From a virus: a DNA stretch of 47,211 nt. The notes under the pieces were generated by a model. That model was not told where the DNA came from. It saw only the letters and a list, made by a program, of their open reading frames with translations, and ran no database searches. Shown piece after piece: positions 1 through 47,211 of the stretch; within the stretch, counting starts at the first letter, position 1; every line of letters begins with the position of its first letter. The stretch is from the IMG/VR virus record IMGVR_UViG_3300045988_030428. One strand, given 5' to 3'. Both the position numbers and the translations under genes were made by a program.

Positions 1-314
1 TTGCCAGAAGAGCCGATCTGCGCGGCATCGCCAGAAGAGCCGATCTGCGCGGCATAGCCAGAAGAGCCGATCTGCGCGGCATTGCCAGAAGAGCCGATCT
101 GCGCGGCATAGCCAGAAGAGCCGATCTGCGCGGCATCGCCAGAAGAGCCGATCTTCGCGGCATCGCCAGAAGAGCCGATCTGCGCGGCATAGCCAGAAGA
201 GCCGATCTGCGCGGCATCGCCAGAAGAGCCGATCTGCGCGGCATTGCCAGAAGAGCCGATCTGCGCGGCATTGCCAGAAGAGCCGATCTGCGCGGCATCG
301 CCAGAAGAGCCGAT
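1..314. repeat. 27-bp coding tandem repeat array (about 11.6 copies at this end)
   Basis: Unit gccagaagagccgatctgcgcggcatN starts at 3, 30, 57 ... 300. The only variable positions are N (c/a/t) and one g/t (ctgcgc vs cttcgc). Confidence 0.95.
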
Positions 315-674
315 ATCAAGGTTGCTTTTCGGCATGTTGTCAATGGTCTGCACCTTCATGAAGTCAACGCACGCTTTAACGAAGCCCGGGAGACCAAGTC
401 TCAGCCCAATGTGTAGTTTCTTCGTGGCGAACTTCCGCCCATCGTCCGTTACCGGAGGTTCGAGCGCTTCAACGGCGGCGAAGTCTGACGGTTCCCCGTT
501 AGCACCAATGAGAGGATAATAGTCGAGACAATCAAAGGGACTTACGCAATAGTGCATCATTCCTTTGCCGCAAATATCGCCGCCTGCTTCTTCAAAGTCT
601 GTGTTCTCGGCATATTGCTTTCCTTTACACACAAGCCCCGGTGCGAACGCCTTAAAGCCTTTTGTGTTATCCAT
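1..674 (-). CDS. Repeat-containing early protein, N-terminal part (continues across the junction into 46872..47211)
   Basis: ATG at 674 gives MDNTKGFKAFAPGLVCKGKQYAENTDFEEAGGDICGKGMMHYC... A roughly 120-aa N-domain is followed by nonapeptide repeats AAQIGSSG[D/N/Y]. The ORF runs off the window start in frame with the end piece. It is absent from the ORF track because it has no in-window stop. Confidence 0.7.
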   Translation of the reverse strand, partial: MDNTKGFKAFAPGLVCKGKQYAENTDFEEAGGDICGKGMMHYCVSPFDCLDYYPLIGANGEPSDFAAVEALEPPVTDDGRKFATKKLHIGLRLGLPGFVKACVDFMKVQTIDNMPKSNLDIGSSGDAAQIGSSGNAAQIGSSGNAAQIGSSGDAAQIGSSGYAAQIGSSGDAAKIGSSGDAAQIGSSGYAAQIGSSGNAAQIGSSGYAAQIGSSGDAAQIGSSG

Positions 675-678
675 GTTT

Positions 679-873
679 TCATTCCTTTCCAAGTGATTGC
701 CCGGCAACTAAATCTTCAACCGAGCATCCATAAAGTTTCGCAAGTTTTTTGTGGTGCTTTCTTGCGATGCCTGCGTTACCGGTCTCCCACTTGTGTACTG
801 CAACCTGACTGACATTGCACCGCTTTGCAACGGCTTCCTGCGTCAACCCGGCGTTCAGGCGAAGTTCTTTCAA
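679..873 (-). CDS. XRE-family HTH protein, Cro-like first gene of the leftward early operon
   Basis: 64 aa. LTQEAVAKRCNVSQVAVHKWETG is a classic HTH_3 motif. It lies opposite a CI-like gene. Confidence 0.8.
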   Translation of the reverse strand: MKELRLNAGLTQEAVAKRCNVSQVAVHKWETGNAGIARKHHKKLAKLYGCSVEDLVAGQSLGKE

Positions 874-923
874 GCTTCTCGTGGCACTCCCCCCTAATAC
901 CCCATAAATATGAGTAGTTATTA

Positions 924-952
924 TTGACAGCGCCCGAAAGCGGTGATATTAT
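924..952 (+). promoter_or_regulatory. Sigma70-like promoter for the repressor operon
   Basis: TTGACA (924-929), a 17-nt spacer, then TATTAT (947-952). Confidence 0.55.
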
Positions 953-1025
953 GGGTTTGTTCAGGACACATAATCTCGCCGTTTTCGGAGCGGCTGCCTT
1001 TTCTGTATCTCTTGGGTACGGTTAT

Positions 1026-1054
1026 ATAATAACTCATGTTTTCGCGATTTTCAA
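1026..1054 (-). promoter_or_regulatory. Sigma70-like promoter for the Cro-like early operon
   Basis: On the minus strand: TTGAAA (1054-1049), a 17-nt spacer, then TATTAT (1031-1026). It faces the + promoter at 924-952. Confidence 0.5.
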
Positions 1055-1111
1055 TACATAAATCGTGATTATGTGAGATTTGTAGAATTGCACAATTCAC
1101 GAGGTTTCGAT

Positions 1112-1483
1112 ATGGACATTACGCTGGAACGAATTCTTTCGCTCATCCCCAAAAAAGAAAACGGAGATTATCAGCATGGTGCGCTAAAGGCATTTGCAAA
1201 TTCCATTGGGCTAAGAAGTGGAAATCTTATTTCCGACTGGGTCAAAGGCAGAAGTGAGTCTTACAAAAACTACATCTACGAAGTTTCGGCGAAGTACGGT
1301 GTTTCGGTCGAATGGCTACGAGGCGAGACAAACGATCCGCATGCGGGCATAAAAAAAGAGTCCGCTCCGGAAAAGAGCGAACTCAGTATGGGCCAGCTTG
1401 AATTGATTGAACTGTCCAGTAAAATGAGCGACGACGAACTTAGAAAATTCATCGCCGCTATGAAAGCTATGATTGGGGAATAA
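1112..1483 (+). CDS. CI-like phage repressor (HTH, no S24 peptidase domain seen)
   Basis: ATG at 1112 is preceded by GAGG. LKAFANSIGLRSGNLISDWVKGRSESYKNYIYEVSAKYGVSVEWLRGE resembles a CI-type HTH. It faces the Cro-like gene across the switch region. Confidence 0.65.
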   Translation: MDITLERILSLIPKKENGDYQHGALKAFANSIGLRSGNLISDWVKGRSESYKNYIYEVSAKYGVSVEWLRGETNDPHAGIKKESAPEKSELSMGQLELIELSSKMSDDELRKFIAAMKAMIGE

Positions 1484-1485
1484 AC

Positions 1486-1881
1486 ATGGAATCCATCTCG
1501 GAATTCATTGAGAAATATGTTTCTGTATCAGACATTGTGACCACGCTGATTACAATGGCGATTGCTGGTGTTTTCACTCTGATTCTCCGCGCCATTTGGA
1601 AAGGCATCAAGAAACTCAGCAAGGACAAGCAAAAAACAAGGAACGTATTGCAATACATAGTCCTGTTTTTATGTTTCGAGTTCCCTTTCGGGATTGGGTT
1701 ATTCGTTGGATTGAACCGCGACAATACGTTGCGCGTGATTTGCTGGTCAATCTTTGCTGTTTACTTCGCAATCCGGCTCTCTGTCCTTATTAAACAGCTT
1801 CTTGACGAAACGGCAAACCCAGGTGAAGATTGCTTTGCAGGTGAAAGCGAGTGCAATGACGATCGCGTTTCGGATGAATGA
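1486..1881 (+). CDS. Three-TM membrane protein co-transcribed with the repressor
   Basis: ATG lies 2 nt after the repressor stop. Three hydrophobic helices with a KKLSKDKQKTR loop. AT-rich block. Confidence 0.5.
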   Translation: MESISEFIEKYVSVSDIVTTLITMAIAGVFTLILRAIWKGIKKLSKDKQKTRNVLQYIVLFLCFEFPFGIGLFVGLNRDNTLRVICWSIFAVYFAIRLSVLIKQLLDETANPGEDCFAGESECNDDRVSDE

Positions 1882-1917
1882 ATCTACCCAGCCGTTTTCA
1901 ACAAGATATTCAATCAT
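1747..1917 (-). CDS. Small single-TM protein (56 aa), convergent with and overlapping 1486..1881
   Basis: AAGGAGG lies 8 nt upstream of the ATG at 1917. Product: MIEYLVENGWVDSFIRNAIVIALAFTCKAIFTWVCRFVKK... It has its own promoter-like element upstream. Confidence 0.4.
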   Translation of the reverse strand: MIEYLVENGWVDSFIRNAIVIALAFTCKAIFTWVCRFVKKLFNKDREPDCEVNSKD

Positions 1918-1959
1918 GTATATCGCCTCCTTTTGCGAATTTATGTTCCGTCTTTTAAT

Positions 1960-1989
1960 ATTATAACACAAATTGTGCGAGATTGTGAA
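1960..1989 (-). promoter_or_regulatory. Candidate promoter for the small TM gene
   Basis: Minus strand: TTCACA (1989-1984), an 18-nt spacer, then TGtTATAAT (extended -10, 1965-1960). Confidence 0.35.
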
Positions 1990-2024
1990 GTTAATTGTCA
2001 GTTGTTTTGTTAGGGGGTTGTTTT

Positions 2025-2231
2025 ATGCCATTGTTCCAGAAAAAACAGATTCAGCGTGTTAAGTGTCTCGGAGTTAGAACAGCTGAAGAAACAAAAGTTA
2101 TTGCTACATACAATAGCACCATATACTGCTTTTTAATCGAATACACAGACCGCAGCCGAGCAATAAAGGAATACGGAGCATCAGACAGAGCTCTGCAAGA
2201 GCTCCTTCCATACATCAGCATGAACGCATAA
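2025..2231 (+). CDS. Hypothetical small protein (68 aa)
   Basis: AGGGGG lies 8 nt upstream of the ATG at 2025. Product: MPLFQKKQIQRVKCLGVRTAEETKVIATYNSTIYCFLIEYTDRSRAIKEYG... Confidence 0.4.
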   Translation: MPLFQKKQIQRVKCLGVRTAEETKVIATYNSTIYCFLIEYTDRSRAIKEYGASDRALQELLPYISMNA

Positions 2232-2342
2232 GTTTTCAGTAAGTTCATACAGAATTTTGTCCACTTGTTCATTGTCAAGTCTGGCAACAAGTGCTGCTGC
2301 CTCAGTCTCCAATGCAATTCGTTCATTTGTTTTCTCATTCAT
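2181..2342 (-). CDS. Hypothetical small helical protein (53 aa)
   Basis: ATG at 2342 lies downstream of a strong promoter-like element. Product: MNEKTNERIALETEAAALVARLDNEQVDKILYELTENL... The 3' end overlaps 2025..2231 by 51 nt. Confidence 0.4.
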   Translation of the reverse strand: MNEKTNERIALETEAAALVARLDNEQVDKILYELTENLCVHADVWKELLQSSV

Positions 2343-2382
2343 TTCACAAAATTCCCTTCTATTTTTCTGAGGCAGTAAGTAC

Positions 2383-2411
2383 ATAATAGAACCTATGTTC
2401 TAATAAGTCAA
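2383..2411 (-). promoter_or_regulatory. Sigma70-like promoter
   Basis: Minus strand: TTGACT (2411-2406), a 17-nt spacer, then TATTAT (2388-2383). Confidence 0.45.
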
Positions 2412-2549
2412 CGTTGCAATGTGCACAAAATCTGTCGTTTATTTTTTTGCGCCGCGAGACTGTAAAAGTCCGGTTTTTCACCCATAATATGTGATATGCT
2501 GGATTGGGGATTTGGCGAGAAAGAAAATGACTGTATGGTTGATGGCTGC

Positions 2550-2592
2550 GCCCCGTGCCAGCGTGCCGCCGCTGACACGGGGCTTTGGTTTT
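2550..2592 (+). terminator. Rho-independent terminator candidate
   Basis: GCCCCGTG (2550-2557) pairs with CACGGGGC (2576-2583), followed by tttggtttt. Confidence 0.5.
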
Positions 2593-2714
2593 CTGCAAGC
2601 GATTGGGAGCCGCCTGTAGTTCAACCATACGCTTTCACCAATGGTTATGTACAGCCCTTTCCATGGTTTTCTCCGCCTCAATCATGGGTTTTTGGAGTGA
2701 TTTTCTTGGAAAAA

Positions 2715-3104
2715 ATGTTGTGGCAACTCTGCCGCGAAGCAAAGGAGTCTTTGCATCTCACAAACCAAGCCATTGCCGACCGCGCCGGTCTCGCCCTGAA
2801 TACGGTTTCTCAGTACCTGCGCGGCGAATCAAAAAGCGCCTCTGTCTACACCGTCGGCCCGATCTGCTATGCCCTCGGCATCGATTTGAACGCATACTTC
2901 GGCATCTCGCCGCCCGCTCCGGAATCCGTTTCCGAGCTGCTTCGGCTGGAAAACAAAAGCCTCCGCATCCAGCGCGAGCATCTGCAGAAATCCCTGCGTA
3001 TGCACCGGCTTGTGACGCTTATCCTGCTCAGCATCGTCGCACTTTGCGCTTTTGCTCTGGTGGTGGATATCTTGAGCCCAACCCTCGGTTGGTTCCGTGC
3101 ATAA
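2715..3104 (+). CDS. XRE-type HTH protein with C-terminal transmembrane anchor
   Basis: Internal ATG at 2715. LTNQAIADRAGLALNTVSQYLRGE is the HTH; a coiled segment follows, then LVTLILLSIVALCAFALVVDIL is the TM. The upstream part of the track ORF contains a terminator and reads as junk. Confidence 0.6.
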   Translation: MLWQLCREAKESLHLTNQAIADRAGLALNTVSQYLRGESKSASVYTVGPICYALGIDLNAYFGISPPAPESVSELLRLENKSLRIQREHLQKSLRMHRLVTLILLSIVALCAFALVVDILSPTLGWFRA

Positions 3105-3156
3105 AAAATAGCCGCCCCGGCGCACTGCCGGAGCGGTACTTTTAAGGAGGTAACCC

Positions 3157-4263
3157 ATGCAGCGATGTGTAAAATGCAACATGGAGATCCCCGACGGGTC
3201 TCTTTTTTGTTGCTGGTGTGGGAAAAAGCAAATCGTACAGCGCAGCCGAACGCGAGGAAACGGGCAGGGAAACGCATACCAGCGCGGGAAAACGTGGACG
3301 GCCCGTTGGACTGAAAAAACATACATCGACGAAAACGGGAAGCTTCAGCAAAAGATGAAAACGAAAGGCGGCTTTGCATCCAAGCGCGCGGCTCTGCAAT
3401 ACGCTGCAAACCCGCCCAAGGAGGCCAAGCGAAGCTGCACCCTCCGTGAATACTACAAGACATACCAAAAAGGGGATTACTTGTCTCTTTCCAACGACCG
3501 GCAGGGCGCTTCGGATAAGGCATTTCAGCGGTTGGCGGAGATCGCGGACTGCGAAATTGATAGTCTTACAATTATGCAGATACAAGATGTGATCGACCAC
3601 AACGCCAGCACCTATTACACGCGGAAGGACATGAAAACCGTTGTGTCCCATTGCTACAATCTTGCGATTGCCGAAAAGCAAACCACGGTGAATCTTGCGA
3701 AATACATAAAGCTTCCCGTCCTCGAAGAAAAGTCCCCGGAGCCGTTTTCCGATGCTGATATTAAGAAACTATGGGCGGCTTACGAAAAGGATCATTTCGT
3801 CGGATTTGTTCTGGTAATGATTTATACTGGAATGATGCCAGGCGAGCTGCTCCGGCTCAAAAAGGACATGATCGACTTTAATAAAAATGAGATTGTCAAA
3901 GGCGGCATAAAAACGAAAAAGCGCAAGGAAACGCCGATGGTTTTCCCAGATTTTCTCGCTCCGCTGCTTCAATCCTTGTGCGATGAAAGCGACTCACGCA
4001 TTGGGAACGTATGCTGCATAAACAAAGACAACTTTTACAAACGATACTATGAGTGCTTAGAGTTGGCCGATGTGCAGAAACTCCCACCGTATTCCTGCCG
4101 TCATACGACCGCAACTGCCCTCGCCTCCAAAAACATTGACCCATTTACGATCAAGGAGATCATGCGGCACACAAAGATAACGACGACGCAGCGATATGTC
4201 CATCCGGATATGAGCGGCATGATCGACGCCGTGAATCTGTTGCAAGAAGATACAAACAAGTAA
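3157..4263 (+). CDS. int: Tyrosine recombinase/integrase with N-terminal zinc ribbon
   Basis: AAGGAGG RBS. CVKCNMEIPDGSLFCCWCG is the zinc ribbon. The C-terminus ...YSCRHTTATALA...IMRHTKITTTQRYVH carries the R/H-x-x-R/Y catalytic signature. Confidence 0.9.
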   Translation: MQRCVKCNMEIPDGSLFCCWCGKKQIVQRSRTRGNGQGNAYQRGKTWTARWTEKTYIDENGKLQQKMKTKGGFASKRAALQYAANPPKEAKRSCTLREYYKTYQKGDYLSLSNDRQGASDKAFQRLAEIADCEIDSLTIMQIQDVIDHNASTYYTRKDMKTVVSHCYNLAIAEKQTTVNLAKYIKLPVLEEKSPEPFSDADIKKLWAAYEKDHFVGFVLVMIYTGMMPGELLRLKKDMIDFNKNEIVKGGIKTKKRKETPMVFPDFLAPLLQSLCDESDSRIGNVCCINKDNFYKRYYECLELADVQKLPPYSCRHTTATALASKNIDPFTIKEIMRHTKITTTQRYVHPDMSGMIDAVNLLQEDTNK

Positions 4264-4269
4264 ATTCTG

Positions 4270-4291
4270 TATGCTACAAAATATGCTACAA
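4270..4291 (+). promoter_or_regulatory. Arm-type integrase-binding repeats (P arm candidate)
   Basis: tatgctacaa occurs twice in direct repeat (4270-4279, 4282-4291). Related copies lie at 4520-4540. Confidence 0.45.
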
Positions 4292-4362
4292 TTTGCAGTT
4301 TCCGCAGTGTTTTCAATGGTTCTAAATCCCCTGCTAAGGGAGTAGTCGTCTAAAAAGCGAGC

Positions 4363-4390
4363 GAGAGTTCGAATCTCTCCTTCCGCGCCA
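4363..4390 (+). other. tRNA 3'-end mimic, candidate attP core
   Basis: GAGAG-TTCGAAT-CTCTC T-arm, then CTTCCGC, G and CCA. No matching 5' acceptor half (GCGGAAG) is present upstream, so this is a fragment and not a tRNA gene. It lies 100 nt downstream of int. Confidence 0.6.
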
Positions 4391-4391
4391 A

Positions 4392-4435
4392 AGTGCCGAT
4401 TTTAGCTGTGTTGAGGCTAAAATCGGCACTTTTTA
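4392..4435 (+). terminator. Rho-independent terminator directly after the tRNA-like end
   Basis: Perfect 15-bp stem: agtgccgattttagc (4392-4406) pairs with gctaaaatcggcact (4416-4430), followed by tttt. Confidence 0.8.
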
Positions 4436-4519
4436 TACTCTATACTGTCTTTGTTCGCATCTGCGGCGGGACTCGAACGTTTTGCTTTGATAAATGTGAT
4501 AACGTAAAATCGTTTCCTG

Positions 4520-4540
4520 TATGCTACATTATATGTTACA
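4520..4540 (+). promoter_or_regulatory. Arm-type integrase-binding repeats (P' arm candidate)
   Basis: tatgctaca (4520-4528) and tatgttaca (4532-4540), in the same orientation as the copies at 4270-4291. Confidence 0.4.
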
Positions 4541-4593
4541 TATTTATTTCAGGATATGCCTTTGATCTTCCGCATCACCGCATCATACCCCGT

Positions 4594-5064
4594 CTATTTG
4601 TTATGGGCAATGCACCTGTAATACGCACAAAGCTTTTCCTCCGGGCCGGGGCCGTCCTTATCCATCAAGAACGCCCGCGCCAGCTCCGCGTAGAACTCCG
4701 GCACGTTGACTCCGAACTTCCGCGCCACATCGTAGTAGTCCGAATGCATCATGTTCATCGTCACTCCGAAAACCCAGTGCGGAATATCGTTCCCGGCTCC
4801 GCTCGCATCCGCGACGGCGGAAGTCTGCTCCATCGTCCAGTGTGGGCCGGTCGAGCCGTCGGCATTCTGCATATGCTCGGCCCAGTGTATGGCCGTTTCT
4901 CGGTCAAACGCTGCCGCATCCGGCTCGTCTGCGCGGCAGTCCAGCTTTTCCAGCCTGCGGATCGTCTTCGCGTACAGGCCGACTTCCTCCGCGCTGCCCA
5001 GCGTCACAGGTTTCTCCATGGCCTCGTGCAGCTTCGTGTAAAGTTTTTCGACATATTCTTTCAT
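4594..5064 (-). CDS. Hypothetical protein (157 aa)
   Basis: GGAGG RBS and ATG at 5064. Product: MKEYVEKLYTKLHEAM...GPHWTMEQTSAV...MNMMHSDYYDVARKFGVNVPEFYAELARAFLMDKD... Confidence 0.6.
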   Translation of the reverse strand: MKEYVEKLYTKLHEAMEKPVTLGSAEEVGLYAKTIRRLEKLDCRADEPDAAAFDRETAIHWAEHMQNADGSTGPHWTMEQTSAVADASGAGNDIPHWVFGVTMNMMHSDYYDVARKFGVNVPEFYAELARAFLMDKDGPGPEEKLCAYYRCIAHNK

Positions 5065-5068
5065 CGTG

Positions 5069-5404
5069 TCATGCCTCCTGGATATACCGGTAGAGTTTGT
5101 CCACGTCGTTCTGATCAAAGCGCAGATCGCCCAGCAGCGGGACGGATACGGTCAGCTTGTTTTCAAAGCGCGGCCTTGCCGCATTATAGAGCCGGTCAAG
5201 GTCGATGTTTCCGTCCTCGTCCATTACGCCCATCATCTTCACCGCTGGATTTTCACGCAGCTTGAGCAGCTGCGCCTTGCCTCCATCCATGATAAGCGCC
5301 AGCGCGATCCCGGCTCCAATGCCCTTGCCCGTCGGCAGATGGGGAATGATCTCATTGTCGGCGAATTTTGCCGCGCCTCGCATAGCCTGATCGATCGTTA
5401 CCAT
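5069..5404 (-). CDS. Hypothetical protein (111 aa)
   Basis: Clean ORF tightly packed with its neighbours. Product: MVTIDQAMRGAAKFADNEIIPHLPTGKGIGAGIALALIMDGG... Confidence 0.6.
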   Translation of the reverse strand: MVTIDQAMRGAAKFADNEIIPHLPTGKGIGAGIALALIMDGGKAQLLKLRENPAVKMMGVMDEDGNIDLDRLYNAARPRFENKLTVSVPLLGDLRFDQNDVDKLYRYIQEA

Positions 5405-5453
5405 AAGGACACCTCCGTGTTAAGATCGGGGCGGCTATTGCCGCCCCTTTGGT

Positions 5454-6023
5454 TTACTTGTTGCAGCACCCGCATTTCGGAAGCGGGTTGTAGAGCGTCT
5501 GCGCCGTGGTTGCGGTGCCCGTGGTGACGTCTGCCACCTGCTTGGGATAAAACGTCGCGTTGGCGTAGGTGACAATGCTGTTGTCGCCGCAGCAGCGTCG
5601 TTCGGCCTCCATCTCGATCTCGCGGTGCAGCTCGTCCTTTACAGACGCGATGTCCTGGCGGGCCAGCACGAAGCTGTCCTCAGTGCGCTGGTTGTGAACG
5701 GCCTGATCGCACAGGGACTTCCGCACGTCCTTGAGCTGGCCGTCGATGTAAGCGTACATCTCCAGCATCTTCTGATCGTTGTAGGTGTTTGCCTTGAGCG
5801 TCGCGATCTCGCTGTCCTTCGCGGCCAGCTTCTGCTCCCGATCGAGATCGTAGCGCGTGACCGGCATGTTCTCGCTGCACATGCCCGCCGCCGCAGCCGC
5901 AGCAGGGCTGCAGCCCCATCCGCCACTCAGCAGATTGCCGAGCAGGCCGAGTCCGACGCCCGCCGTGCCGATAATGCCCGTTGTCAGTGCCGCATTGGCC
6001 TTGCCATTGCTTGCGTATTCCAT
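5454..6023 (-). CDS. Membrane-associated coiled-coil protein with Cys-rich C-terminus (190 aa)
   Basis: GGAGG RBS and ATG at 6023. It has an N-terminal Gly-zipper hydrophobic segment (TTGIIGTAGVGLGLLGNLLSGGWG), a long heptad-like middle, an RRCCGD motif and a C-terminal KCGCCNK. Confidence 0.6.
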   Translation of the reverse strand: MEYASNGKANAALTTGIIGTAGVGLGLLGNLLSGGWGCSPAAAAAAGMCSENMPVTRYDLDREQKLAAKDSEIATLKANTYNDQKMLEMYAYIDGQLKDVRKSLCDQAVHNQRTEDSFVLARQDIASVKDELHREIEMEAERRCCGDNSIVTYANATFYPKQVADVTTGTATTAQTLYNPLPKCGCCNK

Positions 6024-6272
6024 AGTAGTACCTCCGATAAAATAGTAAGCTGGCCAGCTCCTATGCTCATTATGAGGCATCCACGAAGAACAAAAAACCA
6101 ACTCTTCGGCCACTTTTCGGGCACAAAATGTATAAAAAACAGCCACTCCATACGGAGCGGTTGCCTTGTATATAGAAAAACGGGGCCGGTGCAGGCACCA
6201 GCCCTTGGAAAGAATACCGAATATCCTTTTGTGCTACACACATATTATATACGCTCAGTAGTCAACTGTCAA

Positions 6273-6530
6273 TTACTGCATAACTACCTTCTCAGCTTCA
6301 CTCAGCACCTTTCGGATGCTCTTTGAGAATACAGGGAGCCTGTTTTCGATATACTTTTTCTTGAAATTCATGATCGTTATTCCGGTCAATTCGTCTGTGG
6401 CAATGTCTTTCAGATAGATTACATTCCCGTCAGAATCATCACCGTAAGAATTACTGCGGTCACCGAGTGCAATGTACAGGACGTCGAATTTCTTGTCGTA
6501 GTCGAATCCGATGTTATTCTTCTGCAACAT
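6273..6530 (-). CDS. DUF2283-like small protein (putative antitoxin partner)
   Basis: GAAGGTGAGG RBS and ATG at 6530. FDYDKKFDVLYIALGD...GNVIYLKDIATDELTGITIMNF matches the YuzE/DUF2283 pattern. It overlaps the upstream gene by 17 nt. Confidence 0.55.
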   Translation of the reverse strand: MLQKNNIGFDYDKKFDVLYIALGDRSNSYGDDSDGNVIYLKDIATDELTGITIMNFKKKYIENRLPVFSKSIRKVLSEAEKVVMQ

Positions 6531-6873
6531 ATATCGCCTCACCTTCTCCGCAGCCGCTTTTCTTGTTGTTATTAGGATATGCGGTCACAACCTCGCCCGA
6601 TCCGCCGCAGACAGACACAACAACGTGTGTATATTTGAGCTTCGGGTAGTATGTAGCAATTTTCGATTCTTTTGTGTATATCCGACGTTCGTCCAGCGGA
6701 GGGTTTGTGTCGTGACTCGGTAAAATTAGCTCCGGCTCCTTGATCGTCTCCACGATTGCGTCTACGTTTGAAACCATGATGCTGTGGTTAAGCGCCACAT
6801 GAGAATCCCACTGCTCTTTTGTGCAGAATACTTTTATCCCGCTTCTGTCAACAACTTCGAAAAAATTAGGCAT
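6514..6873 (-). CDS. DUF4258/Barnase-EndoU-RelE-like putative nuclease toxin (119 aa)
   Basis: The ATG overlaps the upstream stop (TGATG). The pattern W..H....H...IVETIKEPELI...RRIYTK...YTHVVVSV...GEVVTAYP resembles DUF4258/PBECR-type toxins. The assignment comes from motif reading only. Confidence 0.4.
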   Translation of the reverse strand: MPNFFEVVDRSGIKVFCTKEQWDSHVALNHSIMVSNVDAIVETIKEPELILPSHDTNPPLDERRIYTKESKIATYYPKLKYTHVVVSVCGGSGEVVTAYPNNNKKSGCGEGEAIYVAEE

Positions 6874-7091
6874 CAATCCACCTGCTCACTCAGGATTTTG
6901 GACATCATTGCAGGGAGTGCCTCTGCTAACTGCTCATTCACAATCACCGCAGCTACCGTTTCTTCCTGGTCGCTGTCCACAACGCCATTCGCTCCAACTA
7001 CTGGATATTTATGCTTAAATGTAAAAACAAACTCGTTCTTTGCCTCGTTCGCAGTAACAGTCAGCGAATTTGCGTAAATAGGCTTGCACAT
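6873..7091 (-). CDS. DUF3467-like small protein (72 aa)
   Basis: AAGGAGA RBS and ATG at 7091. PIYANSLTVTANEAKNEFVFTF matches the DUF3467 core (YaN...v..s..Ef.l.F). Confidence 0.5.
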   Translation of the reverse strand: MCKPIYANSLTVTANEAKNEFVFTFKHKYPVVGANGVVDSDQEETVAAVIVNEQLAEALPAMMSKILSEQVD

Positions 7092-7124
7092 TGTAGTATA
7101 ATCTCCTTCTTTGCTTTTTATTTC

Positions 7125-7153
7125 ATTATAGAACAAATTAAGCTCATTGTAAA
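7125..7153 (-). promoter_or_regulatory. Sigma70-like promoter of the three-gene moron
   Basis: Minus strand: TTTACA (7153-7148), a 17-nt spacer, then TATAAT (7130-7125). Confidence 0.55.
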
Positions 7154-7188
7154 TGCAACAGAATATTAAATTTGCAATTTTGCCACAA

Positions 7189-7211
7189 GAGCCGCCCTAT
7201 CCGGGCGGCTC
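7189..7211. terminator. Hairpin at the end of the late operon (terminator candidate)
   Basis: Perfect 9-bp stem: gagccgccc (7189-7197) pairs with gggcggctc (7203-7211). The T tract on the minus strand is weak (TTGTGG). Confidence 0.4.
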
Positions 7212-7421
7212 CTTTGCATGCTCCCGCAGTACATTCACGCACCGCGCTATGATCTTCTTGACGCCGTTTACGCTCAGGCCCTCGCGTTCGGCAATGCGTT
7301 CATGGCTCCAATCGTCAAGAATCTTCCGTTTCAGGATTCCCCGGTATCGCTCCGAAAGAATCCATTCGTCGATCAAATGCTCCCAATCGCTGCGGCTCAG
7401 ACTCGGCAGCCCCCGCAGCAT
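7197..7421 (-). CDS. Small sigma70 region-4-like HTH protein
   Basis: 74 aa. WILSERYRGILKRKILDDWSHERIAEREGLSVNGVKKIIARCVNVL resembles a sigma region 4/LuxR-type HTH. Confidence 0.55.
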   Translation of the reverse strand: MLRGLPSLSRSDWEHLIDEWILSERYRGILKRKILDDWSHERIAEREGLSVNGVKKIIARCVNVLREHAKEPPG

Positions 7422-7430
7422 ATGCCCTCC

Positions 7431-8126
7431 TTACTTGCTATCCAGCACGGCAATATTGCCCTTATTGCTGACCCTCAGCCCCAGCGCGGCGGCGATATCG
7501 CGCACCTTGACATAGTTCGTGCCGTTTTTCAGGATGCGCTCGACGGCGACCTCCTTGCCGTCCACGATCATTTTGCTTTTCTCTACCACTTCATCTTCAA
7601 ACCTTTCCAAGAATTTTTTCCACTGCTCGTTGCCAGTGGTGTGATAGTAGGTGTTCATGTCCGTGCCGACGAACGGGCGCGGGCAGAACTTCCCGGACAC
7701 ATCGTAATGCCTGATAATGTGATCCGCCGGAATGTTGTGCTCCTTCATGAGCTTGCGGATGAGCCACTCGGCATTGTCCAGCACCTTTTTCTCGAAGAAC
7801 CAGTCGGTGTCGTAGGCTCCCATGCGCTTCGGATTGACCTTCTTCGGTCTCAGCTCCACGCCGATGGAGTTCCAGTTCCGGCACTCCGGATGCAGCGTAC
7901 CATCTCCGCAGTGCCACGAAACATCCGTATCCTTTACGCACCGGTAAATGATATCGCCCTCGTCTACGGCGTAGTGCGCGCTGGCTCTGGCCTGCGGGTT
8001 TTTGAACCACTCGGCCACGCTGGCCGCAGAGCCGAGCGCACCGAAGTAGTGTACGACGATCCATTTCGGCGTGCAGCCGCCCGCTCGATGGTTGATCGGC
8101 GTGAGTGCGTCCTTAATTACCGGCAT
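7431..8126 (-). CDS. Endolysin, N-acetylmuramoyl-L-alanine amidase (Amidase_2/PGRP type) with C-terminal binding domain
   Basis: GGAGG RBS and ATG at 8126. The motifs IVVHY...SAHYAVD...SWHCG...NSIGVEL...IIRHYDVSGKFCP are typical of amidase_2. Confidence 0.85.
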   Translation of the reverse strand: MPVIKDALTPINHRAGGCTPKWIVVHYFGALGSAASVAEWFKNPQARASAHYAVDEGDIIYRCVKDTDVSWHCGDGTLHPECRNWNSIGVELRPKKVNPKRMGAYDTDWFFEKKVLDNAEWLIRKLMKEHNIPADHIIRHYDVSGKFCPRPFVGTDMNTYYHTTGNEQWKKFLERFEDEVVEKSKMIVDGKEVAVERILKNGTNYVKVRDIAAALGLRVSNKGNIAVLDSK

Positions 8127-8328
8127 TGTTCGCGCCTCCATCCACTGCGTCCTGCACCTTCTGGCTCTGCGTTCCGAAGTAGAATGCGATTACGACGGCA
8201 TACACCGTCATAAAGTCCTGGCTGATCTTGCCCACCACGGCCATGTACGCAAATACCGCCGTCAGCGTCAGCGTCACAAGGCTCTTCACGCTCAGGAGAT
8301 TCCCGAGCCGCTTGATGATCTTATCCAT
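8113..8328 (-). CDS. Holin (71 aa, two TM)
   Basis: GGAGG RBS and ATG at 8328. Product: MDKIIKRLGNLLSVKSLVTLTLTAVFAYMAVVGKISQDFMTVYAVVIAFYFG... It lies immediately upstream of the endolysin. Confidence 0.75.
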   Translation of the reverse strand: MDKIIKRLGNLLSVKSLVTLTLTAVFAYMAVVGKISQDFMTVYAVVIAFYFGTQSQKVQDAVDGGANNAGN

Positions 8329-8581
8329 CGTATGTACCTCCATCGTCTTTATCGTTTGGTTTTGCAAATACTCTCTTGAGCAGCAGGAGCAGCAGCTCAC
8401 CGCCGAAGGCCGCGCCCGCGAACACCAGCACATCCGAAAGGTCGCACGTCCTATCCAGCAGGACAGCGGCGGTTTTCAGGATCATCGCCCATGTGGCCAC
8501 TGCCGTGAGCATCCACAGGCAGTAGTACACAAGCTCGCGGGCCATACGGCCCTTTGTCCATCGTTTCTTGTCTCTGCGCAT
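8321..8581 (-). CDS. Second holin-like membrane protein (86 aa, two TM)
   Basis: Hydrophobic segments LVYYCLWMLTAVATWAMIL and VLVFAGAAFGGELLLLLL. It sits within the lysis cassette. Confidence 0.6.
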   Translation of the reverse strand: MRRDKKRWTKGRMARELVYYCLWMLTAVATWAMILKTAAVLLDRTCDLSDVLVFAGAAFGGELLLLLLKRVFAKPNDKDDGGTYDG

Positions 8582-8970
8582 CAGCCCAGCCCCAGCTTCG
8601 CCAGCGCAAATCCGATCAGCCCTGCAAGGATCGCCGTGATAAGGCCCTTTACTACCGCCTCCCAGCGGCTTCCCGGCAGCGCCTTGATGCTTTTCACATC
8701 GGCCTTGATCTCATTCACGTTTTCCTCGATTGCCTCCTGCTTGGTCGCCAGCACCTCCACCGATGTCGCCAGCTGATGCAGCGCCCTGTTGTCTGCCTCC
8801 AACTCGTCGATCCTGTGCGAGTTGCTCTTGCATCGCGCCTCCACGGAGGCGATCTGCGCCTGAATTCCATCATCCATCTTGATACTCCTTTCAAAGCTTT
8901 CTATTTCGCACTCCGGGCAGACCATCCGTCCCTCCGGCACGGCCCGCCCGCAGCATACGCAGGTATCCAT
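8581..8970 (-). CDS. XhlA-like lysis-associated protein with N-terminal zinc ribbon, coiled coil and C-terminal TM
   Basis: ATG at 8970 overlaps the upstream stop by 1 nt. It has CVCCGRAVPEGRMVCPEC, a coiled coil, and LITAILAGLIGFALAKL. Its position matches xhlA in PBSX-type cassettes. Confidence 0.5.
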   Translation of the reverse strand: MDTCVCCGRAVPEGRMVCPECEIESFERSIKMDDGIQAQIASVEARCKSNSHRIDELEADNRALHQLATSVEVLATKQEAIEENVNEIKADVKSIKALPGSRWEAVVKGLITAILAGLIGFALAKLGLG

Positions 8971-10883
8971 CAACCGGCCTCCAATGTGCATGTGATGTTC
9001 GCGCCTGTACCCTTTACGGCAAATGCAATTCCATACTGCACCTCCGGCACTTTCCCGGCCTCCCACGAAAGCGTAAATCCCTTTGCGTCGGAATCCACCG
9101 CCATCTTGGAATTGAGGCTGAAATTGTCCGTATTGTAAATGTACACGCCGCTTGAGAACACGCCAGCCGCTGTATACCAGCACATTGCGCTGTCACTGTA
9201 AGGGCTTGACGTCGAGCCGCCAGTTACCTGATCTGCGCCGCTCAGCCGGATCGTCAGCCCATTTGGATAAAGCTTGTTGCTGATCTGTATCTTGCTGGTG
9301 TGGCCAATGGTCACATATCCCGCTGCCGATTTCTCCGTTCCGGAGCCGGTTGACAGGCGCGTATTATCTGCGTAGCCATAGGTCGCCAGCACGTCCACCG
9401 TCTGTGCTTTTACCGTCAAATGGTACGTCGCAGTGAACCCGCCGTCCTCTGTAGTCGCGGTAATATCCGCTGTTCCTGCGGAGAGCGCTGTCACGACGCC
9501 ATTCACGACGCTTGCCACTGTCGGTGCAGAACTTGTCCAGGTTACCGTCTTATTACTGGCATTTGCCGGAGACACCGTTGCTGTCAGCGTAACGCTTCCA
9601 CCCTTTTCGAGTTCCCCAGAGGACGCATTGAGTGCAATACCCGTTACCGCAATAGACGCAACGCCAGTGAATACCTCACGGTCGTACCCCGCGCCGAAAC
9701 AGTAGCTGTAGATTTTCTGCGCGGCTGGATTGAGCACGTTTACTACGAATGCCGTATCGTCTGCCGTTCCCGCCGTCTTGTTGTACGTCGTTTCTTCTCC
9801 GAATTCGATCCCGTAATACTCGCCCTTGCCGTTTTGGCCGTATTCATTGTTCCGGCTGAAACACATATTGGGGATCGCTACGCGCCATGCGTTAAATTCT
9901 GTCGGTGTGTTGCCGGAAATGCTGTTCAGCTTCGCGGCCTTAAAGCAATGTACATGTCCGTGGAATGCGCAAAGAAACTGCGCACTGTTGGAGTTCGCGA
10001 AATTCACATTCTCTCCGCCAACTACAATACTTCCTCCCTCGACATACGCCTTGACGATGTTAGCGCATACGCTCACGATGCTCCAATCCAACGGATGGTG
10101 CGAAAGCGTCAGCACCCGCCACCCGGATTTTGCTCCGACCGCCTTCAGCGTTTTAGCGAACCATGCTGCCTGCGCATCCGATACATAGCCCGTAGACGCT
10201 TTGTCCGCCGTCAGGCTTTCCGAGGTGTTCAGACAGATCACGCGCAACTTTTTGCTCTCGAAGTCTCTGTAGCAGTATCCTGCGACAGTCGAGCCATAAG
10301 TGGCTCCCTCGCAATATTTCCCGATAAGCTGGAAAAGCTCCGAATCCGGTATCGTCGTCCCGTTCTGCGTGACGGCATACGCTCCCGCGTCGTGATTGCC
10401 CACCGTCCGAAACTGCGGTATCCCCTGAAACGCTTCGTCAATGTCCGCGTTGATCTCCGCAATATGTTGCTTTGTCTCCGCGATCGTCGTTGTGCTGGCT
10501 CCCCAAGTGTAGTCGCCGAGATAGCAGCAGAAATCGATTCCTGGCAGAATGTAGGTCAGCGCCTTCATCGCCTGCGCCGCGTTCAGGTTTCCGGCCACGA
10601 TATCCGCGCTGCTGTCCTGCTGATGCGCGTCCGATGCTGCAATAAACACAATGCTATCCGATGCCCTAATCGCGTTCACCTTCTCTGCCACGGCCAATGC
10701 CTCGGCCTTGACGTAATCCGGAATATCTGCGTGCTGAATTTTTTCGCTTCCGGAGATCGCATCCACTGCGTTTCCAAATCCCTTTTCCGCGTCCCATACG
10801 ATTTGGGCTGTGTCTCCCGTTTTTGCGCGAATCCGGTCTGCCGTGTGGGTCAGCGCCGCACCGTTTGTTAAATATTCACTCAA
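8970..10883 (-). CDS. Tail fibre/receptor-binding protein with calcineurin-like metallophosphoesterase domain, Big_2 Ig-like domain and C-terminal beta-rich domain
   Basis: Probable TTG start at 10883 after GGGAGGTG. Phosphoesterase motifs are SDAH, GDY, GNHD, SHHP and GHVH. VTLTATVSPANASNKTVTWTSS...ITATTEDGGFTATYHLTV is Big_2-like. Confidence 0.75.
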   Translation of the reverse strand: MSEYLTNGAALTHTADRIRAKTGDTAQIVWDAEKGFGNAVDAISGSEKIQHADIPDYVKAEALAVAEKVNAIRASDSIVFIAASDAHQQDSSADIVAGNLNAAQAMKALTYILPGIDFCCYLGDYTWGASTTTIAETKQHIAEINADIDEAFQGIPQFRTVGNHDAGAYAVTQNGTTIPDSELFQLIGKYCEGATYGSTVAGYCYRDFESKKLRVICLNTSESLTADKASTGYVSDAQAAWFAKTLKAVGAKSGWRVLTLSHHPLDWSIVSVCANIVKAYVEGGSIVVGGENVNFANSNSAQFLCAFHGHVHCFKAAKLNSISGNTPTEFNAWRVAIPNMCFSRNNEYGQNGKGEYYGIEFGEETTYNKTAGTADDTAFVVNVLNPAAQKIYSYCFGAGYDREVFTGVASIAVTGIALNASSGELEKGGSVTLTATVSPANASNKTVTWTSSAPTVASVVNGVVTALSAGTADITATTEDGGFTATYHLTVKAQTVDVLATYGYADNTRLSTGSGTEKSAAGYVTIGHTSKIQISNKLYPNGLTIRLSGADQVTGGSTSSPYSDSAMCWYTAAGVFSSGVYIYNTDNFSLNSKMAVDSDAKGFTLSWEAGKVPEVQYGIAFAVKGTGANITCTLEAG

Positions 10884-12601
10884 AATGACGCACCTCCCGC
10901 GCTGAGCAGTTCGGCAGCCGCCCATGCCCCATTTACGACGCGAAGGATTTTCCCGTTATCAGCGGTTGTAACAGCCGGAACATCGCGCGGGATCTCCACG
11001 TTTTTCGCCGCGCTTCCATCATAGCTTGTCGTCGAATTTCCAATCTTGATGTTGAGCGAATAAGGATTTTTGAGTGCCGTCGGAATCGTGGGGATATCAT
11101 CCTTGGATGCAACATCGCTCGTTGTCACCTCCAGAGTCCCAAAGGCGTTGATCATAACAGCGAGGTAAGAAGTAATGCCGTTAATTGTCCCGATCCCGCC
11201 GAACACACACATCATGCTAGAAACCAGGAGTGCCGGAAGTGTCGCCGGAAGGTTTTCAAAATCCGAGAGTACCGCCTTGCAGATGGGCGCAAATCCCGCC
11301 GTCTGTGCAGCTACGATCTGTGCAGCCGTCTGCGTCGTTGCGGGGGACGCCACGCTGCCGGTCACATTGAAATACCAGTTTGTTTTCGTCTCGCCCGTCT
11401 GCCCATTCACGCTTTTAACCGGCACATCATCCGCGCTGATGGGCGTAAACCCGAGCGCGCCGACAACCGCATCCCTCGTGACATTCGCATTGTCCCCGTC
11501 TGCGCCCTTCGGAATTCCGAGGTTAAGCGTAGGCTGTGCGGCAGTTCCGCCCATGCTGGCCGTAGCCGCGCTTCCTGCGGGCAGCGTAGTCACCGTCCCG
11601 ATCTTGATATCCGGCGTCACGCCATCCTTGCCGGGTGCGCCATCCTTTCCGGGAGCGCCCTGTGGGCCGGTCGCACCCCTCGACGGCTTCCCGGTGTCCT
11701 CGGTGCCGAGATACCAGTTCCCGTTTTCTCCGATCGTCGGCGTAATGCCGTTTTTACCGTCTGCGCCCTTCGGAATTCCGAGGTTAAGCGTAGGCTGTGC
11801 GGCAGTTCCGCCCATGCTGGCCGTAGCCGCGCTTCCTGCGGGCAGCGTAGTCACCGTCCCGATCTTGATATCCGGCGTCACGCCATCCTTGCCGGGTGCG
11901 CCATCCTTTCCGGGAGCGCCCTGTGGGCCGGTCGCACCCCTCGACGGCTTCCCGGTGTCCTCGGTGCCGAGATACCAGTTCCCGTTTTCTCCGATCGTCG
12001 GCGTAATGCCGTTTTTACCGTCTGCGCCCTTGAGATCGGCAATGGCAATGAGGTTTTCCCACGTCGCGCCATCGTCGTTGCTGTACTGGATGTAGCCATC
12101 CGCGACGCGCATATCGATGGTGCCCGCTCCTCCGGAGCCTCCGCCGGATCGTGCCGCCTCGTTGACAGCCGCGACAAGGTTCTCCTTGGCCTTTGTTGTC
12201 AGGTCGTTCAGATTGCCGATCTGCGCCTGAATCGCATCGAACCAGCGCTTGGCCGGCTCGTCCGGCGGCTCTGCGCCTGCTTCGAGCGCCGGAACAACGA
12301 TAAAATCAAATTTGTTGGATTTCGCCAGCGTATCGCCAAGGTGCCACTGCAATTCACACTGTCCAAATCCGGCCTTGTCCGTATCCGCGCTCGTTACCGT
12401 CCAATAGGCCGTAAGGCCCTCGACCGTAAGCGTCACCGGATACGCCACAGAATCGCCCTTGCGCTTTACCAGAAGCGCCGGAGTGCCGCCGGGGAATACT
12501 TCCTCGAAAGGGGCCAGCGTAAACGCGATCCTTGCGGCCTCATTTTCTCCCGTCCGCCCAAGCGGTATCGGGTATTTGTGCGTAGCTTTAATTTCAACCA
12601 T
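10880..12601 (-). CDS. Tail fibre/baseplate upper protein-like with collagen-like G-X-Y tracts and an internal 87-aa exact duplication
   Basis: 573 aa. It has a BppU-like N-terminus. GPQGAPGKDGAPGKDG occurs twice, and the 87-aa block KGADGKNGITPTIGENGNWYLG...TLNLGIP is repeated exactly. Confidence 0.75.
   Translation of the reverse strand: MVEIKATHKYPIPLGRTGENEAARIAFTLAPFEEVFPGGTPALLVKRKGDSVAYPVTLTVEGLTAYWTVTSADTDKAGFGQCELQWHLGDTLAKSNKFDFIVVPALEAGAEPPDEPAKRWFDAIQAQIGNLNDLTTKAKENLVAAVNEAARSGGGSGGAGTIDMRVADGYIQYSNDDGATWENLIAIADLKGADGKNGITPTIGENGNWYLGTEDTGKPSRGATGPQGAPGKDGAPGKDGVTPDIKIGTVTTLPAGSAATASMGGTAAQPTLNLGIPKGADGKNGITPTIGENGNWYLGTEDTGKPSRGATGPQGAPGKDGAPGKDGVTPDIKIGTVTTLPAGSAATASMGGTAAQPTLNLGIPKGADGDNANVTRDAVVGALGFTPISADDVPVKSVNGQTGETKTNWYFNVTGSVASPATTQTAAQIVAAQTAGFAPICKAVLSDFENLPATLPALLVSSMMCVFGGIGTINGITSYLAVMINAFGTLEVTTSDVASKDDIPTIPTALKNPYSLNIKIGNSTTSYDGSAAKNVEIPRDVPAVTTADNGKILRVVNGAWAAAELLSAGGASF
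11496..12031. repeat. Perfect 261-bp tandem duplication (about 2.05 copies) inside the tail-fibre gene
   Basis: 11496..11756 is identical to 11757..12017 by eye. The first 14 nt recur again at 12018..12031. Confidence 0.9.
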
Positions 12602-12613
12602 ATGTTTCTCCTA

Positions 12614-13114
12614 TCAATAGCCGATAATCATCACTCGGTACGATGCAATGGCGAATAACACTGTTATTGTTGAAGTATCTCGCGTAAGTGTTATCGAATC
12701 GCTAGTAATCGTTGGTACTAAGTATCCAGACGACGTGTCTCTGTTATAAAACACCGTGTACCCGGTTGATTGCGAATCTGTGGCAACCATGGATTCCATG
12801 AGCAGATTCCCTAAATCGTCTCTCGCGTCGCATATGGAAATGACCCCGTCCCCAACAGACTCATTCGAAAGCAGAATTATCGCCTTTATTCTTGTGAGTC
12901 CCTCCGTATTCGGGACAACCATCCGAGTTGTGCTTGTCGGCGTGACGGCCTCCGCATAAATGACCTTTGCGCTGGGGTCTACCGATTGAACGATTACAGG
13001 GTTAAACCCGTCCACGCCAGCAGGCGGCGTAAGCAACTGCTGAACGCTCGTGGATTGCACCGTCTTGCTCTGTACGTTCGCTCCGGAGCCGCCCATGTTG
13101 ATAACGTTCGCCAT
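12614..13114 (-). CDS. Hypothetical tail/baseplate-associated protein
   Basis: The ATG overlaps the upstream stop (TGATG). It lies between two fibre genes and has no recognisable motif. Confidence 0.6.
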   Translation of the reverse strand: MANVINMGGSGANVQSKTVQSTSVQQLLTPPAGVDGFNPVIVQSVDPSAKVIYAEAVTPTSTTRMVVPNTEGLTRIKAIILLSNESVGDGVISICDARDDLGNLLMESMVATDSQSTGYTVFYNRDTSSGYLVPTITSDSITLTRDTSTITVLFAIASYRVMIIGY

Positions 13115-13800
13115 CACTGCACCCTCACTCTCAGAATCTGCACAGTCAGTGCAGCCGTCGGCACAGTCTCGCAGGTGAACGCCATCTGGCCGTTCGTCGT
13201 AACGTCCTTTGCCTTGATCTTCGCCTTATTGTACGCGTCCGCGCTTGCATAGGCCGGGCCAACAATGTACTTATAGCCGGACGCTGCAAAGAGCGCATTG
13301 GAAACTGTCTGCTGCTTGTTCGTCCAGCCGTTTACCGCCAGCGTCGCTTCAATAGAGTTCGGCAACGCATATGCAGGAATGCCGCCTTCCGCTTTTACGG
13401 CCCCGGATGGGTCGTAATCAGACTCAAGCATATCGCCGGTACCAGAACCGGAAGCTCCCCGGCAGTAACCCGCGTCTTTTGTGCTGCCGTCCGAGAACGT
13501 CAGGATCAGGTGATACTGCGCATCAATGGAAGCGCCCGTGACGGATACGCCATCCGCGCCTGTGACCTTGCCCGTGTCGATAACTGTTCCGTCGGTCGTT
13601 GTAATCACAAGGTGGCCGAGCGCGTTGACCATCGCATTGTTTATCTTTGCCGCCTCAACACCAGCCGCCTTTGCAAGGGATTTCAGCGTCGAGCCTTTAA
13701 TGACCTTGGTCGTCCCAGACTGTGAAACGAGCAGAAGGTCATTGTCTCCAAAACTGGCCGCGACATTAAAATCAGATATCTTTTTGTATGTTTCAGCCAT
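13114..13800 (-). CDS. Tail fibre-like protein
   Basis: AGGAGG RBS and ATG at 13800. The N-terminus KKISDFNVAASFGDNDLLLVSQSGTTKVIKGSTL is typical of phage fibre N-termini. Confidence 0.6.
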   Translation of the reverse strand: MAETYKKISDFNVAASFGDNDLLLVSQSGTTKVIKGSTLKSLAKAAGVEAAKINNAMVNALGHLVITTTDGTVIDTGKVTGADGVSVTGASIDAQYHLILTFSDGSTKDAGYCRGASGSGTGDMLESDYDPSGAVKAEGGIPAYALPNSIEATLAVNGWTNKQQTVSNALFAASGYKYIVGPAYASADAYNKAKIKAKDVTTNGQMAFTCETVPTAALTVQILRVRVQ

Positions 13801-13936
13801 TTTCAGCCTCCTGTTTGATAAGCTTGTCCAGCTCGTTATTGATCGCCACGACTGCGAAGCAGTCTGAACGACCAGTGACACGGATCTGATTCAGTGTTTC
13901 TTTTATAGCCTTTAGTGATTCAAGCCGTTCGTTCAT
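13793..13936 (-). CDS. Small phage protein (47 aa, XkdX-like position)
   Basis: GAGGTGGAG RBS and ATG at 13936. Product: MNERLESLKAIKETLNQIRVTGRSDCFAVVAINNELDKLIKQEAENG. The stop overlaps the next start. It is below the ORF-track size cut-off. Confidence 0.4.
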   Translation of the reverse strand: MNERLESLKAIKETLNQIRVTGRSDCFAVVAINNELDKLIKQEAENG

Positions 13937-13945
13937 ATCTCCACC

Positions 13946-15586
13946 TCACAATGCTGTTGCAGTACCGTTTATGTACTTTTTGACCGTGTGATTTGTAAAA
14001 TCGATCATGATCCCGTCGCTTCCGGTACGGTTTCCAAGCCACAGCTTGTGCGCGGAATCTTCAAAGATCTTCTGTATGAATGCGGGCGTCGTGTTTCCAA
14101 GTTCCAAAGTAGGGTTGCTTCCTTCAACATAAAGGCCCATTTTGTACGTCCCGTCCGTGTAAATCTCCATGCCGTTGGAAAGCATCTTCGCATAATCCTG
14201 TTTGCTCTCCTGCGCGTAGATCGTGCAGCCGACAATATCAATGGCACTGAGTGTGCCCGCCGTGATCTCGTCAGCGTTCAGATTCTTCACATCGATCTTG
14301 CTTGCGTCGATGGAGCCGATCTTCACGTTTCCCTGAATGTTCACGCCATCCTTGGAAAGCGTGATGGACGCGCCGTTTTCAGCCGCAGAATAGGATAACG
14401 TCAAACTGTTCAGATTCAGGTCTATCGCGCTCTGAACTTCCGCCGCGCCGACTTTCCCGCGAACAGCAAGGGAAATCTCCTCTGTAGTCTTGCGTATCTC
14501 AGAAACGGAAACAGCCGTCTTGCGTTCTTCCTTCGTCCTCCCCTGATACGGGTATTCGTGGTTGACCTCTGTATCTATCGGTGCTTCAATGCTGGCGCTC
14601 ATGGAGACGCCAATTGTGAACACAGCAGATGCAACAATGGAATTCTTTCCATTCGGGCTTACGCTGTCTCCAAGCTCGATAGCCGGATTCAGCCTCGCCG
14701 TACCAGCAGAATATGGAAGATACGACACGCCACCAAGCAGGCTATTCACATAATCGCAAATTGCCTGCGTCGCATAGATACAGTCCGCTTGAATCTCATA
14801 GCCTGACGTGCCGGAAGAATACTGCGTATCCCCATCTGGATAAAGCGTGATCCTTCCAATCGTCACCATGTCGGAAAGCGCGTCGTAGGATGCGACGCGC
14901 GTCGTATCGACCGTAGACGGAGAAACAAGCCGTACAAGCCGAAGCTTGTTTTCTTCGGTAATGATGAAGTTGCCGCCGGACGCAGCCGCGATTCCAGAAA
15001 GCACCTCTCGCATCGTATAAAGCCCTACAGGGCTGTCAATGCTGTAAGGTGCAATCTGGTTGCGGCTGTCCGTTTCCACGCCGAGAGCCGCCGCGATGTA
15101 CGCCACAGCGGCATCCATCGTCATAGAGCCTGCCGGACTTGGGAATTCCTGCTCTGCCGCAAGCATCCGGTCGTATGCCGTGATGGTCATAATGCCGTTT
15201 GCGGCGGTTTCTCTTGTGTCAATGTAGAACGTTCCGAATGGAATCCAGCCAGTCACGACCGAATACGCACCGGCCAGAATGTACCCATCGTCCGTTTTGA
15301 TGATGTTCCCAGCCTCGTCCGTGACCAATGTGGTGGGCTCGTAGTTCGTGAGCCGGACATAGCATTCAATTTTTGCTGCCGTGGGAATCGTTCCTTCCGG
15401 CCTGAATACCATGTCCAGCATTGCGGACGTAGCCTGACCAATGGTCAGTTTGTCCATCATGGATTTCGTGATCTGCGCGGACTTGATAGACCCGTAGGTG
15501 TATGTGACCCCGTTTATGACGGCCTTGAATTCAGTTTTGTGGTCGATTTCAAAAACGTTGTTCCAGTTGCTCGGAACTGACTGCAT
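13946..15586 (-). CDS. Tail-associated/baseplate hub protein (Tal-like, prophage tail endopeptidase family position)
   Basis: 546 aa. It is the second gene after the tape measure, the canonical Dit-Tal position in siphoviruses. Confidence 0.65.
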   Translation of the reverse strand: MQSVPSNWNNVFEIDHKTEFKAVINGVTYTYGSIKSAQITKSMMDKLTIGQATSAMLDMVFRPEGTIPTAAKIECYVRLTNYEPTTLVTDEAGNIIKTDDGYILAGAYSVVTGWIPFGTFYIDTRETAANGIMTITAYDRMLAAEQEFPSPAGSMTMDAAVAYIAAALGVETDSRNQIAPYSIDSPVGLYTMREVLSGIAAASGGNFIITEENKLRLVRLVSPSTVDTTRVASYDALSDMVTIGRITLYPDGDTQYSSGTSGYEIQADCIYATQAICDYVNSLLGGVSYLPYSAGTARLNPAIELGDSVSPNGKNSIVASAVFTIGVSMSASIEAPIDTEVNHEYPYQGRTKEERKTAVSVSEIRKTTEEISLAVRGKVGAAEVQSAIDLNLNSLTLSYSAAENGASITLSKDGVNIQGNVKIGSIDASKIDVKNLNADEITAGTLSAIDIVGCTIYAQESKQDYAKMLSNGMEIYTDGTYKMGLYVEGSNPTLELGNTTPAFIQKIFEDSAHKLWLGNRTGSDGIMIDFTNHTVKKYINGTATAL

Positions 15587-15594
15587 GGTATCAC

Positions 15595-15960
15595 CTACTT
15601 TTCAATGAGGGGGAACGTGATTCCGTCCCAATACTCGCGCCCGTCCGACTTCTTGATGCAGAAGGACGCAGGGTTGTTGTTGGAATACATCGTTTTTGTA
15701 ACTGTGCCGCCCTCCTGCGGATCTGTGTACTGTACCTCGACAAAAACAGGCATGATCGCAGACAGAAGGTCGGAAGCCTCCGAAAGGAGCAGCGGGCGGC
15801 ACGTAACGTCTAGCCTGACTTTCGTAGCGACGCGCGTTCGCTCCATATTGCCGTCCAGCATACGCCCAGTGTCTGGGGAGTCTACGTCGTTCCTCGTCCA
15901 CTTGAAGCCACGGAACGCAATGTAATCCGTAATGTCTACTCCGTTTATCTTTACTGTCAT
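15595..15960 (-). CDS. Distal tail protein-like (short form)
   Basis: 121 aa, immediately downstream of the tape measure, with a GGGAGG RBS. Product: MTVKINGVDITDYIAFRGFKWTRNDVDSPDTGRMLDG... Confidence 0.5.
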   Translation of the reverse strand: MTVKINGVDITDYIAFRGFKWTRNDVDSPDTGRMLDGNMERTRVATKVRLDVTCRPLLLSEASDLLSAIMPVFVEVQYTDPQEGGTVTKTMYSNNNPASFCIKKSDGREYWDGITFPLIEK

Positions 15961-15969
15961 AGTGCCTCC

Positions 15970-18357
15970 CTACACGCCGGACAGCGCCGCACCGTACATA
16001 CGGTTTCTCCGATTCTGCCCCGCCGTGATCTCTCTGCCGTCGAGATAAACGCGCGTATCGCTCTTGCCAATTCCGGACACCAGCGGAGCCATCGCGCGGT
16101 ACACGCCGTCGGACACTGCCTCAACGATCTGGTCATTATTCGCTACAGCCGTCCGTCCGCCGATAGAGCCGACAAACTCAGGCCCTGCCTCTCTCGCCAT
16201 GAAGAGATCGCCGGAGGTAACAAAGCCGCCGGAAGCGAATCTGCCGACAGTGTGCGAGAACTTAGGCTTTACAACGTTGCTGGCAGCCGGAAGCTTTGTG
16301 CTGCTTCCGAAATCGAAAATGCTTGCGATTGACGCTTTTGCGTCAGATATCCATGGGACAATGCTGACAGCCCACCATGCCTTGATATCATCGAATACGC
16401 CCTTGATTTTATCCGGTATCGTGTTCCAGTCGAATTCTTTCCCGATTGAAGAATAGCCATCTGCAAGCATTGGAAGACCGACCGTTGCGCCGACGCCGGA
16501 AAATACGAGTACAGAACCAATCGCGATTTTGCCGACACTTTCTGCCGACCTCTTGATTTTCTCCCATGCTTTCGTCAGCCAAGCATTCACGGAATCCCAG
16601 TTGGCCGCAGTTACCGCACCATACCCGGTGATGCCAGCAATTATCAGCGCAATTCCAAGCGGAAGCCCGACACCCGTGAACACGAGAACTAGGCCAACCG
16701 CGAGAAGCAACGTGGAGCCTATCACAGCGATTTTCCCGAACACTCCCTGCAACTGATCCTTTATGTAATCCCAATTGACGGCGACTACGCCAGCCAGCCC
16801 GGCCGCACCGGCAATCATAAGTCCAATCCCAAGCGGGAGATTCGCACCGGAGAATGTAAGCACACAACCCAAAACAAGCAATCCGGCAGACACAGCAGCG
16901 AGGATTTTCCCGAGCGTCCCTTGCAATTGCTTTTTCATTCGCTCCCAGTCGAGTTTCGCCGCCGCTCCAAGAACCGCCGCGCCTGTCAGAATAAGGCCAA
17001 TGCCAAGAGGAATATTCGCGCCGGAGAATGCAAGAATCACGCCAACAACAAGCACACCCGCACCGACGGCAATCATGATCTTCTCGATTGTATCTTTGAC
17101 CTTTTCGGTCATTTCGTCCCAGTTCGCCGCAATTTCTTTCGCAAATAGATACGCGCCCGCAGCCATGAGGCCGAGGCCCAGCAGAATGTTTGCGCCAGAG
17201 AATGTAAGAATTGCACCGATAACGAACATCCCGAGTGCAGACGTCAGGATTCCGTATGCGGAAGTAACGAATTCCTGAATCCTTGTTAGGACTTCTGCAA
17301 ATTTCTGTGCTTTTTCGCTGATCTGTGCTTCCTCGAACATATCCGAGTAGTCCGCGCCAACGGCTCCGCCGCCTCCACCCTTGTTTTCATCGTTCAGACG
17401 GTTGATCTCATCGAAGCCGAGCAGCGTCTTTTGCAGTTCCTTTGCTGCGCCGGATGCACTCTTGAGGCTCTTCGCATAGTCCACGGTGTTCTTTTTTGCC
17501 TTTGTGAATGTGCTTTGACCTCTCAGTGCTTGGAAGAACTGATTGACTGCATTTGCCGCCGTTATAAATGCGCTTGCAATTGTGTTAATAACGGGGAGCA
17601 ACGCTGCAAGTGCAGGCATGACCGCCGCGCCAACGGAATTTTTGACCTGTAGCAATGTTGACGCATACTCGGACATGGTGGCGTTTGCGGCCGCCGCGTC
17701 TGTGCTGTTCAGGGCGGCGCTGTACTGCACGAGATTGTTCACGCCCTCTTTGCAGGCCGTAGATATTCCCTTGATCGCGGAACGAACTACGCGATACACA
17801 GCGATACGCCCAAGAGATTTTACCAATCCCTTTATCTGGCTCCCTATTGCAGAGAGTGGAAATATCGCCGCCTTCGCCGCGCCGATAACACCTTTATTTA
17901 ATGCCTCCGAGAAAGCCTTGAAGTCAGATACGGACGTTCTCGCAGCGTCGCCAGCTTCCATGACCTGTTCCGTCACTTGCCCGACTTCAACTTCATCCGC
18001 CGCGCCCATTTGCACCGCCGCAGCTGGAGCATTTGCCGGAGTGCCGGTATTCCTCGGCCCATTCGCCGCGCCTGCTACAGCGTTCACGTTCTGTGCAGCC
18101 TCTCTAAGGTTTGAGAAGTCAATATCCGCAATGCCCTGTAGCGCCTGTAATGTCGTTGAAAGGCCGTCGTTCGCGCCCGTGACATTATTTATCGCCGTAC
18201 CCAAACTCTTTATCTGGTTGACAGCGGCCTTTAATCCCGCGCCACCGGAAACAGATTGCTTCAACTGCGTCAGCGCCGAAACAAGTCCCTCTATTCCGCT
18301 CGAGGCGTCCGAAGCGCTTTTTTTAATCTCAATTTCAAGTGTTTCAACTGTTGCCAC
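15970..18357 (-). CDS. Tape measure protein
   Basis: 795 aa with a GTG start at 18357. The N-half is Ala-rich and helical. Five hydrophobic repeats of about 58 aa follow. It sits downstream of the G/GT chaperone genes. Confidence 0.85.
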
Positions 18358-18808
18358 TCATATCACCACTTTTCTTTTTGAAATTCCGCTCCATATTCTT
18401 GAAGAATGCGATTGCCCTTTCTCTCTCACGCTTTACCCGTGCCGCCAGTTCTTCCGGCGTGTCCGGTGTGATCTTCCGGGGTTTGCTCGGATACTCGATA
18501 GGCTTTTTGCCTTTCCCGGCAAAGGCGTTGGCCAGCGCGATAGAAATAGCATCAAAAAAATAAACGCCTTGGAGCCACAATTCATAATTCTTGCTCTCAA
18601 GACGTAATCTGTCTGCTTCAATATAAGGCTTCATCTTGGCGGGATTCATATTCCAGAATCCCGCCTCGCTGATTCCGATCATGAGACATTGCGGAAGATA
18701 CGTCTCAATGCATTCCTCACGAAAGGATGCGTAGTGCTTTTTTACGCAGTTTCCGTCTGGCCCTTGCTGTCCGCCGTTTCCGCTCTCTTGGACAGAGCCT
18801 GAAAAAAA
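18344..18808 (-). CDS. Tail assembly chaperone -1 frameshift extension (T part of the G/GT-like pair)
   Basis: The -1 frame is open from the T7 slippery run to 18344. It reads ...[15 protein letters not shown]...[15 protein letters not shown]... Confidence 0.7.
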
Positions 18809-19074
18809 CCGCTTTCTTCGACGGCCTGACGGAGAACATCTGCAAGCTCCTCCATCGTACCGCCGTTCAAAATGTGCTTCTCGATCTCTTCTCCTGCCTG
18901 ATCTGCCTTGACGCCCATACACATTGCCGCATAAGCGCGGATAAACATGATGGACTTCGCTTCGATATCGGACATGGGCACGCCCATATCCTCGAACTGA
19001 CAGACCGTGTTGAAGGTGATCTCCTTTGTCGGATACCCCTTCCCGTTAATTACGATTCTCTCCTGCATGCACAT
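18742..19074 (-). CDS. Tail assembly chaperone (gpG-like)
   Basis: 110 aa, between the major tail and tape measure genes. It carries the slippery heptamer near its 3' end. Confidence 0.75.
   Translation of the reverse strand: MCMQERIVINGKGYPTKEITFNTVCQFEDMGVPMSDIEAKSIMFIRAYAAMCMGVKADQAGEEIEKHILNGGTMEELADVLRQAVEESGFFQALSKRAETADSKGQTETA
18802..18808 (-). other. Programmed -1 ribosomal frameshift slippery site (T TTT TTT)
   Basis: Minus strand reads GGT TTT TTT CAG in the G frame. A -1 slip enters the 18344..18922 frame. Confidence 0.7.
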
Positions 19075-19086
19075 TCCTCCATGAAA

Positions 19087-19563
19087 TTAGGCACTTGCCG
19101 TCGGTTTTACTGCCGTGTCCCAGCCAATGTTTCCGTTCGGGGTGATATATGCCGTGTTCTCAAGAACACTGTCAACCTCCGCGCCGGCAAAGCCAAGCGG
19201 CGACGGGTTCCCCGTGAAGAAAAAAGCCTTGGTCAGGCCGGGAACGTAGAATTCCCACCACGTTTTCTTTCCGGCTTCCGCTGCGGTCTTATACTTGTCA
19301 ACAATATCATCCCAAGTCGTTTGCAGATCGTTGGACATATTGAAGGTCACAGCCAGCGCCCCGCCGGGGTCTTTCAGACCGTCGATGTAGGTTTTCCATT
19401 CCGTCGCTTCGAGCGGCGTCGTTTCCAGCGTGGACGGCTCCGGATTCATGTCCGGGAGGCTCTTTGCGCCCTTGATCTGCGTGAAAGCCGCCGGCTTCGT
19501 CCCCGCGACTGTTTCGATAGCATAGCCAAGCAGAATTCCTGCCGTGCTGAGTTCAATTGCCAT
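19087..19563 (-). CDS. Major tail protein
   Basis: 158 aa, in the canonical position upstream of the chaperones, with a strong RBS. Confidence 0.75.
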   Translation of the reverse strand: MAIELSTAGILLGYAIETVAGTKPAAFTQIKGAKSLPDMNPEPSTLETTPLEATEWKTYIDGLKDPGGALAVTFNMSNDLQTTWDDIVDKYKTAAEAGKKTWWEFYVPGLTKAFFFTGNPSPLGFAGAEVDSVLENTAYITPNGNIGWDTAVKPTASA

Positions 19564-19567
19564 TTGG

Positions 19568-19975
19568 CTACCTCCTTAGAAGTCGTTTATTTTCGTCAAC
19601 GACTGTCCGATACCGTGCGTTCATCCGGTAGATGGATGTTTCCGCGTTCGGCAATGTCCTGGGCTGCCTGCCCAGTCTGGCAAAACCCAGCGCTGACATT
19701 TTTTCGTCAATCGTCTGCATGATCTCTTTTGCCTGTGCTTTGCGCCCACTTTTAAGGTTACTGTATACGTTGACCTCATACATGAGCCGAGAGTGGTGTG
19801 AACCTTCCGTATCAAGCGCCGGAAGGTACGCTGCGTTGTCCTCTTCGATAATGCTGACAGCCGGGAAAAACTCAGGAGCGTGGACATACTCGCCAGTCAC
19901 AAAAATGTCCCCGTATTTCGCTTCCAGCGTCGTTGCAACCGCATCGAACACATCTGTCTCAATATCAGGAACCAC
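19568..19975 (-). CDS. Tail terminator/tail completion protein (DUF3168-like)
   Basis: 135 aa. The assignment rests on its position between the neck proteins and the major tail protein. Confidence 0.55.
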   Translation of the reverse strand: MVPDIETDVFDAVATTLEAKYGDIFVTGEYVHAPEFFPAVSIIEEDNAAYLPALDTEGSHHSRLMYEVNVYSNLKSGRKAQAKEIMQTIDEKMSALGFARLGRQPRTLPNAETSIYRMNARYRTVVDENKRLLRR

Positions 19976-20453
19976 CTGTGAACACCTCCCGCGCTATCCG
20001 CAAAATCTCCTGCTGTAGTTCTTTCCCCGTCTGGTACATCGTCGCGGACGGCGGGTTGCCGTATGTATGCAATCCGCCCTTGTCCTTCGGCAGCCACCAT
20101 CCCCTGGGGTCATCCCAATGGCCGTTTCCCGGATATGTTCCTGGCCCGTAGTTCATCGGGGCAGGATGCCCGTATCCGTATGTGACGCCGGAGCCGAATT
20201 CGATGAACAAGACTGCCTCGCCGGATGCAATGATGGAATAGCCATTCTCTATAGGCTCTACAGAGATAGAAACGTCATTGTCTCCCGTGTAGACCGCCCT
20301 TGAAAATCCGAGGGAGGCTTTTGTGGCTCCAATTTCGGCTAGTCGCCGTGTCACTTCATCGATTTTTCTGTCCCACTCAGCATTAAGTTTCCGGATATCC
20401 TTGATGGCCTTATTGATAGACGTGGGATTCAGCTCTATCGTGATCTTCTTCAC
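19965..20453 (-). CDS. HK97 gp10-like neck/head-tail adaptor protein
   Basis: The GTG start at 20453 overlaps the upstream stop (GTGA). Product: KKITIELNPTSINKAIKDIRKLNAEWDRKIDEVTRRLAEIG... Confidence 0.5.
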   Translation of the reverse strand: MKKITIELNPTSINKAIKDIRKLNAEWDRKIDEVTRRLAEIGATKASLGFSRAVYTGDNDVSISVEPIENGYSIIASGEAVLFIEFGSGVTYGYGHPAPMNYGPGTYPGNGHWDDPRGWWLPKDKGGLHTYGNPPSATMYQTGKELQQEILRIAREVFTGGS

Positions 20454-20848
20454 GACACGGACACCTTCTTGATCGCAACCGTCGTGCTGTTGATGGACTT
20501 CGCCACCTTTACGACAACGTAGTCCCACGGGGTAGCCGTGGAGCCGTCAGCGGCGATCTCCGGCGCTTTCTCGATCCAGAGAACCGAAGACTCGTCCAGA
20601 TCCAAATTCTTGTCACAGATCGTTATCGCCCTGTCGTAGTCGGCATTGATCCCGAAGTGTTCATCGTCCAAGGAACCACGCGCGGCAGATACATTCGCTC
20701 TGGCCTCGATGGGATTTCCGTACTTTACCTTGTACTGCCCCGTCCGCTTCCCGCCGGAACGGATTTCCTCGTTCCCGGTATAGTTGGCGTACCAAAACCG
20801 TTTTTCATTGCGTCGGAGCGATCTCAATACGCCACCACCTTTGCGCAT
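20450..20848 (-). CDS. Head closure/head-tail joining protein
   Basis: 132 aa. The assignment is by position. A TTG at 20827 is an alternative start. Confidence 0.5.
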   Translation of the reverse strand: MRKGGGVLRSLRRNEKRFWYANYTGNEEIRSGGKRTGQYKVKYGNPIEARANVSAARGSLDDEHFGINADYDRAITICDKNLDLDESSVLWIEKAPEIAADGSTATPWDYVVVKVAKSINSTTVAIKKVSVS

Positions 20849-21132
20849 ACGTTGTTCCGTATGTAAGAAACCATATCGGAGTATTTGAACACTCTGGAAA
20901 TGCCGTTTTCACTGTGGGACGTCTGGTTTTCCGTGCCGATCAGGTTGTACCCGGCAATGACCGCCATGATCTCGACTGTATCGTAATCGGGAGAAATGGA
21001 TTCAGCCCCAGACCATGACAGTATCTCGCTTTCAGCCATGGAAATGTACGCACCGATCAGCTCTTCGTTCCCGCTCTCTCCGAGAAGAAGCTCCACTCTC
21101 CTGATTTTTTCATCAAATGTCACGATGCGCAC
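20824..21132 (-). CDS. Head-tail connector (gp6-like DNA packaging/adaptor protein)
   Basis: 102 aa, the first gene after the major capsid gene. Confidence 0.55.
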   Translation of the reverse strand: MRIVTFDEKIRRVELLLGESGNEELIGAYISMAESEILSWSGAESISPDYDTVEIMAVIAGYNLIGTENQTSHSENGISRVFKYSDMVSYIRNNVCAKVVAY

Positions 21133-21141
21133 CTCCTGTTA

Positions 21142-22074
21142 TCAGGCGATGGTAAACCAGCCCTTGGTCTTGGGGTTGTCGCCGGATGCGGGCGTGACCT
21201 TTACATAGCCAACGCCAGACTTCGCGTAGTAAGTCTTGCTGGCGTTCACGGTTTCCTCCGTTGCTGCGGTTGCGGTGCCCTTGAATACCTTGACGTCCTT
21301 GGTCTCGTCCGTCAGCGCTGCAAGGTAGTACTTGCGGGAGAAGATGTAGTTCTCGCGCTTGTTCGCCGCGTCCTCGGAGCGATTGTTCGCGATGTTCTGC
21401 TCGACCTCGACGCCCTTCTTGTTGAAGAGAGTGACGGCTTCCTTGGTCGCCACATAGACAGAGCCGGACGTTGCGTCCTTCTTGGTGTAAACGTTCACGC
21501 CTGCAACCGTACCGACATAGCCGTTTCTTGCAAACGACTCCACGTACTGGAGCGTATCCTTGAGTTCCTTCCGGAGTTCTGCAACATCGGCCGGGCTGAC
21601 GAATGCAAAAATGCTCGCGCCCTCAAGGTTTTCAAGGTTGAGCATTGCCTGTGCGTCTGCAAATGCATCAAAGTTCAGTTTGGTGGCAAGGACGACCATA
21701 GTTGCCTTTGCAAACTCGCCGTAAACGTCCTTGTTTACAGTGTTGAACATATCGGAACCGGCGCGGCGCATACCGACGGGGACGATCATGGGGTCTTCCA
21801 TTGCGTCCTCGTCGAGATACTTGAAGCGATTCTGCGCAAGAAGGATCTTGTATTCATCCTGCACATAGCTGACCTCGATTGTCTGAGTGTTGCCGACACC
21901 CTTTGCAAGCTTTTCCGTACCGGCGGTCGCGGAATAACGATTGACCTTTCTGGTCATACCGGCAGTTCCGGTCAGGTTGTTGTCAACCGTGCAGAACTGC
22001 TGGAGATCAAGGTGGGAATTGTACTGATCTTCGATCTCGTTCGAGAGGAAGAAATTGCTATAGGGCTTGTTCAT
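21142..22074 (-). CDS. Major capsid protein (HK97 fold, N4-gp56-like family)
   Basis: 310 aa, directly downstream of the scaffold gene, with capsid-like composition. Confidence 0.8.
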   Translation of the reverse strand: MNKPYSNFFLSNEIEDQYNSHLDLQQFCTVDNNLTGTAGMTRKVNRYSATAGTEKLAKGVGNTQTIEVSYVQDEYKILLAQNRFKYLDEDAMEDPMIVPVGMRRAGSDMFNTVNKDVYGEFAKATMVVLATKLNFDAFADAQAMLNLENLEGASIFAFVSPADVAELRKELKDTLQYVESFARNGYVGTVAGVNVYTKKDATSGSVYVATKEAVTLFNKKGVEVEQNIANNRSEDAANKRENYIFSRKYYLAALTDETKDVKVFKGTATAATEETVNASKTYYAKSGVGYVKVTPASGDNPKTKGWFTIA

Positions 22075-22077
22075 AAA

Positions 22078-22641
22078 TTAGTTACCTCCGTATAATTTTT
22101 CGTACTGCTCTGGGTTCTTCTGAGAGAACTCGAAGCGTTCAGCCACGCTCATCTTGCGTAGGCTGTCCAGTGTGACACCGGCATCCTTCCCTGCGGGCGG
22201 CTTCTGGCCCTTTGCGAGATTCCCCGCATCCGCTGCGGCTTTCAGTGCCTCGTTGTGCTTCTGCTGGTTGGCGAAAACAACGTCCATCTTGCCGTCAGCA
22301 AGGGCCGCCGCCGTATCTGTGGCAAGCTGCTCCGCATAGCCAAGCCCGAGGAACTTCGCCTTGTACTCGGAAACGACCTTCTCTTTTCTGAGTTTTTCAA
22401 GCTCTTCCATGATCCTCTTTTCGTTTGCCGTCCGCTCCGCTGCCGCCGCCTCGTCCTCGGTCATTTTCGATTTGAGCTGCTTGGACAGGTCTGCCGCCTC
22501 GGAAGCCTTGCGGTCGAACACGGCCTTTTCGACGTACTTCGACATATCGACCGGGTCGGCAAATTCCATGCCGGTAATTGCCTCTCTGGCCTCCTGCGGG
22601 AGTGCGTCGAAATTAGGGATTTTGCTGGTGTCGATTTTCAT
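22078..22641 (-). CDS. Scaffolding protein
   Basis: 187 aa. It is highly charged and helical (KQLKSKMTEDEAAAAERTANEKRIMEELEKLRKEK) and lies upstream of the capsid gene. Confidence 0.75.
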   Translation of the reverse strand: MKIDTSKIPNFDALPQEAREAITGMEFADPVDMSKYVEKAVFDRKASEAADLSKQLKSKMTEDEAAAAERTANEKRIMEELEKLRKEKVVSEYKAKFLGLGYAEQLATDTAAALADGKMDVVFANQQKHNEALKAAADAGNLAKGQKPPAGKDAGVTLDSLRKMSVAERFEFSQKNPEQYEKLYGGN

Positions 22642-22753
22642 AATTCATTCTCCTTTGGGATTTAAGGCTTCTCTGCCTGTGTAAAGTGGGCTTTTGCGCT
22701 GATCTCCCAGCGTTTGGGTTTTCAGTTCTTCTCTGAACAAATCTGTGAATAAA

Positions 22754-22795
22754 CAAAAAATGGCCGACAAGAAGGAAAACCCTCTCGTCGGCCAT
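22754..22795 (-). terminator. Rho-independent terminator within the head module
   Basis: Minus strand: ATGGCCGAC...GTCGGCCAT (9-bp stem, 22795-22787 / 22768-22760) followed by TTTTTTG. Confidence 0.65.
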
Positions 22796-22844
22796 GCCTT
22801 GCCGCTTCCATCGGACATCATCTTACCGATGGGCCGATATTTAA

Positions 22845-22979
22845 TTATCTGTCAGGCCGGTATTTCACCTTTCTGGACACGTCCACAACGACGATCCCGG
22901 CCTTTTCGTTCTTGATCTCGGCGATCCCGCCGTTTTTCAAAATCGCCTCTACGGCCGCTATGACTTTTTCGTCCAGCAT
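22845..22979 (-). CDS. Small hypothetical protein (44 aa)
   Basis: AGGGGGTG RBS and ATG at 22979. Product: MLDEKVIAAVEAILKNGGIAEIKNEKAGIVVVDVSRKVKYRPDR. It is below the ORF-track cut-off. Confidence 0.35.
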   Translation of the reverse strand: MLDEKVIAAVEAILKNGGIAEIKNEKAGIVVVDVSRKVKYRPDR

Positions 22980-22983
22980 AGGA

Positions 22984-23634
22984 TCACCCCCTGACAGGTA
23001 CAAGGATGCATCTGCATCCGTAGTGCTCTTTTGGCGGAACCTTGTCTATGTCGTAAACAACGCCGTCCCGTTTGCCGCAATCGTCGCAAACACGATCATC
23101 CTCCATCGTCACCCAGCGCACACGCTTTACGCCGCAGTCGCGGAACGCAGCCAGCATTGCAGCGTCACACGCGCCGATACCGTATTGAAGCGTCTGCGTC
23201 CACCAATAGTTCGCGGAGCGACGGATGTCGGTCTGAAAGTTCTCGCGGCTGTCAAACTCCCTATCCGTAAGAATGCACTCGTTGATCCGCATCCTGCGCC
23301 GCTCAACTTCTTTTTCGTAGATGTAGCGGGTCACCGGATTGTATTCCTGCAAGTAGCTTTCGACCCACTTCGCATCTATTTTTCGCCGTTTCCCGGCGAA
23401 CCCGAGCTGCGACGCCTGACCGAAAGCGAACAGGTAAGCAAAATAGCCTCCGTCTAAATATAGCCGCTCGTTCCGCTGCGAAAGCCGCTTGTACATCTGA
23501 GCCGTGGCCTTGCGCGTGTTCAAAACGTTCAGCTCGTCGAATCCCATAAGAGAGAGCCGATTAAACTCCCTCCTGAGATTGTTCTTGACTGCCGGAAGCG
23601 CCTTGTCCAGTTTGCTGTAGATCGTCGTTTTCAT
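22984..23634 (-). CDS. Head morphogenesis protein (SPP1 gp7/Mu F-like minor capsid protein)
   Basis: AGAGGTGGA RBS. The C-terminal ...VRWVTMEDDRVCDDCGKRDGVVYDIDKVPPKEHYGCRCILVPV is the Mu F-type Cys motif. Confidence 0.8.
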   Translation of the reverse strand: MKTTIYSKLDKALPAVKNNLRREFNRLSLMGFDELNVLNTRKATAQMYKRLSQRNERLYLDGGYFAYLFAFGQASQLGFAGKRRKIDAKWVESYLQEYNPVTRYIYEKEVERRRMRINECILTDREFDSRENFQTDIRRSANYWWTQTLQYGIGACDAAMLAAFRDCGVKRVRWVTMEDDRVCDDCGKRDGVVYDIDKVPPKEHYGCRCILVPVRG

Positions 23635-25051
23635 CGCTGTCCACCTCTAGCGGCTCCCACTTCTTCATCTGCTCCTGATAGTACGATTCCGACATATTGA
23701 ACGCCGACTGCGGGTCTGAGAACAGGCCGCAATGCTCGAATGCAAGAGCAGGATGGATGTGCGAATTATTGAGCATCGAAACAAGCACCTGTGACTTGCT
23801 CTGAATGTTATCGTAATTGTGCCGCGTGAACTTGATATCGACGTCTTTCAGCATGAGCGAAAGCCCGCCGGAACGCTTGATAATGGAAAGCGCGATTTTC
23901 AGGAACTCTCTTTCAGAACGCTTGAAGTTCGCCTCGTCGGATTTCGCTCTTGCCTCTGCCGTAGACCATCCGTCACGGACAATGACCGCTGCTCCGGTAT
24001 CGCTTGTGCTTGTTCCGCCGTTCCTATTCGGCATACCGACGATTTCAAGCACCTTCTGGTACAGATCGTCAATGAGCGTCTGCGTCTGCGTCTGGTTTAG
24101 CTGCTCGTTAAGGACTTTGATGTCGGCCTTGTTCTCTCCAAAGGATTTCAGGATGATAAGCCCAGCATCCCGGAGGTTTTTTGCCTTGTCCTCGTCGATC
24201 TCGGCATTATAAAGCACCATAAGCGACTGAATGAACTGGTCTACGCCGTCAAGCCTATCGCTCTGCGTGTCGTTGATCGCGTCCAGAAGTGGAAGTACGA
24301 TCTCAAACGCACCCTGTCTGGCGTTATTCAGGACATATTCCACGACCGGGATGTACCCGACTGTGTTCTTCTCATGCTTCACAATCCGTCCTGTACCGTT
24401 TACGCCGTCGCTCTCGATCTCAAAATACTCCGAACCTGTCCAAACGCTGAAAACGACCGTCAAATCGTCCTTCTTGACGTACTTTACGCCCATGACAGGC
24501 TTTTCCCCGATCCCGGAGTAATGCACGACAAATGCGCCGCGCGGGTCTAGGCAGTGGACAGTGAATGGCGTATCGTCTCCGAGGTCTGGCTTCTCGCCGA
24601 CAGAGAGGGCCGGAACCGCTTTCCCGAGAATCGCAGCGTCGTTCGGAAGCACAAGCCTGTAGCCTACACCACAAATGTAGAGCCATTCCGCAATGTCGTT
24701 GTCCACGCAAGCCTTGCTGCAAAGCTCCATAATGTCGTTCAGCTCGCCAACTTCTTTGCTCGTATCTGTGTCGGAGCGGCTTACATACTGGATCGGCTCG
24801 CCGAGCAGATAGCCCGTCTTGAATGAAACGATCTCATTCGCGATGTTCTCAACGATTTTATTGCAGATTTCAGGACGAATTTCCTTTTTCCTCTGTAAAA
24901 CAGGCTGCTGCCCCTTGAAGTAGTTGTACAGGTACTCGATATCCCCGTAATTGGAGATATGGTCGTTCATTGCAGATTCCAGCACTGTCAAAACATTGCT
25001 TTCGTCTACATATTCAACGTCGGTTTTGATTTTCGTGCGTCCAAACTGCAT
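23561..25051 (-). CDS. Portal protein (SPP1 gp6-like)
   Basis: 496 aa, between the terminase region and the Mu F-like gene. It has an acidic C-terminal tail that overlaps the next gene by 74 nt. Confidence 0.85.
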   Translation of the reverse strand: MQFGRTKIKTDVEYVDESNVLTVLESAMNDHISNYGDIEYLYNYFKGQQPVLQRKKEIRPEICNKIVENIANEIVSFKTGYLLGEPIQYVSRSDTDTSKEVGELNDIMELCSKACVDNDIAEWLYICGVGYRLVLPNDAAILGKAVPALSVGEKPDLGDDTPFTVHCLDPRGAFVVHYSGIGEKPVMGVKYVKKDDLTVVFSVWTGSEYFEIESDGVNGTGRIVKHEKNTVGYIPVVEYVLNNARQGAFEIVLPLLDAINDTQSDRLDGVDQFIQSLMVLYNAEIDEDKAKNLRDAGLIILKSFGENKADIKVLNEQLNQTQTQTLIDDLYQKVLEIVGMPNRNGGTSTSDTGAAVIVRDGWSTAEARAKSDEANFKRSEREFLKIALSIIKRSGGLSLMLKDVDIKFTRHNYDNIQSKSQVLVSMLNNSHIHPALAFEHCGLFSDPQSAFNMSESYYQEQMKKWEPLEVDSDENDDLQQTGQGASGSQEQSQEGV

Positions 25052-25068
25052 AGGATACCCCTTTTCGT

Positions 25069-25145
25069 TGGTGGGCCGTCTCGGAGTCGAACCGAGATGT
25101 TACCGGTTATGAGCCGGTCGCTCTAGCCATTTGAGATAACGGCCC
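25069..25145 (-). tRNA. tRNA with CAT anticodon (elongator Met or Ile2-lysidine type, not initiator)
   Basis: Minus strand: GGGCCGT-TA-TCTC-AAATGGCTA-GAGC-G-ACCGG-CTCATAA-CCGGT-AACAT-CTCGG-TTCGACT-CCGAG-ACGGCCC-A-CCA (77 nt). The 1:72 position is a G-C pair. Confidence 0.85.
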
Positions 25146-25389
25146 GTCGTTTCCGGCTTGACGTACCGGACGCAAGGCCATGCGCGCTGGCCAACGGGCA
25201 GTTCTTTGCGGCATCCTGCTGCTTCCGCTTCACACCGGATTCCGGTGCGGTCGGTTTTGTCAGTTCGGCTTCTCAAGTGACTTCATCCGGACCTGCCACG
25301 CGTTGGCTTTCTCCGGCAAGCTGAACGATTTGCATCTTGAAAATGCGCGGCGCTCTACGAAAACCTTAGTCACACGATTTTTACGACGG

Positions 25390-25454
25390 TGCGGCGTGAC
25401 CGAATCGAACGGCCTTGGGGCAGCTGCTCGTAACTGCCCTTTGCCAAATGCCGC
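25390..25454 (-). ncRNA. tRNA-like minihelix (T-arm plus acceptor, no D-arm), possibly a degenerate tRNA
   Basis: Minus strand: GCGGCAT...GGGCAG-TTACGAGCAG-CTGCCC...GGCCG-TTCGATT-CGGTC-ACGCCGC-A. Six of 7 acceptor pairs form. It is only 65 nt and has a 10-nt loop, so it is not a canonical cloverleaf. Confidence 0.2.
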
Positions 25455-25460
25455 ATGATT

Positions 25461-25856
25461 TCATTCAGAATGACTATCTGTGCGCAGTTCGGCGGCGTGT
25501 ATTCCCTGCGCGTCACCGTCACCGAGGCGGACACGAATTTTTGCGGTACAGCGGTATTTGCAGGTTTTCCAGTCCGCGAGGCTGCACGACTCGAAGATGC
25601 AGGGTGATCCGGCGTACTCCGGATTGTCGCAGAATTCGTGGATCAGCTCCGGATACAGAGCTTTCATCGCGAAAAGAAGCCGCGCCCCTTCGGGACCGAC
25701 AATCATAGGATTTCCTTCCGGTGCGTAGTGCCGAATCTGAACCGGAATCTCATCCCTCGTTTCGTAGTAGTTGACAGAAACCGGGCGCGATGCACTGTCT
25801 ACAACAACGTAGACATTTTTCGTGCCGTTGGTGAGATAGCGAATGTCCAAGCTCAT
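25461..25856 (-). CDS. Hypothetical protein (131 aa) inside the tRNA island
   Basis: AAGGAGG RBS. Product: MSLDIRYLTNGTKNVYVVVDSASRPVSVNYYETRDEIPVQIRHYAPEG... Confidence 0.6.
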   Translation of the reverse strand: MSLDIRYLTNGTKNVYVVVDSASRPVSVNYYETRDEIPVQIRHYAPEGNPMIVGPEGARLLFAMKALYPELIHEFCDNPEYAGSPCIFESCSLADWKTCKYRCTAKIRVRLGDGDAQGIHAAELRTDSHSE

Positions 25857-25937
25857 TTATTTTCCTCCTTGCTTTGTTTTCTTGGTTTTGTACAGCCTGC
25901 CTCCCGGCTCCGGAGCCGCCCGGATTCATCCGCCGTA

Positions 25938-26013
25938 TGGCGGGACATGAAGGGCTTGAACCTCCGACAGGCGGATTAACAGTCCGCTGCTCTCCCAACT
26001 GAGCTAATGTCCC
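25938..26013 (-). tRNA. tRNA-Asn (GTT)
   Basis: Minus strand: GGGACAT-TA-GCTC-AGTTGGGA-GAGC-A-GCGGA-CTGTTAA-TCCGC-CTGTC-GGAGG-TTCAAGC-CCTTC-ATGTCCC-G-CCA (76 nt). Clean cloverleaf. Confidence 0.9.
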
Positions 26014-26192
26014 GTATGTTCTGCTCTCGCCTTGACACCCGGACGAGCCGGATGCCAAGGAGGAAAGTAATGAAACATGGCCGTGCCAAGGCCGAAGCAG
26101 AACTCTTTACATAGATAATAGCACAGAATCACGTGAAAACGTCTGTTTTCGTACACTTTCAACGAAAATAGCGCACACAAACGTGCATCAAT

Positions 26193-27836
26193 TTAGAACG
26201 TTCGGCGTTTGATCTCGATTTGCGCAGAGCCATGATACAATTCGTCGGCTAACATTGCCAAACTATCCGGCGCGTCGTCGTGCACGTTCTTACCTGTCTG
26301 TGAGAAGGTACACACTTCGCGCATAAACTCGTCGTATTCCGGTGTTCTGTGTTCTTTGTCGATGAAATAGAACTTCTTGATTTCCGGGGAGTACTGAATA
26401 ATCCGCCCGAGCTTGCTTTGATTGTTTGGCGCTCTCTGAGAAGTGATATTTGTTGTCACCCCAATCCCTCGAAGCAGTCTATCAACAGTCGAAGCATATT
26501 CTCCGCCGCCGTTGTTCGCCTCGAAGCGCTCCTTGTGCGGCTTGTGCTCCTTCGTCCGGTTGGCTACAAGAGGCTGCGTAACGTCCTTCGCGCCCTTGCT
26601 GAAAATAACGTCGTGAATATAAACGCTGCCGTCCGCCGCTACATACGCAAAGGGCATTGCAAGGCTGTCACCGCCGCCCCACGCCACGTCGCACACAGCG
26701 ACTTTATAGAAATCGTCTTCCGGCAAAACGCCGTTGTAATACCGAAGGGACTCCGCAGGGAACAAAAGGCCCTCACGAACATAAGGTTTACCCTGATACT
26801 TCGCACACCACGTCGCATCGTCGATGCTGGCCTTCATGTCCTTGTAGTACTCCGTAGAGAAACCAAGCCCGTATTGGTAGTTGAAATTCGACTCTCCCTT
26901 TTCGTTCAGGGCCGGAATCACGCGGAATCGATATCGCGGGTTTCCTTCGTACTGTTCCTGAATCCTTCCCAGCGGATCGGCAACGTTCCACCGTGTACCG
27001 ACCATCAGCTCGAAAGCCCCGTCTTTTTTTCTGTCTTTGAGCTGATTCAAATACGCATCGTATTTTGCTTGCAGCCGTACAGGGTTCAAGGACTCTTCCA
27101 AATCCTCTATCAGGTCGTCCACATACAAGCATCCGCCCGTTCCAACTTCGACTGCGCCGGTCAGTGTTCCGCCGACAGACCGCGCCGTGAACGTTGGGAA
27201 GCGCTTCTTCCGCTCCAGATCAATCGTCTCGTTCTTTGCGGAATTATCCACGACCTTAACATCCGGGAACACGTCAGCCCAAGAGTACGTTTCCGCGTCC
27301 GTCAGGATGTTCATTGTCTCTCTGTAGAACCCGTCCGTCAGCTTATCCGAGTGCCCTGACATGACATTCGCAACTTCCGGTCTCTTCCCCATGATCCACG
27401 TCATGAAAAAAATGCAGAGCGTAGACTTCCCAACTCGCGGAGGCAAAGACACCCCGAGAAAATCCAACTCCCCGTCGTTCAGTTCCTGCAAGTCCTGTAC
27501 AAGTGGCCGGAGCGTCGCCCTTCTCGGAACATAAAACCGTTTCGTCTTGTCCCTGTTCCATTCCAGATATACGCAGTAAGAATCGAAGTCATCTTTCGCA
27601 GCCAAGAGATACGTCTTTTTGTTTATTTCGAAAAATTTGAGAACTGCATTCGCATCTTCCGTTTCTTTTACCTTCAAGGCAGTTGCGTTTCTCAACCACA
27701 AATCATGTTTGAACGCGTGCTCCCTATCTGCCTCCCACATTGCCCTGACAATGTCGAAGTAGTCCCCATACGCCGCGCTATCCTCCGGTCTCGACTCGAT
27801 GAATCGCCTGATCCTGCTTAACGTCTCTTCGTACAT
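26193..27836 (-). CDS. terL: Terminase large subunit
   Basis: 547 aa. Walker A-like LPPRVGKST, Walker B-like CLYVDDLIED, and a C-terminal nuclease-like region. Confidence 0.9.
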   Translation of the reverse strand: MYEETLSRIRRFIESRPEDSAAYGDYFDIVRAMWEADREHAFKHDLWLRNATALKVKETEDANAVLKFFEINKKTYLLAAKDDFDSYCVYLEWNRDKTKRFYVPRRATLRPLVQDLQELNDGELDFLGVSLPPRVGKSTLCIFFMTWIMGKRPEVANVMSGHSDKLTDGFYRETMNILTDAETYSWADVFPDVKVVDNSAKNETIDLERKKRFPTFTARSVGGTLTGAVEVGTGGCLYVDDLIEDLEESLNPVRLQAKYDAYLNQLKDRKKDGAFELMVGTRWNVADPLGRIQEQYEGNPRYRFRVIPALNEKGESNFNYQYGLGFSTEYYKDMKASIDDATWCAKYQGKPYVREGLLFPAESLRYYNGVLPEDDFYKVAVCDVAWGGGDSLAMPFAYVAADGSVYIHDVIFSKGAKDVTQPLVANRTKEHKPHKERFEANNGGGEYASTVDRLLRGIGVTTNITSQRAPNNQSKLGRIIQYSPEIKKFYFIDKEHRTPEYDEFMREVCTFSQTGKNVHDDAPDSLAMLADELYHGSAQIEIKRRTF

Positions 27837-27846
27837 CCTTCTCCTC

Positions 27847-27882
27847 CAAAAGCAAACGGGCCGACGCTTACAACGTCAGCCC
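27847..27882 (-). terminator. Hairpin plus T-rich tract immediately upstream of the terL RBS (attenuator/terminator candidate)
   Basis: Minus strand: GGGCTGACG-ttgtaag-CGTCGGCCC followed by GTTTGCTTTTGGAGGAGAAGG-ATG. Confidence 0.4.
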
Positions 27883-28153
27883 TTCTTTGCTGCTTACACC
27901 GAACCCCTTATCGGTGCGGCGTGTATTCAATTCGGTTGAAAGTAAATGCCTTTTTTACATTTTCCGTGGTAAAAGCGTTCACCGGGCCGAGGCTGGGGAC
28001 CCCGTTTCCCCCTCCGGTATGCACCTCCACGGCCTGTATAATATGCGTTTCATGCATTGCATACGTGCATAACGTTCACGCTTCAATGGTTTTCAGTGTG
28101 TTTTCGTAACTTTCCGAAGATATTCAACGCAACAAAATAGATATTTGGTGGCG

Positions 28154-28732
28154 TTACTTATCCGGCATATCCGGCACGGGGGCCACTTCCGGCAGTGCGT
28201 CCCTGTACTTGTCTGCAATCTCAGTAGGGGAAGCCCCATTATCTAGCGGGTTATTCGGAGTAACAACAACATCTTGTGTATCTTTGTACCCGAACATATT
28301 CTTACCAATGAAAATGCCGGACGCCGGGTTTATCTTGCCGGACTGCATCCAATCATTCCAAAGAGACTCAAGCACAAACATAGCCTTTTTTATCACCGGT
28401 AGGTGCGTTGTGCTCCTGTAGTCCCCTGCTCTCCATTTGCGGATAGTAGTGGCGTCCACGCCTAGCCATAGCCCCATCCCGGGAACGCTTGGCTTTGCGT
28501 CCTGATTGATGCAGAATTCGAAATATTCTTGGATACGGTGCTCGACCTGCTTGGGATTGCTAATATCGATCGGCGGCAAGTCCCACGCAACCATAGCATT
28601 TCGAAGATATCGGGCATTGTCTCCCGGCTCTATGTACTCTTGGCCGAAGTTGGCAAGATCGGGCCTGTTGCGCTTGCGCTTAGGCTTTGCGATCTCTGTT
28701 GATTGCTCCTTGGCTGCGGTTGCCTTTGGCAT
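28154..28732 (-). CDS. terS: Terminase small subunit
   Basis: 192 aa, upstream of terL. The basic N-terminus (KPKRKRNRP) and PSVPGMGLWLGVDATTIRKWRAG resemble a terS-type HTH. Confidence 0.7.
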   Translation of the reverse strand: MPKATAAKEQSTEIAKPKRKRNRPDLANFGQEYIEPGDNARYLRNAMVAWDLPPIDISNPKQVEHRIQEYFEFCINQDAKPSVPGMGLWLGVDATTIRKWRAGDYRSTTHLPVIKKAMFVLESLWNDWMQSGKINPASGIFIGKNMFGYKDTQDVVVTPNNPLDNGASPTEIADKYRDALPEVAPVPDMPDK

Positions 28733-29161
28733 GAACTCACCCCGTAAAAATCAAAATTGCGCTTTTGCGTCGGCTGCGCGTGCGCAAGCTAGCTTGCGGC
28801 TGCGCTGCTAGCAAAAGCATAACATTTTTTGCACGGGAAAATCAAGGCTTTGGGGCGTGGCGCGTGGAAGTGGTGCCCGTTTGCGTGCATCACTTTGCGC
28901 CGTGCGCTGCTCCGTTGCGTGATCGTCGGCGGAATCGTGGCAGATATGGGAGTTTTGCGCAGGGGCGCGTATATTACAAGAGTGGTGCATGCTCGGATTG
29001 AAAGGAGTAATCAACGCGCGTACATTGTGCGCCGCTGTGGTGCATCCGGTGCGCGGGGGCTCCCAGACATGCGAGCCGCTGGCGCTCCCGCATTGCGAAG
29101 ATAGATACTGCACAGGATAGCAAGAGCACCGACCGCCGTTAATCGGTAGCCGGTGCATGAT

Positions 29162-29425
29162 TTACTGTGCTTTTTTAAGCTGCTCGATGTCTTGCGACAT
29201 GATCCGAATAACTTGTTTCAACATAAGAATATCATCTTCAAGCTCTTCAACTTTTGACTTTGTGGCGAGCGTGTCAAGCAATGTTTGCTGTCCCTCTGCC
29301 AAAAGTTCAAGTTGCTTTGAAATCGTGTTTTCAATAATTACTTGAATATCGTTCACAGCTCCGCGCCTTGCTTCGTCGGTGATCTCCTTTACTTGCTGCA
29401 ATTCAACATCATTTAGCATTTGCAT
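29162..29425 (-). CDS. Coiled-coil protein (87 aa), second gene of the RHH operon
   Basis: All-helical heptad-like sequence. It overlaps the stop of the RHH gene. Confidence 0.55.
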   Translation of the reverse strand: MQMLNDVELQQVKEITDEARRGAVNDIQVIIENTISKQLELLAEGQQTLLDTLATKSKVEELEDDILMLKQVIRIMSQDIEQLKKAQ

Positions 29426-29609
29426 TCCCTTCCTTGTACGTGTAATTTTCCATTGCCTGCCGTAGCACCGTGTTCACCTTGTCACCGTTTGCGGCGCAGG
29501 CGGCCTTGAAATCCTCCAGCAGCGTTTTTTTAACTTTGATCGTTTGGCAGATCATGTTTTCAGAATCCCATTTTTTATTTGCTCTGCGGCGAGCATCTGT
29601 AATTGCCAT
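29409..29609 (-). CDS. Ribbon-helix-helix (CopG/Arc-like) DNA-binding protein
   Basis: GAGGTGA RBS and ATG at 29609. MAITDARRRANKKWDSENMICQTIKVKKTLLEDFKAACAANGDKVNTVLRQAME fits the RHH pattern. Confidence 0.65.
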   Translation of the reverse strand: MAITDARRRANKKWDSENMICQTIKVKKTLLEDFKAACAANGDKVNTVLRQAMENYTYKEGNANAK

Positions 29610-29628
29610 GTTATCACCTCGCAAACAT

Positions 29629-29656
29629 ATTATCATACCGCGCTAAACGTTGTAAA
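29629..29656 (-). promoter_or_regulatory. Promoter of the RHH operon, overlapping one ACGTTGTA repeat
   Basis: Minus strand: TTTACA (29656-29651), a 16-nt spacer, then GATAAT (29634-29629). Confidence 0.45.
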
Positions 29657-29704
29657 GTACAAATATGCACAAAATGTACGTTGTATCTTTGTATGCTTTA
29701 TCAA

Positions 29705-29733
29705 TTGCAATTGCACGTTGTATCGTGTACAAT
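29705..29733 (+). promoter_or_regulatory. Promoter of the + strand four-gene island
   Basis: TTGCAA (29705-29710), a 17-nt spacer, then TACAAT (29728-29733). The spacer contains an ACGTTGTA repeat (29715-29722). Confidence 0.5.
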
Positions 29734-29801
29734 AATCATGTAATCAAGAGATGCCTCCCCTCCCCTATCGGGAGCGGCAACGTTGAAAAGGAGAAATTAA
29801 T

Positions 29802-29981
29802 ATGTTTATGTTTATGAGCAAGCAGAAGATAGCCGAAGAAAAGGAAAGACTTATCGACGAACGTAACGCCCTTATTAAAAAAGCGCAGGAAATTGAATCG
29901 AAGAAGGGCGAAAAATTTTCTTGGAGCTACTTCCAGCGCGCCGAGGCGATCTTGGAGCAGATCGCAAAGCTCAGATCGTAA
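29802..29981 (+). CDS. Small helical protein (59 aa), island gene 1
   Basis: AAAGGAG RBS. Product: MFMFMSKQKIAEEKERLIDERNALIKKAQEIESKKGEKFSWSYFQRAEAILEQIAKLRS. It is one codon below the ORF-track cut-off. Confidence 0.5.
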   Translation: MFMFMSKQKIAEEKERLIDERNALIKKAQEIESKKGEKFSWSYFQRAEAILEQIAKLRS

Positions 29982-30065
29982 ATCCCCTGAAGAGTCTTTG
30001 AAAATTAAGACGAAACGCCTTCGGGCGTCGGGACAACCCTGAAATTGTTTTGGAGGGATATTAAA

Positions 30066-30407
30066 ATGGCAAAATTGTATTTCGTGGAGACTAACGGTGG
30101 CTTTATGGCAGTTGCCACCGCAACCGATCCGGAGCATACGCGCGAGGATGGCAGAGCCTGCTATATGAGGCAGGACGGCAACGAAGAAAGCTACCCGTGC
30201 AGAAATCCGCGTTGGGCTGATGCAGGAGTAGCAGAGCGCGCGGAAATCGCTACGGCGTGGCTCAAGCAACTTGCAGAGTCCACCGACTTCGAATCGCTCT
30301 ATTCGGATTGCGATTGTGATAGCGGATTCTGCGGCGTTTATACCGCGGGCGAATTCTGGCGCGACATCGCCACTGGTGATGATATGATTGCCGCCATCGA
30401 TTTTTGA
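30066..30407 (+). CDS. Acidic hypothetical protein (113 aa), island gene 2
   Basis: GGAGGG RBS and ATG at 30066. Product: MAKLYFVETNGGFMAVATATDPEHTREDGRACYMRQDG... Confidence 0.6.
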   Translation: MAKLYFVETNGGFMAVATATDPEHTREDGRACYMRQDGNEESYPCRNPRWADAGVAERAEIATAWLKQLAESTDFESLYSDCDCDSGFCGVYTAGEFWRDIATGDDMIAAIDF

Positions 30408-30477
30408 TGATTCGGGGCCTCTGGGCGGTTGAGCCGATCAGCCGCACCACATAATCTTAAATCAGGAGGAACAAACA

Positions 30478-31131
30478 ATGAAAATCATTAACAACTGTGA
30501 AGAATTCCGCGTGATCGACCTTTTGAACCAGTATGACGATCTCTACTTTGAAGGCCTGAACATCTCGGCCCATCCGTACCGCAACAGCCTTGTTATTATC
30601 GACTTGGCGAACGCGATGCAGAACGGCAAGACCTGCACGCGCTGGCTTTTCTCGGTCAGCCCGTGGAAGATGGACGCCGACCGCCTCTGCATGACTGAAT
30701 ATGTAGAGATGGCCGCGCCGGAGTGCGACACCCTCGCGGAGCTTGTCGCATGGCTTCGCGCTGGGACGCCTATGCGCGAGGTGGACGGCCTGACGGTCTC
30801 GGCAGGGACACAGCCGGGAAACCGGACGTTTTCGCCCTTCGCTCCCGTGAAACCCGTGAAACTGGGAGACCGACTGAACGCCGGGGCGGTTGCAAAAGCC
30901 ATTCGCGCCGGGCAGATCGTCGCAGGCCGCACCGATGGCAGATACACGGACGACTACGCATTTGACGCGGCTACAGACTTCGGACGTGGAGAGATCGACG
31001 TGCAGGCGTTCGCGCAGGACATCTACGAGAACCCGCGCGGCTGGCGCTTCTGGTGGCACGACGACACGCGGCGCGAGATCGTCGCAGCGTGCCACACGTT
31101 CGACTATAAAACGCTTTCTGTTGCGGGCTGA
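30478..31131 (+). CDS. Hypothetical protein (217 aa), island gene 3
   Basis: AGGAGG RBS. No motif recognised. Confidence 0.65.
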   Translation: MKIINNCEEFRVIDLLNQYDDLYFEGLNISAHPYRNSLVIIDLANAMQNGKTCTRWLFSVSPWKMDADRLCMTEYVEMAAPECDTLAELVAWLRAGTPMREVDGLTVSAGTQPGNRTFSPFAPVKPVKLGDRLNAGAVAKAIRAGQIVAGRTDGRYTDDYAFDAATDFGRGEIDVQAFAQDIYENPRGWRFWWHDDTRREIVAACHTFDYKTLSVAG

Positions 31132-31179
31132 CCGCCACAGGATGAACGGAACTTATTTCTTCGATGGAGGGAAAACAGC

Positions 31180-31911
31180 ATGAAAATTACAAGCATGGGC
31201 GGGCAAGTTCCCGCCCTGTTCGCCGATATGCTTAACCAGCCGCATTTGCTAATTGCTGGCGCGTCCGGCTCCGGTAAATCCGTTTTGCTTAATGGACTGG
31301 TGTGCGCTATCCTGCGCCATCATCCAAACCAGATGCAAATGATTCTTATCGATCCGAAGCGGACAGAGCTTAACGAATATGCCGCGATGCCGCACACACT
31401 GCGTCACGCCACGGAACACGGCGACATCATAGCGGCGCTTGATTATGCGATGGGCATTGTAAACGCCCGCTACAAGGACATGCAACGGCGCAGGATGCGC
31501 ACATACGACGGCGCGAACGTGTATGTCATCATCGAAGAGTTCGCCGACCTCATGACCACGGCAAAGAAAGAGACATTGCCGACCGTTCAGCGCCTTTGCC
31601 AGATCGGGCGCGCCGCAAAAGTGCATGTTATTCTTGTTACGCAATGCCCGCTTGCAACGATCATCCCGACGGCGGTTAAAGTCAATTTTACGGCCATTTG
31701 CGGCCTGCACACCGCGACACGGCAGCAAAGCCGGAATATCTTAGATATGCCCGGCTTGGAGCAGCTCCCGAGATACGGACAGTGTATCTATCAAACGCCC
31801 GCCGGAGTTTGGCGGTATGATGTCCCTTATACCGGATGCGACGAGATCGAAGCGGTCACGACGTTTTACCGGAAGCAACGCTCATTTCTGCAAAGAGTCT
31901 TTGCGAGATAA
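31180..31911 (+). CDS. FtsK/SpoIIIE-family ATPase, motor domain only (243 aa)
   Basis: GGAGGG RBS. HLLIAGASGSGKSVLLN is Walker A. Also present: ILIDPKRTEL, VYVIIEEFADLM (Walker B), GRAAKVHVILVTQCP and SRNILDMPGLEQL. No TM or gamma domain is seen. Confidence 0.8.
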   Translation: MKITSMGGQVPALFADMLNQPHLLIAGASGSGKSVLLNGLVCAILRHHPNQMQMILIDPKRTELNEYAAMPHTLRHATEHGDIIAALDYAMGIVNARYKDMQRRRMRTYDGANVYVIIEEFADLMTTAKKETLPTVQRLCQIGRAAKVHVILVTQCPLATIIPTAVKVNFTAICGLHTATRQQSRNILDMPGLEQLPRYGQCIYQTPAGVWRYDVPYTGCDEIEAVTTFYRKQRSFLQRVFAR

Positions 31912-31914
31912 GAT

Positions 31915-31945
31915 AACCCCGCCCACATCGGGCGGGGTTCTTTTT
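31915..31945 (+). terminator. Rho-independent terminator closing the island (convergent with the early operon)
   Basis: aaccccgccc (31915-31924) pairs with gggcggggtt (31930-31939), followed by cttttt. Confidence 0.8.
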
Positions 31946-31963
31946 CTGCGGTATCGCAAAAGT

Positions 31964-32152
31964 TTATTCCGTGTCTCCGCTATCTTCTCTTTCTTCTTTG
32001 TTCTTCCCGTTTTTCTGCAATGACGCCCGCAGAAACGCAGTTATCAGGATGTTCGCCTGTTCTTCTGTTGCGCCCGCGTTTATCGTAGCTTTGTAAAACA
32101 GCAGCGACATTTCTGCAAGCGCTCCAACGGCGTCAATGAGTTCGCCCATCAT
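31964..32152 (-). CDS. Small hypothetical protein (62 aa)
   Basis: The ATG overlaps the RuvC-like stop (ATGA). Product: MMGELIDAVGALAEMSLLFYKATINAGATEEQANILITAFLRASLQKNG... Confidence 0.5.
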   Translation of the reverse strand: MMGELIDAVGALAEMSLLFYKATINAGATEEQANILITAFLRASLQKNGKNKEEREDSGDTE

Positions 32153-32655
32153 ATCCGAATCCCCTTTATAAATTTGTCGTAGTACGTCGTAGCTACCGCC
32201 ATAGCCGCCCACATGTCGGCGGAGAAGCCGAAGAAAAAGCCCGGCTGTTTCTTTGTGCCTTTCCCGAAGTTCGGCTGTCCGGGCGCGTAGCGGTCCGCCA
32301 GCGCCTGCCGGATGTTGCCATCCTTCGCCCTCGGCGAGCCGCACAGGCAAAGCTTTTCTTCCCGCCGGTAGATATACCCCATCCGGCGGAAGCCCCGCGT
32401 TAGCGCACGCTCCCAATATCGGCCTATCCATACGCACGTATCGAAGACTTCTGCACCGACCGCCATGCCCATTCCGGCGATCATCTCAATCGCAAAATCT
32501 GTTTCTGCGCTTTCTGCGATCTCGGAAATTATCCGCATCATTTCTGCGTTCTCTACCTTCCCGACACGAAGCACACGCCTGATTTCTGCCTCATCGTATT
32601 CGGCCAAGACATAGCCGCTTCTGACGTTGCCGGGGTCAATGGATAATATTTTCAT
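32149..32655 (-). CDS. RuvC-like Holliday junction resolvase
   Basis: MKILSIDPGNVRSGYVL is the N-terminal catalytic Asp motif. 168 aa. Confidence 0.7.
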   Translation of the reverse strand: MKILSIDPGNVRSGYVLAEYDEAEIRRVLRVGKVENAEMMRIISEIAESAETDFAIEMIAGMGMAVGAEVFDTCVWIGRYWERALTRGFRRMGYIYRREEKLCLCGSPRAKDGNIRQALADRYAPGQPNFGKGTKKQPGFFFGFSADMWAAMAVATTYYDKFIKGIRI

Positions 32656-32839
32656 CTTCAGCCTCTTTCTGCATCGCGTCAACACGCCGCTTAAGCCTTT
32701 CTGCGCGTCGCAGATGGTTTTCTGCCCGTGATATTATTCGCGTGACTGTAGACCTGTTTACGCCGTATCTGCGGGCTATTTCGCCGGTTCTGACGCCGCT
32801 CATGTAGAGCAGATAGAATTCCTCCTGCCTGTCCGTCAT
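32636..32839 (-). CDS. Sigma70 region-4-like/HTH transcriptional regulator (late activator candidate)
   Basis: 67 aa. FYLLYMSGVRTGEIARRYGVNRSTVTRIISRAENHL. Confidence 0.6.
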   Translation of the reverse strand: MTDRQEEFYLLYMSGVRTGEIARRYGVNRSTVTRIISRAENHLRRAERLKRRVDAMQKEAEDENIIH

Positions 32840-33066
32840 AGCAATTCCCCCAGCCCGAACATATTCCCTTCGCCGCAGAGGAACAGTAGCTTTACAAGGT
32901 CAACGAAAACGCGCGGATTCAGTCCGGTTTTTATCTCGATCATGCGCAAATGGTAATCAACGTCGCCCGGACTCAAAAAAATCTCTTCTGCGGTCTTTCT
33001 GCTGCTCATATTGCACTTCGCAAATACCGGTAGTATCTTCTTCTGCGTCCATGTAATGGCTTCCAT
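32836..33066 (-). CDS. LuxR/GerE-type HTH protein
   Basis: SSRKTAEEIFLSPGDVDYHLRMIEIKTGLNPRVFVDLVKL. Start taken at the ATG at 33066. Confidence 0.5.
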   Translation of the reverse strand: MEAITWTQKKILPVFAKCNMSSRKTAEEIFLSPGDVDYHLRMIEIKTGLNPRVFVDLVKLLFLCGEGNMFGLGELL

Positions 33067-33080
33067 TCCTTTCTGCACCG

Positions 33081-33425
33081 TCAAACCTCCTTGCATTCGT
33101 CCTTTCGCACGTTTACCCTATGCCCGTTTACGGAGACAACGTATCCGGTCGGCGCTCTGTGACATTCGTATTTCTCCGCAATATAGGTTTTGCCGAGAAT
33201 TGGCCTGAAATCAGCGTAAATCGGAAGAACTTTGGTTATAATTACCTTAATGCCGTCCGTCCTTTTTGGTTTAGCAGCCGCACCGAGTTTTACGTGCTTT
33301 TTCTTCTGCGGGTCTCTGTATGCGTGATAACATTCCGGCGTACAAAATACACGTTTGCTTGTGTTTTTTGCCTTTCTCGTTATCAACTTCCCACAAGTCT
33401 GGCAATGCATTGTAATTTCAATCAT
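33081..33425 (-). CDS. Zinc-ribbon protein (114 aa)
   Basis: AAAGGAGA RBS and ATG at 33425. CQTCGKLI...CTPECYHAY. Confidence 0.5.
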   Translation of the reverse strand: MIEITMHCQTCGKLITRKAKNTSKRVFCTPECYHAYRDPQKKKHVKLGAAAKPKRTDGIKVIITKVLPIYADFRPILGKTYIAEKYECHRAPTGYVVSVNGHRVNVRKDECKEV

Positions 33426-34044
33426 TTTCCCGTCTCCTTTGCCTGTAAAAGAGTTTATTATACGCCTCGTAGCGTTCGTCGATATGCGTTGAGCTGACGA
33501 TCCCACCCGTTTTCTCCATCAGCACATCAAAGTAGTTTTTGTCCTTCCCGCACGGATGCATTTCCGGACATCCCCCGCGATATATGCAGCTCGGGCAAAG
33601 CACATCCGCAATTTCCGGCTCGATCTCATGCAGCGCCGCCTTAAAGTCCTCGGCATACTGCCGCGTCTCTGGCGAGGACTGGCGGCACAAGCGCTTGCGC
33701 ATGGTGTCAATGAGCGACTGCACATTTGCTTCGCCTGTGAAGTCAACAGGCGCGTCCTGTGGTAGTTTGTCTCTCGGTATCCCCGTCCGGTCTGAACGCT
33801 GGCTTTTGATGTACTTCTCAAATTTGTGACGGCTCCAATGCGTCGCCACCCAACTCTTGATGCCGTGCCATGTCCATTTTACGGAGATATCCCGGATCGG
33901 GCTGTGCTCCGCAATGAGAACTTTCCTTTTGAAATCCGCGCTTGGCTCATGGTCGAGCGGCGGCTTGCCGACCGTTGACCGGCAGTCGGAAGCGACTTCT
34001 ACCCAGTCACCCTTTATTTTCAGGATTTCGGTCTTTCTGCCCAT
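33418..34044 (-). CDS. ThyX-like (FAD-dependent thymidylate synthase-like) protein
   Basis: AGGAGG RBS and ATG at 34044. [40 protein letters not shown] resembles the ThyX core (H.SP...RHR..S....S.R) but is divergent. Confidence 0.5.
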
Positions 34045-34354
34045 TCTCCGACGCCTCCTGTTCCATTTCCACGGCAAAGGCAACTCTGCAAAGCGCATGT
34101 GCCAAATGCTCATTTGTCTCGTCTCCGGCGAGCCAAGCGAACAGGTGCGTCAAAGCGCGGCCTACATGCTCCTTTGCCGGAATCAGTTTGTAATTGTTCT
34201 CTGGATAGTGATGCACCGCGTCCGACTCGTACCGCACCTGCGATAGCTTCAGCATTGCCATCGGTGGAAGCCATTCACTCTTGAATGGGCGGAAGGATTG
34301 TCTTCCGCCGTTCTTCTTCAACTCTTGCTCGTTCGTTATTTTCTCAAGGCTCAT
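34007..34354 (-). CDS. dNTP pyrophosphohydrolase-associated domain protein (DUF5664-like)
   Basis: The pattern [13 protein letters not shown]...[36 protein letters not shown] resembles the phage dATP/dGTP diphosphohydrolase N-domain. The assignment is tentative. Confidence 0.4.
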
Positions 34355-34746
34355 TTCATACGTCCTTTCTGTTCAAAACAGGCTTGTTTGTTCAGTATGC
34401 TCTGTTTCCTGACCTTCTGCAAAAATATTGCAGAGCATTTTTTCTTTGGCTTCCCTGTAAAAATTCCTGTCGATTTCAAAACCGAAAGCATTCCGGCCAA
34501 GCTCCGAGGCAGCGCGGGCTTCCCTTCGTGCTTTGCCGCGTGATGGCAGAATTCCAGCTCCTGCGCGCTCTTTCCCAAGCCGAAGCTTTCAAAGAGCGCC
34601 CGCCGGCCGCCGCGCAGCGCCCAGCGCACCGCGTCCCTCTGATGCGGCTTCAGCGCCGGATTGATATCTTTCTCCGGAACGGAAAAGCCGCTCACCGGAG
34701 CCGTCTCGATTTTTGATTTCAGAAACTCCAAGTATTTGCTGTTCAT
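34351..34746 (-). pseudogene. N-terminal remnant of an SNF2/DEAD-like helicase (or helicase-methylase)
   Basis: LKPHQRDAVRWALRGGRRALFESFGLGKSAQELE is helicase motif I/Ia-like. After about 75 aa the translation loses helicase character, and the ORF stops at 131 aa. Confidence 0.4.
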
Positions 34747-34754
34747 CTTGTCTC

Positions 34755-35570
34755 CTATACAAACACAGTATCGTCCAAGACCTGTGAGTTGTCCGTGATT
34801 TTAACTTTCATATCGTCTGTCAGCGTAATAATGACTTCTGCCTTGGACGCTCCAAACGGAAGGAATCCCGATCTATACTCTTTGCAGACCATCCGTTCCC
34901 CATCTTCCATCGTGAACTTGTTCCCGCTTGAATCCTTGTACACGCAATCTGGATTGCACGTTGCGAGTTTTGCACATCTTCCGATAAATGTCGGAGACAG
35001 CTCTGCATACTTTGGGTACTCTTTCACGAAACGGTCATATTCCACGGGGAACAGTCTTTTGAATTGGTGCAGGAAATTCGGAACGATTACATCCGCATGG
35101 CCCTTGATGATGTCTCCGCACATATTGCGTGGTTTATATCCAAGTGCGTTGTCCAAATTGTCCGGTGTCAGCATTGGTCTGTCCACTAGTAAATGTTGAT
35201 TTGTGAATATCGCCGTTGATGCGTTCAGTCGGATTCCGTCCAATTCGAGGTCAACGTAAGGAAGATTCAGATACGCCATATCTCCAATGCGAATTACATG
35301 CCAATAGGATGGATATCTGAGTTTGCGATATTCTGGCGAATGCCGCGCTGCGTCTGTCACAGTGTCATAGCGTTTGCTCTGTTTTGTGCCGCCATCCACT
35401 TTTTCTACTTTGCCAAGTTCGCACCGGCGGTTAAACGGTATGGTAACGTTCAGGCATTTTCCCTCGTGGTACGCGGAGCATTCCTGCGCGTAATCGCAGC
35501 GAATGTATTCCGCCCGAAGCCGATTGTTTCGTTTTCCCTCTCCGTAGAGAGCGACGTTTATGAGCGCCAT
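34755..35570 (-). CDS. Hypothetical early protein (271 aa)
   Basis: GGAGGGAAGG RBS and ATG at 35570. Several Cys pairs. No motif recognised. Confidence 0.6.
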   Translation of the reverse strand: MALINVALYGEGKRNNRLRAEYIRCDYAQECSAYHEGKCLNVTIPFNRRCELGKVEKVDGGTKQSKRYDTVTDAARHSPEYRKLRYPSYWHVIRIGDMAYLNLPYVDLELDGIRLNASTAIFTNQHLLVDRPMLTPDNLDNALGYKPRNMCGDIIKGHADVIVPNFLHQFKRLFPVEYDRFVKEYPKYAELSPTFIGRCAKLATCNPDCVYKDSSGNKFTMEDGERMVCKEYRSGFLPFGASKAEVIITLTDDMKVKITDNSQVLDDTVFV

Positions 35571-35607
35571 TATCCTTCCCTCCGTTTCCCGTGATGGCAG
35601 GACCAAT

Positions 35608-35838
35608 TCACAGATGTTTCCATGCGTTCAGTAGAATAATTACACCAAGTTTGATTGGTTTCTTTGTCCCTTGAAGAGTACCTACAATCCCTGCACCGCG
35701 TAATTGCTTCCGGTGCATTTTGTCCGCTTCTCTTTCCGAAATTTCAGTCAGCCAAAAATCGCGCTTGCATTTTCTACATGCTGTGCAGTCATGTACATAA
35801 ATACATGTGCGCCCCATGTTTGTCGCATGTGGTGCCAC
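35608..35838 (-). CDS. Hypothetical Cys-rich small protein
   Basis: ORF only (CIYVHDCTACRKCKRDF). The start is uncertain. Confidence 0.35.
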   Translation of the reverse strand: MAPHATNMGRTCIYVHDCTACRKCKRDFWLTEISEREADKMHRKQLRGAGIVGTLQGTKKPIKLGVIILLNAWKHL

Positions 35839-35943
35839 ATTAAGCTTGGCTGGGCAGATTGATACAGTCTCATCTTCAATTTGTGCTGATGGAAAAATTT
35901 TTAGGAATTTGCTCTGTCTCGTTTTAACAGGATGCTCTTTTGC

Positions 35944-36162
35944 CTACTTCTCGACCGCAGCAACACATTCCCCTGCGTTGTTGGTGAGATCGTTCATATG
36001 GCATCCGCGTCCAATATCGTCAAGTGGACAGCCTACACACGGTTTTCCCGTGATGTTGTTCTTAGAATCAAAAGAATCGCACATTCTCGCATATGCTTTG
36101 AAATACTCCACAGCATCCATTTTCTGTCCTCCTACATATTTGTCTTTGATGTAATCGGCCAT
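35944..36162 (-). CDS. Hypothetical protein (72 aa)
   Basis: ATG lies 1 nt after the upstream stop. Cys motifs: CVGCP...GRGCH...GEC. Confidence 0.5.
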   Translation of the reverse strand: MADYIKDKYVGGQKMDAVEYFKAYARMCDSFDSKNNITGKPCVGCPLDDIGRGCHMNDLTNNAGECVAAVEK

Positions 36163-36163
36163 T

Positions 36164-36433
36164 TCAAAGTTCCCACTCTGGTACCCCGAACATCTCTATA
36201 ATCTTTTTCATGACCTCATCGATTCCCGGCTTGCCATCATACAAATAACCTTCAATGTCATAATCAGACGGTTCTTGGAGGTTCCAGTTGTTTTTTACCG
36301 CATAGTCGATCATATCCTTTAACAGCTGGTTCAAGTCCTCCATTGTGGATCGATATACGGCATATGATTCGCGCGCCGTTTGCAGTTTGTTCTTGACCGC
36401 TCCGAAAAGAACTTCATTTACAGATCTAGACAT
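36164..36433 (-). CDS. Hypothetical protein (89 aa)
   Basis: GGAGA RBS and ATG at 36433. AT-rich block. Confidence 0.5.
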   Translation of the reverse strand: MSRSVNEVLFGAVKNKLQTARESYAVYRSTMEDLNQLLKDMIDYAVKNNWNLQEPSDYDIEGYLYDGKPGIDEVMKKIIEMFGVPEWEL

Positions 36434-36608
36434 ATGGTGTTTCTCCATTTGCAAGTATTTCTTTCATTCCATCCGGAAGAGCAAACGATCCAGGTATCAG
36501 ATCGAGGATTTTCTTCCGTAGCAGCACTTCTGCCTGCCTCTTGGTCAGCTGCGGCTCTCGCTTCTTCGGCGGCATGTCCGCCATGGATTCAAACCGCAGG
36601 CCGCTCAT
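36426..36608 (-). CDS. Hypothetical small protein (60 aa)
   Basis: The ATG at 36608 overlaps the upstream stop (ATGA). Confidence 0.4.
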   Translation of the reverse strand: MSGLRFESMADMPPKKREPQLTKRQAEVLLRKKILDLIPGSFALPDGMKEILANGETPYV

Positions 36609-36841
36609 TCGGTCGTGCCCCAACTGCAAAAATTGTCTGGCTCGACAGCAACAGCGTTTTTAAAGGACGTGCGCGAAAAGCACATGCCATCGATGTTGTA
36701 AATGCAGTCCTTGCACCGCACCACCTCCGCAACGTCGGCGGCGGGCAGCTTCCTGATTTCTGCAAACGCCGCAGCGTAATCCCCGCACGTCCGCGTTGTA
36801 ATTTCCAACGCCGCTTCGCGGCTGATATAATCACCCGCCAT
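36605..36841 (-). CDS. Hypothetical protein (78 aa)
   Basis: GGAGGTG RBS and ATG at 36841. Product: MAGDYISREAALEITTRTCGDYAAAFAEIRKLPAADVAEVVRCKDCIY... Confidence 0.55.
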   Translation of the reverse strand: MAGDYISREAALEITTRTCGDYAAAFAEIRKLPAADVAEVVRCKDCIYNIDGMCFSRTSFKNAVAVEPDNFCSWGTTE

Positions 36842-37058
36842 GCCGCACCTCCACGCCTGCCATTTCAAGCAACTCGTAAATGTCCGTTTCATCGCTGTTC
36901 GCGAGGAAATTGTCATATTCGTCGTAGTAGTTGTACGCCGTGTATGCGCGGGCTTGGATTCCGGCGTATTTCTTGAGCAACTTATTTGCCCCCTCGATTC
37001 CAAATGTGCAAGCATCCTCCAGCTCTTCCATCTGTGATTTCGTGATAAACTTAGCCAT
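36831..37058 (-). CDS. Hypothetical protein (75 aa)
   Basis: The start lies within the conserved 21-nt junction (GGAGGGCAAGAAGGATGGCT). Confidence 0.55.
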   Translation of the reverse strand: MAKFITKSQMEELEDACTFGIEGANKLLKKYAGIQARAYTAYNYYDEYDNFLANSDETDIYELLEMAGVEVRHGG

Positions 37059-37278
37059 CCTTCTTGCCCTCCAATCCCCATTCCTTCAAAACCATATCCC
37101 TGCGCACCATGCAGGCAGCATTTGCCGGAAACACAAACGTCTCATCCGTAGAGCATCGTGCATAGTCTTTGCACCGGAAGCATTCGCCGAGGATTACGGC
37201 GGCCTGAACGCCCAGACCCTCAGCCTGCTTTTCAGGCGGCAAGTCCTCCATAAATGCGGTACAGTATGTTTCAGCCAT
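37051..37278 (-). CDS. Hypothetical Cys-containing protein (75 aa)
   Basis: The start lies within the second copy of the 21-nt junction. It ends in ...EGKKDG, like the upstream gene. Confidence 0.5.
   Translation of the reverse strand: MAETYCTAFMEDLPPEKQAEGLGVQAAVILGECFRCKDYARCSTDETFVFPANAACMVRRDMVLKEWGLEGKKDG
37053..37073. repeat. 21-nt exact repeat at a gene junction (copy 1)
   Basis: agccatccttcttgccctcca is identical to 37273..37293. On the minus strand it reads TGGAGGGCAAGAAGGATGGCT, which is the end of one gene (EGKKDG) plus the RBS and ATG of the next. Confidence 0.9.
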
Positions 37279-37774
37279 CCTTCTTGCCCTCCATCGCCCG
37301 CTCGACCTCAATGCCGGTGAATCGGCGGCTGAAATGGTACCAGTTCGTCATACAGTCGCTTCCCGCATCGTCCGGCGTTGCATCCTCATAATCAAAGTAG
37401 ATGTTGATATTCTCCCCAAATGGTTCCCTGCTGGCGATTACTGCGGTTATGCGCACCGCGCGACCGTCCTCATCTACCCATCGTTCTCCCACCTTGCACG
37501 GCAAAACCACCACGCGGCCCTCTTTGTCAGCCACATGCAGGTTGTGTGCTCGCTCAATTCTGGATGTGTCATTGTCAAAAGCTGCTTCGACGACTTCTTT
37601 CATCCAAGAAACCTTTTCAGGGCTTAACCTTGTGTCCTCGTAGGCGGCAAGGCAATCCATCATCTCTCGGACACCTGCGGGTTCAACCTCGCAGGGGATC
37701 TGTCCGGTCGAGTAAGGATTTTTCGCGCCAACGTAGACCACAACGCCGTTAATCCTTCTTGTCAGTCGTTCCAT
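37271..37774 (-). CDS. Hypothetical protein (167 aa, MERLT... family)
   Basis: ATG at 37774. Product: MERLTRRINGVVVYVGAKN...CLAAYEDTRLSPEKVSWMK... Confidence 0.55.
   Translation of the reverse strand: MERLTRRINGVVVYVGAKNPYSTGQIPCEVEPAGVREMMDCLAAYEDTRLSPEKVSWMKEVVEAAFDNDTSRIERAHNLHVADKEGRVVVLPCKVGERWVDEDGRAVRITAVIASREPFGENINIYFDYEDATPDDAGSDCMTNWYHFSRRFTGIEVERAMEGKKDG
37273..37293. repeat. 21-nt exact repeat at a gene junction (copy 2)
   Basis: Identical to 37053..37073. Confidence 0.9.
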
Positions 37775-38283
37775 AGTTCTTCCTCCACATACCGCCAGCT
37801 CTGCGGCGGGCGGGTGATGGGCACCGGTTCTGCTCCGAATTTTGTCTCCCGCAGGCCGGTAAACGCCCACAGATCGCGCGGGTGATCGTAAATTCTTAGG
37901 TTGGAAATATGCCAGCCGTATAATCCATGTGCGCCGTTTGCATACTTTCGAATCTCATTGGCAGATAGGCAAGTATGCAGGATGTCTTCTTCGCTCAGCC
38001 AAAAAAGACTATTCGCAAAAAGATTTGTCACACGGTAGCAGTTAAAATCCCCTATGACTTTACCGTTTCCACATTTATCAAACATATTGTGGCTATGGTC
38101 ATCCACATAGGAATATCGTGGCCCTGTCCAAAACTGTTCTTTCGAATCCTTCGTGCAATAGATGTAGACCTTAAATGGTCCATCTAACTGAGGACGCCTT
38201 TTGCGCACCTCGATAGTTTTCTGCCCGTTTATGATCTTCTCACACCACTCCGGGCGAATGCTGATCAAAACAGCTTTACTCAT
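37762..38283 (-). CDS. ASCH (PUA-like) domain protein
   Basis: MSKAVLISIRPEWCEKIINGQKTIEVRKRRP is the ASCH N-terminal signature. Confidence 0.7.
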   Translation of the reverse strand: MSKAVLISIRPEWCEKIINGQKTIEVRKRRPQLDGPFKVYIYCTKDSKEQFWTGPRYSYVDDHSHNMFDKCGNGKVIGDFNCYRVTNLFANSLFWLSEEDILHTCLSANEIRKYANGAHGLYGWHISNLRIYDHPRDLWAFTGLRETKFGAEPVPITRPPQSWRYVEEELWND

Positions 38284-38803
38284 GCTTGCCTCCTTCCTCC
38301 GGCGCTCCCGGCGATTCTAGCTTCATAAAGCAGCCCCAAAATGTTTTTGCCTTTTTTCCGCTTCTGTGCCCGAACAGTGGCTTCTCTCCGATTGCTTCCC
38401 ACACTTTTTTTGCCTCAATCTGCACCTCCGACCACTTGAAGATCAAAACCCCATCCGGTTTCAAAACACGCATACACTCGCGAAACCCATCATGCAGCAT
38501 CTGCGGCCAGTTGTCGCTTAGCACACCGTATTTCTTCCGCATCCACGAGTTTTCACCTGCACGCTCCAAATGTGGAGGATCGAAGATCACAAGCGTGAAT
38601 GTATCATCTGCGAACGGAAGATCCGTGAAGTCACATTGTATATCAGGGGCTATCACACATTTCCGTTCAGAATCATTCTTCGTGCTTTTCCAGATTCCAG
38701 TGTATGATTCGCGCCTGCTATCGCAATACACTGCGGCCGGATGCGCCTTGTCGAACCAGATCGTGCGGGAACCGCACGTAACATCAAGAATTTTCTTTTC
38801 CAT
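38276..38803 (-). CDS. DNA methyltransferase (N6-adenine/N4-cytosine type, DPPH motif)
   Basis: ILDVTCGS is the SAM motif. LVIFDPPHL is motif IV (DPP[YH]). 175 aa. Confidence 0.6.
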   Translation of the reverse strand: MEKKILDVTCGSRTIWFDKAHPAAVYCDSRRESYTGIWKSTKNDSERKCVIAPDIQCDFTDLPFADDTFTLVIFDPPHLERAGENSWMRKKYGVLSDNWPQMLHDGFRECMRVLKPDGVLIFKWSEVQIEAKKVWEAIGEKPLFGHRSGKKAKTFWGCFMKLESPGAPEEGGKHE

Positions 38804-39179
38804 TGTGTGCCTCCTGCGCTTCCGGCAGCGGCATCCAGTGGGTGACTATACTGCCAAGGCAGTCCCGCATAGCTATTCCGTCATATCTTCTCCATGTATC
38901 CGCGCTTGTGCGGTACGCCTCGCCGACAAATACGCCGTCCGTAGCAAGGACGCGTTTTCCCGGTTCCGGACTCCGTTCCTCCACGCTGATCCACTGCGGC
39001 ACCTTCTCCCGCAGCGCCGCGTTCTCGGTGGTCAGGCGCTCGATCACGTTAGCAGCTGCAAACTCGATGTATTCCCGCCGATCTTGGATTCCTCCGACCT
39101 TGCAGTTTTCGCACGCGTCGTCGTGTCCAAGCCCCTTCGCGCAGCACCGCAGTGCCTGTATAATTTCCTTGTCTGTCAT
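38784..39179 (-). CDS. DUF551-domain protein
   Basis: WISVEERSPEPGKRVLATDG...VTHWMPLPEAQE matches the DUF551 pattern. Confidence 0.6.
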   Translation of the reverse strand: MTDKEIIQALRCCAKGLGHDDACENCKVGGIQDRREYIEFAAANVIERLTTENAALREKVPQWISVEERSPEPGKRVLATDGVFVGEAYRTSADTWRRYDGIAMRDCLGSIVTHWMPLPEAQEAHNGKENS

Positions 39180-40045
39180 ATATCCTCCATTCCTTCAAGA
39201 ACCATTTGTCCCGGCAGCACGCCGTCCTCCAGACTCCAGTGCAGGACGTCTTCGCCGGTCTGCCAATCGCACGGCAGGCCGCGGCTGCGGCGCTCCTCGA
39301 TCATCCGGCCATAAGCCCGGATGTAGGCATCCCGGTATCCGGGGTAGCGCGCGAGCTGCACCTTCCGGTGCTTGCCCGCCATCGGGCAATTGATGCAGCC
39401 CACGCGATCTTCGCCGCAGGCGTAAAGCGGATTCATACAGATCTTTTCTGCTGCGCAGTAATCCCAGATGGATTCGGTCGGCCAATCGATAATCGGATTG
39501 ACCGTTCGGGTCCCCTTGAGCTGGCAATTTTCTATCAGCATCCGGCTTTCGTCATTGTCGTTCATCAGTGTCAGCCGCTTGGATTTATCCCTGTGCAGGG
39601 CCTCCATAACGCCACGGGATTTGCGCTTTTGCGATTCCTCCCAGCGGACGCCGGTCGCGATCCACCTGCCACGTCCGCTGGTCTCTTTGAGCGCCGCGCA
39701 GCAGTAGCGCATAATGCGTGTCGGCGGCACCAGCTTCAGCGGGATTAGTCGCCACATGGTCATGTACGTCCCATCCGGCTGCTTGTGCTTATCGATATCG
39801 CACGGTACGCCCGCCAACTCCAGCCTTCGGAATGTTCCCCGCACATGCCAGACGGTCTCCGGCGCATCAGCTGTCGTCAGCGAGTGCAGCACCTCATACG
39901 GGATTCCTGCCGCGCCCGCCAGATGCAGCAGCACGTCAGAGTCCTTCCCCCCGGAATACGTGACCACCAGCGGCTGCTTGTAGAGCCGTAAGCTCATATC
40001 CGAGGCCATCCGCAGCCGCTCAATCGCGGTTTGTTCTAAGTCCAT
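39176..40045 (-). CDS. PAPS reductase-like PP-loop ATPase family protein
   Basis: [16 protein letters not shown] is the PP-loop SGGKDS motif. 289 aa with a Cys-rich C-half ([12 protein letters not shown]). Confidence 0.75.
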
Positions 40046-40971
40046 CTGTCCATCTCCTCCATCAATGCCTTAAAAATCGGGTATGCCTGCTGCGGCACTA
40101 CAGCGTTTCCGAGGCATTTAAGTCTGTCCACCCTGGCGGGAATCCCATGAGCCACTCTACCCACATCGGGTTCAGTTGCCCAGCAACGTCCGTCCGCAAG
40201 CTCCTGTGATTGTCCCCACCGTGCGTCCCCTGCGCATCCGCTGCACATGGCGTCGTAAACAGTTTCATTGCCACTCTCTGCGTCAGATTGCATTTCCCCG
40301 GATCTTTTTTCCTGCTCGGCGGCACAGATTTCAGCGTGTCTTTGTATTCGTTCGCGCGCGGCGTCGGCCATAGCCTCACCGCTGACGGCAAGTCCAGGCT
40401 GTGTCGGCTGCCTGCTTTCTGCTGCGTGCTCCGCATCCGCTCCTTTCCGTAGTCCATCCTCGTCGGCGTCGGCCACATCTGCGATTCCGACGAAGAATAC
40501 TCTTGATCGTCTGTGCCAAGCTCCGACAGCCGCAGCCTCAAAATTAAACACGACGACGTGATAGCCAGCACGCTCCAGATCCTTTGCCACCTGCCCGGCG
40601 GCAATCTTGATGATTCCAGATACGTTTTCACCGACAACGCAACGCGGGCGCAGCTCGGTGATAACTCGGAGCATCTCCGGCCAGAGGTATCGATCATCCC
40701 CTTTGCCCTTTTGCTTTCCAGCCACGGAGAAGGGCTGGCATGGGAATCCGCCGGAAATAACGTCAACTGTTCGTAGGCCTGTCCGCTCATAAAAACTCTC
40801 CTTTGTCAGCGTCCGGACATCACGCCAGCGCGGCACGTCCGGCCAGTGCTTTTCCAGCACCTTCGTCGGGTAGTCGGCAAACTCACACTGCCCGACGGTC
40901 GTAAATCCTGCCCACTCGGCAGCTAAATCCAGCCCGCCGATCCCGGTAAACAGGCTCAGATGCGTCAGCAT
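40036..40971 (-). CDS. dcm: DNA (cytosine-5)-methyltransferase; its central region looks out of frame (see finding)
   Basis: Motif [37 protein letters not shown] and X LGNAVVPQ are all in this frame. The 120 codons between VIII and X read as acidic/Ala-rich low complexity. Confidence 0.7.
40098..40790 (-). other. Alternative (+1) frame ORF inside dcm, encoding a TRD-like WPTP repeat segment and an EWLMGFPxGW motif
   Basis: 230 codons. From 40478 it reads [11 protein letters not shown]...[12 protein letters not shown]...[12 protein letters not shown]...[20 protein letters not shown]. Confidence 0.45.
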
Positions 40972-41120
40972 CGTGCCTCATCCCTCCCCGTCGTCAGCGC
41001 GGATGATCTCCGTTTCCTCTTGCAAATATCGATTTCCCATGTTATACTCTCCTTGTAAAGCTTTTGGCGGCCGCCCTATGGCCGCGCCCTCGTCCGGTTG
41101 CCGCCGGTCGAGGGCATTTT

Positions 41121-41378
41121 TTATCCGATCAGGAACTCCGGCTTATAATGGAGCTTCATCGCCTTGGCGTTCTGGTGGTACTCCGGCGCGCTCCATTTGT
41201 AGCCCCAGTATTTGGCCGCCGTAAAGATCGCGGCCAGCTCGTCTCCCGCGCGTACCGTAATGCTCTGATTGCGGTACACGACGGCGTAATAATTTTTCCC
41301 GGTATACCCGGCCTGCGCGATCACGCACGGCCTGCGCGGTGCCCGCTCTCCCGAGTAATCTGTGCTATTTTGCCGCAT
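41121..41378 (-). CDS. Hypothetical protein (85 aa)
   Basis: ORF within the tightly packed early operon. Confidence 0.5.
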   Translation of the reverse strand: MRQNSTDYSGERAPRRPCVIAQAGYTGKNYYAVVYRNQSITVRAGDELAAIFTAAKYWGYKWSAPEYHQNAKAMKLHYKPEFLIG

Positions 41379-41607
41379 ACAAATGCCCCTTCCTTACTTT
41401 CCTCCCGGCGTGCGCGATCTCCCGCTGCGCCACGAAATTCAGCTCCTGCGCGTGCTTCTCTGCGAGCTGCTTTTGATAGATGTGCTCCCGGATGGACTGA
41501 TACAGCATCCACGAGCAGCACATCGCACTGCATCCCGGCGCGCGTCCCGGGCAGTCCCTCCCGCATGGAGGCGGGACCGGCTTTGTCTTTGGTGCGTACC
41601 GCATCAT
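41365..41607 (-). CDS. Small Cys-rich protein (CxxDCxGRxxxCxxxC), paralog of 43213..43458
   Basis: The ATG overlaps the upstream stop (ATGA). PPCGRDCPGRAPGCSAMCCSW. Confidence 0.5.
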   Translation of the reverse strand: MMRYAPKTKPVPPPCGRDCPGRAPGCSAMCCSWMLYQSIREHIYQKQLAEKHAQELNFVAQREIAHAGRKVRKGHLYAAK

Positions 41608-41834
41608 TCGTCCTCTGCCTCCTCCCACAAGTGCTGCATCCACGCCGCCAGCGTCAGCAGCCTCTTGCGCGTCTCCAGCAGCATCCCGACGGTCTCCCGG
41701 TCTATGCGCGGTTGACTGCTCAGTATCTCCGCGTCCTCCTGATCCTGTTCAGCTGCCCGCGTGGCCGCATCGATCAGGTCCTCCATCTGCTCCGGCGTCA
41801 GCTCCACCGGAATTTTCCCGTTACTCGCCATCAT
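41604..41834 (-). CDS. Hypothetical acidic protein (76 aa)
   Basis: ORF with coupled starts and stops. Confidence 0.5.
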   Translation of the reverse strand: MMASNGKIPVELTPEQMEDLIDAATRAAEQDQEDAEILSSQPRIDRETVGMLLETRKRLLTLAAWMQHLWEEAEDE

Positions 41835-42417
41835 TCTCGCGCTCAGCGATCCGCATTGCCTCGCGTATCACATTCCCGCCATAGGCGCCCTTCGTCAGCT
41901 CAAAAAATGCCTCGCGCGTCATATCTGCGCTCAGGTCGATTCCGTGATCCTTCGCAAATGCCTTTCGCCCTGCCTCGCAGCTCCCAGTCAGCCGGTGATG
42001 CCAGTCGTACAGCGTCATCACCGGATACGCTGTATTCGGCTTGATCGCATCCAGAAATGCGGTGATCCGCTCCTCCTGCGGCAGGCCCTCAAACGCCTTA
42101 TCGCGCGCATCCGTCACAGCCTGACGCACCGTCTCCCCGTGCGCGAAGCAGCCGTCAACTTTCGCGATGAAGCATGGCGTCAGCGTCAGATCGCCTTGCA
42201 GGATAAAGCCCTTCGCAACGTCCCCGTGTACCGACGTGATGATCGTCTGTACACCATCGATCATATGTACATCTTCTCCGTCGTACTTTTTAATGCCGTC
42301 GCCGGAGTCGTCGCCGTCGCCGGAGTCGTCGCCGTCGCCGTAGCCGGAGCCGGAGCCGGAGCCGTAGCCGGAGCCGGATCGCGCGGCCAGAAACTCTTTG
42401 ATTTTTATCGTTTCCAT
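41821..42417 (-). CDS. Hypothetical protein with N-terminal G/S/Y/D low-complexity linker
   Basis: ATG at 42417. METIKIKEFLAARSGSGYGSGSGSGYGDGDDSGDGDDSGDG is followed by a globular domain (IDGVQTIITSVHGDVAKGFIL...FAHGETVRQA). Confidence 0.55.
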   Translation of the reverse strand: METIKIKEFLAARSGSGYGSGSGSGYGDGDDSGDGDDSGDGIKKYDGEDVHMIDGVQTIITSVHGDVAKGFILQGDLTLTPCFIAKVDGCFAHGETVRQAVTDARDKAFEGLPQEERITAFLDAIKPNTAYPVMTLYDWHHRLTGSCEAGRKAFAKDHGIDLSADMTREAFFELTKGAYGGNVIREAMRIAERENDGE

Positions 42418-42701
42418 ACTCTTACTCCATTTATGCTCCGCACCGCCTCGTCGGTGCAAGGGATGATCTCAATAACCCCGAGTACCGTCATTGCCGGTAT
42501 CGTTACCGTAAACTTACATTTTTCCGGTGCTTTCACTCCCTCCGTTACGAGCTGGGACAAGCTCGCCGCTCCATCCCAATACCACAGCCTGCGGCAATCA
42601 ACCAGATCGGCCTCGTCCCCTCTGCGCTCCGCGATCTTTGCGAAGAATACGCCCGCCCGATCGCACCGAATGATGTAATACTGTTCCTTTTTGTTTTCCA
42701 T
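42405..42701 (-). CDS. Hypothetical protein (98 aa)
   Basis: AAGGAGG RBS. Product: MENKKEQYYIIRCDRAGVFFAKIAERRGDEADLVDCRRLWYWDGA... Confidence 0.6.
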   Translation of the reverse strand: MENKKEQYYIIRCDRAGVFFAKIAERRGDEADLVDCRRLWYWDGAASLSQLVTEGVKAPEKCKFTVTIPAMTVLGVIEIIPCTDEAVRSINGVRVWKR

Positions 42702-42716
42702 TTTTCAATTTCCTCC

Positions 42717-43001
42717 TTACAGCTCATAAAGCACACTGCCCAATGCAGCGCTGATCGCCGCCGCTCCGCCGAAGGCCAGCGCCGCACCGGCCAGCTCCAA
42801 GGCCAGCAGCACCAGCGCCATGCCGGACAAAAACGCCCCTGCCAGCCAGCAGACGGAGAGCGCCGTCCGGCGTACCCGCTCTCTCTTTTCCCGCAGGCCG
42901 TCTCTCTCGGCTCTGCGTGCTTCCCATTCGCGCTCTCGCGCTCTCTGGTGATTGACTCCCGTGATAAACTCCACATCGCTCATGCTATCCTCTCCTTTCA
43001 T
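42717..43001 (-). CDS. Small membrane protein (94 aa)
   Basis: The ATG overlaps the upstream stop. It has an Arg/Glu-rich N-half and two Ala/Leu/Gly-rich hydrophobic helices. Confidence 0.45.
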   Translation of the reverse strand: MKGEDSMSDVEFITGVNHQRAREREWEARRAERDGLREKRERVRRTALSVCWLAGAFLSGMALVLLALELAGAALAFGGAAAISAALGSVLYEL

Positions 43002-43201
43002 CCTCCGAGGAACCGGATAAACGGCTCTCTCGGGATTTTCACCCTGTGTTCGCTTGTGCAGCAGACCGGGAAGCCCAGCATCTCCGGTTTTTCCCGTGCC
43101 ATGATTCGCAGCCAGTGTGGCGCGCAGCCGAGAAACCTCGACGCGACCGCCGGTGTGATCGTCGGGCTGTCCATAGCCCGAAGCTCGTCAATGTTCGGCA
43201 T
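42998..43201 (-). CDS. Small HTH DNA-binding protein (excisionase/regulator candidate)
   Basis: AGGAGG RBS. ITPAVASRFLGCAPHWLRIMAREKPEMLGFPV...HRVKIPREPFIRFLGG resembles the excisionase/HTH_17 type. Confidence 0.5.
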   Translation of the reverse strand: MPNIDELRAMDSPTITPAVASRFLGCAPHWLRIMAREKPEMLGFPVCCTSEHRVKIPREPFIRFLGG

Positions 43202-43212
43202 ATCCTAGCCTC

Positions 43213-43458
43213 CTACTTCAAGTGGCGCTTACCGCGCCGTGTATCTCCTCTGGCTTTCGCTGCAAATCTGGATTGCGCTTGTGTCCATGCCCTCACAAGG
43301 CGGCGTTTCTCGCCTTCCTCGACGCGCTTTTCGTACTCGGCAGTTTTGATCTTCGCATACTCGGCATATGCTGCACAGGTTTTGCGGCATTCCGCGCTCC
43401 GACCAGCGCAATCTTGCTTGCAAGGGCACCGTTCGTCAAATTGCCCGATTCTAACCAT
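43213..43458 (-). CDS. Small Cys-rich protein (CxxDCxGRxxxCxxxC)
   Basis: ERCPCKQDCAGRSAECRKTCAAY followed by a basic C-tail. Confidence 0.5.
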   Translation of the reverse strand: MVRIGQFDERCPCKQDCAGRSAECRKTCAAYAEYAKIKTAEYEKRVEEGEKRRLVRAWTQAQSRFAAKARGDTRRGKRHLK

Positions 43459-44254
43459 CCGGTAGCCCTCTTTCCATCATTTTTTGCATAGCACGGCGTT
43501 CAAAGGCCCCCATTTCACCGCCGTGCTCAACGTATGTTGAATTTTTTCTTACAGAAACTGAACCCTTCGCGTTGCCGCCTTTGTCCTGTTCTTTTGCAAG
43601 CCAACGGACGATAAACGAGTTTATCCCGCGTTTTGTCTTTCTCCTGTCCGGATTTGCGTCAAGCCAGCCTTTCATGCCCCGAAGCTGCTGTATCACGTCT
43701 ACAGCAGGGTACAAGCCCGCCCATTCTTGGCATTGCTCCACGGAAACGGGATATTCCGTTCCGTCATTCAGGGGGAGAACGATTGCTGGCGGCGCGGATG
43801 CCGCTTGCGGCTCCGTGCTACCTTCCGCATCTCGAATAGCGAATATCGAATTCGATTCTCGATTCTCGAATACGGGAACATTTGAAATCATTTGCTTGCA
43901 TATGCTTGCATCCGCTTGCGAACTGCTTTCAGGCGCTGGATACTTGCTAACTTTCGCGCGCTGTGTCTGGTACTTGCCCCATGTTGGTAAACAAAGGAAG
44001 CGCTTACCCTCAAACACATACAGGGTAACCAATCCAGCGTTCGCCAATCCATGAAGAGCAGTTTCCACCGTTTTCAGCGTGAGATTTTCCTTTAGCGGGA
44101 ATAGGCGGTTTTTCACGACCGCCGCTCTCCCATCGAAGCGCCCGAAATCATCGCAGTTGACAATCAGCCGATAAAACAGAACTTCTTCAAACCATGAAAG
44201 CTTGTCAACGCTTTCGCTCGTACAGACGCTTTCTCTAATGATTCTGTTCGGCAT
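43451..44254 (-). CDS. Phage replisome organizer/replication initiator-like protein
   Basis: The N-terminus IRESVCTSESVDKLSWFEEVLFYRLIVNCDDFGRFDG resembles the replisome-organizer N-domain. It lies upstream of ssb. Confidence 0.55.
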   Translation of the reverse strand: MPNRIIRESVCTSESVDKLSWFEEVLFYRLIVNCDDFGRFDGRAAVVKNRLFPLKENLTLKTVETALHGLANAGLVTLYVFEGKRFLCLPTWGKYQTQRAKVSKYPAPESSSQADASICKQMISNVPVFENRESNSIFAIRDAEGSTEPQAASAPPAIVLPLNDGTEYPVSVEQCQEWAGLYPAVDVIQQLRGMKGWLDANPDRRKTKRGINSFIVRWLAKEQDKGGNAKGSVSVRKNSTYVEHGGEMGAFERRAMQKMMERGLPDG

Positions 44255-44264
44255 TTTTCATTCC

Positions 44265-44663
44265 TCAGAACGGGAGGTTCCCATCTTCTTCGTCGTTAGC
44301 AATCTCCGTGAAATCGCTCTTGGCTTCCTGCGAATCTCCGTCGCGCTTGGAGTCGCCAAAATAAACGTGATCCGCGAGAATTTCAGCGCTACGGCGTTTG
44401 TTTCCCTCCTTGTCCGTCCAGCCGCGAATCTGCAAGCGGCCAGTAACTACGGCCATGCGGCCCTTCGTGAAGTATTTCTCGACGAATTCAGCGGTGCTCC
44501 GCCAGCAGACAACATCAATGAAATCTGTCTCTTTCTCCCCGCCCTGCGGCGCGTAGTCGCGCTCACAGGCCAGCGTGAAGGAGGCGACCGCAACGCCGGT
44601 CTGCGTTCTCCGCAGTATCGGGTCAGTAGTTAACCTTCCCATGATTGTAATTGTGTTAAGCAT
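44265..44663 (-). CDS. ssb: Single-stranded DNA-binding protein
   Basis: MLNTITIMGRLTTDPILRRTQTGVAVASFTLA... is the OB fold. It has an acidic tail ending in DGNLPF. Confidence 0.9.
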   Translation of the reverse strand: MLNTITIMGRLTTDPILRRTQTGVAVASFTLACERDYAPQGGEKETDFIDVVCWRSTAEFVEKYFTKGRMAVVTGRLQIRGWTDKEGNKRRSAEILADHVYFGDSKRDGDSQEAKSDFTEIANDEEDGNLPF

Positions 44664-44982
44664 TCCAAATTCCTTTCCTGTATACAAGGTTTGTTTCGTC
44701 CCATCCGGGATATTTGCTTCTCAGATAATTCGCCAGTACCTCTTTGAGCGCCGCGCGGTCTGCTGATTGGTCGTATCTGGTGTGACATATGTCGCACAGC
44801 GTTATGATGTTCTCGGCGATTCCAAGCCCGCCGTGTGAGCGCGGTATGTAGTGGCACCACGGGCTTCCCGGTCTACCGCAAACGATGCAGTAGCCGCCGT
44901 CACGCTCCATAACGGCCTCTTTTACAGAGGCTGGGATACTAGTTGCCTTTGTCTGTTTGTGCAGCTCTCTCACCCCATTCAA
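44656..44982 (-). CDS. HNH endonuclease
   Basis: RDGGYCIVCG...HYIPRSHGG...NIITLCDICH contains the HNH motifs. Confidence 0.8.
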   Translation of the reverse strand: MNGVRELHKQTKATSIPASVKEAVMERDGGYCIVCGRPGSPWCHYIPRSHGGLGIAENIITLCDICHTRYDQSADRAALKEVLANYLRSKYPGWDETNLVYRKGIWNA

Positions 44983-45502
44983 TGTTCATCCGAGCCAGCT
45001 CGTCAGGCGTCAAGGTCTCGATTCCGAGGCTTTTTGCATCCTGCACAGCCATATCGATAATCCGGCTCATTTGCTTCGCGTTGTATCGAGACGAGCCGTA
45101 ATAGGCTCTGACAACAACGCCGTCACCGTCCTGCTGATAGTCAACTTCTTCGGTCGGCCAGCCTGTCCCGAGCATAGACCACGCCGTCCGGAACGTCGGC
45201 GCGTCCTCTCTTGTGAGGTGGAAGTCCTTAAATACGCCGACCGCCTTGATATAGTCGATGTATATGTCTTCTTTCGTCCGTCCGAGCTTGTCCGCGATCT
45301 GATCGCAGAGCTGCCAGAAGTAGTTGTTTGAATCAAGACTACGCTTCTTGCGGAACTCCTTGATCTCCGCGACGTACTTCTTGCCCGGCACCATTGCCGA
45401 CAAGAACAACTTGGCTTTGGACGGAGCATCCGCACGAATGCGAAGCCATGTCCCGGCGGCGTCCATCGTCCAATCAGCGGAGGTAAATGTGATCTCAGTC
45501 AT
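44939..45502 (-). CDS. ninB: NinB/Orf-family recombination mediator
   Basis: KKRSLDSNNYFWQLCDQIA and SSRYNAKQMSRIIDMAVQDAKSLGIE parallel lambda NinB RNRSLDQNRKLWACLGDVS and STSRMRVGEFAELLELIQAFGTERGV. Confidence 0.65.
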   Translation of the reverse strand: MTEITFTSADWTMDAAGTWLRIRADAPSKAKLFLSAMVPGKKYVAEIKEFRKKRSLDSNNYFWQLCDQIADKLGRTKEDIYIDYIKAVGVFKDFHLTREDAPTFRTAWSMLGTGWPTEEVDYQQDGDGVVVRAYYGSSRYNAKQMSRIIDMAVQDAKSLGIETLTPDELARMNIEWGERAAQTDKGN

Positions 45503-46229
45503 TGCCTATGCCCTGCACAAGCTTCATGTAGCAATCCCAGCAGAGGCAACGCCCATATTTCTTCGTCGTGTTCTCTGCGATGGCCCATGCCGAATAGCTT
45601 TTGCCATTGAAAACGGACGGCTCAACAGGCTTGCCGCAGTCAGCGCATTTGAATCCCGGCTGGCGCTCCTGTTTTTTCGGTTGCTGCGCCGCTGGTTTCG
45701 GCGCGGGATTCTGCGTCGTATTCCCGAATGTGTAAACCGTTCGGCCCTTTGACGTGATCGTCAGTGTCTTGATGCGTTCCGCTTCGTCGTATGTAATCTC
45801 CGAGACGTCGAAATGGTCAGAACACTGCCATTTCCCGGTTCGCTCGTTTTTGACGAGCCGAGAACAGTTCTCAGCGCCGATCCAGATAAACGGGGCAGAA
45901 TAAAGTTCTCTGCCAATGCCGTGTTTGAAACCAGCACGTTTGAATGCGTCGGATGCACGGCCTTTCTCAGCCTCCGTGTTGCTTTCAACGCCAGCGTCCC
46001 ACTTCCATACGAGGTGCCCGTTGCTGAAATAGTCAACGCCGATCCCGCCGTATAGAACTCCATCGACAAGCTTGAAGTCGTTTTCCCAATTCTGCGTTCC
46101 TACGGTCTCGTCAAGGAGATCCGCATCCGTTCGAGCCGTCTTGTAGAGCAGGATGGATGCTCCTTTTTCGTTGCACTGCGCAACTCGGCATTCGATTTCA
46201 TCCGGTTTCAGTGTCCGAAACTGTTTCAT
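45495..46229 (-). CDS. Rad52/Sak-type single-strand annealing protein with C-terminal zinc ribbon
   Basis: GGAGGGA RBS and ATG at 46229. LKPDEIECRVAQCNEKGASILLYKTARTDADLLDETVG...W resembles the Rad52 N-domain. C-terminus: CADCGK...CLCWDC. Confidence 0.6.
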   Translation of the reverse strand: MKQFRTLKPDEIECRVAQCNEKGASILLYKTARTDADLLDETVGTQNWENDFKLVDGVLYGGIGVDYFSNGHLVWKWDAGVESNTEAEKGRASDAFKRAGFKHGIGRELYSAPFIWIGAENCSRLVKNERTGKWQCSDHFDVSEITYDEAERIKTLTITSKGRTVYTFGNTTQNPAPKPAAQQPKKQERQPGFKCADCGKPVEPSVFNGKSYSAWAIAENTTKKYGRCLCWDCYMKLVQGIGND

Positions 46230-46437
46230 TATTTCCCTCCAATTCCAAGCGGCAGTAATAGCCTCTGCCAAATTCGTGAACGATGTATTCCCCAGTGAGC
46301 CTGCACTGTTTTCTCGAATAAGTCTCGAAAAACGGGCAGAATTGGCAGCAGATATGGTCCTTTTCGAAAAAAACGCTTACTCTCGTCTCCACGGGGATGT
46401 AAACATAGTCATTCGAGAGTTTTCCGGCCATATCCAA
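46198..46437 (-). CDS. Hypothetical Cys-rich protein (79 aa)
   Basis: ORF with the CCQFCPFF...C...C pattern. Confidence 0.45.
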   Translation of the reverse strand: MDMAGKLSNDYVYIPVETRVSVFFEKDHICCQFCPFFETYSRKQCRLTGEYIVHEFGRGYYCRLELEGNNETVSDTETG

Positions 46438-46639
46438 GCGCCTCCAAAATGTGCCGTGTCCCGAGTTGCTGTACTAGCAAGGCAATGATTTGATTGTCTG
46501 GATCGTAGTTCTCCGTACCGGGGTCTGCCATGATTCCCTCGTCGCCTTGCCAGTAATCCTCTCCGGGGTAAATCTCTACGCCGAAGATGTCATACGCGCA
46601 TCTTGCCTGCTGCGGGTCTTTGGAACAATCAATCTCCAT
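46409..46639 (-). CDS. Hypothetical protein (76 aa)
   Basis: GGAGG RBS and ATG at 46639. Confidence 0.45.
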   Translation of the reverse strand: MEIDCSKDPQQARCAYDIFGVEIYPGEDYWQGDEGIMADPGTENYDPDNQIIALLVQQLGTRHILEALGYGRKTLE

Positions 46640-46850
46640 CGTCGGCCTCCAAGCTGTATTCAGCATAATGCGTCGGTTCGCCAAAACGGTTTTCGCCGGT
46701 TACGATTCGGCTCCTGATAGGGTATCCGGCACGGCGAAGGTCGCATATTCTAGCGCCCAGCCTGAGACAACCGTATTCCCGAATTGCATCCATCGGCGTA
46801 ATCTTCCCGACTGTTTTCAGGTGTCGGAGCACCTTTTCAGCCTGCGTCAT
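46629..46850 (-). CDS. Winged-helix DNA-binding protein
   Basis: VLRHLKTVGKITPMDAIREYGCLRLGARICDLRRAGYPIRS...YAEYSL is a common phage wHTH pattern. Confidence 0.65.
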   Translation of the reverse strand: MTQAEKVLRHLKTVGKITPMDAIREYGCLRLGARICDLRRAGYPIRSRIVTGENRFGEPTHYAEYSLEADDGD

Positions 46851-46871
46851 GAGTTGCAGCGCAAAACGCTA

Positions 46872-47211
46872 TCAACCATCGGCTACCTCCCTGAACTCGC
46901 CAGCTACAAGTTCATACCATGTGTCTGGCTTGATTCTCACGCCATCAACGAATTCAGTCTTTACGCAAATAGGCACGAATCTTTGCTTTTTATCAGAGTA
47001 CTTCCATTCCGAAAGCGTAACCCAACTTCCGATTTTTGCTTTCACTTTTGAGCTGTGCCCTGCGCAGCAAATAACTGAATCTTCTCCTGTGCTCTCAATC
47101 TTCGCGGCATAGCCAGAAGAGCCGATCTTCGCGGCATTGCCAGAAGAGCCGATCTTCGCGGCATCGCCAGAAGAGCCGATCTGCGCGGCATTGCCAGAAG
47201 AGCCGATCTGC
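46872..47211 (-). CDS. Repeat-containing early protein, C-terminal part (continuation of 1..674)
   Basis: In frame with the repeats: ...AAKIGSSGYAAKIESTGEDSVICCAGHSSKVKAKIGSWVTLSEWKYSDKKQRFVPICVKTEFVDGVRIKPDTWYELVAGEFREVADG, with stop TGA at 46874-46872. Confidence 0.7.
   Translation of the reverse strand, partial: QIGSSGNAAQIGSSGDAAKIGSSGNAAKIGSSGYAAKIESTGEDSVICCAGHSSKVKAKIGSWVTLSEWKYSDKKQRFVPICVKTEFVDGVRIKPDTWYELVAGEFREVADG
47098..47211. repeat. 27-bp coding tandem repeats (about 4 copies at this end)
   Basis: Same unit as 1..314. Units start at 47112, 47139, 47166 and 47193. Several carry the cttcgc (Lys) variant. Confidence 0.95.

Follow-up and report, generated by a model that had tools for sequence, protein, structure and literature searches.

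Tripartite toxin-antitoxin (TA) systems include TAC (HigB-HigA-SecB-like chaperone), paaR2-paaA2-parE2, pasABC and omega-epsilon-zeta. In these systems, a BECR-type or other toxin is encoded together with two small proteins in one operon on mobile elements or in prophages. Two Pfam families are relevant for the nuclease-like component of the locus described here. DUF4258 (PF14076) groups type II TA toxins of the RelE/ParE (BECR) superfamily and is without a characterized member (PMC11980606). PBECR2 (PF18810) stands for predicted RNase domains of the phage-BECR type that occur in MuF and polyvalent proteins (Iyer et al. 2017, PMC5512222). For PBECR domains, a role in the service of the phage, namely the cleavage of host or CRISPR RNA, has been proposed in place of one as addiction toxins (PMC5512222).

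The locus is an insert of ~1049 bp (~7216..6168, minus strand, in comparison to empty-site sibling phage) in the window, i.e. the whole 47,211-nt stretch of viral DNA that was analyzed (IMG/VR record IMGVR_UViG_3300045988_030428). Its three genes, termed A, B and C, resemble the tripartite TA systems in operon layout and mobility, but their order and protein families are unlike those of all four systems, and A and C are without an HTH, RHH or AbrB domain. TAC differs further in that A has no similarity to SecB: the assignment of A as a SecB-like chaperone was rejected after hhalign comparison of the A family with E. coli SecB (probability 0.2%), and SecB was absent among the top 50 Foldseek PDB matches listed for the A model. 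The insert is, at slightly better than even odds (a probability of roughly 0.55), an autonomous, horizontally mobile three-gene module of the TA type that is carried as prophage cargo (moron).

Borders, transcription signals and genomic slot of the insert

The edges of the insert were obtained by aligning the window with the empty-site siblings L127 and L084, in which a sigma-70-region-4-like gene is directly followed by the terminator preceding a 189-aa gene. The occupied site contains, in order, a hairpin, promoter P1, genes A, B and C, promoter P2 and terminator 1. Over positions 6000-7200 the GC content is 0.41-0.48 versus 0.55-0.64 in the flanks. The first-pass annotation had described a self-contained three-gene moron with a promoter of its own in an AT-richer block; every feature that it named was found where it had been placed, and the empty-site siblings agree with a separately transcribed insert in the lysis-to-integrase region.

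The left edge is marked by a hairpin with a 9-bp stem (GAGCCGCCC/GGGCGGCTC) and a 5-nt loop (7189..7211, minus strand), which was present as annotated and overlaps, at 7211..7189, the stop codon with which the sigma-70-region-4-like gene upstream ends. It was missed by the terminator scan because it lacks a good U-tract (TTGTGG), and it is identical at ~26 of 32 positions to the single terminator hairpin of the unoccupied site in L127. Promoter P1 (TTTACA-17-TATAAT, 7153..7125, minus strand), previously noted as near-consensus, indeed matches the consensus at 11 of 12 positions and is followed by the ribosome binding site of gene A (AAGGAG, 7108-7103). It is retained in the deletion variant L012. 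Inspection by eye of divergent cassettes revealed a clear sigma-70-like promoter of their own in L042, L040, L038 and L039 and a less clear one in L044 and L003, and a hairpin with a T-run was located 3' of C in each divergent cassette inspected.

Promoter P2 (TTGACA-17-TATAAT, 6272..6244, minus strand), which the first-pass annotation did not contain, lies directly after the stop codon of C, matches the consensus at all 12 positions and is followed by two terminator-like hairpins. The putative P2 transcript of ~65 nt (6173..6238, minus strand) consists of a 5' hairpin and the intrinsic terminator 1, which the terminator scan placed at a stem at 6204-6183 plus T-run. Its RNA fold z-score of -3.7 is consistent with a possible small RNA. 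No Rfam family matched the P2 transcript or the leader, and an antisense regulator of the cassette was rejected as its role, with duplex energies no better than those of shuffled controls. L044, whose flank differs, likewise has a P2-like promoter after C, and the block of P2 and terminator 1 is missing from the close relatives L028 and L032. Terminator 2 (6143..6160, minus strand) marks the right border of the insert; as empty sites also have it, this terminator is part of the phage backbone. Direct copies of the local terminator-like hairpin lie on both sides of the insert in three contexts.

Among 80 sibling phages, 32 different cargos were identified in the same slot, including ToxN/AbiQ (E 2.9e-44), SocA/Panacea, a dCTP-deaminase-like protein and DUF3800. 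The cassette is absent from 73 of these siblings and is thus dispensable. Known TA and defence genes fill the slot in siblings, which amounts to guilt by location for the TA reading. Many alternative cargos with ToxN/AbiQ among them are likewise found in lysis-to-att cargo slots, and phage morons and prophage defence hotspots share with the insert the own promoter and terminator, the deviant GC content and the presence/absence pattern among siblings; for a phage moron, the insert is nothing unusual.

Conservation of the three genes as a unit

Genes A (7091..6873), B (6873..6514) and C (6530..6273), all on the minus strand, are coupled, as had been observed before, by a 1-nt overlap of A and B (TGATG) and a 17-nt overlap of B and C. 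A and C adjoin B at all loci where B is intact; this was seen in at least nine gut-phage lineages, among which the identity of B goes down to 48%. A far more distant trio occupies the same slot in L097. The A-B-C order was also detected in a prophage of an Anoxybacillus megaplasmid, where DUF3467 and DUF2283 pass Pfam, in Staphylococcus phage phiSP119-2 and in an S. nepalensis plasmid. In Leptospira plasmids, the place of A is taken by UPF0175 (equal to COG2886), for which a function as HTH antitoxin against PIN and RelE toxins has been predicted (PMC2701414). DUF2283 is the partner kept in every clade, Leptospira included, and the trio also occurs on plasmids without phage context in the stretch examined. 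The module travels as a whole between phage and plasmid backbones that are unrelated. Late, lysis or polyvalent-protein genes adjoin the cassette, often in antiparallel orientation, in L001-L006, L037-L039 and L047, where it is equipped with a promoter and terminator of its own; a polyvalent-protein gene is located beside it in L001-L006 and L047-L049.

Purifying selection acts on each of the three genes, with dN/dS values of 0.04-0.11 between the window and L044 (0.11 for A, the fastest-evolving of the three, 0.07 for B and 0.04 for C). The maintenance of these open reading frames as a unit in many independent contexts, their low dN/dS and their own promoters verify that the trio is real beyond chance. 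Four variants (L012-L015) have lost A and codons 1-80 of B but kept the promoter and C, which is frameshifted after residue 57. This deletion is counted in favour of a TA module but represents a single event, for which neutral decay is an equally compatible explanation. Searches of GenBank phages recovered, at the DNA level, only two unannotated faecal phage fragments that match the flanking gene, no match for the window B protein (tblastn) and only a marginal Lactobacillus phage match for window C.

The BECR-type protein B

Gene B (6873..6514, minus strand) encodes a predicted solo BECR-fold protein of 119 aa with similarity to PBECR2 and DUF4258. The pattern by which it had been annotated was found in full (W22..H25....H30, RRIY63-66, VVV84-86 and GEVVTAYP93-100), and most of these positions are invariant in the family. 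The annotation as a BECR-type nuclease-like protein holds, but the assignment to DUF4258 misses the cut-off and PBECR2 fits at least as well. Window B scored 16.2 bits (E 0.013) against DUF4258 and its relatives 13-20 bits, all below the cut-off of 25; the match extends over residues 38-99 (profile 17-70 of 71) and leaves the N-terminal part of the model unmatched. Against PBECR2, window B reached 13.4 bits (E 0.09) and its relatives 16-19 bits, under the cut-off of 27.1, in a match of full length (residues 8-104 to profile 18-107 of 120). The Anoxybacillus homologue, which hhalign links to B with a probability of 97.3%, aligned over the full PBECR2 model length (18-119 to profile 18-119) with 22.7 bits, the best value of all members tested and still below the gathering cut-off. 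Nine of the 11 B relatives match DUF4258 and/or PBECR2 in the same register. DUF4258 toxins resemble B in being small, mobile and part of a coupled operon with small partners, but their reported partners include HicB and MqsA-like antitoxins and not the pair of DUF3467 and DUF2283. PBECR2, a family restricted to phages, shares with B the core helix followed by four strands, although B is a stand-alone protein in a three-gene operon and not a domain of a giant protein packaged in the virion. As judged from these profile matches, B is nearer to PBECR2 than to DUF4258, and the term solo phage-BECR domain suits it better than membership in DUF4258.

The AlphaFold2 model of B (pLDDT 82.5) predicts helices at residues 19-45, preceded by an extra N-terminal hairpin, and strands at 49-53, 62-69, 81-89 and 92-101, i.e. 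the succession of helices and four strands that characterizes the BECR fold and its PBECR clade. A Foldseek search of the PDB yielded no match to this model at E up to 1e-3, with HigB1, Cami1 and ParE2 at a TM of only ~0.3, and the B profile retrieved only EcoRII (E 0.4) from PDB sequences. The best matches in BFVD were the nuclease domains of MuF/minor-capsid (MuF-C) and polyvalent proteins (E 7e-3 to 1e-2, TM 0.53-0.59).

Comparison by sequence position of the proteins from the window, L039, L097, Anoxybacillus, Staphylococcus and Leptospira indicated that H25 and H30 (motif [WFY]xxH[IV]xxxH) and T97 ([IV][IV]T) are kept in all clades, down to about 25-35% identity. This pattern fits the description of the PBECR active site (PMC5512222), and B is a predicted metal-independent endoRNase and the presumed toxin. 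With a pI of about 5, B is acidic, which is atypical for RNA-binding toxins and argues against a toxin. This acidity, nuclease-family matches that all remain below their cut-offs and the inactive PBECR domain described in MuF of phage Mu (PMC5512222) would also suit a catalytically inactive BECR domain that binds RNA or protein, in which case the trio would be a harmless regulatory or structural accessory. Such an explanation is very improbable given the retention of the His..His and Thr positions of active PBECR domains at this level of divergence, the strong purifying selection and the tight coupling of three genes combined with mobility, which is typical of toxin-immunity modules.

The nearest structural and profile matches of B, the PBECR domains of MuF and polyvalent virion proteins, raise the question of whether B could be an RNase that serves the phage, as do T4 RegB and injected PBECR domains, by cutting host, CRISPR or phage transcripts while A and C tune or time its activity. 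Solo PBECR proteins do occur in phages, phage-serving roles were proposed for these domains (PMC5512222), and the cassette adjoins a polyvalent-protein gene in the loci listed above (L001-L006, L047-L049). Against this stand the sigma-70-type promoter of its own and the often antiparallel orientation to surrounding late genes, the dispensability of the cassette (missing in 73 of 80 siblings), the slot shared with cargo of the ToxN, SocA/Panacea and dCTP-deaminase type and the occurrence of the trio on plasmids, so that a phage-serving RNase is considered improbable.

The partner proteins A and C and a proposed mode of action

Gene A (7091..6873, minus strand) encodes an acidic protein of 72 aa (pI 4.6) with a predicted beta-beta-beta-alpha arrangement. 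It had been annotated as DUF3467 (PF11950), for which window A itself gives no Pfam match at E below 1 (cut-off 25 bits), and 12 of 25 members of the A family match weakly (best E 0.0019). The link is provided by a chain of hhalign matches that leads from the family profile A4 to L097_A (E 5e-5), from there to SPph_A (1.7e-5) and finally to Anox_A (2.5e-7), the first protein of the syntenic Anoxybacillus trio and a genuine DUF3467 (40.7 bits, above the Pfam cut-off). A direct comparison of A4 with Anox_A was negative (probability 0.5%). By this indirect route of homology chain and conserved gene order, A is considered a divergent DUF3467-like protein. DUF3467 had been regarded as an unusual addition to the toxin pair but proved to be the regular first gene of the trio across Bacillota. 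The A family is diverse and has no stretch conserved enough for alignment-based locus searches. One distant A-like protein with the motif 'ML.YANSFS' was located after a Gp49/HigB-like and XRE pair, right where the contig ends, and another member of this subgroup is found solo beside psuG.

No DNA-binding fold was detectable for A in its AlphaFold2 model (pLDDT 70) and in Foldseek searches of the PDB, which returned non-significant matches to LptE and PP7/MS2 coat proteins; the A profile found nothing among PDB sequences. A paralogous origin of A and C was rejected (hhalign probability 0.95%).

Gene C (6530..6273, minus strand) encodes 85 aa, starts 17 nt inside B and combines a DUF2283-like domain (residues 10-56) with a basic C-terminal tail. 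Window C matches DUF2283 (PF10049) with 21.3 bits (E 3e-4) against a Pfam cut-off of 23, and phrog_36767 with an E of 8e-16. The earlier DUF2283-like designation is substantiated by the relatives, as DUF2283 is the best Pfam match for all 16 of them and the Anoxybacillus homologue (41% identity, BLASTP 4.7e-14) surpasses the cut-off with 40.9 bits. The overlap of C with B measures 14-32 nt in all 9 lineages. PDB sequences matched by the C profile were limited to TcdB (E 0.09). The family tied to FseA/QseM is presumably DUF2285. A described link of FseA/QseM to 'DUF2283' (PMC4755241) was set aside. YuzE, which belongs to DUF2283, appears in a list of predicted antitoxins (PMC12521503), and C is the presumed neutralizing partner of B.

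The roles of A and C could also be exchanged, with A as the true antitoxin or autoregulator in the classical antitoxin-first order and C as an accessory factor (adaptor, modulator or chaperone-like helper). Like most antitoxins, A is acidic, is encoded upstream and evolves faster than the other two proteins, its stop codon overlaps the start of B, the Leptospira relatives encode the predicted HTH antitoxin of RelE/PIN toxins, UPF0175, at position 1, and antitoxin-then-toxin order is listed for DUF4258 modules (PMC11980606). This assignment is rather unlikely in view of the conservation of DUF2283 in every clade including Leptospira, the start of C that always overlaps the 3' end of B, the listing of YuzE itself as a predicted antitoxin and the lack of a detectable DNA-binding fold in A. 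Neither A nor C has a recognizable DNA-binding domain that could account for autoregulation, which is a point against the TA reading in general.

With C as the neutralizing partner, the odds lean slightly towards the trio being an uncharacterized tripartite TA or abortive-infection module. B would act as a metal-independent BECR-fold endoribonuclease whose predicted catalytic residues are two histidines of the N-terminal helix region (His25, His30) and a threonine of the last strand (Thr97), and free B would cleave cellular or phage RNA and cause growth arrest. C would neutralize B by direct binding, and it is proposed that the position of the C start within the 3' end of B couples the synthesis of the two proteins. 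A, in the position that the predicted HTH antitoxin UPF0175 takes in the Leptospira relatives, would probably be a second neutralizer, a regulator or a component that senses the trigger. In the lysogen, the module would be expressed from P1. If the inhibitors were lost or inactivated, e.g. upon superinfection or prophage loss, B would become free, which may result in abortive infection or exclusion, or in prophage stabilization. We infer toxicity, neutralization and the role in abortive infection from the protein families, the gene arrangement and the slot. No model of PADLOC-DB v2 matched any of the three proteins (E up to 1), and NCBIfam provided no useful matches for the trio.

A broader and more tentative idea, which we consider possible but doubtful, is that of a so far unrecognized, widespread tripartite family for abortive infection or exclusion, carried by Bacillota on prophages and plasmids and by Leptospira in a UPF0175 variant. 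Two unrelated small acidic proteins would keep a BECR RNase inactive, and the product of the exchangeable first gene, as sensor or regulator, would set it free when a phage attacks. If this were true, three domains of unknown function would obtain their first function in one step.

As an uncharacterized trio found repeatedly in phages and plasmids that are unrelated, it is a candidate for a new three-part TA or phage-defence module. As the module is small (~0.9 kb) and present in the cultured Staphylococcus phage phiSP119-2, tests of toxicity, rescue and defence are directly feasible. If the TA reading is correct, it would provide a shared functional context for DUF3467, DUF2283 and stand-alone PBECR2-like proteins, a three-component architecture would join the BECR TA repertoire and a TA/defence hotspot would be identified in very common Oscillospiraceae-type prophages of the human gut.

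Organization of the cassette and its insertion slot

Three coupled minus-strand genes, A (DUF3467-like; 72 aa, 7091..6873), B (a predicted RNase of the BECR fold; 119 aa, 6873..6514) and C (DUF2283-like; 85 aa, 6530..6273), are located between the lysis genes and the integrase. A and B are joined by a TGATG overlap of 1 nt, the first 17 nt of C lie within B, each of the three proteins is acidic, and the GC content of the cassette is 0.41-0.48 versus 0.55-0.64 in the flanks. Upstream of A, on the same strand, lie the promoter P1 (TTTACA-17-TATAAT, 7153..7125) and a hairpin with a 9-bp stem (7211..7189), which overlaps the stop codon of a sigma-70-region-4-like gene and, without a proper U-tract, was not scored as an intrinsic terminator in a terminator scan. 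Genes, hairpin and promoter were all re-located where the first-pass annotation had placed them, and inspection of the genes bore out its description of the neighbourhood. On the upstream side, a Big_2 tail fibre and an Amidase_2 endolysin (8141..7431) are followed directly by the sigma-70-region-4-like gene (7421..7197, minus strand), whose 74-aa product consists of a region-4-type HTH alone (PF08281, E 6e-7); a related gene lies downstream of C in L012, and in sibling phages many slot cargos begin with a variant of this small HTH gene. Downstream, three conserved backbone genes (6023..4594, minus strand), encoding a 189-aa, a 111-aa and a DUF7841 protein, separate the cargo slot from the tyrosine integrase (3157..4263, plus strand). 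In the 189-aa protein, which has 357 relatives in IMG/VR and no Pfam match, the N-terminal region is hydrophobic and rich in Gly, the middle resembles a coiled coil, and the C-terminus (…PKCGCCNK) is rich in Cys. Two tRNA genes (25072-25145 and 25941-26013, minus strand; Rfam tRNA, 54.8 and 66.2 bits) lie within the structural and packaging region.

A-B-C is a discrete, mobile insert. Among 80 sibling phages, fetched as sharing the downstream 189-aa gene, it is present in only seven, and in six the site is empty, the sigma-70-region-4-like gene leading directly into the leader of the 189-aa gene. Alignment with two empty sites (L127 and L084) delimits the insert in the window to approximately 7216..6168, roughly 1049 bp. 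The 54 measurable slots of the siblings fell into 32 sequence clusters, and their cargo includes a ToxN/AbiQ type III toxin in several clusters (PF13958, E 2.9e-44), a SocA/Panacea antitoxin-domain protein preceded by a 92-aa partner, a dCTP-deaminase-like protein, whose C-terminal region appears hydrophobic by eye, and DUF3800 proteins. This range of cargo marks the slot as a toxin-antitoxin and defence hotspot. Several further cargos of 120-260 aa in the siblings (L053-L132), whose slot extends from the endolysin to the 189-aa gene, gave no Pfam match. Two direct copies of a local hairpin sequence resembling a terminator flank the cassette in three different backbones: in L040 (3660-3685 and 4605-4630, 24/25 nt identical), in L003 (4554-4586 and 5647-5679, a 33-nt repeat of 97% identity) and in the window (7216..7185 and 6168..6140), where the left hairpin shares about 26/32 nt with the single terminator of the empty site in L127. 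These repeats hint that the cassette may have been inserted by recombination at, or duplication of, terminator hairpins.

Directly after the stop codon of C, a second promoter, P2, begins (block 6272..6173, minus strand), which has the perfect consensus TTGACA-17-TATAAT and is followed after approximately 35 nt by a strong intrinsic terminator. Together they would yield a structured transcript of roughly 65 nt (fold z-score -3.7), which matched no Rfam family and whose complementarity to the cassette mRNA did not exceed the null. The block of roughly 95 nt is absent from the close relatives L028 and L032, and a similar promoter-plus-terminator unit is found 3' of C in L044, on a different backbone.

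Conservation and distribution of the trio

Homologs of B are rare, as a word-indexed search of 5.8 billion proteins yielded 12 clusters, and in every locus examined an intact B is accompanied by A upstream and C downstream. Besides the window lineage (L007-L011, L016-L036), the trio was found on the same backbone in L042 (B at 73% identity), at a prophage end adjoining host genes (L044), amid pRha, ANT and RHH regulatory genes (L040), after an LPD3 polyvalent protein (L047-L049), in antiparallel orientation with a collagen-like tail fibre on one side and a giant ART-PolyVal protein on the other (L001-L006), antiparallel to holin and amidase (L037, L038) and in the genome of Lawsonibacter hominis NSJ-51 (L039). 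Across nine lineages the proteins measure 69-86 aa (A), 119-124 aa (B) and 76-89 aa (C), the B-C overlap is 14-32 nt in each of them, and the spacing between A and B varies from -17 to +16 nt. Nei-Gojobori dN/dS values between the window and L044 were 0.11, 0.07 and 0.04 for A, B and C, making A the fastest-evolving of the three. By eye, a clear -35/-10 pair with 17-nt spacing lies upstream of A in L042, L040, L038 and L039 and is less clear in L044 and L003; a hairpin with a T-run follows C in all six of these cassettes.

Very distant trios were also detected. Two siblings (L097 and L128) carry in the same slot an 89-aa gene 1 (DUF3467 E 1.6e-3; hhalign to the A family E 5e-5), a 121-aa gene 2 (hhalign to the B family 92% probability, E 7e-7) and an 83-aa gene 3 (DUF2283 E 4.4e-3). 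A tblastn search of PLSDB with C identified three overlapping genes on Anoxybacillus amylolyticus pDSM15939_1, labelled DUF3467, hypothetical and DUF2283 by PGAP and adjoining a LexA-like repressor, a KilAC antirepressor and a serine recombinase. Genes 1 and 3 exceed the Pfam cut-offs (DUF3467, 40.7 bits against 25; DUF2283, 40.9 bits against 23); gene 2 matches PBECR2 over the whole model at 22.7 bits, below the cut-off of 27.1, and is homologous to B of the window (hhalign 97.3%, E 1.8e-11). The trio is further present in a cultured phage, Staphylococcus phage phiSP119-2 (MK075005, 173-1086; each of the three genes carries a 'hypothetical' annotation), on S. nepalensis plasmid pSNJS1102, and on Leptospira noguchii plasmids, in which UPF0175 replaces DUF3467 as the first gene. 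In L046 (132-1186), a distant A-like (DUF3467-like) gene of 70 aa lies 10 nt downstream of a pair encoding a 138-aa protein, assigned as Gp49/HigB-like by motif and without a Pfam match, and a 139-aa XRE-HTH protein; the contig ends 37 nt past it, and the gene may either complete a HigBA-type module as its third component or open another trio.

Predicted proteins and a proposed three-component module

For B, the toxin proposed in the first-pass annotation, Pfam gave matches to DUF4258 (E 0.013) and PBECR2 (E 0.09), and nine of 11 relatives match one or both in the same register, with all scores below the cut-offs. DUF4258 itself is without any characterised member (PMC11980606). In the AlphaFold2 prediction for B (pLDDT 82.5), a hairpin at the N-terminus precedes three short helices and four strands, in agreement with the BECR core (PMC5512222). 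Foldseek gave nothing significant against the PDB; the best BFVD matches were a MuF-type minor-capsid protein (E 6.8e-3, TM 0.53) and an uncharacterised protein from Caudovirales (E 1e-2, TM 0.59). Among those ranked lower are MuF C-terminal, 'nuclease' and PolyVal proteins, and PBECR domains are found in just such contexts. B might instead serve the phage, in the manner of RegB or the PBECR domains of polyvalent proteins. The motifs [WFY]xxH[IV]xxxH (H25, H30) and [IV][IV]T (T97) are kept in all clades; the RR63-64 pair, which had been part of the originally proposed motif, is present in B of the window and not conserved in distant clades. PBECR RNases combine a His in the N-terminal helix with a C-terminal Thr/Ser (PMC5512222), a configuration that the H25/H30 and T97 pattern matches by sequence position; a rival reading takes B for an inactive binding domain. 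A 162-aa predicted protein in nr (P0012, MAG Bacteriophage sp.) starts with the first 34 residues of B, whose reading frame continues into a PF25309-type domain and the cell-wall-binding C-terminal part of the endolysin; it is an assembly chimera or else a recombinant in which B was destroyed.

C contains a DUF2283 domain (residues 10-56), in which the NSYGDD loop is invariant; the tail behind this domain is more basic. The acidic A is predicted to adopt a beta-beta-beta-alpha fold (pLDDT 70) and belongs to a small family (27 matches at E <= 1e-3 in an exhaustive HMM search), of which 12 of 25 aligned members match DUF3467 weakly; a BLASTP/hhalign chain and conserved gene order link it indirectly to genuine DUF3467.

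The best-supported reading is that A-B-C forms a three-component toxin-antitoxin-type module, in which B would act as a metal-independent endoRNase, C would be its co-translated neutraliser and A may serve in regulation, in sensing or as a further neutraliser. In Leptospira the place of DUF3467 is taken by UPF0175 (COG2886), which is predicted to be an HTH antitoxin to PIN and RelE toxins (PMC2701414), and this replacement argues that the first position may have an antitoxin or regulator role. A, not C, could then be the antitoxin; the partner kept everywhere is DUF2283. In one natural variant (L012-L015), A and codons 1-80 of B are lost, P1 and its RBS are retained, and a 1-nt deletion shifts the frame of C after residue 57, a single event that is consistent with a losable toxin whose partner then decays. 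No PADLOC model matched A, B or C, and the trio was undescribed in the literature searched for DUF3467 and DUF2283, where the mention of DUF3467 was unrelated. The trio is rated as a new, uncharacterised three-gene variant among BECR-type toxin-antitoxin modules, and it is widely distributed in mobile elements of Bacillota.

Follow-up and report, generated by a model that had tools for sequence, protein, structure and literature searches.

A reverse-strand island in a gut siphophage pairs a minimal FtsK-type ATPase with exchangeable genes

Layout and control of the island

The window, i.e., the whole stretch of 47,211 nucleotides that was analysed (IMG/VR record IMGVR_UViG_3300045988_030428), is the complete genome of a 47-kb temperate siphophage of the human gut, in which four plus-strand genes form an island between the replication and the packaging genes. 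These are g1 (29802-29981, 59 aa), g2 (30066-30407, 113 aa from the ATG at 30066, or 120 aa if translation began at the upstream TTG at 30045), g3 (30478-31131, 217 aa) and g4 (31180-31911, 243 aa), the last gene of the island, which encodes an FtsK/SpoIIIE-type ATPase. The four reading frames are as an earlier note had described them, and the strong GGAGG-type ribosome-binding sites that it assigned to each gene were found on inspection as AAGGAG or GGAGG, 6-9 nt upstream. All four are real genes: dN/dS against relatives is 0.22 for g2, 0.18 for g3 and 0.10 for g4, and g1 is judged real from its conserved homologues only, the dN/dS figures covering g2-g4. The genes that flank the island are on the minus strand: a Holliday-junction resolvase and a sigma-like HTH gene border it at one end, and at the opposite end it is bordered by an Arc-like gene, terS and terL, which places the island between the early and late minus-strand regions as originally proposed. 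The phage holds the full conventional set of terS, terL and an SPP1-type portal. Its integrase and repressor-like genes are on the same strand as the island, an arrangement that fits expression in the lysogen equally well, and its replication module is of the Erf/initiator type, compared with the D5 primase-helicase type in two relatives (L046 and L048).

An Rfam scan returned two tRNAs and nothing else. Searching GenBank phages with the nucleotide sequence of the island gave only two chance matches of 40-50 nt, a GTDB scan for the host yielded a single MAG, and an integrase look-up retrieved phage-sized contigs only. By terL, the closest cultured relative is Clostridium phage Maintenon (48% identity); no FtsK-like gene was found in the 15.6-kb stretch examined around its terS and terL.

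Upstream of g1 lies a divergent control region (29637-29801, assigned to no strand) with promoters, repeats, a palindrome and a 5'UTR hairpin. The plus-strand island promoter (29705-29733, TTGCAA-17-TACAAT) had been called near-consensus. It is present at the stated position, but the sequence reaches only 9/12 and is one of 13 such matches in 5 kb, where 4.6 are expected. The -35 and -10 elements are nevertheless conserved at the same aligned position in eight relatives, most of which read TTGACT-17-TATAAT, and the promoter is therefore credible despite its modest score. A sequence scan also picked up a promoter-like site on the minus strand (29656 to 29629). Three operator-like repeats of the ACGTTGTA type (29646-29664, 29672-29687 and 29709-29724) are conserved in the alignment with the eight relatives, the palindrome TGCAATTGCA (29705-29714) overlaps the -35 element, and the 5'UTR hairpin (29760-29774) is represented in relatives by a hairpin of different sequence.

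The Arc-like (ribbon-helix-helix) gene (29409-29636, minus strand), divergent from the island, encodes a 75-aa protein with a weak match to the Arc-like repressors of PHROG 582 (E 0.007). The same divergent position is occupied in relatives by an Arc-like protein (L044) or by small HTH proteins (L046, L048), and the first opposite-strand gene codes for 110 aa or fewer in 27 of 35 de-duplicated loci. Taken together with the operator-like repeats, the weak Arc-like match suggests this protein as a candidate regulator of the divergent promoter region. No 11-mer is common to the control region and the regions around the repressor-like genes, a result compatible with control by the main repressor as well as with its absence. 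The conserved promoter and repeats, the divergent RHH/HTH gene and the lack of a motif shared with the repressor region all count for regulation of its own, and our best guess is that the operon would be early and self-regulated.

At its other end the island is closed by an intrinsic terminator (31915-31945) that the scan predicts on both strands and that is shared with a converging minus-strand operon ending at 31964. Its hairpin (31915-31939) has the 10 base pairs previously ascribed to it, 8 of them G-C, followed by CTTTTTCT. A hairpin with a T-run follows the homologous gene in all 11 relatives inspected, with a different hairpin sequence in the distant ones. With promoter and terminator both conserved, the island does constitute an autonomous, anti-oriented transcription unit. 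Small RHH or HTH repressors combined with a strong host-type promoter are familiar from the immI region of P22 (mnt, arc, ant) and from Aca-controlled anti-CRISPR operons, where they govern short accessory operons that sit among late genes with an orientation of their own. The island may be likened to these in regulation only, and no antirepressor or anti-CRISPR family was detected among its cargo.

Domain content of g4 and its place among FtsK-like proteins

g4 matches Pfam PF01580 with 110.6 bits (cut-off 24, E 1e-31), PHROG 1358 with E 2.3e-49 and FtsK chains in the PDB at about 5e-30, and the FtsK motifs quoted in the earlier note all occur in its translation. On these matches its assignment to the FtsK/SpoIIIE ATPase family, within the HerA/FtsK clade of P-loop NTPases, is solid. 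Against the NCBIfam FtsK equivalog it reaches 103 bits, with a cut-off of 1566. The alignments indicate that g4 is a minimal FtsK/SpoIIIE-type P-loop ATPase made of the beta (RecA-like) domain alone. Walker A is preceded by 20 residues, and the N-terminal transmembrane domain and linker are lacking; no membrane segment was found, the only hydrophobic stretch being a buried core strand; and the gamma winged-helix domain (KOPS/XerD) is absent, as the FtsK alignment stops at the last beta-domain helix with about 12 residues to follow. The loss of these three parts had been recognised before, and the alpha domain must be added to it: in the PaFtsK crystal construct the counterpart of g4 residue 13 is residue 207, and some 200 residues of the alpha domain are thus unmatched.

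What g4 shares with cellular FtsK/SpoIIIE is the RecA-like core with its catalytic residues. Walker A (G27-S34), E120, the Arg finger R144 (aligned with PaFtsK R620, just before strand 4) and the sensor Q155 (at the end of strand 4) are invariant among 17 diverse homologues. Walker B is E119-E120, position 119 being Glu in the g4 sub-lineage and Asp in most homologues. Since the catalytic residues are intact, g4 is predicted to be an active enzyme. Of the four basic residues through which PaFtsK contacts DNA, three appear to have counterparts in g4: R185 (R661 in PaFtsK) is invariant, K167 (K643) is nearly so, and a basic residue is present within 177-181, the K657 region. The fourth, the main loop II contact R632, is replaced by C156, a Cys found in nearly the whole family, and about 30 residues between the two FtsK-matched halves are missing. 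The change of R632 to Cys, the change of the Walker B Asp to Glu and the absent alpha domain count against reading g4 as a motor. In the FtsK hexamer, which is built of two stacked rings, the alpha domain makes up one of them, and ring assembly by g4 is therefore only putative.

A cationic, aromatic C-terminal tail is conserved in the g4 family, the last 12 residues being rich in W, F and Y and carrying a net charge of +3.8, compared with +0.29 for internal windows. In g4 the tail reads RSFLQRVFAR, a cationic amphipathic sequence that resembles KGFLKRLFGG, the membrane anchor of MinD. It may replace the missing membrane domain, or it could bind DNA or a protein rather than the membrane.

The phage proteins of PHROG 1358, among them Omega gp203, other Cluster J proteins and p50 of phIS3501, are of the same ATPase family as g4, with 33-34% identity over the motor core. 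These proteins, like g4, have no N-terminal membrane domain (PMC3706429, PMC3335513). Omega gp203 is 442 aa long with a reported C-terminal DNA-binding gamma-like domain (PMC3706429), whereas g4 (34% identity) has 243 aa and ends at the beta domain and its short cationic tail. The two are alike in setting: the unrelated mycobacteriophage Omega has a reverse-strand operon of small genes, which begins where the genome ends beside the packaging genes, and gp203 is encoded close to the 3' end of that operon (PMC3706429); in the B. cereus-group phage phIS3501, its FtsK-like gene is found near the integrase and not near packaging genes (PMC3335513). The searches found 358 phage records of FtsK-like genes, 237 of them from Bacillus phages, and over 6000 homologues in metagenomes; phages of Listeria, Staphylococcus and Mycobacterium carry such genes too. 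g4 thus belongs to an already catalogued, widespread class of phage genes, and no experiment on the role of its stand-alone members was found in the literature searched.

The abundance in Bacillus phages lends some appeal to a takeover of the host motor, in which a membrane-targeted beta-domain protein would mix or compete with host FtsK/SpoIIIE and so alter segregation, division or DNA transfer into the forespore to the advantage of the phage. g4 corresponds to the oligomerising ATPase domain of FtsK alone, its tail could bring it to the membrane, and for Streptomyces phages a connection with the development of the host has been suggested (PMC13587820). However, g4 is only about 30-35% identical to cellular FtsK, which is low if mixed rings are to form, its catalytic residues are kept strictly although a pure poison subunit would not need them, and the Listeria, Staphylococcus and Mycobacterium phages that carry such genes have hosts without endospores. 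We regard this possibility as improbable.

Far less probable, and in our view close to negligible, is a role of g4 as a coupling protein or TraB-like pump that moves phage or prophage DNA between cells. The idea draws on the FtsK-family ATPases that serve as conjugative coupling proteins in Firmicutes and as the sole plasmid transfer protein in Streptomyces (PMC10853773; PMC4447253), and on weak NCBIfam matches of g4 to TraB, VirB4 and TraD. Streptomyces TraB and the TcpA/Orf21-type proteins of Firmicutes are likewise FtsK-family ATPases; they are encoded on mobile elements and have double-stranded or transferred DNA as their substrate, but they have membrane anchors, and TraB also has a C-terminal DNA-recognition domain; g4 has neither. 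Coupling proteins of the TcpA/Orf21 type act together with a relaxase and a T4SS, and the locus has neither; 0 of 34 scanned window proteins match relaxase or T4SS families, and the scores lie far below the cut-offs (23 bits against 800 for TraB).

A constant ATPase among changing neighbours

The gene-neighbourhood survey that had been proposed for the FtsK-like gene separates g4 sharply from the genes upstream of it. g4 is present in all 22 close relatives and alone among the island genes is constant, its identity varies in step with the identities of terS and the resolvase (rho 0.81 and 0.83), and its dN/dS of 0.10, against 0.11 for the resolvase, reflects strong purifying selection. By presence, co-divergence and selection g4 therefore behaves as a backbone gene, and these comparisons indicate that it is inherited vertically with the phage backbone. 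In the same relatives g1, g2 and g3 are present, absent or replaced in many combinations, and at least four further families (c3, c8, c14 and c16) combine freely with them upstream of g4. Thus g1 is absent or just 40-69% identical in relatives whose backbone is 96-98% identical, a full-length copy of g2 occurs in about 8 of 21 relatives, and g3, present in 16 of 22, is found in L037 without the ATPase.

The family c3 illustrates this turnover. In 14 of 21 relatives it immediately precedes the ATPase gene, with whose start codon it overlaps (ATGA), and we considered it as a translationally coupled, obligate partner of the ATPase; this was rejected, as the window and 7 of the 21 lack c3. What is left of it in the window is a plus-strand scar (31142-31183) that consists of the final 13 codons (MNGTYFFDGGKTA) of c3, a gene for 91 aa, and carries the ribosome-binding site of g4; the c3 C-terminus reads ...ENGTYFFDGGKTA, and the window ORF at 30890-31183 ends in ...MNGTYFFDGGKTA. 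Unrelated genes take the place of c3 in more distant lineages.

Across 74 IMG/VR loci, the 195 island proteins fall into 106 families, 36 of which occur directly upstream of the ATPase. The upstream proteins, which the earlier note had cast as three partners of the ATPase, are shuffled, lost and replaced while the ATPase stays, and with 36 families at the adjacent position they are therefore not its partners. The evidence thus indicates that the island is not a four-protein machine, nor a new four-protein system, and that g1, g2 and g3 are independent, exchangeable cargo. The term moron, which had been applied to the whole cassette, suits its own promoter and terminator and the patchy presence of g1-g3; it does not suit g4, which occurs in 22 of 22 relatives and co-diverges with the backbone.

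None of the three cargo proteins has a match in Pfam, PHROG, PADLOC or NCBIfam, in line with the lack of recognisable motifs remarked on before, and ten cargo proteins of relatives gave nothing above threshold in Pfam. g1 is a helical protein, both basic and acidic. g2 is strongly acidic (22 D+E versus 9 K+R) and has 22 homologues; homologues of 54% identity lie in unrelated contigs of 131-152 kb, where the arrays around them contain DUF3560, ORF6N and Lar-like genes but lack an FtsK-like gene. g3 is a confidently folded alpha/beta protein. Of the structural check that had been suggested, the modelling part succeeded, with confident AF2 models for g2 (pLDDT 83.6, pTM 0.81) and g3 (pLDDT 90.4, pTM 0.83), and the Foldseek part returned only noise from the PDB, the best hits having E 0.9 for g2 and E 0.095 with a TM of 0.18 for g3. 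A PCNA or clamp-like fold for g3 or g2 was rejected on PDB matches at TM 0.15-0.2. Against BFVD, g3 gave a single match to a protein without a name (E 1.3e-8). Its profile matches 513 clusters (at 50% identity), some with proteins of 400-1200 aa, and the g3-type domain occurs also within larger multidomain proteins, one of which carries LPD25, a polyvalent-protein domain (PMC5512222). The LPD25 fusion and the company that g2 relatives keep with Lar-like, ORF6N and DUF3560 genes are hints that the cargo would most likely act in host takeover or counter-defence.

In the wider clade, genes of the opposite strand enclose the island in 34 of 43 de-duplicated IMG/VR lineages; it has 2-6 genes, the ATPase being the last in 29 of 41. 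On its convergent side terS is at most five genes away in 33 of 41, and the other side has terL or the portal in 26 of 35, with the island located between terS and terL in most lineages. As judged from these loci, there is a conserved design: 2-6 genes form a reverse-strand island that adjoins the packaging module or lies within it, with a divergent small RHH/HTH regulator, a host-type promoter, a terminal ATPase gene and a terminator.

Such linkage invites the suggestion that the ATPase aids terminase, for instance by supplying, disentangling or clearing concatemeric DNA ahead of a headful or cos cut, an idea proposed for another phage (PMC13299392). The link to terS, terL and the portal is tight across the clade and is kept while the replication module changes between the window and L046 and L048, and the weak matches of g4 include Pox_A32 and a PHROG named 'terminase large subunit'. 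Yet the island is encoded on the opposite strand and has its own host-type promoter, regulator and terminator, and would therefore not be co-transcribed with the late genes, the conventional packaging set is complete without it, and the linkage may reflect a permissive insertion site at a module boundary. We consider a helper of this kind distinctly unlikely, if a little less so than the host takeover discussed above. A stronger proposal, that g4 is itself an A32/FtsK-type packaging motor of the phage, was rejected, given a Pox_A32 score of 26.9 bits and the presence of terS, terL and the SPP1-type portal.

The same promoter and terminator can be read in favour of exclusion or defence expressed from the prophage, with a membrane-tethered ATPase, alone or with cargo, blocking or expelling incoming DNA and so protecting the lysogen. 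The island shares its strand with the integrase and repressor genes and no operator motif with the repressor region, PHROG places the family in the category 'moron, auxiliary metabolic gene and host takeover', HerA/FtsK domains recur in defence systems such as DndH/SspH and mad8 of MADS (PMC10853773), and the cationic tail could put the ATPase at the membrane, where DNA enters. Several observations oppose this reading. g4 is universal and co-diverges with the backbone, when prophage defence genes are typically patchy; its cargo is not conserved; and related FtsK-like genes have been reported in a lytic phage (PMC13299392). Defence HerA/FtsK modules do have the same fold as g4 (PADLOC SspH 1.4e-21, mad8 1.2e-18, and also a HerA model), and mad8 is similarly small (about 314 aa), but the PADLOC scores of 66-74 bits are below the 110.6 bits of Pfam FtsK_SpoIIIE and the matches stop at the ATPase fold. 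No linked nuclease or other effector, DndF/G, SspF/G or other mad gene was found in the island or among the scanned window proteins. The SspH and mad8 matches thus reflect a generic ATPase fold, and no known defence, partition or conjugation system is matched. Protection of the lysogen is, in our estimate, unlikely, although it deserves more weight than the packaging helper.

Proposed role in establishment of the phage genome

The reading we tentatively prefer, while allowing it slightly less than an even chance, is that of a self-contained, regulator-controlled accessory operon that couples a fixed minimal FtsK-type ATPase with exchangeable cargo, the motor serving establishment of the phage's own genome. 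Host RNA polymerase would start at the sigma-A-type promoter, the Arc-like protein would bind the ACGTTGTA repeats and thereby limit expression, and the transcript would end at the hairpin after g4. The protein would then form a ring on double-stranded DNA and use ATP to move the DNA or clear proteins from it, held at the membrane (or on DNA) by its basic, aromatic C-terminal tail in place of a membrane domain. Most likely g4 would serve the phage itself, acting on its own genome soon after entry, in internalisation, circularisation or establishment, and would not be a host-protective defence system. In this view the DNA of the island may be the part that enters the cell first. In phage Omega, the Ku-like protein gp206 is needed for genome circularisation at infection. 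The operon that encodes gp203 also holds gp206 (PMC3706429).

One may go further and speculate that, in this large clade of siphophages of gut Firmicutes, a minimal FtsK motor tethered to the membrane by its MinD-like tail draws in, secures or circularises the DNA of its own phage as infection begins, and that the self-regulated operon beside the packaging end doubles as a landing pad for exchangeable counter-defence genes. This fuller picture is a long shot, somewhat less probable than protection of the lysogen and slightly more so than a packaging helper.

Stand-alone FtsK-like genes are among the commonest genes of known fold and unknown role in phages of Gram-positive bacteria, and the present locus offers three testable handles on them: a partner-free backbone ATPase, a conserved cationic tail and a separately regulated reverse-strand island at the boundary of the packaging module. 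In addition, the pair formed by the ATPase and terS or terL is an anchor that marks a hot spot of more than 100 families of small accessory proteins, which makes it a convenient site to mine for candidate host-takeover and anti-defence genes in gut phages.

Genomic setting and control of the island

The window holds the complete genome of a phage, assembled as a circle: its first 21 bases are identical to its last 21, and the junction falls within a 27-bp tandem repeat. This repeat is in frame, with about 16 copies in all (3-314 and 47098-47209) running across the assembly junction, and lies inside a minus-strand gene; DUF7666 and a faint collagen match are found in homologues of that gene. 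The phage is a temperate siphophage. Apart from a tyrosine integrase (3157-4263), two HTH repressor-like genes and the island (29802-31945), which are all on the plus strand, nearly all genes are on the minus strand. These encode Erf, a NinB-like protein, a replication initiator, two DNA methyltransferases on either side of a PAPS-reductase-like gene (38276-40971), a Holliday-junction resolvase and a sigma-like HTH protein and, after the island, an Arc-like protein, a PHROG 33872 protein, TerS, TerL, two tRNAs, the portal, and head and tail proteins. The island thus occupies the exact boundary at which the early/middle operon ends and the packaging operon begins.

Several other features of the genome were recorded. 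The PAPS-reductase-like gene has a DndC-like fold, and its trio with the two methyltransferases, which recurs in two related loci (L055 and L140), may be a DNA-modification cluster. The tRNA-Met and tRNA-Asn genes (25069-25145 and 25938-26013, minus strand) lie between portal and terL in a 1.1-kb stretch otherwise without a clear gene. About 430 bp between terS and the PHROG 33872 gene (28733-29161) hold no credible gene and gave no Rfam match, and are a candidate pac or cos region, or late promoter. A perfect 261-bp direct repeat (2.1 copies, 11496-12031) lies within a 573-aa minus-strand gene of the tail region. Where two minus-strand ORFs overlap just beyond the island (31964-32437 and 32149-32685), only the last ~61 codons of the former (31964-32149), which lie downstream of the resolvase gene, resemble a genuine small gene, and its long GTG-started version is probably spurious.

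The four plus-strand ORFs of the island, g1 (29802-29981, 59 aa), g2 (30066-30407, 113 aa), g3 (30478-31131, 217 aa) and g4 (31180-31911, 243 aa), have the sizes given in the earlier note and lie where it placed them, and each is preceded at a suitable distance by AAGGAG or GGAGG, in line with the ribosome-binding sites proposed there. Comparison with relatives gave dN/dS values of 0.22 for g2, 0.18 for g3 and 0.10 for g4, indicating purifying selection, and the g1 family is conserved at 40-69% identity. All four proteins lack transmembrane segments. At 29705-29733 the window does carry the proposed promoter, TTGCAA-17-TACAAT, which is weak evidence taken alone: it agrees at 9 of 12 positions, and 13 sites of this kind, itself included, occur in 5 kb compared with 4.6 in shuffles. 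It is credible because eight related phages have TTGACT-17-TATAAT or a close variant at the aligned position. The predicted terminator was also found (31915-31939, 10 pairs, followed by CTTTTTCT) and is detected on both strands. Each of the 11 relatives inspected has a hairpin and T-run after its homologue of g4, and in distant ones among them the hairpin sequence differs. In the related locus L003 (~6740-6760) the terminator stem is identical and the loop inverted (GATGT versus ACATC in the window), a pattern that inversion of the entire palindromic element would produce.

Upstream of g1, a 165-bp divergent control region contains the conserved promoter, whose -35 element is covered by a palindrome, together with three ACGTTGTA-type repeats. 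One of the repeats falls in the spacer between -35 and -10. The 5'UTR has a hairpin, which persists in relatives with a different sequence. The first divergent gene encodes a small DNA-binding protein, Arc-like in the window (29409..29636, minus strand) and in locus L044, and HTH in loci L046 and L048. No 11-mer is common to the divergent region and the surroundings of the repressor-like genes. The simplest reading is that the adjacent Arc-like protein would control the island locally.

A minimal FtsK-type ATPase with a basic, aromatic tail

The assignment of g4 to the FtsK/SpoIIIE ATPases is firm, with 110.6 bits against Pfam FtsK_SpoIIIE (cut-off 24), an E value of 2.3e-49 against PHROG 1358 ("FtsK/SpoIIIE-like protein") and FtsK motor structures as its best PDB matches (about 5e-30). 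Residue-level alignment places the start of g4 about 20 residues ahead of Walker A, at residue 207 of the crystal construct of Pseudomonas FtsK (PaFtsK), and its end at the last beta-domain helix. It is therefore without the membrane domain, linker and gamma domain, as the earlier note had held for its transmembrane, linker and gamma parts, and the alpha domain is missing too. Walker A, the catalytic Glu120, Arg144 and Gln155 are invariant across 17 diverse homologues, and the Walker B Asp is replaced by Glu in the g4 sub-lineage.

We then mapped the residues identified in a cryo-EM study of FtsK on DNA (PMC7321959) through the g4-PaFtsK alignment. The Arg finger (R620) corresponds to R144 and the loop I contact R661 to R185, both invariant in the family, and the loop II contact K643 corresponds to the nearly invariant K167. 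The second loop I contact, K657, is represented by a basic residue of variable position at 177-181, and the second loop II contact, R632, by C156, which is Cys in almost all members. Overall, g4 appears to be an active ATPase that may plausibly engage DNA.

Every family member extends ~10-12 residues past the last beta-domain helix, with variable sequence and common character: in 121 sequences the 12 C-terminal residues average a net charge of +3.8, versus +0.29 for internal windows of the same proteins, and Trp, Phe and Tyr are frequent among them. The membrane-targeting helix of Escherichia coli MinD has the sequence KGFLKRLFGG, and the window tail, RSFLQRVFAR, has the same spacing of hydrophobic and basic residues. 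By this analogy the tail is a candidate peripheral membrane anchor, in place of the missing membrane domain; that it binds DNA or a partner instead is equally allowed.

One backbone gene and exchangeable cargo

The 22 close relatives present in IMG/VR were searched by tblastn with the window genes, and their ORFs upstream of the ATPase were then clustered. All 22 have g4, while g3 occurs in 16, full-length g2 in about 8 and g1-like genes in about 14; further upstream families, namely c8 (245 aa), c3 (91 aa), c14 and c16, are combined in numerous ways. Contig L037 has g3 and no FtsK-like gene. Thus the three upstream proteins, which the earlier note had taken as partners of the ATPase, are not its partners: they are shuffled, lost or replaced while g4 stays. 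The g3-g4 spacer (31142-31183) encodes MNGTYFFDGGKTA, the last 13 codons of c3. In 14 of 21 relatives c3 occupies this site, and its coding sequence and the start codon of the ATPase overlap. The spacer is a scar, left by deletion or replacement, in which the RBS has been retained. The identity of g4 tracks that of the backbone (Spearman 0.81 with terS, 0.83 with the resolvase), and g4 therefore behaves as a vertically inherited core gene.

The confident predicted models of g3 (pLDDT 90.4, pTM 0.83) and g2 (pLDDT 83.6, pTM 0.81) matched no solved structure (best E 0.095 and 0.9, respectively; TM ≤0.2), and g3 gave one match to an unnamed viral structure. Homologues of g2 (54% identity) occur on unrelated 131-152 kb contigs, within long arrays of small genes, among them DUF3560, ORF6N and Lar-like restriction-alleviation genes; an FtsK-like gene is absent from their vicinity. 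Together with the strongly acidic character of g2 (net charge -13), these neighbours hint weakly at host takeover or counter-defence roles. An exhaustive profile search expanded the g3 family to 513 clusters at 50% identity, and the g3-type domain is also found within proteins of 400-1200 aa. Two multidomain members (P0243 and P0258) have at one end a short 'KKNGF(K/R)(W/F)...W' module, which gave no Pfam match and which we take to be of a kind found in plasmid and conjugative-element proteins. One of ten long g3-type proteins scanned combines the domain with LPD25, defined in the "polyvalent proteins" that conjugative elements encode (PMC5512222).

More distant homologues (47-66% identity) were drawn from gene calls on five metagenomic contigs and from 80 IMG/VR loci found with the family profile, whose genes came from a simple caller checked against the window; de-duplication at 90% identity left 43 lineages. 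Opposite-strand genes bound the island on both sides in 34 of the 43, its size is usually 2-6 genes, and the ATPase closes its gene run in 29 of 41. On the convergent side terS lies at most five genes away in 33 of 41 lineages (directly adjacent in 27), and terL or portal is on the other side in 26 of 35, so that the island splits terS from terL in most lineages; its place in the window's lineage is immediately upstream of terS. The terS of distant lineages belongs to PHROG 606, like that of the window. The D5-primase-type relatives (L046, L048 and most of L065-L137) have their two terminase genes split, which is unusual: terS is the last gene of the early/middle operon, faces the FtsK-like gene convergently, and is parted from terL by the reverse-strand island. 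The replication module differs between lineages while the link to the packaging genes is constant. Given this position, a helper of packaging would be conceivable, though we think it improbable. In two loci the gene is embedded differently: mid-run among ~18 co-directional small genes with no short-island end (L050, 5195-10494), and within a run of at least 40 such genes reaching both locus ends (L096). The cargo is extremely diverse, with 195 proteins in 106 families, and the position adjoining the ATPase is taken by 36 families, the commonest in 13 of 65 loci. This survey revealed no fixed partner set and so no four-component system; the sequence features on which that reading drew are real, and the island is best described as a conserved, self-regulated reverse-strand unit of one backbone gene and exchangeable cargo.

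Possible roles of the ATPase

FtsK/SpoIIIE-like genes of phages are already well known as annotations. By tblastn they occur in 358 GenBank phage records, mostly of Bacillus (237) and Mycobacterium (52) and also of Listeria, Staphylococcus and Geobacillus, and a protein search returned 6073 homologues at E≤1e-10, of which the best 120 are all 232-294 aa. Their role is stated to be unknown in B. cereus-group phages (PMC3335513), Cluster J mycobacteriophages (PMC3706429), Streptomyces phages (PMC13587820) and a rhizobial podovirus (PMC13299392). A notable parallel exists in mycobacteriophage Omega, where a reverse-strand operon of 39 genes begins at the genome end adjoining the packaging genes and has the gene for the FtsK-like gp203 as its fourth-last member. 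The Ku-like gp206 is a further product of this operon. The latter protein is required for genome circularisation upon infection.

HerA/FtsK domains are reused by defence systems (PMC10853773). The PADLOC matches to SspH and mad8 reflect only the common HerA/FtsK fold, and the view that the island matches no known defence system stands. The island shares its strand with the lysogeny genes; even so, an exclusion function expressed in the lysogen, close to the prophage-expressed moron first envisaged, is unlikely. Interference of this motor with host FtsK/SpoIIIE is a shade less probable than a packaging role, and a role of the ATPase in DNA transfer is very improbable. Our favoured overall reading, held tentatively at somewhat below even chances, is that the ATPase would handle the phage's own DNA early in infection; we have high confidence in its anatomical part and low confidence in its mechanism. 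The main points of interest are the testable idea that the tail may meet the membrane and the conserved position of the island, which can also be used as a place to mine accessory genes.

Follow-up and report, generated by a model that had tools for sequence, protein, structure and literature searches.

The C5 cytosine methyltransferase gene on the minus strand of the IMG/VR virus record IMGVR_UViG_3300045988_030428 (here the window, the whole stretch of 47,211 nt that was analysed) raises the question of how an enzyme could be built when its catalytic motifs are read in one frame and its target-recognition (TRD) segment in another. A sequence-only reading of this DNA had put the two catalytic flanks in one frame and the target-recognition segment between them in the +1 frame, and had left three explanations standing: two indel errors in the assembly, a compensated double frameshift leaving a TRD-less enzyme, and genuine recoding or dual coding. 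The sequence itself, its homologues and the pattern of substitutions agree with that placement of the segment, and they also bear on the choice among the explanations.

Two reading frames across one methyltransferase gene

The longer ORF, alpha, is read in frame A and carries motifs I, IV, VI, VIII, a pre-X element and motif X, all in that frame. Its features are:

40971..40036, minus strand: alpha ORF (frame A), 311 aa plus stop, the putative large-domain subunit of a C5-methyltransferase
40486..40971, minus strand: catalytic segment of alpha, motifs I to VIII, selected in frame A
40950-40933, minus strand: motif I, FTGIGG
40752-40726, minus strand: motif IV, GGFPCQPFS
40629-40621, minus strand: motif VI, ENV
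40512-40486, minus strand: motif VIII, RRSRVFFVG
40180..40482, minus strand: linker of alpha, codons 164-264 of frame A, rich in Ala, Glu, Gly and Asp
40113-40090, minus strand: motif X, LGNAVVPQ, in frame A

Alpha passes the thresholds of the C5-methyltransferase profiles, scoring 125 bits against PF00145 in a Pfam profile search (cut-off 22) and 113.4 bits against TIGR00675 (cut-off 100.65); it also matches phrog_363 (E=8e-81) and is annotated by JGI as 'DNA (cytosine-5)-methyltransferase 1'. Motifs I (FxGxGG), IV (PCQ), VI (ENV), VIII and X (GNAV) lie together on this polypeptide, which is open and colinear in 81 of 81 relatives, and its Pfam match ends at position 205 of the 324 in the PF00145 profile. 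The arrangement of a canonical monomer, with the TRD and motif IX between motifs VIII and X of the same polypeptide, is absent here, both elements being in the +1 frame (frame B), where a second ORF, beta, is found:

40790..40098, minus strand: beta ORF (+1 frame), 230 aa plus TAG stop, wholly within the alpha gene
40803-40798, minus strand: Shine-Dalgarno sequence of beta, AAGGAG, followed by a 7-nt gap, AGTTTTT
40790-40788, minus strand: ATG start of beta; with the Shine-Dalgarno sequence (together 40788..40803) it lies within alpha codons K57-E58-S59-F60-Y61
40491..40787, minus strand: N-terminal ~100 codons of beta, overprinted on alpha motifs IV-VIII
40125..40490, minus strand: functional segment of beta, selected in frame B, with three WPTP-type repeats and motif IX
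40478, 40373 and 40262, minus strand: the WPTP-type repeats MWPTP, LWPTP and LFTTP, respectively
40178-40119, minus strand: motif IX element of beta, +1 frame
40119..40179, minus strand: double-element stretch of ~60 nt, holding beta motif IX and the alpha pre-X element (40179-40120)
40100-40098, minus strand: TAG stop of beta, inside alpha motif X

The frame A motifs, the ORF lengths of 311 and 230 codons, and the WPTP-type repeats and motif-IX-like element of the +1 frame had all been pointed out in the sequence-only reading and were confirmed, as were the coordinates it gave. It had described the frame A middle as acidic/Ala-rich low complexity, and codons 166-264 are indeed rich in Ala, Glu, Gly and Asp.

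The beta ORF matches phrog_1008 'DNA methyltransferase' with E=5e-24; with a threshold of E<=1e-3 it has 3867 matches among database proteins, and its 130-aa functional part matches 10031 cluster representatives at the same threshold. There is no model for beta in Pfam or NCBIfam, and a PDB sequence search with the functional part returned zero matches at E<=10. The earlier proposal was to be abandoned if homologous methyltransferases aligned colinearly with frame A and the +1 translation had no significant hits: the homologues are indeed colinear with frame A, as the two-frame layout is common to them all, but significant matches to the +1 translation number in the thousands. AlphaFold2 gave a pLDDT of 33.5 for beta with a 38-sequence alignment and of 34.6 for a conceptual A-B-A fusion without an alignment, values too low to count for or against any account of the locus.

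Near the distal junction the two frames appear to encode a canonical element each. In single-frame relatives (P0185 and others) motif IX and the pre-X element occur in tandem, ~25 aa apart, and the frame A reading of 40179-40120 matches the canonical element before motif X of these relatives in our family alignment A2. Diversity is low (0.04-0.10) at all three codon positions of 40119..40179. The identity of motif IX in beta is drawn from the same alignment and from a sub-threshold match to motif IX of DRM: a profile of the single-frame IX-preX-X region had its best PDB match in the tobacco DRM methyltransferase 4onj at E=0.32, which is below significance, though the alignment is sensible over motifs IX and X. 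When the DNA of pre-X was compared with that of motif IX as a possible frame-shifted duplicate, nucleotide identity at five loci was 0.37-0.47, the 95th percentile of the null being 0.40-0.44. The repair by 'one extra A' in the AAA run, which the sequence-only reading had put forward to join the frames, is arithmetically right; it is biologically unnecessary, because frame A there matches the canonical pre-X element and is not off-frame noise.

Selection, open frames and start signals across the relatives

The two-frame layout is common to 80 viral contigs from many samples and to ~30 loci in Clostridia genomes, including the complete genome of Oscillibacter valericigenes. It is also seen in cultured phages and prophages of Paenibacillus, Lacticaseibacillus and E. 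coli and in Sanger-era phage genomes: examples are Paenibacillus phage Shelly, where gp55 is accompanied by gp56, annotated as 'g55 internal gene', Lacticaseibacillus phage R9.1 and the E. coli PT62 prophage. When the gene was compared by blastn with complete E. coli genomes, a single 77-nt stretch matched, within the methyltransferase gene of a prophage. The layout is retained where alpha identity has fallen to 42% and in hosts of different phyla, and most gene callers annotate alpha only.

Among the relatives the most variable codon position is the frame A wobble over alpha codons 1-190 and again from about codon 281, and the frame B wobble (B3) over beta codons ~101-220. Frame A has a dN/dS of 0.10 and frame B one of 1.71 in the upstream overlap (beta codons 2-98), whereas in the middle segment the values are 0.47 for frame B and 1.07 for frame A; within groups that share the same TRD the differences are split 26/24/50% over B1/B2/B3. 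These patterns show that selection switches from frame A to frame B and back to frame A at the points named in the sequence-only reading.

Each frame is also kept open where the other one is selected. Over the middle, frame A has no stop codon in 72 of 72 unique sequences, with ~2.5 expected (median null probability of an open frame 0.04), and over the upstream 99 codons frame B likewise has none in 72 of 72 unique relatives, with ~2.1 expected (median 0.039); these per-sequence values come from relatives that share ancestry and are not simply multipliable. For the stop-free N-terminal stretch of beta in the window itself the null probability is 0.0075. Both frames are open in 14 divergent Clostridia loci with alpha identities of 42-61%, the combined P values being 1e-14 and 2e-14. 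Among control ORFs of the window, the +1 frame is stop-free in only 2% of 100-codon windows and the -1 frame in 9% of 120-codon windows. Thus, the amino-acid sequence of the alpha linker is unconstrained, yet its reading frame is kept open.

The synonymous sites of alpha carry a further signal, as 36 of 96 are invariant under the beta overlap versus 2 of 65 in the alpha-only parts (Fisher P=1e-7); in the divergent loci wobble identity is 0.58 in the overlap versus 0.42-0.45 in the alpha-only parts. The ATG start of beta is identical in 80 of 81 relatives, and the arrangement AAGGAGAG-N5-ATG is found in nearly all of them. All three alpha wobble positions that form the Shine-Dalgarno sequence and ATG of beta (in AAG, GAG and TAT) are invariant across 75 sequences, against a background of only 1 invariant wobble position out of 51 in alpha codons 1-55. 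The first ~100 residues of beta have no classical signal of purifying selection in their own frame, as the upstream dN/dS indicates, and the only traces of constraint on this part are the avoided stop codons and the frozen wobble positions of alpha, traces that could also come from an RNA-level or translational constraint.

Alternative accounts of the two frames

Two 1-nt indel errors in sequencing or assembly could generate such a structure, and junction 2 does lie at a short AAA run (40117-40119). The probability of such an artefact is practically negligible: the frame structure is identical in 80 viral contigs, ~30 genome assemblies, and Sanger-era and cultured phage genomes, and the assembly errors suggested in the sequence-only reading are rejected because these independent contigs, genome loci and cultured phages share it. 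It is very improbable, too, that alpha alone matters, as a TRD-less or decaying methyltransferase that arose by a compensated double frameshift and left the +1 ORF as a relic. Alpha is the longest ORF, lies above the Pfam and TIGRFAM thresholds and is the sole product annotated by most gene callers; against this, selection on frame B is purifying, in the clade as in the same-TRD subgroups, while the frame A middle is neutral, and the layout persists to 42% alpha identity and across host phyla. The TRD-less enzyme of the sequence-only reading falls with it, because purifying selection acts in situ on the +1 frame (dN/dS 0.47, versus 1.07 for frame A).

Programmed frameshifting would have to act twice, with a +1 shift after motif VIII and a -1 shift at CTTAAAT before motif X, to yield one canonical polypeptide. 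The conceptual A-B-A fusion does hold all canonical elements in canonical order, the A to B to A substitution pattern fits this account as well as it fits two subunits, and there is a loose likeness to a -1 slippery heptamer in C_TTA_AAT at 40117-40123. However, junction 1 is variable in sequence and length, with neither a conserved shift site nor a frame A stop, the TTAAAT of junction 2 is replaced by TTAAGT in part of the relatives, and the end of beta is very different in the distant ones. Frameshifting also leaves unexplained why the frame A middle is open to motif X in 81 of 81 relatives, why frame B is open for ~100 codons upstream (72 of 72), why a conserved Shine-Dalgarno sequence and ATG head frame B, and why alpha wobbles are frozen in the overlap. 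We found no precedent for two opposite shifts in one gene, and no DNA methyltransferase is listed in the part of a 2016 recoding review that was covered. Taken together we judge frameshifting quite improbable, and of the 'genuine recoding or dual coding' of the sequence-only reading it is dual coding that finds support, recoding having no conserved slippery site behind it. An account nearer to our own retains two subunits and has beta start internally near the A/B junction, the upstream +1 ORF being untranslated and open for other reasons. The first ~100 codons of beta do lack a frame B-type substitution pattern, and internal Met codons of the M.EcoHK31I beta chain can initiate, its first ~42 residues being dispensable in vitro (PMC2836561). 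Nevertheless, this account is unlikely, as the upstream ATG and AAGGAG are conserved with invariant wobble positions, and upstream frame B is stop-free in all relatives, the distant ones included. The Met of MWPTP (40478) was considered as the start and is ruled out because it is missing in 14 or more relatives (14 sequences read SLRPTPNT); no good Shine-Dalgarno sequence precedes MWPTP.

A proposed two-subunit enzyme and its counterparts

The locus is probably an overlapping-gene, two-subunit phage C5 cytosine methyltransferase, whose expression and activity we infer by comparison of sequences. The sequences themselves show the two ORFs and their upkeep, frame-specific selection, the conserved start signals of beta and the wide conservation of the layout; that both polypeptides are made and needed for methylation is supported indirectly, by the two open ORFs and the conserved Shine-Dalgarno sequence and ATG. 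Ribosomes starting at the ATG at 40971 would produce alpha, in which motifs I-VIII are followed by a drifting acidic, Ala-rich linker of ~100 residues and then by the pre-X element and motif X, parts that would jointly constitute the AdoMet-binding, catalytic large domain. Initiation at the internal AAGGAG-N7-ATG (40790) would instead produce beta in the +1 frame, with an overprinted N-terminal part of ~100 residues that may serve association, followed by the WPTP-repeat target-recognition region and motif IX. This functional segment of beta is the proposed small (TRD) domain, which would recognise DNA. Alpha and beta would associate into the active enzyme, as the chains of M.EcoHK31I do, and the product would methylate cytosines of phage DNA as an orphan, self-protective methyltransferase of the early/replication module. 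The boundary between the large and small domains of C5-methyltransferases was established from structures of M.HhaI, and the alpha/beta split falls at this boundary.

The alpha chain of M.EcoHK31I is reportedly 309 aa long (in the 1995 work of Lee, Kam & Shaw), a size similar to the 311 aa in the window. That enzyme, from E. coli HK31 and specific for YGGCCR, is a heterodimeric C5-methyltransferase whose beta chain is read from a different frame within the alpha gene; alpha carries motifs I-VIII and X, beta carries motif IX, both chains are required, the N-terminus of beta contributes to association, and the TRD has been described, as a prediction, on alpha (PMC2836561, PMC3404938). By this description the window shares with it the nesting of beta within alpha in another frame, the partition of motifs I-VIII and X from motif IX, and a non-catalytic N-terminal part of beta. 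Unlike M.EcoHK31I, the window has its whole TRD-like WPTP region in beta, with an unconstrained linker in the alpha interval between VIII and X, and its motif IX is superimposed on the alpha pre-X element; it is also a putative phage-borne orphan methyltransferase outside any R-M system.

In M.AquI, alpha carries motifs I-VIII with a portion of the variable region and beta the remainder with motifs IX-X (PMC3404938). Like it, the window has a natural C5-methyltransferase split into two polypeptides within the variable region; unlike it, motif X is on alpha and the genes are nested over the whole 693 nt of the beta ORF. An AquI-like partition is seen in relatives P0185, P0175 and P0206, where TRD, motif IX, pre-X and motif X share one +1-frame ORF. 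Separately made fragments of M.HhaI, M.BspRI, M.BsuRI and M.SssI can also assemble into active enzyme (PMC3404938), but in contrast to these artificial fragments the split in the window is natural, conserved and encoded by overprinting. The A-B-A layout recurs in the methyltransferase of Paenibacillus larvae phages such as Shelly (gp55/gp56, KP296795), with a homologous beta that is 36-37% identical to the functional part in the window; motif IX and pre-X are not superimposed in Shelly. Beta of Paenibacillus larvae phages is annotated either as 'g55 internal gene' or as a second 'DNA cytosine methyltransferase', and we found no published interpretation of it. As far as the literature was covered, which is incompletely, it held nothing beyond M.EcoHK31I on widespread overlapping alpha/beta methyltransferases of phages or on frameshifting in DNA methyltransferases.

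The two-frame layout known from M.EcoHK31I appears to be common in phages, where it has largely escaped notice. In bacteria and phages, long overlaps between genes of the same strand with two functional products are seldom met and difficult to prove; in the present case an overlap of 230 codons is supported by frame-specific selection, two-frame stop avoidance and start signals, in elements with hosts from Clostridia to E. coli. Annotation pipelines call alpha or beta and almost never both, and with no Pfam or NCBIfam model for beta, thousands of beta proteins are therefore labelled hypothetical. The alpha-only annotations probably describe an enzyme unable to recognise DNA alone, and predicting the specificity of phage orphan methyltransferases, for anti-restriction or for methylome-based host linking, would require the beta frame. 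Tools for targeted methylation can usefully be built on naturally split methyltransferases, as was done with M.EcoHK31I, and this family offers many TRD variants.

The balance tips slightly toward a broader proposal, namely that C5-methyltransferases of phages and prophages include a very large superfamily, so far uncurated, that is heterodimeric by overprinting, with TRD and motif IX forming a separate +1-frame protein. If so, abundant 'hypothetical protein' families, for instance those that begin with MSWLFSQAL... or contain ..FPAKTS.., would be beta subunits, and their conserved N-terminal motifs would correspond to motifs I and IV read in the +1 frame. One sampled case would then be M.EcoHK31I, whose assignment of the TRD to alpha may need revisiting. 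In such a superfamily selection in one frame could exchange TRD modules, and all that the other frame would have to do is thread an arbitrary linker to motif X.

Overlapping frames and their distribution

The two overlapping ORFs and the genes downstream of them are:
40971..40036, minus strand: alpha ORF (frame A), 311 aa, with C5-methyltransferase motifs including LGNAVVPQ
40790..40098, minus strand: beta ORF (+1 frame), 230 aa, with MWPTP, LWPTP and LFTTP and the motif IX element
39176-40045, minus strand: PAPS-reductase-like gene, 289 aa (phrog_424, E=1e-35), its start overlapping the end of alpha by 10 nt
38276-38803, minus strand: second, unrelated DNA methyltransferase, 175 aa (phrog_954, E=2.5e-67)

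Re-reading the sequence recovered, at the same coordinates in frame A and the +1 frame, every motif that the sequence-only reading had placed there. In profile searches alpha scores above threshold against Pfam PF00145 (125 bits) and TIGR00675, with the PF00145 match stopping at position 205 of 324. Beta has no match in Pfam or NCBIfam; it matches PHROG 1008, 'DNA methyltransferase' (E=5e-24), and 3867 database proteins, and its last 130 residues match 10031 cluster representatives at E<=1e-3. Against solved structures, the similarity of motif IX stays below threshold. The alpha gene lies in the minus-strand early/replication module, downstream of a NinB/Orf-like protein and a replication initiator, and shares an operon-like block with the second methyltransferase and the PAPS-reductase-like gene. 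A check of ten neighboring genes turned up no restriction endonuclease, a context that fits a predicted orphan, self-protective phage methyltransferase.

A scan of viral contigs recovered 80 loci with 67-99% identity in frame A, each with one full-length tblastn match for frame A (residues 1-311) and one for the +1 frame (1-230). Species-representative genomes yielded 35 loci, chiefly from Oscillospiraceae and other Clostridia, including Oscillibacter valericigenes Sjm18-20, Clostridium porci, Pseudoflavonifractor and Desulfosporosinus. The layout, in which frame A bears motif X and the +1 frame, open over a long stretch, bears motif IX, is present in 29 of the 31 genome loci with a complete or nearly complete copy (one of the 29, L108, has a divergent motif IX), and in most of these 29 motif IX ends about 14 codons ahead of motif X. 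It recurs in a 'DNA cytosine methyltransferase' of an E. coli PT62 prophage, in Lacticaseibacillus phage R9.1 and in Paenibacillus larvae phages, where GenBank gives the inner ORF as an internal gene or a second methyltransferase. In Paenibacillus phage Shelly (L117, KP296795; ORFs at 621-1658 and 805-1509) annotators recorded it as 'g55 internal gene', while other P. larvae phage records name both ORFs 'DNA cytosine methyltransferase'; a 48-genome comparison lists two methyltransferase genes and does not discuss their overlap. A frame structure shared by the 80 viral loci, 29 of 31 genome loci, the E. coli prophage and these phages excludes the two assembly indels that had been entertained as its cause.

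Selection in the two frames

In codon alignments of 72-75 unique relatives variability peaks at the frame A wobble across alpha codons 1-190 and from about codon 281 onward; over codons ~196-280 it peaks at frame A position 1, which serves as the +1-frame wobble. Realigned on the +1 frame, beta codons 1-100 vary at position 2 (the alpha wobble), codons ~101-220 at position 3 and the last ~8 codons at position 2 again. Nei-Gojobori dN/dS is 0.10 in A and 1.71 in B for the upstream overlap, and 0.47 in B and 1.07 in A for the middle segment; for the beta N-terminal part the own-frame ratio carries no information, since 'synonymous' sites there coincide with alpha first codon positions. The switch of the variable position and these ratios bear out the placement of the target-recognition segment (TRD) in the +1 frame. 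Inside seven groups of close sequences, each sharing one TRD module, 26/24/50% of differences fall on +1-frame positions 1/2/3. This third-position share rules out import of the frame B signal with swapped TRD modules and, together with the middle ratio of 0.47 in B, excludes the TRD-less enzyme earlier proposed. Past the first WPTP, relatives carry diverse, modular sequence, as expected of a target-recognition region.

The ATG at 40790 starts the +1 ORF in 80 of 81 sequences. Before it stand AAGGAGAG and a further five bases, the AAGGAG-to-ATG gap being seven bases; distant relatives have a GGAGG-type site at the equivalent position. At the alpha wobble positions forming this signal (AAG, GAG, TAT) all 75 sequences agree. 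Of 96 wobble positions in the overlap (alpha codons 62-160), 36 are invariant, against one of 51 degenerate wobble positions in alpha codons 1-55 and one of 14 past the beta stop (Fisher P=1e-7 versus the alpha-only parts). Compared among divergent loci, conserved codons have a wobble identity of 0.58-0.59 within the overlap versus 0.42-0.45 outside. As alpha wobble sites are frozen across the overlap, the overprinted N-terminal part of beta appears to constrain the DNA. A beta start at the Met of MWPTP (40478) was rejected, this Met not being conserved among relatives.

FRAMESHIFTING: frame junctions and the case for two chains

If a single A-B-A chimera alone were important, stops could arise in the middle of frame A and in the upstream part of frame B; neither is seen. 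Against a null in which synonymous codons of the selected frame are shuffled, none of 72 sequences, which are kin and not independent, has a stop in the middle of frame A (2.5 expected; median P(open) 0.04) or in the upstream 99 codons of frame B (2.1 expected; median P 0.039). For the window's own sequence the null P for upstream frame B is 0.0075. At 14 divergent genome loci null P per locus is 0.000-0.098 for frame A and 0.000-0.142 for frame B, with Fisher-combined values of 1e-14 and 2e-14 over sequences that are again related, not independent. Among the window's long ORFs, a control set including some probable non-genes, the +1 frame is free of stops in 2% of 100-codon windows, and the -1 frame in 9% of those of 120 codons. 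Judging from these comparisons, both ORFs are maintained.

Double frameshifting to a single product is unlikely, as the relatives compared show no conserved shift motif at junction 1 (after motif VIII), where sequence and length vary, frame A has no stop past this junction, and the part consulted of a major recoding review lists no DNA methyltransferase case. Junction 2 (before motif X) reads GAC TTA AAT in most relatives and TTA AGT in some, but distant relatives differ. Of the 'recoding or dual coding' offered by the sequence-only reading, dual coding is favored by the two open frames and the conserved beta start, while recoding is disfavored for want of a conserved shift site.

In M.HhaI, motifs I-VIII and most of X make up the large domain; the small domain is formed by the variable region and motif IX. 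By analogy, the alpha/beta partition coincides with this domain boundary: alpha would correspond to the large domain, a freely drifting linker standing where the small domain would be, and beta residues ~101-225 would be the small domain, the pair forming a predicted C5-methyltransferase encoded by overlapping genes. M.EcoHK31I is built of an alpha and a beta chain whose association is obligatory; the beta coding region lies wholly inside alpha in a different frame, and association is weaker when beta is truncated at its N-terminus (PMC2836561; PMC3404938). By sequence and published description the window gene follows the same nested-frame principle, although the published predicted TRD of M.EcoHK31I is on alpha, whereas here the TRD and motif IX are on beta. 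An overlapping-gene alpha/beta C5-methyltransferase of the M.EcoHK31I type is the best explanation and, we believe, a probable one. The layout is spread far wider than the single characterized precedent suggests. Our literature search found no description of such an overlapping family, which is weak evidence of novelty given the incomplete coverage of that search.

Distal elements and other partitions

In the E. coli PT62 prophage gene (L081; NZ_CP090448.1, 1898-2635; annotated 245-aa 'DNA cytosine methyltransferase') the +1 frame is open across the entire gene and reads MSWLFSQALAEEY...SYLAGFRARTS...LPKWGMAASG...GLWPTAKA...LNPQWVEWFMGWPIGWTELKPLAMDKFREW. Here 'MSWLFSQAL' is motif I read in +1, and 'GFRARTS' (also FPAKTS, DSHASPS) is motif IV, GGFPCQxxS, read in +1. 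Numerous database 'hypothetical proteins' presumably begin like MSWLFSQAL, and all of these may be beta-type ORFs.

In single-frame relatives (database proteins P0185, P0175, P0206, P0191, P0242 and others) LNPDWVEWLMGxPxGWT is followed ~25 residues on, in the same frame, by W..EP..PRV..G..NRVDRLK.LGN..VP; P0175 has two tandem IX-type elements. In the window motif IX (beta) and the alpha element preceding motif X (pre-X) are encoded in two frames by one ~60-nt stretch, 40119-40179; the two are separate, in tandem, at loci L092, L094, L095 and L100 and in phage Shelly. The beta 'GWT' and alpha 'RVD' codons have GGGTGGAC in common, so a deletion at this microhomology could have superimposed the elements, and in the alpha frame motif IX casts a 'shadow' (for example ESSMGRVADGIPAWMD in L100) similar to the true pre-X element (EPDIPRVASGVPNRVD). 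These features may reflect either an old frame-shifted duplication or such a deletion.

At L114 (a Gammaproteobacteria MAG) and L115 frame A homology is itself divided between two frames (for example, frame 1 covers residues 2-65 and frame 2 residues 55-303); additional frame variants or errors of assembly may account for this. In four database proteins (P0121, P0143, P0152 and P0182) the alpha N-terminus is joined in frame to beta within motif IV, just past it, or within the first TRD repeat. Sequencing indels or pseudogenes could account for these proteins; if they are real variants, they would represent natural single-indel fusions. Finally, the +1-frame ORFs of the five single-frame relatives named run on through pre-X and motif X, placing TRD, IX and X on the second ORF in a partition like that of M.AquI, which implies that the family holds several different ways of splitting the enzyme.
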